From contig CAZTFB010000001.1 of the NCBI GenBank assembly GCA_964612595.1, positions 67,058-131,057 on the forward strand: a DNA stretch of 64,000 nucleotides, in the 5' to 3' direction. Shown piece after piece: positions 1 through 64,000 of this stretch. The position numbers and the translations under genes were made by a program. Numbering within the stretch: the stretch's first letter is position 1; the number at the start of each line of letters is the position of its first letter. Source of the stretch: an uncultured Gammaproteobacteria bacterium. Its GTDB lineage: Bacteria; Patescibacteriota; Microgenomatia; UBA1406; HO2-37-13b. The notes beneath the pieces are model-generated. The model did not search any database. It was not told the origin of the DNA and worked only from the letters and a program-made list of their open reading frames with translations.

Positions 1-1079
1 GGTCGATGACGGTGTTAAGCGCATTTGGATTTCAGTGGATGTTGGAGTTTATGCGCCAACGACTTAAAAATAACCTGCTCCGGCAATTTGTGACATATCT
101 TTTAGTGACGGTTTCGGTTGTTCAGCTACTGCATTATGGCTACAACTATAATCCGATTGGAACAGCAAAAGATTGGTTAAGAATGCCTGCGTTAACACAG
201 AACATTCCGGATGATAAGCGTTTCTACACTATTGGATCAGAGGTGGCCTGGAACAAACATTATGTAAATGCTGGCTGGTCTCATCTTGAACCATATTTAC
301 AGCTGCTTAATTATGCAGAGCCGAACTTTAATGTCCTCTACAAAAAACCTGCTTTTGAGGTGTATCCGATACTTATTTCACTAAGATACCAAGTAATGGC
401 AAACCTTATTGAGAGAGAAATAGTGCTTGATGATAGTTTGTCTTCATTTGAGGTGAGTGATCTCGGTATCAAGCTACTTCGTATGAACAATACCAGCACA
501 ATTGTATCAGCCATGAATAATAATACGTTGGAAATTATTGCAGAAAAAAACAGTTCGTATGATAAAGTATCGCTGTATTCAGTTCCCAACCCGCTACAAA
601 GGGTACGTATGGTGTATGATTTTGATATAGCAACGACTGTCGAAGAGTTTCAAGATAAAGTTGCAGATAATGATTTTGACCCAGCAACAACAATTCTGCT
701 TGAGAATAATCCAACAGACACTTTGCCCTTAGAGCAGACAAAACATGCTCTCTCAACTATCGATGTTGTTGCGCAAGAACCGACAACGCAAACAATCAAA
801 GTGACTACCAATCAGAATGGCATACTGGTCATGTCAGATTTGTATTATCCTGGGTGGTCTGCATATATTAATGCAAGTCCAACTGAAATCTTTCCTGCGA
901 ATGTAGCTCAAAGAGCGATTGTTATACCAAAAGGTGAACATCTCGTAACATTCACCTATCAGCCGAAGAGTTTTAGGCAGGGAGCAATTATTTCTCTCAT
1001 TACGCACGTGGTTGTGTTTATTCTAATTTTTGTTGTGAGTCTTTTAGCAACTCGGTATAGACGCGCGTCCACTCTTTAG
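1..1079 (+). CDS. YfhO-family (GT-C-like) polytopic membrane protein, C-terminal part; 5' end outside window
   Basis: ORF 6..1079 stays open to the window edge. The C-terminal block LYYPGWSAYINASP..IPKGEHLVTFTYQPKSF plus a terminal TM helix is the pattern I associate with YfhO-type proteins. Confidence 0.6.
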   Translation, partial: SMTVLSAFGFQWMLEFMRQRLKNNLLRQFVTYLLVTVSVVQLLHYGYNYNPIGTAKDWLRMPALTQNIPDDKRFYTIGSEVAWNKHYVNAGWSHLEPYLQLLNYAEPNFNVLYKKPAFEVYPILISLRYQVMANLIEREIVLDDSLSSFEVSDLGIKLLRMNNTSTIVSAMNNNTLEIIAEKNSSYDKVSLYSVPNPLQRVRMVYDFDIATTVEEFQDKVADNDFDPATTILLENNPTDTLPLEQTKHALSTIDVVAQEPTTQTIKVTTNQNGILVMSDLYYPGWSAYINASPTEIFPANVAQRAIVIPKGEHLVTFTYQPKSFRQGAIISLITHVVVFILIFVVSLLATRYRRASTL

Positions 1080-3030
1080 CTTTTTCATTATCTTTTTGAC
1101 ATTCTGTATATAGTTTTACGAATAATAGAGCTGTTTCTTTTGCTTTTGGAAACTTCTTATGTGCATCAGATAGCACAGTACGCGCCCGCTCACATTTTTC
1201 CTGCTCAAGCAGAACTAATGCTAGTTTCTGATGTACCTTTACGTCATTATCATCATAACGAAGCGCTGCCAAAAAATGACGTTCTGCTCCAGGAAGATCT
1301 TTTGCAGCAAGGAAATAATTTCCTGTCTCATATCGGTGCATGCGGTATATGAGTAAATTTGTAGCCAGCATTAAATGTTTATACTTACTAAGGCTACCAT
1401 CCATGGGATCGTAATATTTCGCCCATAAATCATCATTTTTCTTGAGCAACTCCTTTATGGGCGGAAGGTTGTTTTTATCATACAATTTATACAGCACACC
1501 TTCACGGATCCATGCTGAACTTGATGAAATTGGATAAGGTTCGTTTGTATATATTGCATGCTTATCACTATTGAGCGCAGTAAACTTTTCTCCAAATCGC
1601 CTATCGTCAGACTTTGGAAATTTTAACTCTGGGTAGTGTACAGCAATATTTTTAAATCGTTTAGATACAACAAGATGTGATCTATTTGCGACAATAAGAT
1701 CGTTTCTGTACCCACTTGCATAACGGATGTAGGCTGCATTAAATATATCATTATCATTCGAAAGCAACACAATACTATCTTTATCTGCTGTATCAAGGAT
1801 ATTCATGGCAAGTTTTTCTGCGGTCATATCAGTGCGTAGAACACTTAATTTAGGGAAGTTTATGAAGAAAAGGTTGATCGGTAGTATCATGCAGAGGGCG
1901 AATACGAGGGGGTAATAGTTGGTTGAAGAAGTTGTAGATGTCTTTACACGAATGTATGCAACAAGGCTCTCAAATGCTCTAAAAAGCGCTACGACGCCCA
2001 TACCAATCCAGATAGCAAATATGACGTAAGATGGCATAAGAAAGCGCTCGAAAGTTGCAATAGTAAAGCTGTTTGTAAGAATATAACCCGCATAAAGAAA
2101 GTAAATGGGTCCGGTACACATATAAGCTATAGTGTGGTAGTAGAAATTGCGTTTATTTCTCATATATTCGTAGATTGCCCCAGCTATTCCCACTGCAAAG
2201 GCAGGAAGAGTTATATCTTCGATTAGTACAACAAAATACGCATACACTCCCATGAGGCGTGCAAAAGGAGATTCAACAACTATAGTAGCAGCTGAGAATG
2301 AGCCATACGATGCGCGTGTTAGTAGTTTAATGAAGTTATTTAGTGTTAAGGTGTCTTGCCATGTGTAGATTGCTTGGCTGTTAATTGATATTGCAAGCCA
2401 AAAAAGTGGCAGCAAAGCAATCACGGTACTAAGGATCAACAATATTACATTGTTTTTTATAAGGTTCTTAACGGGTAATTTGTGGGAATACAGCAAGAAT
2501 AAGTATGAGGGAACCATAAAAAGAATGATATGATGGTGTGAAAGTGACAATATGAATAAGAAAATAAATTCTATTCCTGCCCATCGTGATTTACGCTCAA
2601 GCCATGAATGTAAGGTGAGCATCTGGAAAACTACAAATAATATATGGAGAGCGAATACTTCGGGAACTATAGCATATAGCCAATACAAATAAGATAAGCC
2701 AATAGTACCTACAGCAACAATACCTGCGAGCATACTCTTCGCATAGTTTGAAATGTAGGCGAATAATCCAGTCAAAGCTAATGCGAGAGAAATTGAAGAA
2801 ATTAAACCAATTCGCCAGGCCACCGTTCCAATGGACAGTGTGTGAGAAAGTATATAACCAAGAAAAGTATATAGAGGATACCCAGGTGGGTGTGCAACGC
2901 CACCTGTGTATGCAGCTGTCACAAGATCGCCAGCATCACCTCCGAAAATTGAACTTGATTGTGTGTAAGAAAACAATATTGAAAAAAACGCAAAGATTCC
3001 TAGTGTGACTATGCCTTGCCTAGACTTCAT
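1018..3030 (-). CDS. DUF2723/TMEM260-like GT-C membrane glycosyltransferase with C-terminal TPR-like region
   Basis: 670-aa ORF. N-terminal motif GGDAGDLVTAAYTGGVAHPPGYPLYT (DUF2723 signature), many TM helices, helical-repeat soluble C-terminus. It has a 62-nt convergent 3' overlap with the YfhO-like gene. Confidence 0.7.
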   Translation of the reverse strand: MKSRQGIVTLGIFAFFSILFSYTQSSSIFGGDAGDLVTAAYTGGVAHPPGYPLYTFLGYILSHTLSIGTVAWRIGLISSISLALALTGLFAYISNYAKSMLAGIVAVGTIGLSYLYWLYAIVPEVFALHILFVVFQMLTLHSWLERKSRWAGIEFIFLFILSLSHHHIILFMVPSYLFLLYSHKLPVKNLIKNNVILLILSTVIALLPLFWLAISINSQAIYTWQDTLTLNNFIKLLTRASYGSFSAATIVVESPFARLMGVYAYFVVLIEDITLPAFAVGIAGAIYEYMRNKRNFYYHTIAYMCTGPIYFLYAGYILTNSFTIATFERFLMPSYVIFAIWIGMGVVALFRAFESLVAYIRVKTSTTSSTNYYPLVFALCMILPINLFFINFPKLSVLRTDMTAEKLAMNILDTADKDSIVLLSNDNDIFNAAYIRYASGYRNDLIVANRSHLVVSKRFKNIAVHYPELKFPKSDDRRFGEKFTALNSDKHAIYTNEPYPISSSSAWIREGVLYKLYDKNNLPPIKELLKKNDDLWAKYYDPMDGSLSKYKHLMLATNLLIYRMHRYETGNYFLAAKDLPGAERHFLAALRYDDNDVKVHQKLALVLLEQEKCERARTVLSDAHKKFPKAKETALLFVKLYTECQKDNEKAKEWTRVYTELLKDSQQKLE

Positions 3031-3044
3031 TGCGACATTATAGC

Positions 3045-3076
3045 AAAAAAAACCCTCCGGATATCCGGAGGGTTTT
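3045..3076 (-). terminator. Rho-independent terminator downstream of the major pilin gene
   Basis: Perfect 8-bp GC-rich stem CCCTCCGG/CCGGAGGG with a 4-nt loop (3053..3072). It is followed on the minus strand by T8 (plus-strand A run 3045..3052). Confidence 0.8.
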
Positions 3077-3093
3077 CTTGTAATAATAATTTC

Positions 3094-3633
3094 TTATGAT
3101 TCTATGCAGTCAGCGACCGCAGTGAATGAGAATACTTCGAAAAACTCATTCGCTTCTGCATCGTTTGTGAGTTTGGCAACATTAGCTCTAGACTCCATTC
3201 TTGTGCAGATTCTGTACTGCCCATCGACATCAAGGATAAGCTGATAGGCAGCTTCAGCAGTTTCCTGATTATCAGTGCCCGTGTCTGTTGAGGCAACTAC
3301 TGAGTCTCTATTTGTTGGATCAGTAGGTAGCGTATTTGCGTATCGGCAGAGATCTATGCCTACCCATCCACTTGCACTACAATCGTTGGTACCACCTATG
3401 GATGTTGCTGTGATAGGGGTAAAGTTATTAGGATTATCTGAAAGATACTGCTCAATGATAGACTGCAGTGACGATATATCCTTAATTCTTTGCGTATCGC
3501 GCGCTCTTCTTTGCGCTTCAGCGGGGTTAATAGTAATAAGAGCCACCACAGCTAATATAGCAATAAGTGACACAACGATAAGGATTTCGACTAACGTGAA
3601 GCCCTTTTGTGATTTCATAAGTGGTTTAATCAT
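3094..3633 (-). CDS. Type IV pilin (probable major pilin)
   Basis: N-terminal class III signal KSQKGFTLVEILIVVSLIAILAVVAL (G/FTLxE prepilin cleavage motif plus hydrophobic helix). Has its own promoter and terminator and sits next to pilC/pilT/pilB. Confidence 0.85.
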   Translation of the reverse strand: MIKPLMKSQKGFTLVEILIVVSLIAILAVVALITINPAEAQRRARDTQRIKDISSLQSIIEQYLSDNPNNFTPITATSIGGTNDCSASGWVGIDLCRYANTLPTDPTNRDSVVASTDTGTDNQETAEAAYQLILDVDGQYRICTRMESRANVAKLTNDAEANEFFEVFSFTAVADCIES

Positions 3634-3667
3634 GGTGATTATAAATAATTTTTAACCCCTTTCTATC

Positions 3668-3697
3668 ATCATAGAACATTCCTTTTTACATTGTCAA
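3668..3697 (-). promoter_or_regulatory. Sigma70-like promoter for the pilin gene
   Basis: Minus strand reads TTGACA (3697..3692), an 18-nt spacer, then TATGAT (3673..3668), in the pilC-pilin intergenic gap. Confidence 0.45.
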
Positions 3698-3707
3698 GCC
3701 CTTTTAA

Positions 3708-4907
3708 CTAAAACGATGATGACAAACTGAAAATCGGTGTGATAACCGCAATAACCACAAACATTACGCCTACACCCAGCACGATAAGGATCGCTGGTTC
3801 AATGAGCGTTGTCATAGCCTTTATTGCAATTTCTGACTCACTCTCAAAGTACTTAGCTAAGTGTCCTAATGTTTCGTCAAGATGGCCGGTCTGTTCACCA
3901 ACCGACGTCATTTGCACAAGAATTGGCGGAAATATTTTAGTATCTTCGAGTGCTCCACCTAATGAACCGCCCTGCTCTATTACCTGACGAATGCGACGAA
4001 ATGCATTCTGGTAGATAATATTGCTTGTTGTCTCGGTGATTATATCTAAAGAGTCAAGAATCGAAACACCGGCGCCAATGAGAATTGACAAAGTGCGTGT
4101 TGTATCAACCAAAGCGGCTACTTTTACTACCTTACTTACGACCGGCAAACGGAGCATGAGTTTATCAAACACCAGTCTTCCAGAAGTTGATTTATACGCT
4201 CGCTTAAACAAAAAAACAGCAAAAAAAATACCGAGCAATATCGCATACCAAAAATTCGCAAAAATGTCTGAAATAAAAATGAGAAATACTGTTGGTGCAG
4301 GAAGTTCTACATTAAATTCTTTATATACCTCTAGTAGCTTTGGAATGACGAACGTAAGCATGACAAACATAACACCTCCCATAGCTGTAATAACAATGGC
4401 TGGGTACACCATGGCACCTTTTATTTTGCTTTTAAATGTGCGTTCTTGCTCAAGAGTGTCAGCGAGCTTCACTAGAATCTCATCCAGCTTACCTGAAGCC
4501 TCCCCCGCCTTAACAAGAGCAATATATAGGTTGTTAAACTGCTGAGGATACTTTTTAAGTGCGTTAGAAAAACTTGAACCAGCTTTGACATCTGCATCAA
4601 TTGATTCGATCAGCTTCAAGTATGCAGGTTTTACTGCTTGTCGTTTTAATATATCAAGCGAGTCAATAATGGTTAGGCCTGAGTTTAACATGATAGACAG
4701 CTGTCTTGTCATGTCGACCACATCGGTAAAGGCAACTTTACTAAAAAAAGCAGAAAAAGAGGTTGATATTGGTCGAGTGTGCTCGTGAATATCGAGTATT
4801 ACAAGACCACCAGACCGTAGATAGGCGAGCGCTTTGTCTTGAGATTCAGCCTCAACAGTGCCCGAGGTGGTCTTATTGTCCTTTATGGCCTTATAACTGT
4901 ATTCCAT
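3708..4907 (-). CDS. pilC: Type IV pilus platform protein PilC (GspF family)
   Basis: 399 aa. Duplicated GspF-type domains with three TM segments and synteny with pilB/pilT. Confidence 0.85.
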   Translation of the reverse strand: MEYSYKAIKDNKTTSGTVEAESQDKALAYLRSGGLVILDIHEHTRPISTSFSAFFSKVAFTDVVDMTRQLSIMLNSGLTIIDSLDILKRQAVKPAYLKLIESIDADVKAGSSFSNALKKYPQQFNNLYIALVKAGEASGKLDEILVKLADTLEQERTFKSKIKGAMVYPAIVITAMGGVMFVMLTFVIPKLLEVYKEFNVELPAPTVFLIFISDIFANFWYAILLGIFFAVFLFKRAYKSTSGRLVFDKLMLRLPVVSKVVKVAALVDTTRTLSILIGAGVSILDSLDIITETTSNIIYQNAFRRIRQVIEQGGSLGGALEDTKIFPPILVQMTSVGEQTGHLDETLGHLAKYFESESEIAIKAMTTLIEPAILIVLGVGVMFVVIAVITPIFSLSSSF

Positions 4908-4909
4908 GG

Positions 4910-5962
4910 TTATTTAATAAGTTTCTGCATCTGAACTGGTCGAATTGAATGAAAGAGTGCGGTTTCCTTAGATATCTTTCCTTCGAAATAGAGATTTGCC
5001 AGATACTTTTCGAGAATAATCATGCCCTGATCGGATGACGTCTCAATGATATTGTCAAGGAGATGTGTTTTGTTATCACGAATAACCGAGGAGACTGCCT
5101 GGTTGCCAATCAGAATTTCAATTGCAGGAATACGAGTGCGTTTGTCGATGGTGGGAACAAGCCGTTGTGAAACGACCGCTTTTAATGAGGATGCGAGTTG
5201 AAGGCGCACTTGGCTTTGTTGACGAGGTGGAAATACGTCGACAATACGGTCAATAGTTTGTGGTACTGAATTGGTATGGAGTGTCGAAAATACTAGATGT
5301 CCTGTTTCGGCGATGGTAAGTGCTGCCTGAATTGTATCATAGTCACGCATCTCGCCGATGACAACTATATCCGGATCTTCGCGAAGCGCAGATTTTAGCG
5401 CGACCGTCCACGAGTGTGTGTCTTGACCAATTTCTCTCTGTGAAATAATTGATTTTGCTTGAGGGTAAAGGTATTCAATCGGATCTTCAATGGTTAGAAT
5501 ATGCTTTGAGTAACGCATGTTAATTTCATTAATGATAGCGGCGATTGTGGTAGACTTACCTTCTCCAGTCGGTCCCGTCACAAGAATAAATCCCTGTTTC
5601 ATCTCGGTAAAGTTATATAAAATCGGCGGCAGTCCAAGTGCTTCAAGTGGACTGATTTTAGTGGGGATCAGTCGAAAAGATCCAGCGAGCATACCGCGAA
5701 TGTAGTAAAGGTTTACTCTAAAGCGGTGATTCTCAAAGTTATAGCCGAGGTCGACTTCTTTGTTGGTGACAAGTTGCTCCTTCTTTTCCTCAGTTAGTAT
5801 CTTAAAGAGCATGTCTTGGGTCATCGTACCATCAAGAATCGGATATGCTTTTAATGCATAAAGCTCGCCATTGACGCGCAATGACGGATTGTAGCCAGGA
5901 ATGACATGTAAATCAGAAGCACCTTTTTCAACAGTAAGTTTAAATAGTTCTTCAATCGTCAT
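4910..5962 (-). CDS. pilT: Twitching-motility retraction ATPase PilT
   Basis: 350 aa. Walker A GPTGEGKST, Asp box, Walker B DIVVIGEMRD, His box TGHLVFSTLHTN, and PilT-size with no long N-terminal domain. Confidence 0.85.
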   Translation of the reverse strand: MTIEELFKLTVEKGASDLHVIPGYNPSLRVNGELYALKAYPILDGTMTQDMLFKILTEEKKEQLVTNKEVDLGYNFENHRFRVNLYYIRGMLAGSFRLIPTKISPLEALGLPPILYNFTEMKQGFILVTGPTGEGKSTTIAAIINEINMRYSKHILTIEDPIEYLYPQAKSIISQREIGQDTHSWTVALKSALREDPDIVVIGEMRDYDTIQAALTIAETGHLVFSTLHTNSVPQTIDRIVDVFPPRQQSQVRLQLASSLKAVVSQRLVPTIDKRTRIPAIEILIGNQAVSSVIRDNKTHLLDNIIETSSDQGMIILEKYLANLYFEGKISKETALFHSIRPVQMQKLIK

Positions 5963-5965
5963 ACG

Positions 5966-7681
5966 TCATGATTGTGCGACACGTAGCACCTCTTCGATAG
6001 TTGTGATGCCATCAAGTGCTTTTAAATAACCATCTTGTTTCATCGTAATGAGGCCTTCCTTTATGGCCTGATCCTGAATTTCGTTTGCAGTCGAATTTCG
6101 CACAATAAGCTTCTCAACCTCTCTCGAAATTTTTATAACCTCAAAAATTCCGACGCGGCCATAGTATCCCTCATTTGGATTTGTTGCGTCGGGCTTTTTA
6201 TACAGTTTAATACTTTGCGGGTCATCTTTATATTGCTGTGGAAGTAGATCGCCTAGAACTTCTTGGATATTCTCAATTATTGCCTGATCTGGTGTGTATG
6301 GTATTTTATGATCCTCGCTAATACGGCGTGCGATACGTTGTGCGACTATGGCGTTTAATACGGATGAGATAAGGAATGGTTCCCCCCCTAAATCAATAAG
6401 TCGTGGAATTGCGGTAGCCGCATCATTTGTATGAAGCGTTGAAAAAACTAAATGTCCCGTTAGAGCTGCCTGAAGAGCAAGTTGGGTTGTTTCAGTATCA
6501 CGAATTTCTCCGACAAGAATAATATTTGGATCCTGACGCAAGAAAGATCGGAGACCAGTTGCAAATGTAAGTCCGGCCTGGGGGTTAATTTGTACTTGAT
6601 TGACACCTGCCAATTGATATTCAACAGGATCTTCGAGTGTTACGATATTAACCGATGGCTTATTGAGTCGATTCAGCATCGAATAGAGACTTGTCGATTT
6701 TCCCGAACCTGTTGGTCCAGTCACTAAAATTATGCCATAAGGCTTGGTCATTGCCTCCTCAAGAATTTTGAGCTGTGGTCCACGAAGTCCTAGATCACCA
6801 ACAGTAGGAATGCCGCCCGTTTTTTTCAAAAGTCGCATAACGACTTTCTCTCCATGAACGGTTGGGAGTGTAGATACACGCAAGTCAACTTCATCCTCGC
6901 CCATCCTAAAATTAAAGCGCCCATCCTGTGGAGCTCTCTTCTCATCAATTTTTAATCCTGAAATAATCTTTATGCGTGAAATAAGCGAATCATTGATTGA
7001 TTTTGGTAAAGAGAGTTTTTCTTGGAGCATACCATCAATGCGATAGCGAACTCTTGTTCTTTCTTCCTGAGGTTCGATGTGGATATCTGAGGCGCGTCCT
7101 TTCACCGCGTATTCGAGTATAGTTTTGACTATCTTTGCGATTGGCGCTTCTTTAATAAAATCGCCAATTTGCTCTGATTTCACGGTGTTTACTGCTGTTG
7201 GTGAGAACTCTTTTAATGCCTCTGTAATATTTGGGGAAAGACTTTGTGTATAGACGACATCAATCGTTTTTTCTATGTCTTCTTTCAGCGCGAGAGTTGG
7301 AATAATACGCATGCCGGTTTTTTTTTGAAGAAAACCTATTGTTTGTACATCAAACGGATCTGACATGGCTACTTTAAGTGTGCCCTCTTTTTCGTTAAGT
7401 TCAAAAGGTATAAGAAAATATTTTCTTGCCAGCGATTCTGATACTAAAGCCAGAGCCTGAGGTGCAACAGGCATAGATTCTCCAGTTACCCACGGAATAT
7501 TTAAAACTGTTGCTTTAGCTTTAATAATTTCTACCTGTGAAATACCTGCATTTTGTACGAGATACTCATCAATAGGAATATTTTTTTGCAGCGAATCAAC
7601 CTCGCTTTTTTGAGCTTGCTCAGCAGAGATAACTTTATTGGCAATCAATACTTCTAGAAATTGCTTTGTTGGGACTGTCAT
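5966..7681 (-). CDS. pilB: Type IV pilus assembly ATPase PilB (GspE family)
   Basis: 571 aa. N-terminal T2SSE_N-like domain, Walker A GPTGSGKST, NIILVGEIRD, TGHLVFSTLHTN. Confidence 0.9.
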   Translation of the reverse strand: MTVPTKQFLEVLIANKVISAEQAQKSEVDSLQKNIPIDEYLVQNAGISQVEIIKAKATVLNIPWVTGESMPVAPQALALVSESLARKYFLIPFELNEKEGTLKVAMSDPFDVQTIGFLQKKTGMRIIPTLALKEDIEKTIDVVYTQSLSPNITEALKEFSPTAVNTVKSEQIGDFIKEAPIAKIVKTILEYAVKGRASDIHIEPQEERTRVRYRIDGMLQEKLSLPKSINDSLISRIKIISGLKIDEKRAPQDGRFNFRMGEDEVDLRVSTLPTVHGEKVVMRLLKKTGGIPTVGDLGLRGPQLKILEEAMTKPYGIILVTGPTGSGKSTSLYSMLNRLNKPSVNIVTLEDPVEYQLAGVNQVQINPQAGLTFATGLRSFLRQDPNIILVGEIRDTETTQLALQAALTGHLVFSTLHTNDAATAIPRLIDLGGEPFLISSVLNAIVAQRIARRISEDHKIPYTPDQAIIENIQEVLGDLLPQQYKDDPQSIKLYKKPDATNPNEGYYGRVGIFEVIKISREVEKLIVRNSTANEIQDQAIKEGLITMKQDGYLKALDGITTIEEVLRVAQS

Positions 7682-7689
7682 ACAGTTTC

Positions 7690-7714
7690 ACTATAAGTAA
7701 TCGTGGTGTAAAAT
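7690..7714. promoter_or_regulatory. Divergent -10 boxes in the 42-nt pilB/holB-like intergenic region
   Basis: Minus strand has TATAGT (7695..7690), 8 nt before the pilB ATG. Plus strand has TAAAAT (7709..7714), 9 nt before the ATG at 7724. Neither gene has a Shine-Dalgarno sequence. Confidence 0.35.
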
Positions 7715-7723
7715 TCAATCCAT

Positions 7724-8395
7724 ATGCTCCCCGTTTTGCTTATTGGAGATAATACTGATCGAATAAATTCGCATATCGCAACACTTCTCGAAAAGGAGCA
7801 GATTTTGGATGTTTTTTACTATGGTGAGAAAGACTCAATAGTAATTGATACTATTCGAGACATTAACCGCTCCACCCAACAACCTGCGTTTAGAAAACGC
7901 GCATTTATTTTGTTTGATTTTCATAACGTAAAAAAGGAAGCGCAAAACGCACTTCTTAAAACGCTCGAAGAGCGGAACGAAGAGAATTTATTTATTATAA
8001 TAGCGCATGACGAGTACAAAATCCTATCTACAATACTCTCTCGATGTCGTATTGATCGTCTCATTGAGAATAAGGATGAAAACTATGCGCTTTTAGAATC
8101 ATTGTCGTTGTTTGATGACATATCTTCTCATAAGGTACTTCAAACAACACAGATGCTAGGAAAGGGAGATCATGCTGAAGTCATACATCAGCTTCGAACA
8201 TACTTCTATACATGCGTCCACAATGTAACTATTGATGCGCGAAAAAGAGTAGAAATGTATGCACTTCTTGAGCTTATTTATGAAGTAGAACATCAACTCA
8301 AAAATAATATATATCCTGAGTTTTCACTTGATTACCTTTTGTTGCGCATAAAACAATCCAATATACTACCCTTGCCTAAGGTTGACGACTTATGA
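7724..8395 (+). CDS. holB: DNA polymerase III delta-prime-like clamp-loader subunit
   Basis: Contains AQNALLKTLEE and ILSTILSRCRI, the sensor/SRC motifs of the delta-prime/gamma family. No Walker A, as in delta-prime. Confidence 0.65.
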   Translation: MLPVLLIGDNTDRINSHIATLLEKEQILDVFYYGEKDSIVIDTIRDINRSTQQPAFRKRAFILFDFHNVKKEAQNALLKTLEERNEENLFIIIAHDEYKILSTILSRCRIDRLIENKDENYALLESLSLFDDISSHKVLQTTQMLGKGDHAEVIHQLRTYFYTCVHNVTIDARKRVEMYALLELIYEVEHQLKNNIYPEFSLDYLLLRIKQSNILPLPKVDDL

Positions 8396-8417
8396 AGAAA
8401 CGTGCTATGCTCTATAT

Positions 8418-8867
8418 ATGAAAGGCTTTTCGCTTATTGAGATTCTTCTTGTAATAGCGATACTTGCAGTAATTAGTACAATTGGTGCTGTCTCATTCTC
8501 AAGCATTCGCAACAAATCGGAAGATGCTAAACGTAAAACGGATGTTGGAGAAATTCGTTCGGCGCTTGAGCAGTACAAGAGTATTAATAATAGATATCCA
8601 ACACCCAATATAACGATAACAATGGGTCTTGAATTTGGTACCGCAGGTTTGCTTGATGCAAGTCACACCTACATGAGTAAAATTCCCCAAGATCCTGATT
8701 TCCCTGTTAAAACATACTATTATGAGAGTACAGATGGATCTGATTATATTCTCCGCAGTGAATTGAATAATCCCGAGCCTACCCCATGCAATCTAACGCC
8801 AACACCAGATTTGTGCGGTTCTGCACATAATTGTAATTATTGCTTCAGTTCATATGGTCAACGATAA
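8418..8867 (+). CDS. Type IV pilin-like protein (minor pilin/pseudopilin 1)
   Basis: Internal Met gives MKGFSLIEILLVIAILAVISTIG, a prepilin-type N-terminus. The tracked ORF 8382..8867 has 12 extra N-terminal codons. Confidence 0.75.
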   Translation: MKGFSLIEILLVIAILAVISTIGAVSFSSIRNKSEDAKRKTDVGEIRSALEQYKSINNRYPTPNITITMGLEFGTAGLLDASHTYMSKIPQDPDFPVKTYYYESTDGSDYILRSELNNPEPTPCNLTPTPDLCGSAHNCNYCFSSYGQR

Positions 8868-9330
8868 GCAGCGTGGATTTACTCTTCTTGAACTCATGAT
8901 AGTACTTGCTATTACTGCAATGCTAAGCGTGGGTGCGTTGTCTTCGTATAGAAATTTTGATCAATCAAAGAAACTTGAGGCAGATACAGAAGAGTTTATT
9001 GAGAGTATTGAACTTGCTAAGAAGCTTGTAACGTCGGGAGAAAGACCGTGTGTTAATTTTACGGGGCAGTATGTGTTGACGTGGGGAACACATCAATTTA
9101 CCGTCCAACCACAGGGATGTTCTATTGTGCAAGAGCGCGAGCTAAGAGGAAACGAATTTGCTACGACGGCTTCTTCAGTTCTTTTTTATCCGCTTGGGAG
9201 AGGAACATCGTTATCGACAGATGCATGCATACTTATACGCAATGTTTATCATAATCAGTGCAATAAAATTACTATTGAAACATCTGGTACAGCTACATAT
9301 GAGGCTAATCCAGCATGCAGTTGTAACTAA
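8854..9330 (+). CDS. Pseudopilin 2 (GspH/FimT-like)
   Basis: N-terminus QRGFTLLELMIVLAITAML. Overlaps the upstream pilin gene by 14 nt. Confidence 0.75.
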   Translation: MVNDKQRGFTLLELMIVLAITAMLSVGALSSYRNFDQSKKLEADTEEFIESIELAKKLVTSGERPCVNFTGQYVLTWGTHQFTVQPQGCSIVQERELRGNEFATTASSVLFYPLGRGTSLSTDACILIRNVYHNQCNKITIETSGTATYEANPACSCN

Positions 9331-9333
9331 GAT

Positions 9334-9810
9334 ATGCATATACGACGACATATATTATCCCAAAAGGGACTTTCCTTGCTTGAAGTATTAGCTTTTGTGA
9401 CAATCCTTTCATTAATATTCGTCAGTATCGCCTATTCGACAGGCCAGTCAATAAAACGCACCAAATTTAACGAGCAAAAGCTTATTGCTACGCGGTATGC
9501 TGAAGAACTTGAAGAATGGATTCGTGGCGAAAAAGAAGTGGATTGGACGACATTTTATGATCTTTACGCGGGTTCACCCGGTAAAACATATTGTTTCGAT
9601 GACACTGTATACGATGTAAATAACAATATGAGCTGGCCAACCGAAGGCTCATGTAATGGCGTATATGGCCTTCGCGACACATATGTGCGGGAAGTCATAC
9701 TAACTCAAAGTTTGAATTCCCAAGTTCAAGTGGTGATTGAAGTACGTTGGCGTGATGCACAAAACACTTTTAATGTTCCAATTAACACAATTTTGACAAA
9801 ATGGGAGTAA
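9334..9810 (+). CDS. Pseudopilin 3
   Basis: N-terminus SQKGLSLLEVLAFVTILSLIFV, a degenerate prepilin motif that keeps the Glu at +5. Confidence 0.65.
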   Translation: MHIRRHILSQKGLSLLEVLAFVTILSLIFVSIAYSTGQSIKRTKFNEQKLIATRYAEELEEWIRGEKEVDWTTFYDLYAGSPGKTYCFDDTVYDVNNNMSWPTEGSCNGVYGLRDTYVREVILTQSLNSQVQVVIEVRWRDAQNTFNVPINTILTKWE

Positions 9811-10370
9811 AGTATATTTATCGTCAAAAAGGCTTTACGTTACTAGAAGTGATAATAGTGCTCAGTATATTTACGATTATTGTTCCCGCAATGTTTACCA
9901 TGTATTTTGCAAGCCTGCGTGCTCAGCGCAAAGTACTTGTTTTGAGAGATGCAAAAAGAAACGGCGATAATGCACTGACCGCAATGGAGAATTTGTTAAA
10001 GCAGAATGCGGTCAGTATACATAATGACTCACCGCCCACCGCTGCAAACCAGGTCTGTACTTCATCAGTACCATCCGCATCTGACACAGAGCTATTTTTT
10101 AAGGATAAGGATGGTTCTTGGTTTTCTTTCACTCAATCTGAAGGAAAAATTGCATCAAATTCAGCCATGTTAGGCAACGCCACAAGTACGAATCTTACAA
10201 ATTTAAAATCCATTGTATCAAGTTTTGATCTTAGGTGTATGTTTGTCTCTGAAACAAGTCCACCCTTAGTTTCGATATCGTTTAGGGTTGACCAGTTCGG
10301 ACCTACAGGAAGACCAGAAGATGTTACGTCACTATCATATCAAACAAAAGTAAAACTGCGCTCTTATTGA
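9801..10370 (+). CDS. Pseudopilin 4 (PilW/GspJ-like)
   Basis: N-terminus RQKGFTLLEVIIVLSIFTIIV. Overlaps the upstream gene by 10 nt. Confidence 0.7.
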   Translation: MGVKYIYRQKGFTLLEVIIVLSIFTIIVPAMFTMYFASLRAQRKVLVLRDAKRNGDNALTAMENLLKQNAVSIHNDSPPTAANQVCTSSVPSASDTELFFKDKDGSWFSFTQSEGKIASNSAMLGNATSTNLTNLKSIVSSFDLRCMFVSETSPPLVSISFRVDQFGPTGRPEDVTSLSYQTKVKLRSY

Positions 10371-10401
10371 CTTATCCTGTGACTTTTCACATACTTACTA
10401 T

Positions 10402-11433
10402 ATGTCGTCCTCAACGTTCACTCTTGATATTGGTGAAAGGTATATTAAAGCAGTTGACGCAGAAATGAGCGGTTCAACTCTTGTTGCACACTCCGCTGCA
10501 TTTACTGATCTCGAATATAATCCTTACATTACAGCAGCTGAAGATTACACTAAAAAAACAGCTGAAGCAGTTCAGAGATTGCTTAACGATGCACAAATTA
10601 AAAAACGCGACGTCCACATTGTTATACCTGATAGTCAAAGTTATACTCGCGTTTTTGAGATGCCTTTGCTTACAGAGAAAGAACTCCTATCTGCAATTCG
10701 ATACCAAGCAGATCAGTTTATTCCAATTCCCATAGATAAGGTGAGTATGGACATTTTTCCCTTAAGAAAAGATAAATCAAAGGGCTTGTCGCTTATTCTT
10801 CTTGTTGCTGCTTCAACTACTGTCATTGATCACGTTTCACAGGTTGTTACCGCAGCGTCACTAAATCCAGTATCTGTAGAGAACGAAACGAGTGCTACCC
10901 TTAGACTTCTTAGCAAAATGTATGAGAATAAGGAAGTTGATGATCAACTTCAGGTATATGTTAATTTTGGCGAATCCTCCTCATCACTATACTTATACAA
11001 TCTCAAGGACAGAATTCCTGCTCAAGTCCACAATTTTTCAATCGGAAGAAATATTTTCTATCGAGATATTCAAGCAAACTTGACCATTACGCCTGAACAG
11101 GTCAAAGATGCAATAGAGAAAGTTGGTTTTTTGCCTGTGCAGGCGCCATATAATCTTCCGGCGATTATTAGTGCTCCCTTTAATGAGTTTGTTGAAGAAA
11201 TTAAACGCTTTGTCATATCTTCAAAAGAGTTGACTTCGCGCAATATCTCAAAGGTAGTTGTATTTGGAGAGGGGTCTGCATTTGCTGGATTAGATGCAAA
11301 GTTATCCGATTCGCTTGGCATACCTGTAGAAATAAGCAATATTGCATCTGCATTTAAGAAAAATTCGGTAGTAGATTATTTTGCTCACGAATGGAATATT
11401 CTGCTACCTGCCGTTGGCTCATGTCTCCAATAG
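10402..11433 (+). CDS. pilM: Type IV pilus assembly protein PilM (actin-like ATPase fold)
   Basis: 343 aa. LDIGERYIKAV start, IRYQADQFIPIP motif typical of PilM, followed by pilN/pilO-like genes. Confidence 0.8.
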   Translation: MSSSTFTLDIGERYIKAVDAEMSGSTLVAHSAAFTDLEYNPYITAAEDYTKKTAEAVQRLLNDAQIKKRDVHIVIPDSQSYTRVFEMPLLTEKELLSAIRYQADQFIPIPIDKVSMDIFPLRKDKSKGLSLILLVAASTTVIDHVSQVVTAASLNPVSVENETSATLRLLSKMYENKEVDDQLQVYVNFGESSSSLYLYNLKDRIPAQVHNFSIGRNIFYRDIQANLTITPEQVKDAIEKVGFLPVQAPYNLPAIISAPFNEFVEEIKRFVISSKELTSRNISKVVVFGEGSAFAGLDAKLSDSLGIPVEISNIASAFKKNSVVDYFAHEWNILLPAVGSCLQ

Positions 11434-11449
11434 CCAGCACCATAAAAAT

Positions 11450-11998
11450 ATGACCGTTGAAATCAACCTACTTCGCAAACACAAAACGTCGAAGTTTACC
11501 CAAAAAGCAATTTTTGCCATTCGTCTTACGACAATCATTCTTGGTGCGGTTGTACTCTTATCGCTGTCCGGTTTATTCTTATTAAGAAAGAATCTTGAAC
11601 TTCAGCTTGATGCAAAAACGGCCCATCATAATCAAATTATGTCGCGGATTGTAAAAAGCCAGGAGAAAGAAACTGCCGCAATTCTGCTTAATGAAAAGTA
11701 CAAGGCGATTGACGCTCTCTTAAAAGCTGAGCCACCGTATGTATCGTATTATCAGACGCTTATGAAGGAGCTGCCTAATTCATCAGATTCTGGCAGACTT
11801 ACTAATCTTTCAATACAAAAAACTGGAATTGCTATTGCTCAAATACATTTTCCCAATATTCTTGCAATGACAAAGTTTATGACACGCGTCGAATCTAATG
11901 AATTCCAAAAAAACTTTACCTCCGTTCGTACAAGTGGGATTACTTTTGGCCAAGATGGTTCAAAGGAAGTTGCATTTTCAATAGATGTTAAATTTTAA
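11450..11998 (+). CDS. pilN: PilN-like bitopic pilus alignment protein
   Basis: An internal ATG at 11450 gives MTVEINLLRK (the INLL motif of PilN/fimbrial assembly proteins) followed by one TM helix. The tracked ORF starts at 11381 inside pilM. Confidence 0.7.
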   Translation: MTVEINLLRKHKTSKFTQKAIFAIRLTTIILGAVVLLSLSGLFLLRKNLELQLDAKTAHHNQIMSRIVKSQEKETAAILLNEKYKAIDALLKAEPPYVSYYQTLMKELPNSSDSGRLTNLSIQKTGIAIAQIHFPNILAMTKFMTRVESNEFQKNFTSVRTSGITFGQDGSKEVAFSIDVKF

Positions 11999-12710
11999 TA
12001 AACTCGAGCTGCTAAATTCGCCTCAATTCATACTTTTTAAAAGGAATATTGTGTATGTTATTGCTATTGTTGTATTTCTGTTCATTGGTTTTTCCTTTTT
12101 ACCTAAACTTATACTTGAGTACAATGACCTTCGCCAGAAAAACATTGATCTGCAATCTGAAATTTCAAAACAGGAAAGTCGTCTAAGACTTATTGACTCA
12201 ATTAATGTTCAAGACATTAATCAACTTTTACTTGTATTGAACACGCTCTACCCTCAAGAACAGGATCAATTTTCAATATACCCTGTAATAGATAATCTTC
12301 AGTCTGTCTCTGGTATGCTCTTTGTAAAAAAAAGCACACCTTTTGTGGGCGATACAAAATCACAGGTAGAAATTAGTATTGAGGCTCTCGGTACGCTTGA
12401 TCAAATTAATACCCTTTTGCAGGACTATCCCTATAAATCAGCCCGCATTCTAACGCTCGAAAAACTTACGATGAGCCAAGTGAAAAATAACCCACAATTG
12501 TGGAATGTGAGTTTTTCAGTGGTTTTCCATGCAAAAGAAATTTCAGCTGGAAAACAAGCTCTAGATAACATAAACCCAATGGCAATAGATTTTGCACGAC
12601 AAGCCGTGCAGTATTTTACTTCCAAAGGAGTTGACTTTGCGAACATTAGTATTAAAGATGAAGATATTCCAACAAACTACTCAGTAAAAAAGAATCCTTT
12701 CAATAATTAA
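11985..12710 (+). CDS. PilO-like bitopic protein
   Basis: One TM helix then a coiled-coil segment (DLRQKNIDLQSEISKQESRL). Position after pilM/pilN. Assigned mainly by synteny. Confidence 0.45.
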   Translation: MLNFNKLELLNSPQFILFKRNIVYVIAIVVFLFIGFSFLPKLILEYNDLRQKNIDLQSEISKQESRLRLIDSINVQDINQLLLVLNTLYPQEQDQFSIYPVIDNLQSVSGMLFVKKSTPFVGDTKSQVEISIEALGTLDQINTLLQDYPYKSARILTLEKLTMSQVKNNPQLWNVSFSVVFHAKEISAGKQALDNINPMAIDFARQAVQYFTSKGVDFANISIKDEDIPTNYSVKKNPFNN

Positions 12711-12718
12711 ATTTAGCA

Positions 12719-12961
12719 TCAAGCTTGCGTATTGATGAAGATGCGTGTGTGTTGTTCAGGGGTGTTTTTTGCTTCATAAAGCTTCAGAATATCCGTTAAA
12801 GCTTTAACGGTAAGACCGCGCTTACCAATGACGCGTGAATAATCGTCAGCATGAAGCGTAACGTTAAAACGCTGAATATCATTATCTGTTTCGTGATCAA
12901 TGACGATGTCCGAAGGGTTAGCGACGAGATTTTTAAGCAGAAATTGTAAGAGTTTTTGCAT
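12719..12961 (-). CDS. KH-domain RNA-binding protein (YlqC/UPF0109 family)
   Basis: 80 aa, VIGKRGLTVKAL (GxxG KH loop), immediately downstream of rpsP as in many bacteria. Confidence 0.8.
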   Translation of the reverse strand: MQKLLQFLLKNLVANPSDIVIDHETDNDIQRFNVTLHADDYSRVIGKRGLTVKALTDILKLYEAKNTPEQHTRIFINTQA

Positions 12962-13190
12962 GTTTTTTTAGTAATTTTGAGGTTCCCTCAGTAAGTTGGG
13001 CTCCTTTTCCAAGCCAATAGGACAATCTTTCGTCATTAACCTGAAGGACGTGTGGTTGAGGAATTGGATCATAAAATCCAATTTTGTCTACATAGCGTGT
13101 GTTTCTCTTGCTTTTAGCCTCAGCAACAATAATCCTGTATTTAGGATCATTTGTGCGGCCAATGCGTGATAGTTTTATTCTTAGTGCCAT
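12933..13190 (-). CDS. rpsP: 30S ribosomal protein S16
   Basis: MALRIKLSRIGRTNDPKYRIIVAEAKSKRNTRYVDKIGFYDP is a canonical S16 N-terminus. Confidence 0.95.
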   Translation of the reverse strand: MALRIKLSRIGRTNDPKYRIIVAEAKSKRNTRYVDKIGFYDPIPQPHVLQVNDERLSYWLGKGAQLTEGTSKLLKKHAKTLTISA

Positions 13191-13208
13191 AGTCAGATCA
13201 AAATTATA

Positions 13209-13922
13209 TCATATTCCTAACTTTTGTAAAGCGCTACGTGCCGCTTCTTCCTCACCTTGTTTCTTTGATTTTCCACTTCCTTCACCAAGTATTTTATCGT
13301 TGTCAAAAACACCAACAACATATATCTTGTTATGTTCAGGACCGCTCTCACTCAAAATTTTATATGTTGGTAGCTTTTTATACTTCTCTTGGTAAAACTC
13401 TTGGAGAATGTTTTTTGCTGGTAGATACAGTTTTTTTCGGACAATATTGTCGAGCACGCCACTAAATAGATGAGTGTTTATAAAATTATATGCAACATCG
13501 AAACCGTGTTCCAGATAAATTGTACCGATAAGAGCCTCAAAGCAATCCGCAAGAATTGATATATTATCTCTACCATTATTCTCCTGCTCACCTTTAGATA
13601 GATAGAGATAATCACCAATACCTAATGTTTTAGCTGCCTCATACAAACTGTTGGTGTTTACTATAGCCGCCTTAATATCTGTGTAATCGCCTTCTTTATA
13701 CTCTGGATATGTAGTATATAGATGAACCGACGTTACTAAGGAAAGGACACTATCACCAAGAAATTCAAGTTTTTCATTCGAAGGAAGTGGAAATTCTCTA
13801 TTTTCGTTATGATATGATCGGTGCACAAAAGCATTTTCGAGCAATTCGACGTTCTTAAACTCCAAACCAATCTTTTTTTGTAAGTCTTCAAGCTTCTTTG
13901 TTATTCTCATAATCAGTTTCAT
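13209..13922 (-). CDS. rnc: Ribonuclease III
   Basis: RNase III signature EKLEFLGDSVLSLV plus a C-terminal dsRBD (GSGKSKKQGEEEAARSAL). Confidence 0.9.
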   Translation of the reverse strand: MKLIMRITKKLEDLQKKIGLEFKNVELLENAFVHRSYHNENREFPLPSNEKLEFLGDSVLSLVTSVHLYTTYPEYKEGDYTDIKAAIVNTNSLYEAAKTLGIGDYLYLSKGEQENNGRDNISILADCFEALIGTIYLEHGFDVAYNFINTHLFSGVLDNIVRKKLYLPAKNILQEFYQEKYKKLPTYKILSESGPEHNKIYVVGVFDNDKILGEGSGKSKKQGEEEAARSALQKLGI

Positions 13923-14259
13923 AAATTTTTCCTAATATCGCGTTGATAAACGAGGGAGATTTTTCTCCTCCCATTTCTTTAGCTAGCTCAACTGCCTCAT
14001 TTATAATAACTTTTGGTGGCGTTGTTTTTTCAACAAGCAATTCAAACAGTGCAAGGTGAAGAATGGCAATATCAACACGTGCAATCTTATCAATATCATA
14101 TTTTTGGGCATACAGCTTTATCATTTCGTCAAATTTATCGGCATGTGAGGTAATCAGAAGAATTTTATCCTTAAGCTCTGGGTGTTGGAATTTACTATTG
14201 AATGAAGTAGCATATAGCTCTTGTACAAGATGCTGTCTACGGGTGTGTCGCTTGTCCAT
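13888..14259 (-). CDS. nusB: Transcription antitermination factor NusB
   Basis: 123 aa, all-helical, with motifs RVDIAILHLALFEL, VIINEAVELAK and FINAILGKI. Confidence 0.8.
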   Translation of the reverse strand: MDKRHTRRQHLVQELYATSFNSKFQHPELKDKILLITSHADKFDEMIKLYAQKYDIDKIARVDIAILHLALFELLVEKTTPPKVIINEAVELAKEMGGEKSPSFINAILGKIYETDYENNKEA

Positions 14260-14261
14260 AA

Positions 14262-14396
14262 TTAACCTTTGCGATGTGAGAGGCGAGGCTTTCCAGTAGT
14301 TTTGTCATAAACTACACTAGAAAGACTTTCTGTCCTTACAGCTCTTCGCTTGCCCGTTCTTCGCGTTGAATGTTTCCTTTTTGGTGTTGGAGGCAT
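14262..14396 (-). CDS. rpmF: 50S ribosomal protein L32 (44 aa; below the ORF-track length cutoff)
   Basis: Hand translation of the minus strand gives MPPTPKRKHSTRRTGKRRAVRTESLSSVVYDKTTGKPRLSHRKG. P(K/R)RKxSxxRxxKRR is the L32 signature. The stop codon lies 2 nt before the nusB ATG. Confidence 0.8.
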   Translation of the reverse strand: MPPTPKRKHSTRRTGKRRAVRTESLSSVVYDKTTGKPRLSHRKG

Positions 14397-14438
14397 ATAA
14401 CGTATTGTAACATGAAGTAATTCTTTTTTTCAATGTTA

Positions 14439-16547
14439 TTAGTTGTGCGCAATTTCTTCATATTTGAATGAATGAAGTCTTTTAACTAAATAAGGAAAGT
14501 CTTGGTACGAATAGCCAGCTTCCAGAAATTGTGAGCTGGAATGTTGTACGTCTTCAATGAGTTTAGTATCGAGAAGTGTCTCAAGCGCGATAGGCGCATA
14601 GCCGTGTTGCTGCGTACCAAATATGTTTCCGCCTCCTCTGTGTGAGAGATCGAAGCGAGCAAGCTCGAATCCATTGTTTGTTTTTGCAAAAAATGCGAGT
14701 CTTTTTTCAACCTTTGGGCTTGGGGAGGTTGTAAAGAGTAGACAATGTGATTGTAACTCGGATCTTCCTACTCTCCCTCGCAGCTGATGTAACTGTGCGA
14801 GTCCAAAACGTTCTGCCCCTTCGATAACAATGATAGTAGCGTTTGGTACGTCAATACCAACCTCAACAACAGGAGTCGATACGAGAATATCTATATTCCC
14901 ATCGGCAAATGATTTCATAATGAGATCTTTTTCAACAGGCTTCAATCTTCCGTGCAATAGAGCTGTGGTGAAGCCTTTAAATACAGATTCAATTCTCTTT
15001 ATTTCTTCCGCAGCTGCTTTTACCGATAGAAGTGTTTCACTTTCAGATTGTTCTATAAATGGACACACAATGAATGCTTGGTGATGTGCCGCAAGCTCCA
15101 TTTTAATCCATTCATAAGCTTTCTCGCGTTTCTGCTCCGGAGTTACATACGTTTTAATTTCTTTTCTTCCCTTTGGAAACTCATCAATAACCGATATGTC
15201 CAGTTCTCCATACAGGGTGAGCATGACAGTCCTTGGTATAGGTGTGGCTGTAAGACTGAGCATATGAGGCGACAATCCCCTTTTATTTAGGGCGCCTCTT
15301 TGCATGACGCCAAACTTATGTTGCTCATCGACAATGACAAGCCCGATATGATCGAACGATTTTTTTGATGTTATGAGTGCATGTGTACCAATGATGAGGT
15401 CGGCATTGGTAAACTCTTCATCGGTTGGCTTGCTATTGTTCGTCATAAGACATATGGACGGCTTTTTATCTGTAGTTAAAACGTCGCAGAGCTTTGACAG
15501 GGTTTGTAGATGTTGTTGTGCGAGAATTTCTGTAGGTGCCATATAGAGAACTTTCTTGCTATTGTAGAAAGCAAATAATGCTGCAAGTAATGTAATCACC
15601 GTTTTTCCACTCCCTACATCACCTTGCAAGAGTCTGTTCATAGGTTGTGGAGATGACATATCATTTAGAATCTCGTCGGTGACACGCTTCTGTGCATTGG
15701 TAAGCTCGTATGGAAGTGTAGCGATAAAGTCTTGTACAGATGCTTTTTTATCCTTAGACATAGGCTCGTCGACATACTGTGCATGCCATTCCTTACGAAT
15801 AAGCTGCATTTTGAGTTGAATACTGAACAGCTCGTTAAAACTCATACGTTCACGTGCCTTCATCAGCATTGCAACATCTTCGGGGAAATGAAGATGTGAG
15901 TATACGTCATTCATACTGAGCAGATGAGAACTAATTACCTCGCTAGGAAGACACTCGGTTGCAGTTTTTCCATACAACATAACTGAACTATATATCTTCT
16001 CACGGAGTGTTCTGGAAGATATGCCAGGTATTGATGAGTATATGGGTACAATTCTTGAGGTGTGTATAGGCGTCGCTAACGCTTGAAGCAATTCGTAGCT
16101 CTCGGGTTGCAGTACTGTCGATCCGTTATTGTTACGAATTGAGCCTGCTACAGCCATATGTTCACCTTCTTTAAATAGTCGCAATAAAAACGGCTGGTTA
16201 AACCAGGTCAAAGTAGTGTGTCCCGATTCGTCTCTCAGTGTTACTTTTTGCATAGAAAACCCCTTACGTGCAAATATGTTGGTTTTTTTCTCTATTACGC
16301 CTTGAATGGTTACTTTATTCTTGCTGAGTAGCGCATTATCCGATTCATCACTAGTTGTAAGGTAATGCGCGTGAATATCTGCGATAGGAAGTATGTTCCT
16401 ATAATCTTCGTAGCGAAAGGGAATGATCTCTAAGAGATCGCCTATAGAAGTAATATTAGCTGATGCGAGGCGTAAAATTGTGCGCGGTGATGTATTAGGG
16501 AGATTCTTGAGTGGAACATCATAAAGCATACAGTAGAAGAGGAGCAA
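14439..16547 (-). CDS. recG: ATP-dependent DNA helicase RecG
   Basis: 702 aa. Wedge/OB N-terminal region, helicase motifs GDVGSGKT, DEQHKFG and TATPIPRT, and the RecG-specific C-terminus. The true start could be the second Met (16529). Confidence 0.9.
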   Translation of the reverse strand: MLLFYCMLYDVPLKNLPNTSPRTILRLASANITSIGDLLEIIPFRYEDYRNILPIADIHAHYLTTSDESDNALLSKNKVTIQGVIEKKTNIFARKGFSMQKVTLRDESGHTTLTWFNQPFLLRLFKEGEHMAVAGSIRNNNGSTVLQPESYELLQALATPIHTSRIVPIYSSIPGISSRTLREKIYSSVMLYGKTATECLPSEVISSHLLSMNDVYSHLHFPEDVAMLMKARERMSFNELFSIQLKMQLIRKEWHAQYVDEPMSKDKKASVQDFIATLPYELTNAQKRVTDEILNDMSSPQPMNRLLQGDVGSGKTVITLLAALFAFYNSKKVLYMAPTEILAQQHLQTLSKLCDVLTTDKKPSICLMTNNSKPTDEEFTNADLIIGTHALITSKKSFDHIGLVIVDEQHKFGVMQRGALNKRGLSPHMLSLTATPIPRTVMLTLYGELDISVIDEFPKGRKEIKTYVTPEQKREKAYEWIKMELAAHHQAFIVCPFIEQSESETLLSVKAAAEEIKRIESVFKGFTTALLHGRLKPVEKDLIMKSFADGNIDILVSTPVVEVGIDVPNATIIVIEGAERFGLAQLHQLRGRVGRSELQSHCLLFTTSPSPKVEKRLAFFAKTNNGFELARFDLSHRGGGNIFGTQQHGYAPIALETLLDTKLIEDVQHSSSQFLEAGYSYQDFPYLVKRLHSFKYEEIAHN

Positions 16548-16646
16548 CTGACATGAAAATAAGAATGAGTGCCGCTATAGATACAAAAATGATTTTTATT
16601 GTGTAAATGTTTTTTTTCAGAAATGTACGTAACATGTTGTGTGTAG

Positions 16647-16652
16647 TATACT
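16647..16652 (+). promoter_or_regulatory. -10 box (TATACT) 6 nt upstream of the PBP start codon
   Basis: gtgtagTATACTatatcgATG with no Shine-Dalgarno sequence. Implies a leaderless transcript. Confidence 0.35.
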
Positions 16653-16658
16653 ATATCG

Positions 16659-19208
16659 ATGCGAAGATTCTCAAGATTACAACGACAGAAAATGACCCCT
16701 TTGTTGTTAAAAGGGGCACTTATAAGTGTTGTTGTTTTTTTTGTACTTGGTTTTTTAGCGTTTCTCTTTCTCGCACGCAATCTTCCTGAACCAGGAAGCG
16801 TAAAAAGAAATACAGGATTTTCGACAGTTATACTTGATAGAGACGGCAAAACACTCTACGAATTATACGAAGATAAAAATCGAATTCCAGTATCTATTAA
16901 GGATGTTCCAGTACACCTTAAGCAAGCGACAATCGCTATTGAAGATAAATCCTTCTATTCACATCAGGGGTTCTCTACATGGGGCATTGTGCGCTCGGTA
17001 TTTAGAATTTTGACTACGGGAAATCTTGTCAGTGGATCCACCCTTACACAACAACTGGTTAAGAATGTCTTACTTACCCAAGATCAAACATTATCAAGAA
17101 AAGTAAAAGAGGTTGTACTCGCAGTTGAAATAGAAAGAAGATTTACTAAAGATGAGATTCTTGAGATGTACCTCAACGAATCACCATATGGCGGTACATT
17201 TTGGGGAGCCCAGTCTGCATCGAAAGGATACTTTGATAAGGATGTGAAGGATCTGAATCTTGTTGAATCAGCAATAATGGCCGGACTACCACAGCGGCCA
17301 TCTTACTATAATCCTCTCTCAGGTAAAGAAGGCGCATTCAAGGGTCGCACAAAAGATGTCCTACGTAGAATGCGAGAGGATAAGTACATAACAAAAGAAG
17401 AAGAAAAGAAAGCCCTCGCGGATCTGGAGAAAATTAGCTTTAAAAATGCGCCGGGTGTTGCGATTGAAGCGCCACATTTTATTTTCTACGTGCGCGCGCT
17501 TGTTGCAGAAAAGTTTGGTGAAAAAATTCTTGACCAAGGTATAAAAATTAAGACGACCCTATCGTTAGATGCGCAAAAGGAAGCAGAGAAAGTACTTAAT
17601 GAGGAAGTTAAAAAACTAAAATCAGCGAGTGTTGGCAACGGTTCAACGGTAGTACTAGACTCAAAAACCTCGCAAATTCTCGCAATGGTTGGTTCGTATG
17701 ATTACAATGATGAAGAATTTGGCCGCTTTAATACGACTACAGCGCTTAGACAACCTGGCTCTGCAGTAAAACCTATCACCTATGCAACTGCTTTTGAACA
17801 AGGCTACACACCTTCTTCATTAGTTATGGATGTGCAAACGGAGTTTCCAGATCAAGGTGAGAAAGTCTATAGCCCTGTAAATTATGACGGAAAGTTTAGA
17901 GGTCCTGTGCAGTATAGATTCGCTCTCGCCAACTCGCTTAATGTGCCGGCCGTAAAAGTGTTGGCGAATGTAGGTATTCGTAACTTCCTACAGAAGGCTT
18001 ATGATATGGGTCTTACAAGCTTTGAACCGACAAAGGCAAATCTTAAGAGGTTTGGTCTATCGCTCACATTAGGAGGTGGAGAAACAACACTGCTTGATCT
18101 TACCTCGGCATTTTCTGTGTTTGCAAGAGGTGGTACCCGCATAGAGCCTATATCAATACTCGAAATTAGAGATAATAAGGATAAGGTTATTTTTAAAGCC
18201 TCAGATCCTAAACCAAAACAGGTGTTAACTCCTGGTGTGTCATTCCTAATTTCACACATTCTCTCCGACAATACAGCTCGGTCCGAGGCTTTTGGTTCAA
18301 ACTCTTTCTTACGTGTACCGGGTAAAACGGTCGCAGTAAAGACCGGAACAACAAACGACAAGAGAGATAATTGGACGATTGGATTTACAAAGGATGTAAC
18401 AGTGGGTGTGTGGGTTGGTAACAATGACAACTCACCAATGAATCAGAAGATAGCATCAGGTGTGACGGGAGCTTCGCCAATCTGGAATAGGATTATGAAA
18501 AACATGCTGAAAACTTATTCTGATGGTCTTATGGCGAAACCTGATGAAGTAGATGCCCTGCAGGTTGATGCTTTTCTTGGTGGACTACCGAAGGATGGTT
18601 ATCCAATCCGTTCAGAATATTTTGTTAAAGGAACAGAGCCAAAATCAATGTCACCTTTCTATAAAAAACTTAAATTTTCGAAAAGTACGGGAAAACTCGC
18701 CAACGATATCGAAATAAAAACAGGTGATTATGAAGAGCGAGATTTTATAGTTATTACTGAATCGGACCCTGTATCGACGGATGGTAAAAATAGATGGCAG
18801 GAAGCTATCGAGGCTTGGGCATATTCCCAACCAGATGAAAAGTTTAAACCATCGAGAGATGTGTCTGATTCAAAACAAGATGAGTTGGTTGTATCTATTC
18901 GTGAGCCTGGAAATGAGTCACGCATAAACTCGAATACAATAAAGGTAATCGCTAGAATAACGTCGCTTCAAGACATTCGAAAGGTTGAAATTCAGGTCAA
19001 TGGTTCAACAATAAAAACGTATGAAGAGAATAAGAAAGATATTGAAGAAAACATCACTCTGTCAGACGGTACTTATGAGATTAGGATAATTGCTGAAAAC
19101 GTTAAAGGTGTTCGTAAAGATTCAGCGATACGTATTGGAGTAAATAAAGAATGGAATGAATCACAACCTACACAAGTGCCGCAAGCGCAACCTACAGCGT
19201 CGCCGTAA
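16659..19208 (+). CDS. Class A penicillin-binding protein (transglycosylase + transpeptidase) with C-terminal Ig-like extension
   Basis: N-terminal TM anchor. GT51 motifs IAIEDKSFYSHQG and RKVKE. Transpeptidase motifs SAVKP, SLN and KTGTT. Confidence 0.9.
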   Translation: MRRFSRLQRQKMTPLLLKGALISVVVFFVLGFLAFLFLARNLPEPGSVKRNTGFSTVILDRDGKTLYELYEDKNRIPVSIKDVPVHLKQATIAIEDKSFYSHQGFSTWGIVRSVFRILTTGNLVSGSTLTQQLVKNVLLTQDQTLSRKVKEVVLAVEIERRFTKDEILEMYLNESPYGGTFWGAQSASKGYFDKDVKDLNLVESAIMAGLPQRPSYYNPLSGKEGAFKGRTKDVLRRMREDKYITKEEEKKALADLEKISFKNAPGVAIEAPHFIFYVRALVAEKFGEKILDQGIKIKTTLSLDAQKEAEKVLNEEVKKLKSASVGNGSTVVLDSKTSQILAMVGSYDYNDEEFGRFNTTTALRQPGSAVKPITYATAFEQGYTPSSLVMDVQTEFPDQGEKVYSPVNYDGKFRGPVQYRFALANSLNVPAVKVLANVGIRNFLQKAYDMGLTSFEPTKANLKRFGLSLTLGGGETTLLDLTSAFSVFARGGTRIEPISILEIRDNKDKVIFKASDPKPKQVLTPGVSFLISHILSDNTARSEAFGSNSFLRVPGKTVAVKTGTTNDKRDNWTIGFTKDVTVGVWVGNNDNSPMNQKIASGVTGASPIWNRIMKNMLKTYSDGLMAKPDEVDALQVDAFLGGLPKDGYPIRSEYFVKGTEPKSMSPFYKKLKFSKSTGKLANDIEIKTGDYEERDFIVITESDPVSTDGKNRWQEAIEAWAYSQPDEKFKPSRDVSDSKQDELVVSIREPGNESRINSNTIKVIARITSLQDIRKVEIQVNGSTIKTYEENKKDIEENITLSDGTYEIRIIAENVKGVRKDSAIRIGVNKEWNESQPTQVPQAQPTASP

Positions 19209-21186
19209 TGGTATCTAATTCAGCTTGTGCTTCCTCTTCGGTCATATTCCTATCATCTCTTCCAAAGGTCATTCGTACAGTTACCTTATTCTGAAATGTT
19301 GACAGTACATCAAGTGAAAGTAAGTACGGAGATGCTTTGAGTGCCTTTTCTGTCAATAAGCCATATGTGCGTGAGGGTGAGGATTCGTATGTGTAGTCTC
19401 GCTTTATGCGAGCAAATCTTGCTCCTTCTTCGTATTTACTATATTTTTCGACATATGAAAGAGTTTTCGCAAGTGATACTTCTGCAACAGCAACTGTTGT
19501 ATCGATATCTAAGTGTGCACTTATCTGTTTTTGAAGAAGACCAATATAGCCAACAGGTTCGTCTTGTATGAGTATTGTAGCCGATGTGGCACTTGTAAGA
19601 TAACGTACTCCCCCATCAGGAACAAAGCGTACGTTTCTAACTTTTAGAATCGTGAAAAGGTTTTCGACTGTGCCTTTAAGCGCAGCATATCCTTCAGTTG
19701 AGACAAGACCAATGTTCTCTACCTCTAACGGGAGTTCATTATCAACTTTATTATAAATTCGAGCGCATTCAAAAAACTTCATCGTCTCTTTGTATCCTTT
19801 ATTTGTGGCAATATTGTTCACAAGCGAAGGAATAAGTGAGGTACGCATAAATTCAATATCTTCTGAAATTGTGTTAGCCAAGTGAAGATGGTCATCACTG
19901 TTTACATTGAATAAGGTAATTAGTTTTTTCGAAATCATAGAATAGTTGAGTTGTTCATTATATCCTGTTGCACGCAGATACTCTCGCATAAGTACTTGGG
20001 CATCGAATATGTTTTGAAGTTCAAGAGGCTGATCTATAGGTACACCTATTTCTAAAAGTCCTGGAATATTATGATATCCATATATTCGAGCGATTTCCTC
20101 AACAATATCGGCAGGTGTAGCAACGTCTTTAGCTCTGTAGCTAGGAACGGTCACGCGTATCTCTTGATCGCTGAGCACTTCAACTCTAAATCCAAGTGGG
20201 GTTATCAGTTCAGCTATTTCTGTTCCAAGTAGCTCTGTGTTTGTTATCGTGCGAATATACGCTACATTCAGGTCAATGGTGACGCTTGTCTTTTTTGTTG
20301 GGTACACATCAATGATTGCAGATGAAGGCTTACCTCCAGCATATTTGGAGAGCAGATTTATACCATACACCAGCGCAGGTTCTACTCGCTCTTCATCAAG
20401 TCCTTTTTCAAAGTATGCTACCGCCATACTACGTTGACCCGTACTCATAGAGGTTCTTCGTAACATGCGTTTATTATAGGTTTCGATACACAAGAGCACA
20501 TTTTTTGTGCTGGTAGTTATTGCGGAGTTGTAGCCACCCATAATGCCGGCCAGGTCGATCAGTGTACCGCTTCCATCTTCAATAACTATATCGTCGCCTG
20601 GTAATATAAACTCTTTCTTATCAAGTGTCATAATTTTTTCACCTTTCTTGCTTTTGCGAATGCGCATTGTGCGCCCAGCAATTTTGTCCAAGTCAAACGT
20701 GTGGTTTGGTTGTCCGAGAGCAATCATTATGTAATTTGATATGTCGACAACATTATTAATGACACTAATGCCACAAGCTTTAAGACGTTCTTGTATAAAT
20801 GCTGGAGAGGGACCGATAGTCACCTCACTCAGCACAACTGCAGACACACGTGATGCAAGCTCCTCAGATTCGAGCTCTACAGCAATCTGATGTAAGGGGT
20901 TAGTAATAGTGCTGTCAAAAGTAAGATCTAATAAAGGGTTAGACTTCAGTTTTGCTAACTTGTTATAACGTGGTAATATTGCTGCACATTCAAGAGCAAA
21001 ACCAAAGGCTGATGCAGCATCTATACGGTTTGAAGTTACCTCCACATCATACACATAATCATCTCCAATCTTTTCAATAGTTTCGACATTTGGTCCACAT
21101 AGTGATACGTAGTCTTGAATCTCTTGAGGTGTAGCATCTGTCTCAAGGTAGTCAAGAAGCATGTTGTGTGTAAATTTTACGTTCAT
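19192..21186 (-). CDS. pheT: Phenylalanyl-tRNA synthetase beta subunit (short form, no N-terminal tRNA-binding OB domain)
   Basis: 664 aa. B3/B4 and B5 region similarity and a C-terminal FDX-ACB-like domain, directly downstream of pheS. Confidence 0.85.
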   Translation of the reverse strand: MNVKFTHNMLLDYLETDATPQEIQDYVSLCGPNVETIEKIGDDYVYDVEVTSNRIDAASAFGFALECAAILPRYNKLAKLKSNPLLDLTFDSTITNPLHQIAVELESEELASRVSAVVLSEVTIGPSPAFIQERLKACGISVINNVVDISNYIMIALGQPNHTFDLDKIAGRTMRIRKSKKGEKIMTLDKKEFILPGDDIVIEDGSGTLIDLAGIMGGYNSAITTSTKNVLLCIETYNKRMLRRTSMSTGQRSMAVAYFEKGLDEERVEPALVYGINLLSKYAGGKPSSAIIDVYPTKKTSVTIDLNVAYIRTITNTELLGTEIAELITPLGFRVEVLSDQEIRVTVPSYRAKDVATPADIVEEIARIYGYHNIPGLLEIGVPIDQPLELQNIFDAQVLMREYLRATGYNEQLNYSMISKKLITLFNVNSDDHLHLANTISEDIEFMRTSLIPSLVNNIATNKGYKETMKFFECARIYNKVDNELPLEVENIGLVSTEGYAALKGTVENLFTILKVRNVRFVPDGGVRYLTSATSATILIQDEPVGYIGLLQKQISAHLDIDTTVAVAEVSLAKTLSYVEKYSKYEEGARFARIKRDYTYESSPSRTYGLLTEKALKASPYLLSLDVLSTFQNKVTVRMTFGRDDRNMTEEEAQAELDTITATL

Positions 21187-21187
21187 A

Positions 21188-22204
21188 TTAAAATTGTGTT
21201 AAAAACCCCAACTCACCTGAATATATAACGCGCAGATCAGGAATAGACACACCTCCACGCATCATTGCAACCCGTTCTACGCCGAATCCAAATGCCCAGC
21301 CTGTATATTTATCAGGGTCAATGCCGCCCTCTTTTAATACGTTGGGGTGAACCATGCCAGCACCTCCTAATTCGAGCCATCCGGCTCTCCCTATAGATGT
21401 GGTACCTGTATGAATATCTACCTCAAAGGACGGTTCAGTAAAGAGAAAATCATATGGTCGAAGCCGAATTTTACATGCTCGACCAAAGAATTCTCGCACA
21501 AAATACTCTATCGTTCCTTTGAGATGAGAAATATTGATTCCTTTATCGATACAGAGGCCTTCAAATTGATGGAACATAGGGGTATGTGTGCTGTCCCAAT
21601 TAGGTCTATATGTGCGAGAAATATTGATCATGCGCACTGGTGGCTTTCCACGGCGTAACATTTCTCGCACCTGTCCTGAAGAAGTATGTGGTGTGAGTAA
21701 CATTTTGCCATGTTTCTCATGTTCCGGCGCATCTATAAAAAAAGTCTCAAAATCATCGCGCGCCGGGTGGATTTTAGGCATATTGAGGGCATCAAAGGCG
21801 TAGTATTCCCATTCGACCTCAGGGTATGACATATTTATAAAACCAATTTTTGCATATATATCTCGTATGTCTTTAATTGTTTGAGATACAATATGAAGCG
21901 AACCAAGTTCTTGTGAGGTGCCGGGTAGAGTAGGATCAATCCAGATTTTAGTATCTTCCTGTTGGAGAAGGTCAGTTCGTTTTTGTGCGAGCTCTAGCTC
22001 TGTAAACCGCTTTACCTCGTTAATTTTCTCTCCATGTTCTTTAATTTTCTCCTTAGGAAGATCTTTAAGTTGAGCAAATAACGCATTGAGAAGTCCCTTT
22101 CGACCAAGAAATTCTGTTGCAATCTTTTCAAGATCTTGAAGTGAAGCAACAGTAGCGAGCTTAGTTTTTAACGATTGTTGTAAGCTCGCCAACGCATCGT
22201 CCAT
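21188..22204 (-). CDS. pheS: Phenylalanyl-tRNA synthetase alpha subunit
   Basis: 338 aa. Class II motifs, HPARDDFETFFI, FEGLCID, GWAFGFGVERVAMMR. Confidence 0.95.
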   Translation of the reverse strand: MDDALASLQQSLKTKLATVASLQDLEKIATEFLGRKGLLNALFAQLKDLPKEKIKEHGEKINEVKRFTELELAQKRTDLLQQEDTKIWIDPTLPGTSQELGSLHIVSQTIKDIRDIYAKIGFINMSYPEVEWEYYAFDALNMPKIHPARDDFETFFIDAPEHEKHGKMLLTPHTSSGQVREMLRRGKPPVRMINISRTYRPNWDSTHTPMFHQFEGLCIDKGINISHLKGTIEYFVREFFGRACKIRLRPYDFLFTEPSFEVDIHTGTTSIGRAGWLELGGAGMVHPNVLKEGGIDPDKYTGWAFGFGVERVAMMRGGVSIPDLRVIYSGELGFLTQF

Positions 22205-22211
22205 AGAAGGT

Positions 22212-22556
22212 TTACTTATTAACAGTTTCTACAATTTTTCTAAATATTTCTGGCTTTTCAGTAGCAAAATGAGCCAAGATTTTTCTATCTAGTAAAACGT
22301 TGTGAGTTTTTAAATTGTTAATAAATGTACTGTAATTAGTTTCGAGTGCGTGTAAACCTGCATTAATGCGTGTAATCCAGAGCTGACGGAAGTTTCTTTT
22401 GCGGAGTTTTCGCCCCATGAAGGCATATTCCCCAGCATGTAGTACTGCTTGTGTTGCTACTTTAATCTGCTTTCTTCGAGTCATTCTATACCCTTTTGCA
22501 AGATCAAGTATTTTATTGTGTCGCTGCCTTGTTCTGACGCCTCCTTTAATTCTCAT
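22212..22556 (-). CDS. rplT: 50S ribosomal protein L20
   Basis: MRIKGGVRTRQRHNKILDLAKGY..RRNFRQLWITRINA is canonical L20. Confidence 0.95.
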   Translation of the reverse strand: MRIKGGVRTRQRHNKILDLAKGYRMTRRKQIKVATQAVLHAGEYAFMGRKLRKRNFRQLWITRINAGLHALETNYSTFINNLKTHNVLLDRKILAHFATEKPEIFRKIVETVNK

Positions 22557-22750
22557 ACGCCTAACATTTTCTTAATTTTAACTTTAAACACACCATTAAC
22601 TTCTTTCATCAATTTTTGAGCACGTAAACGTCGGTTAGACTTATTGCTTTTTAAATGTCTGACACCATGACCACGATGGAGAACCTTCCCAGTTCCCGTA
22701 ACCTTGAAGCGTTTAGACGCTGCATTTCTGGTTTTTAATTTAGTTTTCAT
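22553..22750 (-). CDS. rpmI: 50S ribosomal protein L35
   Basis: Internal Met gives MKTKLKTRNAASKRFKVTGTGKVLHRGHG.. (65 aa), a typical L35. The tracked ORF is extended upstream into infC. Confidence 0.9.
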   Translation of the reverse strand: MKTKLKTRNAASKRFKVTGTGKVLHRGHGVRHLKSNKSNRRLRAQKLMKEVNGVFKVKIKKMLGV

Positions 22751-22751
22751 A

Positions 22752-23291
22752 TTATGATTTTCCTTTTCGAACGACAACTGCCATAATGACTTTGCCTTGC
22801 ATCTTTGGTTCAACAGCAACCGTTGCCTCTTCAAGGGATCCTATAAACCCCTTCATAAGTTCACGCGCCATTTCTGTTTTTCCAAGTTCTCTACCTCTTA
22901 ATGGTAGTTTCACACGAACCTGAAATCCTTCGCCAAGGAACTCATGTGCCTTGTTGCGGAGTCTTCCAAGATCCTGATCACCAATAAAAAGCGAAAGTTG
23001 GATGTCTTTTGTACCACCCTTTTTCTGACCCTTTTTACTTTCCTTATTCTTTTTTTCTTCTTGATAGAGAAACTTATGGAAATCAATCGCCTTAATCACC
23101 TGCGGGTTTGCATGTGGGGCAATTAAAATCAGATCCACTTCGTTGGTTCGTGCATGCTCCAAGGCTTCTGCTCTCGAAACTACTCCAACCTGTTCTCCCT
23201 TTTCGTCAATGAGTCTGAATGTGTCTCCTTGAATGCGCTCGTTTGTTACGTATCTTCTTTGGAGCGAATTCGCGTTAGATTGGCTTCTCAA
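22752..23291 (-). CDS. infC: Translation initiation factor IF-3
   Basis: NERIQGDTFRLIDEKGEQVGVVSRAEAL, then a linker, then the C-domain. Conserved thrS-infC-rpmI-rplT order. The exact start is uncertain because infC genes often use non-ATG starts. Confidence 0.9.
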   Translation of the reverse strand: MRSQSNANSLQRRYVTNERIQGDTFRLIDEKGEQVGVVSRAEALEHARTNEVDLILIAPHANPQVIKAIDFHKFLYQEEKKNKESKKGQKKGGTKDIQLSLFIGDQDLGRLRNKAHEFLGEGFQVRVKLPLRGRELGKTEMARELMKGFIGSLEEATVAVEPKMQGKVIMAVVVRKGKS

Positions 23292-25026
23292 AATGTGTTT
23301 TGTTTTCCTTTATGAACTCGTAAAGACTCATTGTGCCTAAATCTTTTCCCTCACGGGAACGAAGGGAAAGCGTCTTATTAGTACTTTCCTTCTGCCCTAT
23401 TATACACAGGTACGGTACCTTTTGCAATGTCCAGTATCTTATTTTTGCAGACATGGTTTTATTGTCATAATCAGCTATGGCGCGTATTCCCTCTTTCTTT
23501 AATGCCATCAAAACATCCTCGGCATAACTGTGTTCGGTCTCCCTAATGGGAATAATAGCGAGTTGTGTTGGTGCGAGCCATGAGGGAAATTTTCCTGCGG
23601 TATGTTCGATATACACTGATAAAAAGCGCTCGAGCGATCCCATAAGTGCAAAATGGATCATTACAGGTGTCTGATCGTTACCTTCAGCATCGGTGTATGT
23701 TAATCCAAATCGCTTCGGTTGCACAAAGTCTAATTGTGGTGTAGCTAGTTGCCACTCGCGTCCTAAAGCGTCCGTAACCATAAAGTCGATTTTGGGCCCA
23801 TAGAATGCGGCTTCTCCTTCGGCTATATAGTAATCAAGCTGGTTTTTTTTGGCAATATCTAAGATAGTATCTTGGGCCAGATCCCATAGCGATGTATCGC
23901 CGAGGTACTTCTCTGGTTGAGATGGATCTCTAAATGACAACCGAGCTCTATATTTCATCCCAAGTGTGTCATAAAACCTTCTTGTTATGTCGATAAGATC
24001 CTGATATACCATTGAGATTTGCTCTGGCATACAAAAGGTATGACTGTCATCTTGTGTGACTGATCGTACGCGTGATAACCCTAGCAATTCACCTGCTTTC
24101 TCATCGCGGTAAATGGTTGTCGTTTCAAGATATTTAATGGGTAAATCCTTGTAACTCCTTGGGCGTGATGCATATATTTGTTGGTGATGTGGGCAGTTCA
24201 TTGGCTTCATCACGAGCTCATCACTTGTTTCTTGGCTTTTAACAAGAAATAATTCATCACCAAATTTGTCCCAATGTCCCGACGTTTGGTAGAGCTCTTT
24301 CTTTGTTATATGAGGTACCCAAACACGTTCAAAACCATTATCTAGGCGCAATCTTTGTGAGAATTCGTTTAATAATTCTCGCAATAGTGCTCCACGTGGT
24401 GTAAATAGAGGTAACCCTTTACCTACGAGATCGGAAAATACAAACAAGTCCAATTCTGTTCCTAGTTTTCTGTGGTCACGCTTCTTTGCTTCCTCGAGCA
24501 TGAGTAGGTGTGCATCGAGTTCTTCCTTAGTAGGAAAGCAGGTTCCATAAATGCGCGTGAGCATTGCATTTTTCTCATTTCCTCTCCAATATGCTCCCGC
24601 GACAGACAACAATTTAAAATACTTTAGCGTTTCCTTTGGATTATCAACATGTCCACCTTTGCATAGGTCGCGATAGCTTCCAGACTTATAGAAGCTTACT
24701 TTTTTTGTCCCACCTTCAGAAAACTCATCAATAAGTTCATGCTTATATGGATTATTAGGGTAGTCAGCTTTCGCTTCATCAGCTCCTAATTCGACGAGTT
24801 CGAACGTATCCCATGTTTTTAACAATTCACGCATTTTCTGCTCTATTTTTGGAAAATCATCGCCAGATATCGGCTGTTCAAATTCAAAATCGAAGTAAAA
24901 ACCGTTTTCAATAGCAGGTCCAATAGCTCGTTTAGTGTTTGGCCATACATCCATTACAGCTGCTGCAAGCAGATGAGCACAAGAATGACGTAAACTGTTT
25001 AATTGTTCCTGATTTTCATTATTCAT
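23275..25026 (-). CDS. thrS: Threonyl-tRNA synthetase lacking the N-terminal TGS domain
   Basis: 583 aa. Starts directly in the editing (N2) domain with HSCAHLLAAAV. Class II core and anticodon-binding domain are present. Confidence 0.95.
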   Translation of the reverse strand: MNNENQEQLNSLRHSCAHLLAAAVMDVWPNTKRAIGPAIENGFYFDFEFEQPISGDDFPKIEQKMRELLKTWDTFELVELGADEAKADYPNNPYKHELIDEFSEGGTKKVSFYKSGSYRDLCKGGHVDNPKETLKYFKLLSVAGAYWRGNEKNAMLTRIYGTCFPTKEELDAHLLMLEEAKKRDHRKLGTELDLFVFSDLVGKGLPLFTPRGALLRELLNEFSQRLRLDNGFERVWVPHITKKELYQTSGHWDKFGDELFLVKSQETSDELVMKPMNCPHHQQIYASRPRSYKDLPIKYLETTTIYRDEKAGELLGLSRVRSVTQDDSHTFCMPEQISMVYQDLIDITRRFYDTLGMKYRARLSFRDPSQPEKYLGDTSLWDLAQDTILDIAKKNQLDYYIAEGEAAFYGPKIDFMVTDALGREWQLATPQLDFVQPKRFGLTYTDAEGNDQTPVMIHFALMGSLERFLSVYIEHTAGKFPSWLAPTQLAIIPIRETEHSYAEDVLMALKKEGIRAIADYDNKTMSAKIRYWTLQKVPYLCIIGQKESTNKTLSLRSREGKDLGTMSLYEFIKENKTHFEKPI

Positions 25027-25070
25027 AATGATCCGACTTAATTATAAGTTATTGAACGTGTTATTGCTAC

Positions 25071-25140
25071 AAAAAAACCCGCCGAAGCGGGGTCTCTAGC
25101 TCTCTGCTCGCGCAGACAGACCACCGCTTATTGCGGGATC
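25071..25140 (-). promoter_or_regulatory. thrS leader attenuator: alternative hairpins 1:2, 2:3 (antiterminator) and 3:4 (terminator + U7)
   Basis: Minus strand: seg1 GATCCCGC 25140..25133; seg2 GCGGTGGTC 25127..25119; seg3 GACCCCGC 25094..25087; UUCG loop; seg4 GCGGG 25082..25078; T7 25077..25071. Seg2 is complementary to both seg1 and seg3. Confidence 0.6.
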
Positions 25141-25178
25141 GTAGTAGTGGTCAATTGTGAAAATTTTGTCTGCTTCAT
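25128..25178 (-). CDS. Putative thrS leader peptide MKQTKFSQLTTTTIPQ (16 aa)
   Basis: Hand translation gives ATG AAG CAG ACA AAA TTT TCA CAA TTG ACC ACT ACT ACG ATC CCG CAA TAA. There are four consecutive Thr codons just before attenuator segment 1, and the stop codon sits in the 1:2 loop. Confidence 0.55.
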   Translation of the reverse strand: MKQTKFSQLTTTTIPQ

Positions 25179-25188
25179 ACTTAGTGCG

Positions 25189-25197
25189 ATTATAACA
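25189..25197 (-). promoter_or_regulatory. Extended -10 promoter (TGTTATAAT) for the thrS leader
   Basis: Minus strand reads TGTTATAAT, and the leader ATG begins 10 nt after the hexamer. Confidence 0.5.
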
Positions 25198-25373
25198 TAT
25201 ACGACATATCCCCATAAAATTACTCATGTGTTTGAACAATCCAGGATCTTTTAGAGAGCTACTTTATCTATGTGCTAGTACAAAAACACTAAAGTATTAA
25301 TTGTGAGCTCGAGAATAATTAAAAATTCTTCCACGTACTAGTACATGCAAAAGTGCGTCATAAAAAACAGAGT

Positions 25374-25541
25374 ATGATATCTCTTTTTAAACTACTGGTT
25401 GTGGACAATTCAGGCGATGGTTGGAACCCCATCTTTGATACCCTGCTTCGAATATACCAAAAATTTAAAGACCTCGGTTTAACCTATTGTGAAGGTAAAG
25501 TTACGATAATTGATGTTGAAAAGGAGAATCTCCATGTTTAA
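25374..25541 (+). CDS. Small hypothetical ORF (55 aa from the internal ATG)
   Basis: ORF only. Its stop overlaps the next ORF start, which has an AAGGAG RBS. No recognisable motif. Confidence 0.25.
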   Translation: MISLFKLLVVDNSGDGWNPIFDTLLRIYQKFKDLGLTYCEGKVTIIDVEKENLHV

Positions 25542-25803
25542 TCTCCTTAAAACACTATTTCCTCAGAATGATTTAATAGACTCAAAGTTGTTTGATGAGC
25601 ACACTTTCTATCAAGCATTTGTTCGGGATCTGAAAAAGTGCAAAAAAGAGGTCATTATTGAATGCTCTTTTATAACAAGTACAAGAAAGGAGAAATTGCT
25701 ACTTGTATTTAGGGAATTGCTCTATAGAAAGGTAAAAGTCCATATTATTACCAGAGATCCGGTTGAACACGAGGAGTTTTCCAGCAACCTCTTTTTGAGT
25801 TAA
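25534..25803 (+). pseudogene. PLD-like nuclease family protein, N-terminal fragment only
   Basis: AAGGAG RBS, then MFNLL..FYQAFVRDLKKCKKEVIIECSFITSTRKEKLL..KVKVHIITRDPVEHEE. This resembles the first lobe of PLD-like (PLDc_2) nucleases, but the ORF ends before any HxK motif. Confidence 0.45.
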
Positions 25804-25872
25804 GCCTTTCCCGGATCGTGCTTTCTTTAGAGTTTTTCCAAGTATCGTATCTTCCTTACGGATGTATGGCAT
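25699..25872 (-). pseudogene. XRE-family helix-turn-helix protein fragment
   Basis: Hand translation gives MPYIRKEDTILGKTLKKARSGKGLTQKEVAGKL, a typical HTH_3 start. From about 25774 onward it degenerates into the antisense of the PLD fragment. Confidence 0.4.
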
Positions 25873-25980
25873 GAAATAAAAGAGTATAGATTGACAAAAC
25901 TTTTCCTAGTGAGCCCTTCTTGCGGCTAAAAGTAAGACAGCAGTAGTATTATTACAAATCTTTTTCAAAAAACATTACTA

Positions 25981-26685
25981 CTACTCTGCGTATTGTGTTA
26001 TTCGAGACATAAAAGTTCTACTCGCTACCTGAGGAACAAGAGGTTTTCCGCCGCGTGCACGAAAACTTGTGTCTTGCTGATCATCTCTATAAAATCCAGG
26101 TGCAATGACTGAAAGCTGAAATCCCTCTCGAGATAACCTCTCATGCTGCCTGTCTAATCTTGCATGCTCCTCATAACTGGTCCCGTGTGCATGTCCTCCT
26201 ACATCGGCTGGGTACCGGTCTTCCGCCATTTTGTTCCTTCTGTCAAACTCTGCTTTCTCTCTAATGAAAGATGCTGTCTTTCTTTTCAACCACTCTGAAC
26301 CTGCTTTTGTCAGTTCATGAGGTTGACAACTAATTGGTACTCCTGATGTAACAGCTTCTCTAAGCTTATCTTGGGCTAATTTAAGTCGAGCGAGCATTTC
26401 TTGAGAACCCATTTCTGGAAATTGCGGTTCCTTTTCTTGATTTACTGCTTGAATCTCAGCATCATAGAAGCCCGGAATTAAGGCGGTTAATCGGTAGGTA
26501 TCTAAGGCGGTAACTAATCTTGGAACAACATGCTTATCGTCGTATTTTTGCATTTGAGATCGTTGCATTGATTCGTATTGACCTATTAATGCTCCAAGGT
26601 CAGTCAATACAGATTCACATGTAGTCATTGGTAGGCGATTTACACCTGTGTTTATGTCTTTTTCTGCATTAGGCTCATTATCCAT
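25981..26685 (-). CDS. Hypothetical protein (234 aa) with an internal repeated motif
   Basis: Intact ORF. Motif LTALIPGFYDAE is repeated as LSVIAPGFYRDD. GC looks higher than the surroundings by eye. No family recognised. Confidence 0.5.
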   Translation of the reverse strand: MDNEPNAEKDINTGVNRLPMTTCESVLTDLGALIGQYESMQRSQMQKYDDKHVVPRLVTALDTYRLTALIPGFYDAEIQAVNQEKEPQFPEMGSQEMLARLKLAQDKLREAVTSGVPISCQPHELTKAGSEWLKRKTASFIREKAEFDRRNKMAEDRYPADVGGHAHGTSYEEHARLDRQHERLSREGFQLSVIAPGFYRDDQQDTSFRARGGKPLVPQVASRTFMSRITQYAE

Positions 26686-26717
26686 ACGATTAAGTTATTG
26701 TAACCAAACTTTATTGC

Positions 26718-26746
26718 ATGTTATTCTCTCTCTCTCTGAAAGTCAA
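26718..26746 (-). promoter_or_regulatory. Candidate promoter TTGACT-N17-TAACAT with a (GA)6 repeat filling the spacer
   Basis: Minus strand has TTGACT (26746..26741), spacer ttcagagagagagagaa, then TAACAT (26723..26718), 32 nt upstream of the 234-aa ORF. Confidence 0.35.
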
Positions 26747-27020
26747 GCGGTAATTTAATACTAGCTAAACTTGTTATCTGTAAGAAAATTGGTGTGTGTT
26801 TTGTTATCAACCTTTCTTAATTTTACTCCAAATAATTCGCATTTTGCGATATGTTAATTCTCATCTTCATCATCTTTCTCATAATCTGAGGAAATGATAA
26901 TCAATTTAATACGTTCCGTTTGCCTTGTTTAAAGGTATGTAGCTGATTTCTCGTAGCCGGATGAAATAGAAGTGGCTTGCTTCCTGAATACTCCTGCTTT
27001 AACTGAATAGGGAGCACTCT

Positions 27021-27504
27021 TCATAAGTAAATAATGATTTGGTTATTGGGACATAAGAAATGTATATGAAGTGCGAATATAGCGTCATCCTCCCAGTACT
27101 CTTCATTTATTGCAGAAAATACACGCTTCACCAGTGTTCGAAGCACGAGACGAGATGTATGCGGATCAATAATAAACAGCAGTACATGGGCAATATGTCC
27201 TTGTGACTTTAGTCGTAAGTATGCATCAGGTTTAATCTTTTCCAGTAGTTTTAATGAGGGAAAATAGGAGGGAGTCAAGAATTGAACTATATGTGAAGCT
27301 GTCCTTGATATGTTTTCTTCCTTTGGTCGTTAAGTAGCATACTGCTGGTTTAGTTACGTGTCCATTGATTGGTGTATATTCCCTAACGATACATTTCTTC
27401 TCTTCTAAATCTTTTAACCAGCTATTGACTCTTCGATGAGCTATATGACTCATAAACTCCTGCATCTGTTTAGTGTTTAAGAATCTGAATATGTATAGCA
27501 GCAT
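27021..27504 (-). pseudogene. Replication-relaxation (Replic_Relax) family protein, frameshifted
   Basis: ORF 27232..27504 (FLNTKQMQEFM..RRVNSWLKDLEEKKCIVREY..AVCYLTTKGRKHI, a winged-helix N-terminus) continues in another frame as ORF 27021..27278 (KPDAYLRLKSQG..LLFIIDPHTS). Confidence 0.5.
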
Positions 27505-27796
27505 CCTCTTTCTTTGTTATTGTTTTCTAGCCATTGGCACTTGTTATTATTAATGTTGCTTTGAAATAACATGTTCTTTGTATATATTAATAAGTAGTGT
27601 ATATTTATTAATTACCGTAGGTATGTAATCTGAATATTATGCGTGTAATAGGATTAGTATTAATTACGTCAATGATATATTGAGCCCCCCTACTCCAATA
27701 CATTAGGAAATGTACCACATTTCTTTTCAAATGCAGGGCTAATAGTCTTAAGAATTGTCCCAGAAGGGTGGGGCAGATAATGTCTTCATTTTACGC

Positions 27797-27825
27797 TTGA
27801 CATATAGCCATAGAGGATATACTAT
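27797..27825 (+). promoter_or_regulatory. Candidate promoter TTGACA-N17-TACTAT upstream of the recombinase pseudogene
   Basis: TTGACA at 27797..27802 and TACTAT at 27820..27825. Confidence 0.4.
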
Positions 27826-27922
27826 CCGTATTACGAATAATCAACTAGAATTAGAATATGGAATAACGAGCATTTAAGGCTGAAAGGTAATCTCAAAATC
27901 TTCTCGACCAGTAACTTCTCAT

Positions 27923-29216
27923 ATGACTCTTGAGGAACGGCCACAGGTTGCCGCCAATCAAATAATAGATAGTACTATTGAAGATCAATTAAACGGATCC
28001 TTGCATCATAAAGTAAAGGAACCGAAATATATTATAGCAATACGTTTCAAACAAAAAGTGCTGTTGCAACTATTAGAGTATCCTCGCTTAAACAAGGACT
28101 CATTGGTGATTCAGAAGATGTTAACAAAAACAAATAGAACAGTTTGCAAAAACTCATAATATTCAAGTCGTAAAGTTTTTCTTTTTTATGGAGTCTGCAT
28201 CAAAAGAGGGACAGCCAGTCCAAGAGACCGTTGATTATTGCAAAAATTCTAAGCACAACATCCAGCTATTTACTGTCAAATCAACCGACCGTTTTACCAG
28301 AGGAGGATCATACTTTTATGACCACTTGGAAATGCAATATACCCGATATGGAGTGCAACTTGTTACTATATTTACGTCATTATCGGCGGCCAGCAGGTTA
28401 ACACCCTTGACGTTTGGGTGTTGTGTTTTAATGGAGCGTATATTCTCCAACAATGAAAGCTCAGATCTAGAATCTGAGCGAGCTAATGATGAAATTCGCG
28501 ATATTCTATCTCGTATGATAGGTGCGCAATCTGCTATGTTCGTATGGGATGCTGAATTGCTATCACGATGGACTGACGGTAAATCCATTGAAGGCCAATT
28601 TCCGGGGTTGATGAGTTACGATGCATTTAATAAAGCTCATAGGGACAAAATTGTCATTTCAGAGGTAAAAGTTGAAAAACGACAACCAGCAGATTGGAGC
28701 TAAAGAAATCCGTTATCAATTCAGATTATCCGTATAAACGGTATGTACTTTGTTCAAAATGTGAAAAGCCCTTATATAGAAATGCATCACGAGGACATTT
28801 GGAAGGTAAGTTTCCTGTATATCATTGCAGTCGGAATCACAAGTACCTTCGAATAAAGAAAAAAGATACATCAGAGATTGATAGTAAGCTTAAGAAACTT
28901 AACTATGAAATGGAAGCGCCAACTGAGAAGATAAAGGTAGTATTCTCAGAAACTATTATCCGGTCAATAAAAAGTGATTTATTGAAGCTCGATAAGGAAA
29001 TTAAGCTGCTTGAAGAGAAAAAGGATAAAAAGACTACATCAATATAGAAATTGTGATGGACAACATCAAATCTTACTTGGAACATATCTAAAAATACTGT
29101 TGGAAAGCCATGATCACATCAATAGAGCAGTCTATTTTGGCATACTTTTTACAGAAGCTCTTACATATACCGATTTAGTCTTTGGAACCCAAAAATTGGA
29201 GCCTTGTATTGACTGA
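27923..29216 (+). pseudogene. Large serine recombinase, multiply disrupted
   Basis: Pieces sit in different frames: (R)VSSLKQG catalytic-Ser region; NIQLFTVKSTDRFTRGG resolvase core (28188..28703); Zn-ribbon YVLCSKCEKPLY..VYHCSRNHKY (28694..29047); C-terminal tail in ORF 29010..29216. There are at least 3 frame breaks or stops. Confidence 0.7.
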
Positions 29217-29250
29217 ATGAAGAATTGAAACGTACTTACTCGTTAAATGT

Positions 29251-29323
29251 GGTCGCTAAGGGACTCGAACCCCTGACCTTTGCAATGTCAATGCAACGCT
29301 CTAACCAGCTGAGCTAAGCGACC
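29251..29323 (-). tRNA. tRNA-Val (anticodon GAC)
   Basis: Cloverleaf by hand: acceptor GGTCGCT/AGCGACC, anticodon stem TTGCA/TGCAA, loop TTGACAT, T-loop TTCGAGT. No encoded CCA. Confidence 0.9.
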
Positions 29324-29361
29324 GATAATGGTATTGTAGTATATAAGGTCGCAGAAGGCAA

Positions 29362-29922
29362 TTACTGCACGTTGCGTGCAGCGGTGAGTTCTTGGGATTG
29401 TGAGTACTGAGTGCCTTTCTTCTTTGCATTTGCCGCAAATGCTGAGCCTCTTTTAGCTTTCTTTGATTGCATCGCAGCGAGCCACGTTCGTGCCTCGCCT
29501 ACTTTAGCTTTTAAGCCATGTAAAAATGAGAGGATAAGTTCGAGATAGCGCACATGATATACGCCAACTTTATCAGGTAATGCTTGAAGAGCTACTTTCT
29601 CAATCTGAGCCACCTCAGCATTAAGTCCTTCGCTGTGGTTTTTTATTGCTTTTACTTCATATCGGATTTGCTCAACAAGCTGTTGAATTTCTTGAATTTG
29701 CTTTGGCTTCTCAACGGATTCCTTATGGTGAGATAAATCGAAGACTGTCTGTGTGAACTCGGGATTTGCAATACCACCTCTTTCTCTTGCCTTTTCCTGG
29801 GCTAATCTGGCTTCAAACTGTGCTCTTTGAGCTTCAATGTCTTTGGCAATAGCGATACCGTCTGAGGCTTGAACCCTCTCGTAGGGATTCTTGTATTGGG
29901 GATGTTGCTTTACGTTTTGCAT
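29362..29922 (-). CDS. Hypothetical protein, coiled-coil / Ala-Gln-Lys rich
   Basis: 186-aa intact ORF. No motif recognised. Confidence 0.5.
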   Translation of the reverse strand: MQNVKQHPQYKNPYERVQASDGIAIAKDIEAQRAQFEARLAQEKARERGGIANPEFTQTVFDLSHHKESVEKPKQIQEIQQLVEQIRYEVKAIKNHSEGLNAEVAQIEKVALQALPDKVGVYHVRYLELILSFLHGLKAKVGEARTWLAAMQSKKAKRGSAFAANAKKKGTQYSQSQELTAARNVQ

Positions 29923-29944
29923 GGCTAGCTACGCGTAAATTATA

Positions 29945-30823
29945 CTATAAGCTACTCAAAAAATCAATTACCTTCTGCTTTCGCAGCATGTTCATATATA
30001 CATAACTATTCTTCATAGCTTCGGCCTTTTCCTCCTCATTCTTAAGATTCTTTAAAAGCTTATCAAGTTCCTCAGCCTCAACTGTTATGTTTTCTTTATC
30101 AGCAATTTCAGTAAGAGCATACTCAATCTTGTACGTGGCCATAATATCATCCTCTAAATGTTTTTTAAGCTCATCCTGCGTCGTATTCTTTGATTGTAGA
30201 TATGCTTCTATGGTGAGCCCAACCTTACGCACGTCATCCAGTAATTGTGTAAGGCGTCGTTGTACTTCGTACTCAACGATAATGGATGAAAGTTCAATCG
30301 AAGTTTGCTTTACGAGCTCATCAAGCACCTTTTGAAGCACTTTTTCACGTTTAGCGTTAGTTTGAGCCTCAATATCAGGTGTTTTTTCATTATCTTTGCC
30401 TGGAACCCAAATATCGTCTTTTTTTACTTCTGATTGTGCACTAGAAACTATTTTTTTATAGTCAGGAAGCGTAATTTCAGGCTGAAGTGCAATTTTAAGG
30501 CTAAGTTCCCAGTCTTCACCTTCTTCTGCTTTTTTAAGATCAGCTTTAGGCGCCAGTGCTGGCTGTACCTTGTCTTTCTCTAAAATTTCTTTGTAAATGT
30601 CAGTAAACAGCTTCTGTATAAGCTTGTCATAGACCTTTTCTTTAGCAATAGTATTGCGTGCAATATCGATTGGTGCAGTGCCCTTTCTAAATCCAGGCAC
30701 CTCTGTTTCACTTACAACCTGTTTTAGAGTAAGCTCAAAGCGGTCTTCAATTTCCTTTTTTGGTACGATAACGGTATATTCGAGTGTTGTTTTCTCAATG
30801 GAATCTTTTTTTAGGTTGAACAT
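29945..30823 (-). CDS. tig: Trigger factor, short form without PPIase domain
   Basis: The N-terminal ribosome-binding signature PGFRKGTAP is joined directly to the C-terminal arm domain. It is 292 aa versus about 430 aa for canonical TF. Confidence 0.75.
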   Translation of the reverse strand: MFNLKKDSIEKTTLEYTVIVPKKEIEDRFELTLKQVVSETEVPGFRKGTAPIDIARNTIAKEKVYDKLIQKLFTDIYKEILEKDKVQPALAPKADLKKAEEGEDWELSLKIALQPEITLPDYKKIVSSAQSEVKKDDIWVPGKDNEKTPDIEAQTNAKREKVLQKVLDELVKQTSIELSSIIVEYEVQRRLTQLLDDVRKVGLTIEAYLQSKNTTQDELKKHLEDDIMATYKIEYALTEIADKENITVEAEELDKLLKNLKNEEEKAEAMKNSYVYMNMLRKQKVIDFLSSL

Positions 30824-30898
30824 ATATGTATTAAATAATAGTTAAAAAGTTAAATCTTGTTTAGCCCGAGGGGGTGCTCTAAATCACCCCCGAGGTTG

Positions 30899-30980
30899 TG
30901 CCAGGAGAGGGACTTGAACCCACACGCCTTGCGACACACGGTCCTAAGCCGTGCCTGTCTACCAATTCCAGCATCCTGGC
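30899..30980 (-). tRNA. tRNA-Leu (anticodon UAG)
   Basis: Acceptor GCCAGGA/TCCTGGC, anticodon stem CACGG/CCGTG, loop CTTAGGA, long variable arm, T-loop TTCAAGT. Confidence 0.9.
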
Positions 30981-31021
30981 GGCTTGTGACATTATAGCAT
31001 GCAAATAGCTTGTTGATATGT

Positions 31022-31570
31022 TTAAGATGAGAGAAGCTCAAAACGCTTCAGTTTCTCTTCTTCACGCTCAAATACATTGATATAGTTTTGTACTTTAGGA
31101 GCCCATGTGGTAGATCCACCCGCATATCGATGGCCAATCTGGGCAAGGTTTTCAGCACCCTTATTAATATACTTAAATCGCAAGGCATAGCCAACTTTGG
31201 CAATACCATGAGCAAAATTATCAAAAGGTATTTTTCCCACACCATACCCAAACACATTATGTGTGGGTTTAATATAGCGTAAACCAAATCCAGATTCTAC
31301 TCCTGCAATAGAAGGAAGCAAATATGGATCAAGGTTGAGCGCGCGTGCAGTTACCACAAAGGTCTCAGCCTCTGCAGCTAATGGTGACCCATAGCGTTCA
31401 AGTACGTTTTTAATTGCAGTAATTTCATATGCTGCATGGTTTTGAGCGTCTGAAACACTATCAACAGTAGTCTTAAGCTGTGCAGATGCACGAGCTTCTT
31501 CAGCAGAAACGCTAGCTGGCATTGCGCCTAGCATAACGATAAGAATGAATGTCAAAAGTATATTTTTCAT
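31022..31570 (-). CDS. Secreted lysozyme-like (SLT/glucosaminidase-type) cell-wall hydrolase, paralog A
   Basis: Signal peptide MKNILLTFILIVMLGAMPASVSA. Putative catalytic-Glu block LLPSIAGVESGFG..NVFGYG. Collinear similarity to the next gene. The tracked ORF starts 6 nt earlier at a TTG. Confidence 0.5.
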   Translation of the reverse strand: MKNILLTFILIVMLGAMPASVSAEEARASAQLKTTVDSVSDAQNHAAYEITAIKNVLERYGSPLAAEAETFVVTARALNLDPYLLPSIAGVESGFGLRYIKPTHNVFGYGVGKIPFDNFAHGIAKVGYALRFKYINKGAENLAQIGHRYAGGSTTWAPKVQNYINVFEREEEKLKRFELLSS

Positions 31571-31602
31571 AATCAATAAAAACTCTTAATACCCTATTAC
31601 CT

Positions 31603-31645
31603 AAAATGCCGGCGTTCTCGAAATAAATTTCTTGAACAACCGGCA
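31603..31645 (-). terminator. Imperfect long hairpin followed by UUUU between the two hydrolase paralogs
   Basis: TGCCGG (31645..31640 on the minus strand) pairs with CCGGCA (31612..31607), with internal GTTC/GAAC and GAAAT/ATTTC pairs, followed by TTTTA. Confidence 0.4.
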
Positions 31646-31655
31646 CCTATGAATA

Positions 31656-31683
31656 ATTATAGCACATATTATAGGCTTGTCAA
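31656..31683 (-). promoter_or_regulatory. Near-consensus promoter TTGACA-N16-TATAAT
   Basis: Minus strand has TTGACA (31683..31678), a 16-nt spacer, then TATAAT (31661..31656). Confidence 0.5.
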
Positions 31684-31694
31684 GTGTTGTGTAA

Positions 31695-32294
31695 TTATGA
31701 AGATTCGATGCGATCTATGAAGTGTCTAACCGCCCATGCCCAACTCCCATTTGAGCTCGGAGTATACTTTTTCATGATGTCCTCAGTCGTAACCAATCCT
31801 TTATCTATGTAGAGTCGCTTGATACCTGAGGACACGGTTCGGATACCCTCTTCGTATGAACTAAATTTCGTGACGGTGTCTCCATATATTCCCCAACCCC
31901 AACAATTATGGGATCCTGGAGGTATTTTTTTACAGCCAGTCGACTCTTGCATGGCGATGGCCACCAGAACTCGATAATCATAGCCATATTTATCTGCCTC
32001 CTCAACGATTACGTGAGTGTATTCAAAAAGTGGAGAGTTCATTGATCGGAGAAATCGCTGCAAATTTGCGGCACGGCCATCTGCAAGTTTAACCTCAGAA
32101 TCGATAGCACCAAGGACGAGAGGAGGATGATTAAATTGGTCGGACGGAGAGTATTCAAGTCTTTCAAGATCCTGAAGAATTTGAGCGTGAGAGCGTTCAA
32201 GCTTAGATTTGTCATTAAGCATGATAATAAGCCCAAGATTAAATACAAGTAGGAATACAAACATACCTAGCAATTTTGGAAGCTTTTTTTGCAT
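31695..32294 (-). CDS. Membrane-anchored lysozyme-like cell-wall hydrolase, paralog B
   Basis: N-terminal TM anchor. LVAIAMQESTGCK..NCWGWG block (SLT-like catalytic ES). Confidence 0.5.
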   Translation of the reverse strand: MQKKLPKLLGMFVFLLVFNLGLIIMLNDKSKLERSHAQILQDLERLEYSPSDQFNHPPLVLGAIDSEVKLADGRAANLQRFLRSMNSPLFEYTHVIVEEADKYGYDYRVLVAIAMQESTGCKKIPPGSHNCWGWGIYGDTVTKFSSYEEGIRTVSSGIKRLYIDKGLVTTEDIMKKYTPSSNGSWAWAVRHFIDRIESS

Positions 32295-32330
32295 AGTTTC
32301 ATACTAAATTATGCGTGTTTGAATGTCAAA

Positions 32331-32897
32331 TTAGAGCTTATAGTAGTAGATGGGGTAAGGCCTCACGTTATCTTTTTTTATAAGATACTTTTTGAATGGG
32401 GGTATACAAAATCCGTAGGATATGAGTATAGTATTGTGTTTGCATGTTTTTTTAAGAACTGGATGAAGCTTGCGAATAATGGCTGGCAGCAAAAAAATGT
32501 AGACATGTGTGACGTTAGAATAATCATAGTGCAGTGCATTTCCAAGTGTGAACTGGATGTTTTTTGAACCGAACAGCCTGTTTCTTAGCCGACTCATGTA
32601 ATGGAGGAATGGATTGACTTCAAGACCTATTACGTCACAATGGTAATTTCTTTGAATATACATGGCAAGTTCACCAGTTCCTGAACCAACCTCAATAAAC
32701 CGGCTTTTATTAGTAATATGCGTATGATCAAACATCCTTTGGCGCACTGTAGTAGCTGTTTTTACATAAGGTGCGCCATCAAGTGCTGAGACAATAAGCG
32801 AGCAGGTATATATGAAAATGCTTATTAGATAGAAAAGAATAAAAATAACTGTGCAATAGTATAAAATCGCAATCATGCAAGCTATTATAGCCTCCAT
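32331..32897 (-). CDS. Class I SAM-dependent methyltransferase with N-terminal TM helix
   Basis: Motif I FIEVGSGTGELAMYI and motif II VIGLEVNP. Confidence 0.7.
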   Translation of the reverse strand: MEAIIACMIAILYYCTVIFILFYLISIFIYTCSLIVSALDGAPYVKTATTVRQRMFDHTHITNKSRFIEVGSGTGELAMYIQRNYHCDVIGLEVNPFLHYMSRLRNRLFGSKNIQFTLGNALHYDYSNVTHVYIFLLPAIIRKLHPVLKKTCKHNTILISYGFCIPPFKKYLIKKDNVRPYPIYYYKL

Positions 32898-32920
32898 TTG
32901 CTATAATTGTCCTAATTATT

Positions 32921-32992
32921 GCCTCTGTAGCTTAATGGATAGAGTACGTGGCTTCGAACCATGTGATGGGGGTTCGATTCCCTCCAGAGGCA
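32921..32992 (+). tRNA. tRNA-Arg (anticodon UCG)
   Basis: Acceptor GCCTCTG/CAGAGGC, anticodon stem CGTGG/CCATG, loop CTTCGAA, T-loop TTCGATT. TATAAT at 32902..32907 lies 13 nt upstream. Confidence 0.9.
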
Positions 32993-33032
32993 CCCAGCTC
33001 TATATTTAACTATAGGTTGGAATGCACATATT

Positions 33033-33110
33033 GGTGGCTGTAGCTCAGTTGGTTAGAGCGACAGTTTGTGGAACTGTAGGTCGCGGGTTCGAATCCCGTC
33101 AGTCACCCCA
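33033..33110 (+). tRNA. tRNA-His (anticodon GUG) with encoded G-1 and 3' CCA
   Basis: G-1 + acceptor GTGGCTG/CAGTCAC + C73 + CCA. Anticodon stem ACAGT/ACTGT, loop TTGTGGA. This is the only tRNA in the window with an encoded CCA. Confidence 0.9.
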
Positions 33111-33204
33111 AAGTAGATGTACCTAACCCTGGCATAATCAGCCTCAGCAATACTCTTTTAGAGCCTATACAGTTATCCTAGTAGATCTATTATATACTTG
33201 CAGT

Positions 33205-34677
33205 ATGCCAAAGAAAATAATTGTTGTAGGAGCTGGATTTGGTGGCCTGTGTGCTGCAGCACTGCTTGCTAAAGATGGTCATGAAGTTACAGTCCTCGAG
33301 AAAAACTCTCGCATGGGAGGCCGCGCTATGACCTTTGATGCGAAAGGTTTTCACTTCGACATGGGTCCATCATGGTATCTTATGCCTGAGGTTTTTGAAG
33401 ACTTCTTCAAACTTTTTGGTAGGAATATTTCTGACTATCTAAAACTGAAACCTCTTGATCCTATGTATCGTATGTACTTTTCTCCCGACGAACATATAGA
33501 TATCGTTCGAGATCTTAAGAAAAACCTAGCAACTTTTGAGAAGATGGAGAAAGGAGCATCTCAAAATATTCAAAACTATTTAGACAATGCTAAAGTCCAA
33601 TATGACCTTGCCATAAAACATTTTCTCTATACTGAGTTTAAAAGTTTTTTAGATTTTATTAAACCAGAACTTTTCAGCATTGGAGGAAAAGTTAATGCCT
33701 TTAAAAAGCTTGACGAACATATTAGTGCATATACTAAAGATGAACGACTAAAAAAGATTCTCGGCTATACTATGGTATTTCTTGGTGGTGCACCTAGTAA
33801 TACGCCAGCGCTTTACTCTTTAATGTCGCATGTAGACTATAACCTTGGTGTATTCTATCCAGAGGGTGGATTTGGTTCACTTGCAGAAGCTTTTATAAAA
33901 CTTGGCAAGGAATATGGTGTTACTTATAAAACCTCCACTCCAGTTGAAAAAATAATTGTTAAGGATGCAATTGTACAAGGGGTTAAAACTAAAAAAGGCA
34001 TTATAAAAGCGGATATTGTCCTCTCTAATGCTGATTATCATCACACAGAAAGCACGCTTCTTGCACCTGAATATCGTTCATATTCCAAGAAGTATTGGGA
34101 ATCACGAACTATGGCTCCGTCAGCTTTTATTATCCATCTTGGTATTAAAGGAAAAGTCAAAAAACTCATTCATCATAATCTCATACTTACGCAGGATTGG
34201 CAGAACCACTTTGATGAAATTTTTAATGATCCGAAGTGGCCTGATAATCCTTCATATTATGTGTGTTGTCCCTCTAAATCGGATCGTACAGTAGCGCCAC
34301 AAGGTGACGATGTGCTCTTTATCCTTGTCCCCGTTGCTTCAGGTTTGAAGGATAAGGAGGATGTAAGAAGCGCGTATTACAAGAAAGTTATGAGCGATTT
34401 AGCACGACACACAGGTGAAGCGTTGGATGATAGAATTATGTACAAACGCATATACGCACATAAAGATTTTACTGAGGATTTCAATGCATACAAAGGCACA
34501 GCGCTGGGTCTTGCCCATACTATGAGGCAGACTGCACTATTCCGACCTCGAATGAAAAGTAAGAGGCTGAATAATATGTATTTTGTTGGACAATATACGC
34601 AGCCCGGGATCGGTGTGCCAATAGCTGTTATTTCAGCGCAACTTGTTACTGAGCGTATAAAAAAAGAGTATGCCTAG
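33205..34677 (+). CDS. crtI: Phytoene desaturase family (CrtI/CrtN-type) FAD-dependent carotenoid desaturase
   Basis: 490 aa. Dinucleotide fold VVGAGFGGLCAAALLAKDGHEVTVLEKNSRMGGRA, GPSWYLMPEVFEDFF, C-terminal NMYFVGQYTQPGIGVP. Confidence 0.85.
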   Translation: MPKKIIVVGAGFGGLCAAALLAKDGHEVTVLEKNSRMGGRAMTFDAKGFHFDMGPSWYLMPEVFEDFFKLFGRNISDYLKLKPLDPMYRMYFSPDEHIDIVRDLKKNLATFEKMEKGASQNIQNYLDNAKVQYDLAIKHFLYTEFKSFLDFIKPELFSIGGKVNAFKKLDEHISAYTKDERLKKILGYTMVFLGGAPSNTPALYSLMSHVDYNLGVFYPEGGFGSLAEAFIKLGKEYGVTYKTSTPVEKIIVKDAIVQGVKTKKGIIKADIVLSNADYHHTESTLLAPEYRSYSKKYWESRTMAPSAFIIHLGIKGKVKKLIHHNLILTQDWQNHFDEIFNDPKWPDNPSYYVCCPSKSDRTVAPQGDDVLFILVPVASGLKDKEDVRSAYYKKVMSDLARHTGEALDDRIMYKRIYAHKDFTEDFNAYKGTALGLAHTMRQTALFRPRMKSKRLNNMYFVGQYTQPGIGVPIAVISAQLVTERIKKEYA

Positions 34678-35488
34678 TTCATTCGATATTAAAAAGAAAA
34701 TTTTCAAAGGCGCAAGTACCACATACTATTATTCGAGCATGTTTTTTACCCCAAAGATAAAGGATGCAGTATTTACCCTCTACGCATTTGTAAGATATGC
34801 AGATGACTTGATCGATACAGTTCCTCCTAGAATTACAGAGCTTAAAAAATTACGAGAAGATATAAAAAAAGCATTTAAAGGTAAAAGCATCGGCAACCCT
34901 ATTATTGATGATTTTGCTGAACTTGCTCACGAGAAAGGATTCGACCCAAAATGGACATGGGCATTTCTTGACTCTATGGAGTCTGATGTAACAATCCATA
35001 AATATGATACTTATGAAGATCTGAAAAAGTATATGTATGGGTCTGCAGAAGTCATTGGTTTGTATATGAGTAAGATATTTGACACGCCAGAAGTCGCATA
35101 TCCTTACGCTCAGGCTCAAGGAGAAGCTATGCAATTCATCAATATTGTTCGTGATATAAAAGAAGATTTTGAACTTGGAAGACAGTACATTCCTACAGAA
35201 GATCTTAAGAGGTTTTCTACACATATTCCACCAAAGCCAGATGAAATTGAGAATTTCTGCAAGCTTGTGAGATATGAGATTCAAAGATATAGAAAAATTC
35301 AGAAAAAAGCTGATAAAGGGCATCCGTACATTAATAGTCGCTTCAGAATAATGGTGCGAACTTCAGCAGAGATGTATAAATGGACTGCTCGACAGATTGA
35401 AAAAAATCCTATGATTGTGTTCGAAAAAAAAGTAAAACCACCAAAGTGGTATGTTATTCTTACCGCACTTAGATATGCAATCTTCTAA
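34670..35488 (+). CDS. crtB: Phytoene/squalene synthase family (CrtB/CrtM)
   Basis: Asp-rich motifs YAFVRYADDLID and IVRDIKEDFELGRQYIP. Overlaps crtI by 8 nt. Confidence 0.85.
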   Translation: MPSSFDIKKKIFKGASTTYYYSSMFFTPKIKDAVFTLYAFVRYADDLIDTVPPRITELKKLREDIKKAFKGKSIGNPIIDDFAELAHEKGFDPKWTWAFLDSMESDVTIHKYDTYEDLKKYMYGSAEVIGLYMSKIFDTPEVAYPYAQAQGEAMQFINIVRDIKEDFELGRQYIPTEDLKRFSTHIPPKPDEIENFCKLVRYEIQRYRKIQKKADKGHPYINSRFRIMVRTSAEMYKWTARQIEKNPMIVFEKKVKPPKWYVILTALRYAIF

Positions 35489-36311
35489 CATTGGAAGATT
35501 TTCAAGATATATTCTTAAGATTTCTCGGCCACGATTCTGGTTGTATCTTGCAGGTCCTGTGTTGATTGGATTGGGTGGCAATTTAGATATGTATTCGATA
35601 TATCTATTGTTGTTTTTCATGCTTCCAGCAAATATATTTCTCTATGGTGTTAACGATCTTTATGATCGACGAACCGATGCACTCAATGTTAAAAAAAGCA
35701 TGAGGGAAACTCGCATAACGTCTAGGGAAGATGTAAAGACGCTAAGAATTGCTATTCTGACATCAATCTTACTCTCAATTCCTCTTTTTGTTCTAGGAAC
35801 CGCGGTTGTGCGGCTACTGTTTGGGTTATTTTTCTTTTTGTCATTTGCTTACAGTGCTCCCCCGCTTCGTTTTAAAGCAAAACCATATCTTGATTCTATG
35901 TCAAACATTTTGTACGTAGTACCTGGCATTATTAGTTATGTGTACGCTCATGGGTCTGTCCCTGAGGTAAAAAATATTACTGCAGCAGCTTTGTGGACAT
36001 GGGCAATGCATCTTTTCTCAGCCGTTCCCGATATTGAACCGGATAACAAAGCTGGTATTCAAACAACAGCTGTTGTGCTTGGGAAACAAAGAAGTCTACT
36101 TTTATGCGTTGTGTACTGGGGACTTGCTACCATTCTGGTTTCATCATACCCAATAGTAATGCTTATTGGCTTAGTCTATGTATGTATTCCTGCGGTATTG
36201 TACCTTAAGCGCGCCAGTACTCACACAATATCCGAAGTTTATTGGAAATTCCCTTTGTTGAATGGGATTGTTGGGTTTGGATTATATCTATACAATCTTT
36301 TTGTCATATGA
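35475..36311 (+). CDS. UbiA-family membrane prenyltransferase (lycopene-elongase-like context)
   Basis: NDLYDRRTD (NxxxDxxxD) and DIEPDNKAG motifs with about 8 TM helices. Probable start is the internal Met at 35475 (tracked ORF starts at 35451). Confidence 0.7.
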   Translation: MQSSNIGRFSRYILKISRPRFWLYLAGPVLIGLGGNLDMYSIYLLLFFMLPANIFLYGVNDLYDRRTDALNVKKSMRETRITSREDVKTLRIAILTSILLSIPLFVLGTAVVRLLFGLFFFLSFAYSAPPLRFKAKPYLDSMSNILYVVPGIISYVYAHGSVPEVKNITAAALWTWAMHLFSAVPDIEPDNKAGIQTTAVVLGKQRSLLLCVVYWGLATILVSSYPIVMLIGLVYVCIPAVLYLKRASTHTISEVYWKFPLLNGIVGFGLYLYNLFVI

Positions 36312-37024
36312 AACTGAGTATAGTTATTCCAACGCTAAATGAAGAAGCCTATATTGACAAACTTATTCAGTCAATTAATGAGCAGATCTTTAAACCATTT
36401 GAAATAATTGTTGTTGACTGTGGGTCAACAGATGCTACACAAGAAATCGTTCAAAAACACGAAGAGATAACGCTGATACGCGAAGATAAACCAGTCGGTA
36501 ATCAACGGGATCGAGGTGGGAGAAAGGCATGCGGCGATATGTTACTTTTTCTCGATGCAGACGTCTTTTTAGAACGTAATTTTATAAAAGCATCATTGGC
36601 GGAGATGAGACAACGTCAACTAACTATTGCCTGTCCTCGCTACATTCCCTACCCAGGATCTTTTGTAATAAGGGGATTTTATAGCTTTTTCAATATACTA
36701 TTTAAAATTTCACAAAATCATAAACCATCTGGAGCTGGTTCATGTATTTTTGTTACCAAAGATGTGTTTCTTTCCACAGGTGGGTTTGATTCAAAGTATG
36801 TGTTTGACGATATTGTATTTATTCGGAAAGCATCTCAGCGTGGCAGTTTTGGCATGCTTGATACGCACATCTTTGTTTCTGATAGACGCATCCGAAGATA
36901 TGGATTAATCCCTACCGTAATGACATACTTTCTGCTTTCAATATGTTTTCTGTTTGGATTATATGGATTGTCAAATTATCTCCCATATTCATTTGGGTTA
37001 TTTCATACCAAGAATATGGACTAG
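36308..37024 (+). CDS. Family 2 glycosyltransferase (carotenoid glycosyltransferase-like context)
   Basis: MKLSIVIPTLNEE start, DxD (LFLDADVF), C-terminal TM segment. ATGA start/stop overlap with the prenyltransferase gene. Confidence 0.7.
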   Translation: MKLSIVIPTLNEEAYIDKLIQSINEQIFKPFEIIVVDCGSTDATQEIVQKHEEITLIREDKPVGNQRDRGGRKACGDMLLFLDADVFLERNFIKASLAEMRQRQLTIACPRYIPYPGSFVIRGFYSFFNILFKISQNHKPSGAGSCIFVTKDVFLSTGGFDSKYVFDDIVFIRKASQRGSFGMLDTHIFVSDRRIRRYGLIPTVMTYFLLSICFLFGLYGLSNYLPYSFGLFHTKNMD

Positions 37025-37038
37025 TATAATAATAAGAT

Positions 37039-38097
37039 ATGAAATTGTTCAACACGTACCATACGCAACGACGCGCATTACTCTCAAAACACCTCGTTAG
37101 CTTTCTACATACACAAAATGAGAAAACCTCAGACGACTTATCGCATAAAGCCCTTGAACGTATTAATGATTTTTCTACAAGTGGGAAGATGTTGCGTGGA
37201 GTTTTTGTACTTCTTGCGTATGAAATGTTTGGCGGAACAATAGATAAAAATATACTTAACGTTGCGAGTGTAATGGAGCTAAGTCAAGCTGCCCTACTTA
37301 TTCACGATGACATAATGGACAACGACATGCTCCGAAGAGGCAAAAAAACCATATACGCGCAATATAGCGAGGATGCGGCAGCGCTTAACTTAGAAAATCC
37401 CGAAGAATATGGTAAATCTATGGCTATTGTAGTTGGCGACGCAGCAACATTCTTAACCTATGAACTTATCGGAGAACTCAAGGTACCAAGCGAAGTTCGT
37501 TCGTGGATCATGAAAACGTACTCTCACGAAATGCTAAAGGTTGCTCTTGGACAATTTATGGACTATCACTATGGAAAGACCTCAGAAAATCGATCCTTTA
37601 GCGAAATTGAACATATGTATACGCTTAAAACTGGCGCATACACATTTACACTTCCTTTTTCATTGGGTGCGTATATGGCTCGCGCATCAGAAGTGGATTC
37701 TAAGGTACTTGGTGAAATTACTAATAGTCTTGGGATTATTTTTCAAATAAAGGATGATGAACTTGGACTATTTGGAGAAACAGAGTTAACAGGTAAGAAA
37801 GTAGGTGCTGATCTTGAAGAAGATAAGAAGACACTACTCATAGCTCTACTGCAAGAAAGAGTAACGAAACATGAACTAAAAATAGTAAACAATATACTAG
37901 GCAATCCGGTAAGTTTTACTGAAATAAAGTATATTCGCAGTTTGATGGAGACTCATGGCATTCTCCAAGAATTAAATGATAAAGTAGCAAAACTTTCAAA
38001 TGAAGCTAAAAAGGCAATTAATAGATTGACTATCGAACCTAATTACAAAGATCTTTTTGTTGAGCTTGTTGATTATAATGCGACGAGGGATAAGTAG
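37039..38097 (+). CDS. Polyprenyl diphosphate synthase (GGPP/FPP synthase family, CrtE/IdsA-like)
   Basis: First Asp-rich motif LLIHDDIMDNDMLRRG. Second motif FQIKDDELGLFG (the third Asp is replaced). GKKVGADLEEDKKT is present. TATAAT lies 8 nt upstream of the ATG. Confidence 0.85.
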   Translation: MKLFNTYHTQRRALLSKHLVSFLHTQNEKTSDDLSHKALERINDFSTSGKMLRGVFVLLAYEMFGGTIDKNILNVASVMELSQAALLIHDDIMDNDMLRRGKKTIYAQYSEDAAALNLENPEEYGKSMAIVVGDAATFLTYELIGELKVPSEVRSWIMKTYSHEMLKVALGQFMDYHYGKTSENRSFSEIEHMYTLKTGAYTFTLPFSLGAYMARASEVDSKVLGEITNSLGIIFQIKDDELGLFGETELTGKKVGADLEEDKKTLLIALLQERVTKHELKIVNNILGNPVSFTEIKYIRSLMETHGILQELNDKVAKLSNEAKKAINRLTIEPNYKDLFVELVDYNATRDK

Positions 38098-38349
38098 CTG
38101 AAAGTCATCCCAAAATTGATTTCAAGTAGTCTGTTTCAATGCTCACACCGCTGTCAGAATGAACCTGTACGTCTCCTAAAGTTATAACACCATTTCGTAC
38201 TAATAGTTCAGGATTCAAAAGCACGGAGGGGTGAAAGGTAATGCGCGGATTAGATGTTGGTTTAGGTATGCTCACAGTCTAGTGCACTCTGCATTAGTGG
38301 TGCGCAATGTTTGATGAGGGCATACTTTATCTTAGCTGTGATCTGTGCA

Positions 38350-38814
38350 CTAAAACTCAAAAAGTAATTCTAACTCCTTTGTAGATTTTTCAGGATTACC
38401 CGGATCATATAAAAATGTTTGCCAGCCGCGCTGCTTAGCAGCTTCAATATGAATTTCTGTATTCTCAACAAATAGTATTTCGGCAGGAGACACCCCCGCC
38501 TTTCTCTCAGCAATTTCATAAATCTCTTCGTCTGGCTTTTGATAGCCCACCACACTCGAATCAACTTCAGCATCCCATGATATTTCAGGAATAAGTTGAC
38601 GATTCTTTATAGCATCTAGCAATCCTGGATACATATTTGTCAAGAGTCCAACGGATGTCGATTTCTTTATAGCATGTATGGCCGACCACAATGGAGGATT
38701 CACTTTAAAACGTTTTAAAAAACCTTCCATAAGAGAGTAATCCTCAGTTACTACCCCACCAACATCAAAGTACACCAATGAAATCATACCCAGATTATAC
38801 ATTTTTGCTATCAT
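38350..38814 (-). CDS. HAD-superfamily hydrolase (short)
   Basis: Motif I YFDVGGVV, and a later VGYQKPDEEIY / FVENTEIHIEAA pattern (HAD motifs III/IV). Confidence 0.6.
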   Translation of the reverse strand: MIAKMYNLGMISLVYFDVGGVVTEDYSLMEGFLKRFKVNPPLWSAIHAIKKSTSVGLLTNMYPGLLDAIKNRQLIPEISWDAEVDSSVVGYQKPDEEIYEIAERKAGVSPAEILFVENTEIHIEAAKQRGWQTFLYDPGNPEKSTKELELLFEF

Positions 38815-38820
38815 AATCTT

Positions 38821-39519
38821 ATGCGTGTCGTAGTTAGTATATTTCTGGTAGGAATTTTTTTTGTTTTTATACTTACGCCAGTGTCTGCCGACTATTCATA
38901 TTCCTCTCCCTCAAACTTCACTCAAACACCTCGCAATCCAGAAGTTATGGCGGGTGGTGGTGGAACACTACGTAAAGACCTCTTTACTTTAATCGTTGCG
39001 GAAGGAACAACGCCATGGGATGCCTATATTTCTTACGGCTATGTAAAGAAAACTAATCTTGTGCGCTTATGTCGCTACTGGCAGATTTCCGATATATATG
39101 AATTTAAGCTACGATCTCACTTTAATAATGCCGTCATTTCACCCCAGAAGGATACGCTTATAAGCTTCTCATATAACACTGATCATCTCAAAGTATTTCC
39201 ATTGGTGTATTTTCCAGAACAAACCCTAAAAATAGCTGAGACTGATGATAATGGTTTATCTTGGACAATGTTGAAAAATTCTGTTGTTGATACAGAGAAT
39301 AACACTGTTTCTGCCATTACAAAGCTCAATAGAGGCTATATTATTGTTGCTGGATTTGTGAATCCAAAGATTATGTGTAACTACGATGATAGTGTTAAAG
39401 GTGTTTCAACAATAAAGAGCTCCATGTCTCCTATTGGATCGATTATTAGTTCTCTTCAGTTTTATTACCAAGTACTTATCGACATCTTGCAGTATCGTTC
39501 GGAGCGTCCTATGCTATAA
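38821..39519 (+). CDS. Secreted hypothetical protein
   Basis: Signal peptide MRVVVSIFLVGIFFVFILTPVSA. No motif recognised. Confidence 0.5.
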   Translation: MRVVVSIFLVGIFFVFILTPVSADYSYSSPSNFTQTPRNPEVMAGGGGTLRKDLFTLIVAEGTTPWDAYISYGYVKKTNLVRLCRYWQISDIYEFKLRSHFNNAVISPQKDTLISFSYNTDHLKVFPLVYFPEQTLKIAETDDNGLSWTMLKNSVVDTENNTVSAITKLNRGYIIVAGFVNPKIMCNYDDSVKGVSTIKSSMSPIGSIISSLQFYYQVLIDILQYRSERPML

Positions 39520-39575
39520 TTTCACTTGCAGTTGCATGAGCTTATGGCTCATTGTAGAGCAAGCCTGGCTCTATT

Positions 39576-39647
39576 GGGCTCGTAGCTCAATGGTAGAGCA
39601 GCTCCCTCTTAAGGAGTTGGTTGTGGGTTCGAGTCCCTCCGAGCTCA
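39576..39647 (+). tRNA. tRNA-Lys (anticodon CUU)
   Basis: Acceptor GGGCTCG/CGAGCTC, anticodon stem GCTCC/GGAGT, loop CTCTTAA, T-loop TTCGAGT. Confidence 0.85.
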
Positions 39648-39670
39648 CCTGATAGAGCTGGGCTTGTTAC

Positions 39671-39698
39671 TTGAATATTTATATACGTGTGCTATACT
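39671..39698 (+). promoter_or_regulatory. Candidate promoter TTGAAT-N16-TATACT
   Basis: TTGAAT at 39671..39676 and TATACT at 39693..39698, 10 nt before the ATG at 39709. Confidence 0.4.
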
Positions 39699-39708
39699 CA
39701 TCACTATT

Positions 39709-40380
39709 ATGCCAACAGCAAAGAAAAACACAAACAAACCTGCTAAGACAGTTACAAAAAAAGAAGTCATTGAGACAAACGTTCTTGATGAGACGCAACC
39801 ACGCTCATCAATGAAACCATACCTCCTCGTGTTCCTTGGTTTTCTCCTTGTAGCCGGTTTTTTTGGTAAACAATATTTTGTTGCTGGGCTTGTGAACAAT
39901 AAACCTATTTTCCGTGTCGCAATAATTAGAGAACTAGAGAAACAAGGTGGTCAGCAAACTTTAGATTCTTTGGTGACACAAGAGCTTATTCGCCAAGAGG
40001 GTGCCAAGAAAGGCGTCAATGTAACCGAGGGCGATGTTGATAAGAAGATTGCAGATCTCGATGCACAATTTAAAGCACAAGGTCAAACTCTCGATAAGGT
40101 TCTTGAGCAACAAGGTCTTACACGTGACGAAATAAAAGATCAATTAAGAGTACAAATCGTACTGGAAAAGTTATTGGGTGATAAAATAAATGTAACCGAG
40201 GAAGATGTCGATGCGGCGTATGAAGAGCAAAAGGAGATTTTTGAGGGAGAGAAGGACATGAATAAAGTCCGAACAACTATTCGTGAAACACTTAAAAGTC
40301 AGAAGCTATCTACAGAAGCCCAAACGCTTTTAGCTGAACTCAAGAAAAACGCTCAGATCAGACAATTCGTTACGTACTAA
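39709..40380 (+). CDS. SurA/PrsA N-terminal-domain chaperone-like protein without PPIase domain
   Basis: TM anchor, then ...IIRELEKQGGQQTLDSLVTQELIRQEGAKKGVNVTEGDVDKKI..., the SurA_N-type helical domain. The start was moved to the internal Met because the tracked start (39664) crowds the tRNA. Confidence 0.5.
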   Translation: MPTAKKNTNKPAKTVTKKEVIETNVLDETQPRSSMKPYLLVFLGFLLVAGFFGKQYFVAGLVNNKPIFRVAIIRELEKQGGQQTLDSLVTQELIRQEGAKKGVNVTEGDVDKKIADLDAQFKAQGQTLDKVLEQQGLTRDEIKDQLRVQIVLEKLLGDKINVTEEDVDAAYEEQKEIFEGEKDMNKVRTTIRETLKSQKLSTEAQTLLAELKKNAQIRQFVTY

Positions 40381-41996
40381 ATAAGCTCGTCTTTACGTGC
40401 TTTCATAAAACGTGACCACTCTTCGAATATATCGATGAATACTTTGAATGGTGCCTCAATAAGTGTGTCAAAGAGGATGATAAAGAGATTGAACCGTCCA
40501 ATTTCCTTACTTAGTATTTTACCTACATAAATCACAGGGAGCATAATAAAAGTAACGACACTTACGAGTGGATTGTTTCTTGATTCAAGCATGTACTCCT
40601 TAGGGGCTTGTCGAATTCTGTAACCAAAAAATGCCACGACACTGGCAAAGAACATGAATATTACCTTACTGAGGAGATTAAAGTTTAATGCATCAAGAGC
40701 TACATATATGCCGGTGAAAATAAGATAGAAAATAACGACGTATAAAATGGAAAAGAAAAAAAGTAATGTTGGTCTTCGAGCTTTACTCGATACATCAAAG
40801 ATAACCTTTGACGACTCAAATGACGGATCAGTATCTACAATATCTATGAGTCTCATGTAAATACGTTTAGTATTATCATCAGAGGGTGGACTGATAAATG
40901 ATACAAGCAGACCCATGAGGAGTGGTGGGAACAAGGTATTGATTGCTAACGACAAGAGATGTACCTCGCCAAATATAAATTGACTTAATGGAAGTTCTAC
41001 AAGGAGCACGATGATCATCTTTGTAAAGAATATATAAATGATACTTCTAAATGCGGCTGCGTTTAGTTTCTTTGCAATTTCATTATATTTTGAAGTGCAT
41101 ACCGCATTAACTTCTTCCCATAACTTTTCACGATGCATGAGAAGTGACTCTCCATCAATTCCCTCTTTGTCAAGAATTTGATACATAACGCGGAATGGTG
41201 CTGATTGGCGCCATGCGAACTTAGTAAGTTTTTCATTATATGGATTTTTAAGAATACGACTAGATTCCCTATAGAAAACATGAAAATTTTGAGCAACCTT
41301 CAATATCTTTTCTCGTGGTAGTTGCGATAGTGGCCCAAAATTGATAATAAAGAGATGGTAGCGAATGAATACCTCATCATTTTTAAGCAATGCCTGCTCT
41401 GCAGCTACATAAAAGAACGTGCTTTTATCATCCTCTGTCACTCCATTTATATCAATCTTATCCCTGAGGACCTGGTAGAAATAATAAAGATACGCAGAAG
41501 TTCTATAGGTATTTTGGAAACTTAAAGATTCTTCGATTTCACAACCGAGTAAGTCAAGAATTATATGAAGAAGCTGATTGGTATTTTTTATTGTATGCGT
41601 TGCTAGGATTTCTTTGTATAAATACACATAGTCATCAATAATTTTCTGTAGCTCATTAACTTGATTGATACCTATCGAGCGTTTCTTAATATAATTTCCC
41701 CACATGAGCTCCCGAATAAGATTCTCAGCTTCACCCTTTCCAGATAGGTTAAGTGAAAGCCTTCGTCTAAGCACACGTGATATCGCATGTCGCCGTATAA
41801 GATGTTCTTCATTAATTTCTATAGCGTTGCGAATTTTTTCATACATAACGCCAAGAAAGGTTACCGTTTGAGAGACTTCGTATGCTTCGCCTTCTGGAGG
41901 CGGGCTGTAGGTAGGCGTCGCGGACAAAGTAGTAAGAAGGGCCCTTGTGGCTTTAGAAAGTTTAATGGCAGTAGTGTTTTCAGTTTGCTGTGACAT
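40377..41996 (-). CDS. Hypothetical polytopic membrane protein (about 330-aa soluble N-terminal domain + 5-6 TM helices)
   Basis: 539-aa intact ORF. No family recognised with confidence. Confidence 0.5.
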   Translation of the reverse strand: MSQQTENTTAIKLSKATRALLTTLSATPTYSPPPEGEAYEVSQTVTFLGVMYEKIRNAIEINEEHLIRRHAISRVLRRRLSLNLSGKGEAENLIRELMWGNYIKKRSIGINQVNELQKIIDDYVYLYKEILATHTIKNTNQLLHIILDLLGCEIEESLSFQNTYRTSAYLYYFYQVLRDKIDINGVTEDDKSTFFYVAAEQALLKNDEVFIRYHLFIINFGPLSQLPREKILKVAQNFHVFYRESSRILKNPYNEKLTKFAWRQSAPFRVMYQILDKEGIDGESLLMHREKLWEEVNAVCTSKYNEIAKKLNAAAFRSIIYIFFTKMIIVLLVELPLSQFIFGEVHLLSLAINTLFPPLLMGLLVSFISPPSDDNTKRIYMRLIDIVDTDPSFESSKVIFDVSSKARRPTLLFFFSILYVVIFYLIFTGIYVALDALNFNLLSKVIFMFFASVVAFFGYRIRQAPKEYMLESRNNPLVSVVTFIMLPVIYVGKILSKEIGRFNLFIILFDTLIEAPFKVFIDIFEEWSRFMKARKDELI

Positions 41997-42044
41997 GTCG
42001 TGCTAAGGGCATAGTATACCAAAGACCTGTGTTATACTAACTTT

Positions 42045-42521
42045 GTGAGAATTCTAGCGTGTGATTCAGGCGTTGAGCGAACAGGATATGCTGTACTTGA
42101 TACGGATAAGAAACATAACCTTCTTACTGTCTATGACTGTATTTTTACCCACAAATCTAAAGATCTTTCCCAACGACTGAGCGAGCTTTCAATAAAATTA
42201 GATGAAATTTTAACTACATATACGCCTGACATTATTGTTATAGAAAAACTTTTCTTTACTAATAATCAAACTACCGGCATTATGGTAGCACAAGCACAAG
42301 GCGTGCTCCTTATGCTAGCTGGAAAGCATACTATAAAAGTAGCGTTTCTGACTCCTACACAGATTAAGCATACTGTTACAGGATATGGTCGTGCAGATAA
42401 AAAAGGAATACAAAAGATGCTACGATTATTACTAGGACTTGAAACAGATCCCCAGCCTGACGATGTGACTGATGCAATTGCATGCGGCTACGCCTACTGT
42501 ACAATTAATAAACTATTATGA
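42045..42521 (+). CDS. ruvC: Holliday junction resolvase RuvC
   Basis: GTG start. RILACDSGVERTGYAVLD (first catalytic Asp), IVIEKLFF, and C-terminal DDVTDAIACGY. TGTTATACT lies 6 nt upstream. Confidence 0.85.
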   Translation: MRILACDSGVERTGYAVLDTDKKHNLLTVYDCIFTHKSKDLSQRLSELSIKLDEILTTYTPDIIVIEKLFFTNNQTTGIMVAQAQGVLLMLAGKHTIKVAFLTPTQIKHTVTGYGRADKKGIQKMLRLLLGLETDPQPDDVTDAIACGYAYCTINKLL

Positions 42522-43099
42522 TTGGAAAACTAACGGGCATTTTGTCTGAAATCCATGGTGATGAGGTTTTTATAGACACAAAGGGTGGTGTTACGTATTG
42601 TGTACAGCTCTCTCCAAAGATCAGAGATAAGATTGGCATAGAAAACGATGAAATTTCTATATATACCTACTTGGATGTCAAAGAGGATAGTCTTGTATTA
42701 TTTGGATTTGATAATTATGAGAGCTTCAATATCTACTCTTTAATACTTTCAGTAGATGGTGTTGGTCCTAAGACAGCCTATACGATTGTGAGTGCGTATG
42801 AAAGTTCACAAATTAAGGATGCAATCGGACGAAACGATGTATTGTTTTTTCAAGAAATAAAAGGAATTGGCAAGAAGACTGCACAGAGAATTATTGTTGA
42901 TTTAGCCTCAAAAATAGGCGCCGAAGTAGATTTAGAAAGCATGTATGTTACCGAGGATAAAGATGCTGTTGAAGCTCTAATATCTCTTGGATTTAAGAAG
43001 CAGGAGGTACTACGCGTTCTGCAAAAGATTGATAAGGATATACCTCTTCAAGAGAAGCTTACCGATGCGTTACAGTTATTAACGAAAAAGCATGAATAA
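42518..43099 (+). CDS. ruvA: Holliday junction DNA helicase subunit RuvA
   Basis: MIGKLTGIL start, HhH motifs VDGVGPKTA and IKGIGKKTAQRI, and C-terminal domain III. Confidence 0.9.
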   Translation: MIGKLTGILSEIHGDEVFIDTKGGVTYCVQLSPKIRDKIGIENDEISIYTYLDVKEDSLVLFGFDNYESFNIYSLILSVDGVGPKTAYTIVSAYESSQIKDAIGRNDVLFFQEIKGIGKKTAQRIIVDLASKIGAEVDLESMYVTEDKDAVEALISLGFKKQEVLRVLQKIDKDIPLQEKLTDALQLLTKKHE

Positions 43100-44123
43100 A
43101 GCAGCAAAAAATAACAGAAATGGCGATAATGTCGAATCGACGCTCCGTCCCCCATCATTAAAAGATTACATTGGTCAACCAAAATCGAAGAAATCTTTGG
43201 AAATTTTCCTTCAGGCAGGAAAGCAACGAGGGGGGCCAATCGAGCACATACTTTTCTATGGCCCGCCAGGAATGGGAAAAACAACTCTTGCACATATTGT
43301 GGCTAGAGAGTTATCAAGTGAGCTTCGTATAACCTCTGGCCCCGCAATCGAGAAAGCAGGTGACCTTGCTGCAATTCTTACTAATCTCAATGATAATGAT
43401 GTGCTGTTTATTGATGAGATCCACCGACTCCCCCGTTCTGTTGAGGAAGCCCTTTACCCCGTGATGGAGGATTTTGCGTTGGATATTGTACTGGGGAAAG
43501 GTCCAGCAGCAAGAACAGTTCGATTAAATGTGCCCAAAATTATTATCATTGGTGCAACAACGCGTATGGCACTCCTTTCCGCACCATTCAGGGATCGATT
43601 TGGGCTTGTACTCAATCTTGATTTTTATACTATCGATGAAATGGCGCGCATCATACAACGCTCGGCCGAAATTCTTAGGCTTCCCCTAAAGTCGGAGGCC
43701 GCTCAAGAAATCGCAAAGCGCGCTCGAAAAACACCGCGCATTGCAAATCGTATGCTAAAGCGCCTTAGAGACATCCAGGAAATACATAACTATGATGTCA
43801 TTGATATGGATGCCATGGAACGTCTTTTTGAGCTTGTCGATATAGACAGCGAAGGATTGCAGAACATAGATAAAAAGTACCTTCATTTACTGATTACTAA
43901 ATATAATGGCGGCCCAGCGGGTCTGAGTACGCTTGCAGTGTCGCTATCTGAGGATAAACAAACCATTGAGGAGTTCGTAGAACCCTATCTACTTCAGTCC
44001 GGATTTATTAAAAAAACAGCAAAAGGTCGTACTGCAACAAAGAAAGCGTATCAGCATCTGGGGCTCAGTCATCTCTTTCATCGTTCTCCAGATGCTTCGA
44101 CACAGCAAGAAAAATTGGTATAA
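43092..44123 (+). CDS. ruvB: Holliday junction DNA helicase RuvB
   Basis: LRPPSLKDYIGQ, Walker A GPPGMGKTTLA, FIDEIHRL, and a winged-helix C-terminus. Confidence 0.95.
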   Translation: MNKAAKNNRNGDNVESTLRPPSLKDYIGQPKSKKSLEIFLQAGKQRGGPIEHILFYGPPGMGKTTLAHIVARELSSELRITSGPAIEKAGDLAAILTNLNDNDVLFIDEIHRLPRSVEEALYPVMEDFALDIVLGKGPAARTVRLNVPKIIIIGATTRMALLSAPFRDRFGLVLNLDFYTIDEMARIIQRSAEILRLPLKSEAAQEIAKRARKTPRIANRMLKRLRDIQEIHNYDVIDMDAMERLFELVDIDSEGLQNIDKKYLHLLITKYNGGPAGLSTLAVSLSEDKQTIEEFVEPYLLQSGFIKKTAKGRTATKKAYQHLGLSHLFHRSPDASTQQEKLV

Positions 44124-44145
44124 TACATCTACTTTACATTACCCT

Positions 44146-44227
44146 GCTCGGGTGGTGAAATTGGTATACACGCAGTCTTGAGGAGGCTGTGCAGCAATGC
44201 GTGGAGGTTCAAGTCCTCTCCCGAGCA
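44146..44227 (+). tRNA. tRNA-Leu (anticodon GAG)
   Basis: Acceptor GCTCGGG/CCCGAGC, anticodon stem CAGTC/GGCTG, loop TTGAGGA, long variable arm, T-loop TTCAAGT. Confidence 0.85.
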
Positions 44228-44277
44228 CTTGGTAATAATAATACAGCAATTCTTCTACCAGTCTGCATACCCACCTC

Positions 44278-44305
44278 TTGACAGATGGCCGAAATCCCAT
44301 AGAAT
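44278..44305 (+). promoter_or_regulatory. Candidate promoter TTGACA-N16-TAGAAT
   Basis: TTGACA at 44278..44283 and TAGAAT at 44300..44305. The roughly 70-nt leader contains a perfect 7-bp hairpin GGCATAC/GTATGCC at 44338..44356. Confidence 0.45.
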
Positions 44306-44381
44306 AGGAAAGACAGGTCAGGAGAACAGGCTAAAATGGCATACTTAATGTATGCCGTAAAAATGATATCAACAAACAACA

Positions 44382-44729
44382 ATGGTTGTTGTAGGCGTAA
44401 TGCTTTTGGTTTTACTCATTGGATTGGTGAAATTTGTTTCCTACTGGCAGCTGAACGGAGAAATGCATTACGATAAGGACCCCTATATTGATACTCAATT
44501 TACTAATTCTTTCACATTTGAGAAGTTTAATACGATCAAGAAAAGTATGACTGAAAATAGTGTCATTGAGCTTATTGGTCAGCCATTTGAAAGAAATATT
44601 TACGGGTCGTCTAACTATAAAGTAACTCATGATCAGAATGCTATTGAAATTCCACCTCCTGACTTTATACAGGATTGCTTGGGGTATGGCAGGGATGGAA
44701 AACTTGGAGATAAGGGAGACACGTCATAG
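44382..44729 (+). CDS. Small membrane-anchored hypothetical protein (BamE/SmpA-like fold suspected)
   Basis: N-terminal TM helix. FEKFNTIKKSMTENSVIELIGQPFE resembles the SmpA_OmlA-type motif. Weak. Confidence 0.4.
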   Translation: MVVVGVMLLVLLIGLVKFVSYWQLNGEMHYDKDPYIDTQFTNSFTFEKFNTIKKSMTENSVIELIGQPFERNIYGSSNYKVTHDQNAIEIPPPDFIQDCLGYGRDGKLGDKGDTS

Positions 44730-44807
44730 TACAGCTATGTTGTATGTTTCAAACAGGACCAGGTGGTAAGTACCGTAATCAACGAGTTTTTTGATTGAAT
44801 CAATGCG

Positions 44808-45113
44808 CTAATCAGTATTCAAAATGTAGATTATAGAACTACTTCCCGTACTTTTCAGACACCATATCATCGACCATAGGATTAGCCCAGGATTAAGATC
44901 CTCAGGATCAAAAAAGCATAATGATAGTAGCATTGAGTTCAAATCTGATGCTATCTGATTAAATTGTGCACGAGGATTCTCGGGATCAGTATTAGACTCG
45001 ACTGAATGCTCCCTCATCAAGTAATCTGCGTGCCACCTTGCTATTTGATTGCAGCCATAATGTGGTGGCAATCTATCGGAAACAAACATACGTCCAATGA
45101 AGGTTCCCAGCAT
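44808..45113 (-). CDS. Hypothetical protein (101 aa)
   Basis: ORF only. No motif recognised. Confidence 0.35.
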   Translation of the reverse strand: MLGTFIGRMFVSDRLPPHYGCNQIARWHADYLMREHSVESNTDPENPRAQFNQIASDLNSMLLSLCFFDPEDLNPGLILWSMIWCLKSTGSSSIIYILNTD

Positions 45114-45177
45114 GAATATAAGTTCAGCTCATTAGCAGATGCATTCTGTTTTGCATATTTACAAAAAAATTAATGCA

Positions 45178-45915
45178 TTACTTCAATTGTATGCTTTTTA
45201 TTCGTAATCCAGCCCAGTGATTGAGTAATTTTTTACAAACCCTCTTTACGCATTGCTCTTTTGAATAAATAAACTCTCCTGTTACCAAAACCTCTTTGTT
45301 TACAAACTGCTCCAGCTCAACAGGGCTTTCGGCTATCATAGTCTGAATGTCTCTATTATTCTCCCAAAAACAGCGCTCTTCCTCACCTGATTCTTGTTCA
45401 CATACGTAATGCTTGTTAGCATCTGATGTTGTAACATAGTGAATGTTGTACAAATCCTCCCCAAATACATTTTTTTCGATAGTATATACGGCTTGCTTAT
45501 CGTTAAATGGGAAGAATTGTGGCGGTTTTTCTGTAAATACAGCATGGGCAAGTGTCATTACTATAAATGTAAACACAGCGTTAAAGATCATTATGAGAAC
45601 AAGGAGAGGTGTGTTTAACCACTTTAATTTACTTCTAAAAACTAAAGGTAAACTATTTTTCGATTGGAGCGTATTTCTGAAGATAGAAAGGGTAAAATAG
45701 AAATATGCGAGTGGTAGGATAAGTAAGATGATGGTCATAAGTAAACTGAGCAACAGCTGACCTGTATCTGGAGTGCTGAACATGCCAGCTTCAAATGTTT
45801 GTTTTAATGCAGCAAAATAATAAAGAATTACGATCCCAAGTGACACAAAGGTAAGTATTAGGATGATTAGCGCTGTCCCCCTCAGTAGTGCTTGTTTTTT
45901 CATTTCTATATTCAC
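45178..45915 (-). CDS. Hypothetical membrane protein (3-4 TM helices + Cys-containing soluble C-terminal domain)
   Basis: 245-aa intact ORF. No motif recognised. Confidence 0.45.
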   Translation of the reverse strand: MNIEMKKQALLRGTALIILILTFVSLGIVILYYFAALKQTFEAGMFSTPDTGQLLLSLLMTIILLILPLAYFYFTLSIFRNTLQSKNSLPLVFRSKLKWLNTPLLVLIMIFNAVFTFIVMTLAHAVFTEKPPQFFPFNDKQAVYTIEKNVFGEDLYNIHYVTTSDANKHYVCEQESGEEERCFWENNRDIQTMIAESPVELEQFVNKEVLVTGEFIYSKEQCVKRVCKKLLNHWAGLRIKSIQLK

Positions 45916-46184
45916 AATTATATACTAATTGGCGTATTGAGCAATATACTAACCTACTTAGGGTAATAGATGTTATAACCACTATCTCCACATTGAAGAC
46001 CCGAATAATCCTGCCAAAGACAATCCAAAAAAGCAGCTAAACCAAGAGCATGTTATAAAAGGACAATCAAAAAATACATCTTCTCTACTCCTAATCAGTC
46101 CACGAACAAACGCTTTATAGGATGTGCTCATCATGTAGAATGGAGGTGGTCAGCTTGAGATGTACAGAGAATCGTTTGAACCAA

Positions 46185-47194
46185 TCATTGTCTCATCTCC
46201 TTTTTAAAATGAGCTATTGCAGCAAGGAGGGTAGATTTCTGTTTAGGATTAATTTGGGAGATTAAATAGGTTCGAACATCGTCCCAGATGGTGCACCATA
46301 CAGAACTTTTCAAATAATATTTCGCTTTAGCCCTATGTAGAGGGCTCTTCTTGGGTTCGAGCGGGTTCAATTTCTTATTCGTCTTTTTAGCACCTTTTTT
46401 GTAGCGAATAAATAGATATCGAAGCTGAAATTGCAACTTCTTATCTAGTAAGATCGGTTTCGAGCCGACGGTCTAAAAATGGTCTTTTGTCGTCTGTTTC
46501 CCCACTTTCAAACCGTTGAGCTGCAAGAAGTTCAAATTCAAAGCTATCCTTGGCAGTATCTGCCCATTCATTATTACCCGGTGCTGTTTGATCCAACTGT
46601 TTCATGATTTCTCCTTTTCCAGAAGTAATACTCTTTTCCTATTAGTAAATTCCTGATCGGAATGTAACGTACCATCTGATTTGTCAGGTGATATCTTAAG
46701 ACTAACGAGGTTATTTATTCGTTTGTAACGTCTTCAAGGGCTTTCTGCAATGTTTCATGACTGTTTGCAACCACAGTGCTGTCCTTTGCTTTACTTTCTC
46801 AAAGACTTCAAGTGCCAACTCCGCAAACTCAATAACAAGCTCTAACTGTGTTAATTCTGCAGTAAATTGACCTTCAAGCTTGCCGGATGATATGTATGGT
46901 TGACTACATTTATTTTCACTGTTTTTCTTTGTACAGCGGTAGTAAGCAAATACCTGCGAATCTCCGTTTTTATAGTGCTTCGTGTGTGTTTCTACAGTAA
47001 TTCGATAACCACACTCACCAGATGTAATAATCCCATTAGTTGCAGAGTCGTGTTTATGCGGCTTTCCTTTTGCTCTGCCCTCTACAATATCCTCCAATAG
47101 ATTAAATTCTTCATCAATCAATAGTGGTGGGGTGCTGGGCCTGATAAAGTCTTCCGCAATAGCTAAACTTTCCGGTGTAAAATGGGTCTTTCAT
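46185..47194 (-). pseudogene. Large serine recombinase remnant lacking the catalytic N-terminal domain; several frame breaks
   Basis: Hand translation gives four pieces: recombinase-domain tail DPFYTGKFSYCGRLYQAQHPTTID (47194..47120); a frameshift at an ATTGATTG 4-nt duplication; Zn-ribbon GECGYRITVE..FAYYRCTKKNSENKC (46711..47121); C-terminal pieces ..FEFELLAAQRFESGETDDKRPFL.. (46440..46606) and LDKKLQFQLRYLF.. (46185..46436). Confidence 0.65.

Positions 47195-64000: not shown

Follow-up and report, generated by a model that had tools for sequence, protein, structure and literature searches.

A putative threonine leader-peptide attenuator upstream of thrS, recurring patchily among CPR bacteria

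The window, which here means the whole 64-kb stretch of DNA analyzed, carries on its minus strand the threonyl-tRNA synthetase gene thrS (23275..25026). Its 583-aa product displays tRNA_SAD, class II core and HGTP_anticodon domains, and corresponds to a short form of ThrRS lacking the N-terminal TGS domain. According to Pfam assignments, the rest of the operon is composed of infC, rpmI, rplT, pheS and pheT (19192..23291, minus strand). The six genes are tightly packed with zero intergenic gaps, and relatives share the order thrS-infC-rpmI-rplT-pheS-pheT. Given this organization, any read-through of a terminator preceding thrS would also feed infC, rpmI, rplT, pheS and pheT.

Such a terminator, together with a short open reading frame rich in threonine codons, occupies the region immediately upstream of thrS. 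All features described hereafter lie on the minus strand. A putative promoter, P1, is recognized by an extended -10 box (TGTTATAAT, 25189..25197) without a good -35 element. A 10-nt spacer separates this box from the ATG of the leader (25178), which predicts a 5' UTR of about 3-4 nt and agrees with the proposal of the earlier note that the leader mRNA is itself nearly leaderless. The leader ORF (25128..25178) encodes MKQTKFSQLTTTTIPQ in 16 codons followed by TAA (25130..25128), and is devoid of a Shine-Dalgarno sequence. Five of its 16 codons specify Thr: codon 4, and an uninterrupted run of four, ACC ACT ACT ACG (codons 10-13, 25140..25151), located three codons ahead of the stop. Segment 1 (GAUCCCGC, 25133..25140) is predicted to form with segment 2 (GCGGUGGUC, 25119..25127) an anti-antiterminator that could also act as a pause hairpin. 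Segment 2 lies directly after the stop codon and can pair with either segment 1 or segment 3 (GACCCCGC, 25087..25094); segment 3 supplies the 5' arm of the terminator as well as the antiterminator strand to which segment 2 binds. The predicted 2:3 antiterminator encloses an inner hairpin, UCUGC-GCGA-GCAGA (25103..25116). A UUCG loop (25083..25086), segment 4 (GCGGG, 25078..25082) and a tract of seven U (25071..25077) complete an intrinsic terminator, CCCGC-UUCG-GCGGG plus U7 (25071..25091), found both by folding and by a consensus terminator scan. The resulting leader RNA would be about 108-110 nt long, exhibits three hairpin loops (AAUAA, GCGA and UUCG), and contains no T-box sequence. Coordinates rechecked on the minus strand proved the anatomy originally noted (-10 box, ORF, Thr run, four segments, UUCG and U7) to be base-exact. 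Between the U7 tract and the thrS ATG (25026) lie 44 nt. When the terminator-like sites of the 64-kb window were scanned for an amino-acid run in a short ORF ahead of them, the thrS leader was the only case.

Computed folds support the mutually exclusive 1:2, 2:3 and 3:4 pairings that had been proposed from inspection of the sequence. The 1:2 helix (fold of 25140..25119) reaches about -9.7 to -10 kcal/mol, the 2:3 helix with its inner hairpin -19 to -22 kcal/mol, and the 3:4 terminator -8.7 to -10.3 kcal/mol. The effect of translation was modeled with a ribosome footprint extending from the A-site to 12 nt beyond it. A ribosome on the third or fourth Thr codon of the run covers segment 1 only (mask to 25133 at codon 12 and to 25130 at codon 13). 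With the stop codon in its A site, the ribosome hides segment 2 in full (mask to 25118), and the terminator alone forms. The geometry expected of attenuation is thus present. A stall at Thr codon 4 would not relieve termination. For a stall at codon 12 or 13, the 2:3 state amounts to -22.0 kcal/mol against -23.4 kcal/mol for the terminator state, a gap of 1.4 kcal/mol that slightly favors the terminator at equilibrium; anti-termination in the window therefore has to be kinetic, as is also the case for the E. coli trp leader. In the computed folds, 2:3 is indeed the minimum-energy structure until segment 4 is made, so that it both competes with 3:4 and forms first. The thrS start region takes no part in the predicted pairings.

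Taken with these folds, the anatomy suggests the following course of events. P1 would initiate a transcript whose 5' end lies at, or a few nucleotides before, the leader AUG, and ribosomes would load on it in the leaderless mode. With ample Thr-tRNA, the ribosome would reach the stop codon with its footprint over segment 2, leaving segment 3 free to pair with segment 4, and RNA polymerase would terminate at U7. When Thr-tRNA is scarce, the ribosome would stall within ACC-ACU-ACU-ACG, covering segment 1 and leaving segment 2 free; pairing of segments 2 and 3 before segment 4 is made would then prevent formation of the terminator and allow transcription into thrS. In the complete absence of a ribosome, 1:2 would form first, followed by 3:4 and termination.

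Related genomes provide further material for evaluating this model. A short ATG-initiated ORF with at least four consecutive Thr codons was found within 400 nt upstream, on the sense strand, in 11 of 78 related thrS loci. By the same criterion the antisense strand of these 78 loci yielded none, and runs of the other 19 amino acids combined yielded a single case upstream of them. The background rate of Thr-run ORFs is 12 in 2374 tiles of 400 nt (about 0.5%), true cases counted in. A metagenome scan for closer relatives added at least 80 loci among the matches listed, mostly distant (about 50% identity); six leaders (L083, L084, L099, L101, L147 and L157) came from these loci, again among the matches listed. 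Altogether about 22 distinct leaders were collected, and every classifiable one belongs to CPR bacteria. Their hosts include Woesebacteria, Roizmanbacteria, Daviesbacteria, Pacebacteria, a contig with a Parcubacteria-like ThrRS, and other CPR genomes. The short ORF and Thr run recur upstream of thrS in both close and distant relatives. Their distribution is patchy, the leader being absent from five loci (L003, L163, L166, L167 and L168) whose ThrRS shares 72-85% identity. Two candidates were discarded during collection: L143 is a false positive that sits inside the N-terminal domain of a full-length ThrRS, and the ACN run of L003 is the 3' end of a tRNA-Val gene.

The encoded peptides (e.g., MITQNIFITTVTTTPQ, MKSQIALQTTTTTS, MSLIELVHIITTTTTER, MSNCTTTTTTTNPQ, MGLVSFTCTTTTTTRSPG and MLFLFNSTTTTATTR) have unrelated N-termini, and the Thr run, of four to seven consecutive codons, is always near the stop: one to four codons away in most leaders, and seven to nine in L005, L046 and L101. 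A -10-like hexamer ends 6-14 nt ahead of the start of the short ORF in 20 of 24 related leaders, seven of these 20 also having a perfect TTGACA -35 element at a spacing of 16-18 nt. A terminator, lying 25-55 nt farther along, is present in about 20 of the 24, in most cases as a canonical GC hairpin with a U-tract of at least five U. L030 and L083 have the Thr ORF and the 1:2 hairpin without a clear terminator.

Stem sequences vary from clade to clade (CCCGC/GCGGG, CCUCC/GGAGG, CCCCUC/GAGGGG, CCCUCU/AGAGGG) with retention of the four-segment logic, and segment 2, of the GGUGGU or GUAGU type, base-pairs in most leaders with the Thr codons themselves. In the alignment of close relatives, the 5' part of the ORF is variable and the nucleotide sequence from the Thr run through the U-tract is nearly invariant. 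No stem varies across the six close relatives that can be aligned, the differences being limited to the loops and to one G-C to G-U position; the close group consequently provides no base-by-base covariation. The inner hairpin retains its stem in close relatives, with a variable loop (GCAU, ACGU, GCGU or GUAA), and is deleted in L161. In distant leaders the stems differ but columns cannot be aligned, and a per-leader shuffle test of antiterminator formation was used in place of column-wise covariation. With the ribosome stalled and the RNA still nascent, an upstream segment captures the 5' arm of the terminator in about 15 leaders; for 14 of them, shuffled spacers did the same in only 0-2 of 300 trials. 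Four leaders (L046, L066, L028 and L084) do not switch in the simple mask model. The automatic terminator picker misassigned L161, L099 and L147 and missed L046; L161, L099, L046 and L172 were refolded by hand.

Between the terminator and thrS, the sequence offers a possible second promoter, P2, whose TATAAT box (25041..25046, minus strand) ends 14 nt before the thrS ATG. A comparable box is found 6-16 nt ahead of thrS in nearly all leader-bearing relatives. Because of this position, the attenuator probably modulates thrS expression rather than gating it. Read-through would place the thrS AUG inside the transcript, without a Shine-Dalgarno sequence. No such sequence was found before thrS or before any other gene start in the window, and leaderless or near-leaderless starts lacking it are the norm in this genome, which makes a near-leaderless leader unremarkable here. 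P2 also counts to some extent against the attenuator, as thrS could be expressed mainly as its own leaderless mRNA from this second start.

Carried further, this objection makes of P1, the short ORF and the terminator an independent small unit producing its own peptide or sRNA, with thrS transcribed from P2 only and free of any control in cis. The -10-like box between terminator and thrS, in the window as in relatives, and the strength of the terminator itself (GC stem, UUCG loop, U7) fit such a unit, and RNAs derived from attenuators do act in trans in other bacteria (PMC6614838). We nevertheless consider it improbable: the peptide is unconserved save for its Thr run, the element always stands directly upstream of thrS on the same strand, the amino acid of the run is that of the synthetase, and the conserved, exclusive pairing of the 5' arm of the terminator with the segment adjoining the stop would have no role there. 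No more likely, and perhaps slightly less so, is that the same ORF senses threonine but acts through another output than the intrinsic terminator, such as thrS translation, interference with P2, Rho or mRNA stability. Leaderless poly-Cys short ORFs of mycobacteria affect how the following gene is translated, not termination (10.1101/834739), read-through transcription would pass over the P2 box, and L030 and L083 show no obvious terminator. Yet in most leaders the alternative pairing engages precisely the 5' arm of the terminator, and the thrS start, 44 nt beyond, lies outside the predicted pairings.

Sensing of tRNA or of ThrRS itself, by a T-box riboswitch or by a ThrRS-binding operator like that preceding thrS in E. 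coli, deserved consideration since thrS is under T-box control in Firmicutes and since T-box-like GGTGGAACCGCG motifs with weak Rfam T-box matches occur upstream of thrS in other CPR loci. For the window, it appears very unlikely. A permissive Rfam scan (cmscan, 24000..26500, E<=10) returned neither a T-box (RF00230) nor Thr_leader; the matches to rsmX and istR that it produced (E>3) are attributable to chance and driven by the terminator. The window leader lacks the GGTGGNACCGCG motif, is short (about 108 nt), and has loops that do not resemble the anticodon loop of tRNA-Thr. The features of an E. coli-type operator, i.e., anticodon-arm-like hairpins next to a Shine-Dalgarno sequence, are likewise absent from the window, leaving an operator nothing to occlude. 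As for the 20 CPR loci with T-box-like motifs, none scores as a T-box at the Rfam gathering threshold and relaxed settings produce sub-threshold matches of 26-39 bits, hence our designation of these leaders as T-box-like. Last, AT-rich intergenic DNA contains many short ORFs, and complementarity between segments 1 and 2 would by itself favor ACC-type repeats, so that a terminator or insulator of the usual kind, lying between divergent genes, could have met a fortuitous ACN-repeat ORF, perhaps as a by-product of a GGUGGU/ACCACC hairpin. This chance origin is effectively refuted: only Thr is enriched, and only on the sense strand ahead of thrS, shuffled spacers rarely reproduce the capture of the terminator arm, stems of unrelated sequence follow one plan, and ACN runs upstream of thrS are nearly always in frame with a promoter-proximal start and near the stop, only three extra runs occurring outside such short ORFs, one of them being the end of a tRNA gene.

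We thus favor, with good though not complete confidence, a ribosome-mediated transcription attenuator that would sense charged tRNA-Thr and control read-through into thrS-infC-rpmI-rplT-pheS-pheT, which is the reading originally put forward. Conservation, energetics and geometry all support it, and in the checks that were run none of the refuting outcomes named in the earlier note appeared. The attenuator is thus well supported, entirely by computation. Shown here are the arrangement of the sequence, the recurrence of its plan in divergent CPR bacteria and the computed alternative folds; we infer where transcription starts, that the leader is translated, that termination occurs in vivo and responds to threonine, and that P2 makes a basal contribution.

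The closest mechanistic parallels are the attenuators of E. coli (pheM-pheST, and trpL, hisL and thrL of biosynthetic operons), which share with the window a short ORF containing tandem cognate codons, the alternative 1:2, 2:3 and 3:4 pairings ending in a GC hairpin and U-tract, regulatory codons placed a few codons before the stop, and a stop codon adjoining segment 2. The pheM-pheST attenuator likewise regulates a synthetase gene, one that belongs to a thrS-infC-rpmI-rplT-pheST neighborhood like that of the window; however, the window element precedes thrS, the first gene of the cluster, and would sense Thr rather than Phe. It further differs from the E. coli attenuators by its CPR host, its leaderless or near-leaderless ORF without a Shine-Dalgarno sequence, the second promoter-like box after the terminator, and the lack of sequence homology (no match to the Thr_leader family of Rfam). 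The element is therefore an analogue, not a homologue, of the enterobacterial thrL that precedes thrABC. The translational operator of E. coli thrS also places this gene under the control of the threonine-tRNA system, being a tRNA mimic that is bound by ThrRS and competes with the ribosome at the Shine-Dalgarno sequence; no anticodon-like loop, Shine-Dalgarno sequence or operator-like structure was found in the window.

Leader peptides before aminoacyl-tRNA synthetase genes are also reported from actinobacteria. Attenuators were predicted for leuS and trpS in Streptomyces (PMC1262725), and S. lividans has leaderless leader peptides before alaS, leuS, trpS and thrS, named alaL, leuL2, trpL2 and thrL (PMC8079986). 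As predicted for the window leader, they are leaderless and lie directly upstream of the synthetase gene. S. lividans thrL contains two Thr codons (MKRVRPFLETTPGFVPAR) and one hairpin without U-tract, and its termination is unclear according to the authors (PMC8079986). In contrast, the CPR element combines a run of four to seven Thr codons with a canonical terminator and an explicit antiterminator, is conserved in many lineages, and bears no sequence relationship to thrL. The mycobacterial poly-Cys short ORFs are likewise leaderless, with a run of one codon at which stalling remodels the downstream RNA, but they lack an intrinsic terminator and target genes of cysteine metabolism instead of a synthetase gene (10.1101/834739). 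The T-box leaders of thrS in Firmicutes, and the T-box-like leaders of other CPR bacteria, have in common with the window element the regulated gene, the tRNA-Thr charging signal and the terminator/antiterminator output. A T-box senses uncharged tRNA by direct RNA-tRNA contact without translation, whereas the window element would rely on a translated ORF. T-box-like and Thr leader-peptide systems seem to take each other's place from one CPR lineage to another. Such exchange of one sensing system for another is documented for other genes, and Bacillus has a His leader before a hisS paralogue (PMC2965389).

Our literature search on leader-peptide attenuators in CPR bacteria (Patescibacteria) found nothing relevant. 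The earlier note was aware of no leader-peptide attenuator for thrS or in CPR-like genomes; for thrS this has to be qualified by the weak case of S. lividans thrL (PMC8079986), and for CPR bacteria we found none reported. The Thr leader is hence new for CPR bacteria and, in clear form, for thrS, though not new in principle.

Much of bacterial diversity belongs to the CPR bacteria; most of them are uncultured, and very few regulators can be recognized in their genomes. On the model developed here, they very probably use stalled-ribosome sensing of the threonine-tRNA supply. It is somewhat less certain, although we lean toward it, that the leaders constitute a patchy class of leaderless Thr leader-peptide attenuators across CPR bacteria (Woesebacteria, Roizmanbacteria, Daviesbacteria, Pacebacteria and the contig with a Parcubacteria-like ThrRS), which would control thrS-infC-rpmI-rplT-pheST in the Woesebacteria-like clade of the window, alternate in sister lineages with divergent, sub-threshold T-box-like leaders, and may cooperate with a basal leaderless thrS promoter. 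If true, this class would represent the first defined sensor of amino-acid charging in CPR bacteria and direct evidence of transcription-translation coupling on leaderless mRNAs in these organisms, implying that, in this lineage, the first ribosome on a leaderless transcript stays close behind RNA polymerase. At about 110 nt, the element is compact enough for assays in vitro or in a surrogate host. Leader-peptide attenuation would be extended to thrS in unambiguous form, and thrS would become the second example after hisS of a synthetase gene for which lineages swap T-box and leader-peptide control. More broadly, the Thr leader implies that CPR bacteria may tune ThrRS, together with IF3, L35, L20 and PheRS in the clade of the window, to the supply of charged tRNA-Thr, a form of control that would fit organisms that must import amino acids.

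On the minus strand upstream of thrS, which encodes threonyl-tRNA synthetase (ThrRS), the positions that the earlier note had assigned to the -10 box, leader ORF, RNA segments, U-tract and thrS start codon were all borne out. An extended -10 box, TGTTATAAT (25197..25189), is separated by 10 nt from the leader ORF ATG AAG CAG ACA AAA TTT TCA CAA TTG ACC ACT ACT ACG ATC CCG CAA TAA (25178..25128), which encodes the peptide MKQTKFSQLTTTTIPQ. Segment 1, GAUCCCGC (25140..25133), and segment 2, GCGGUGGUC (25127..25119), precede an inner hairpin, UCUGC-GCGA-GCAGA (25116..25103). Segment 3, GACCCCGC (25094..25087), is followed by a UUCG loop, segment 4, GCGGG (25082..25078), and a U7 tract (25077..25071), which ends 44 nt before the thrS ATG (25026). 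The hairpin and T-run were independently called terminator-like in a consensus scan, and in the whole window only this terminator is preceded by a short ORF with an amino-acid run.

The ORF starting at 25026 encodes a 583-aa ThrRS with tRNA_SAD, class II core and HGTP_anticodon domains, a short form missing the N-terminal TGS domain, and infC, rpmI, rplT, pheS and pheT follow without gaps. Close relatives keep the order thrS-infC-rpmI-rplT, in most cases with pheS next. By name, the closest ThrRS proteins belong to, for example, Candidatus Woesebacteria and Microgenomates bacterium OLB23, which places the window in a CPR (Patescibacteria) bacterium of the Microgenomates group. Throughout the window (G+C about 39%), none of the 51 long ORFs has GGAG, GAGG or AGGAG within 22 nt 5' of its first ATG, and about 20 of them, usually genes that come first behind a gap, show a TATAAT-like hexamer whose end lies 4-16 nt 5' of the ATG. 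Leaderless or near-leaderless mRNAs devoid of Shine-Dalgarno (SD) sequences thus look like the norm in this genome. The near-leaderless leader mRNA proposed earlier, with a predicted transcription start about 3-4 nt 5' of the leader AUG, would therefore be unremarkable here. Elsewhere in the window, two overlapping ORFs of 62 and 97 aa (25353..25803, plus strand), divergent from the leader and with no Pfam match, may represent a frameshifted or uncharacterised gene, and a single ORF of 2421 aa occupies 47370..54635 (minus strand). A palindromic GC hairpin, ACCCTCCGG-atat-CCGGAGGGT (3050..3075), flanked by T-runs on both strands, looks like a bidirectional terminator; past it on the minus strand, TATAAT comes immediately next, 6 nt before the following ATG.

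Computed folds of the window leader agree with the proposal that segment 2 can pair with either segment 1 or segment 3. The anti-antiterminator (1:2) is worth -9.7 to -10.0 kcal/mol, the antiterminator (2:3) with the inner hairpin -19.0 kcal/mol, or -22.0 kcal/mol with two extra pairs, and the terminator (3:4) -8.7 kcal/mol for its core and -10.3 kcal/mol when extended, so that, contrary to a refuting condition named in the earlier note, 2:3 can compete with 3:4. For a ribosome stalled at Thr 12 or Thr 13, the computed energy is -22.0 kcal/mol in the antiterminator state and -23.4 kcal/mol in the terminator-containing fold; until segment 4 is transcribed, the antiterminator is the minimum-energy fold. 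The balance tips further towards the antiterminator here than it does in the trp leader of E. coli. Since segments 1 and 3 are similar, as are segments 2 and 4, a nested hairpin (1:4 plus 2:3) is also possible in the free full-length RNA; it is nearly isoenergetic with 1:2 plus 3:4 (-32.3 versus -33.2 kcal/mol) and is the minimum-energy structure in several relatives. Given the order in which the segments are made, 1:2 and then 3:4 should be favoured.

Comparison with relatives relied on thrS loci (labelled with L and a number): 80 from species-representative genomes, 80 from metagenomes, among the matches listed, and 13 around individual ThrRS proteins. Of the 78 usable loci in the genome set, 11 have, on the sense strand and within the 400 nt 5' of thrS, a short ATG ORF (5-45 codons) that contains a run of four or more Thr codons. 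For the remaining 19 amino acids taken together, the same test gave one match, and the antisense strand of these regions gave no Thr-run ORF. The background was 12 of the 2374 tiles of 400 nt that make up these loci, the true cases counted in. Only three runs of ACN codons lie upstream of thrS outside such ORFs, one of them the 3' end of a tRNA gene.

Altogether, about 22 distinct leaders were found, and a short ORF with a Thr run recurs before thrS in close and distant relatives alike. The close relatives encode MITQNIFITTVTTTPQ (L001), MIKQNIVSSVSTTTTPQ (L002/L162), MNHHNQLTLTTTTNPQ (L161), MRKNAVLESTTTTCPQ (L164) and a truncated ...LTTTTTPQ (L165). More distant leaders are MKLNLNNQTTTTSS (L004), MKSQIALQTTTTTS (L010), MSLIELVHIITTTTTER (L019), MALFERAYTITTTTTDR (L020), MNTRNCFTTTTTSCP (L027, Roizmanbacteria), MSNCTTTTTTTNPQ (L028), MKKIARIETTTNPR (L044), MLKVNRKTTTTTTPFRGRTL (L046, Daviesbacteria), MSQGITITTTTIL (L066), VRNAVTTTTTTRR (L084), MGLVSFTCTTTTTTRSPG (L099), MLIRLSLAATTTTR (L157) and MLFLFNSTTTTATTR (L172/L173); those of L005, L038, L101 and L147 are weaker or degenerate. 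Every classifiable leader belongs to the CPR (Patescibacteria): L099 has a ThrRS nearest to Parcubacteria-group proteins, the ThrRS of L157 is from Candidatus Pacebacteria, and L172 encodes a protein named for Pacebacteria bacterium RIFOXYB1_FULL_39_46. Of 24 leaders, 20 have a -10-like hexamer whose end lies 6-14 nt 5' of the start codon, at 6-8 nt in 13 of these, and in seven leaders a perfect TTGACA is present at 16-18 nt spacing. The peptides are unrelated in their N-terminal parts and keep the Thr run and its placing, 1-4 codons 5' of the stop in most. The window leader and those of L001, L002, L161, L164 and L028 end in Pro-Gln-stop (CCG CAA TAA, 25128..25136 on the minus strand of the window), and others in Pro-Arg-stop or Pro-stop; such endings may be a simple by-product of the CCCGC stem or may act as a brake on termination at the stop codon.

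An alignment of six close-relative sequences runs from the promoter to just beyond the U-tract. The 5' two-thirds of the leader ORF varies in nucleotides and peptide, and from the Thr run through to the U-tract there is hardly any change (CCGCAATA, GCGG, CCGC, GCGGGTTTTTTT); the inner hairpin keeps its stem and varies freely in its loop (GCGA, GCAU, ACGU, GCGU, GUAA). This alignment can yield no compensatory covariation, as the stems are invariant in this group. Across clades, the stems differ (CCCGC/GCGGG, CCUCC/GGAGG, CCCCUC/GAGGGG, CCCUCU/AGAGGG, CCCCG/CGGGG) and the logic is the same throughout: a segment at or just past the stop codon complements the Thr-codon region, often as ACNACN against GGUGGU or GUAGU, and also the 5' arm of the terminator. 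Each leader was folded with a ribosome mask reaching from the 5' end to 12 nt past the A site. When the A site lies in the Thr run, most leaders have the antiterminator as their minimum-energy fold and lack the terminator; when it lies on the stop codon, segment 2 is masked and the terminator forms. In this model L161 still switches, its inner hairpin gone and only a minimal CCCGC / GCGGA / UCCGC / GCGGG set left. In stalled-state folds of nascent RNA up to the terminator loop, about 15 leaders pair the 5' arm of the terminator with an upstream segment, and for 14 of them spacer shuffles reproduced this pairing in 0-2 of 300 trials.

If the unit were a small gene or small RNA of its own, this would explain neither the drift of the peptide, nor the strict linkage to thrS, nor the alternative pairing. 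The pattern of variation among the close relatives is that expected of constraint on the RNA and on codon identity rather than of a conserved small protein. A T-box or ThrRS operator at the window leader was ruled out by the Rfam search, in which no known RNA family matched the region (E<=10) other than by chance on the terminator, by the short length, by the loop sequences and by the missing SD sequence. T-box-like motifs of the GGTGGAACCGCG type do occur 5' of thrS in 20 of 171 loci (L169 ~1110..1200, L103 1206..1432, L105 869..1068, L052 2327..2459 and L150 382..508, among others), named CPR genomes included. Several of these loci give weak Rfam T-box matches just 5' of thrS (26-39 bits against a gathering score of 93, E 4e-5 to 0.09) and are possibly divergent T-boxes missed by the Rfam model. 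For thrS, then, some CPR lineages seem to employ a divergent T-box-like leader and others a leader peptide. In L046, a T-box-like motif lies about 60 nt 5' of the Thr leader.

The attenuator is patchy among relatives of the window. A tRNA-Val(GAC) gene takes its place about 60-140 nt 5' of thrS in L003 and L163 (84-85% ThrRS identity) and L166 (77%); L166 retains, 3' of that gene, the CCCGC-GCGGG-U7 terminator and the following GTAGCA, which suggests that the leader ORF was replaced or lost and the terminator left behind. No leader was found in L167 (76% ThrRS identity) or L168 (72%); in the latter, a threonine synthase gene (thrC, 195..1493) ends 8 nt before thrS. L030 and L083 combine a Thr ORF with a hairpin across the stop codon and have no clear terminator, and in L046, L066, L028 and L084 the terminator persists in the stalled-state equilibrium fold. 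In the Daviesbacteria-like group (L046 ~2060..2120, L004, L023) 170-270 nt separate the attenuator from thrS, and L023 has a small SD-led 62-aa ORF in between.

A TATAAT hexamer (25046..25041, minus strand) lies 3' of the terminator, 14 nt 5' of the thrS ATG, and nearly all leader-bearing relatives have a comparable box 6-16 nt 5' of thrS. Given the leaderless start habits of this genome, it is probably a second, basal promoter yielding a leaderless or short-leader thrS mRNA. If this promoter is active, the attenuator would not gate all expression but would supply regulated transcripts above a basal level. On the predicted read-through transcript, the thrS AUG would be internal and SD-less, which is probably not a strong objection, as operon-internal genes of this genome share that position.

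Taken together, the enrichment of Thr runs, the plan kept in relatives and the computed switching folds support ribosome-mediated attenuation, and we consider it quite likely that the element would function as a transcription attenuator sensing Thr-tRNA. Leader-peptide attenuation of a synthetase operon is classically represented by pheM-pheST. Classical attenuators have been predicted upstream of leuS and trpS in Streptomyces (PMC1262725), as has a His leader upstream of a Bacillus hisS paralogue (PMC2965389), and leaderless sensory short ORFs acting on translation are established in mycobacteria (10.1101/834739). RNA-seq of S. lividans catalogued leaderless leader peptides before alaS, leuS, trpS and thrS, the last with two Thr codons only and termination described as unclear (PMC8079986). 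The supposition that no such attenuator had been described for thrS must thus be qualified by this weak case; for CPR or Patescibacteria, no account of such an element turned up in full-text literature searches. It thus does not represent a new mechanism but an unusually clean new case within the leader-peptide attenuator class, at a gene for which a weak case alone was known and in a lineage without described regulation of this type.
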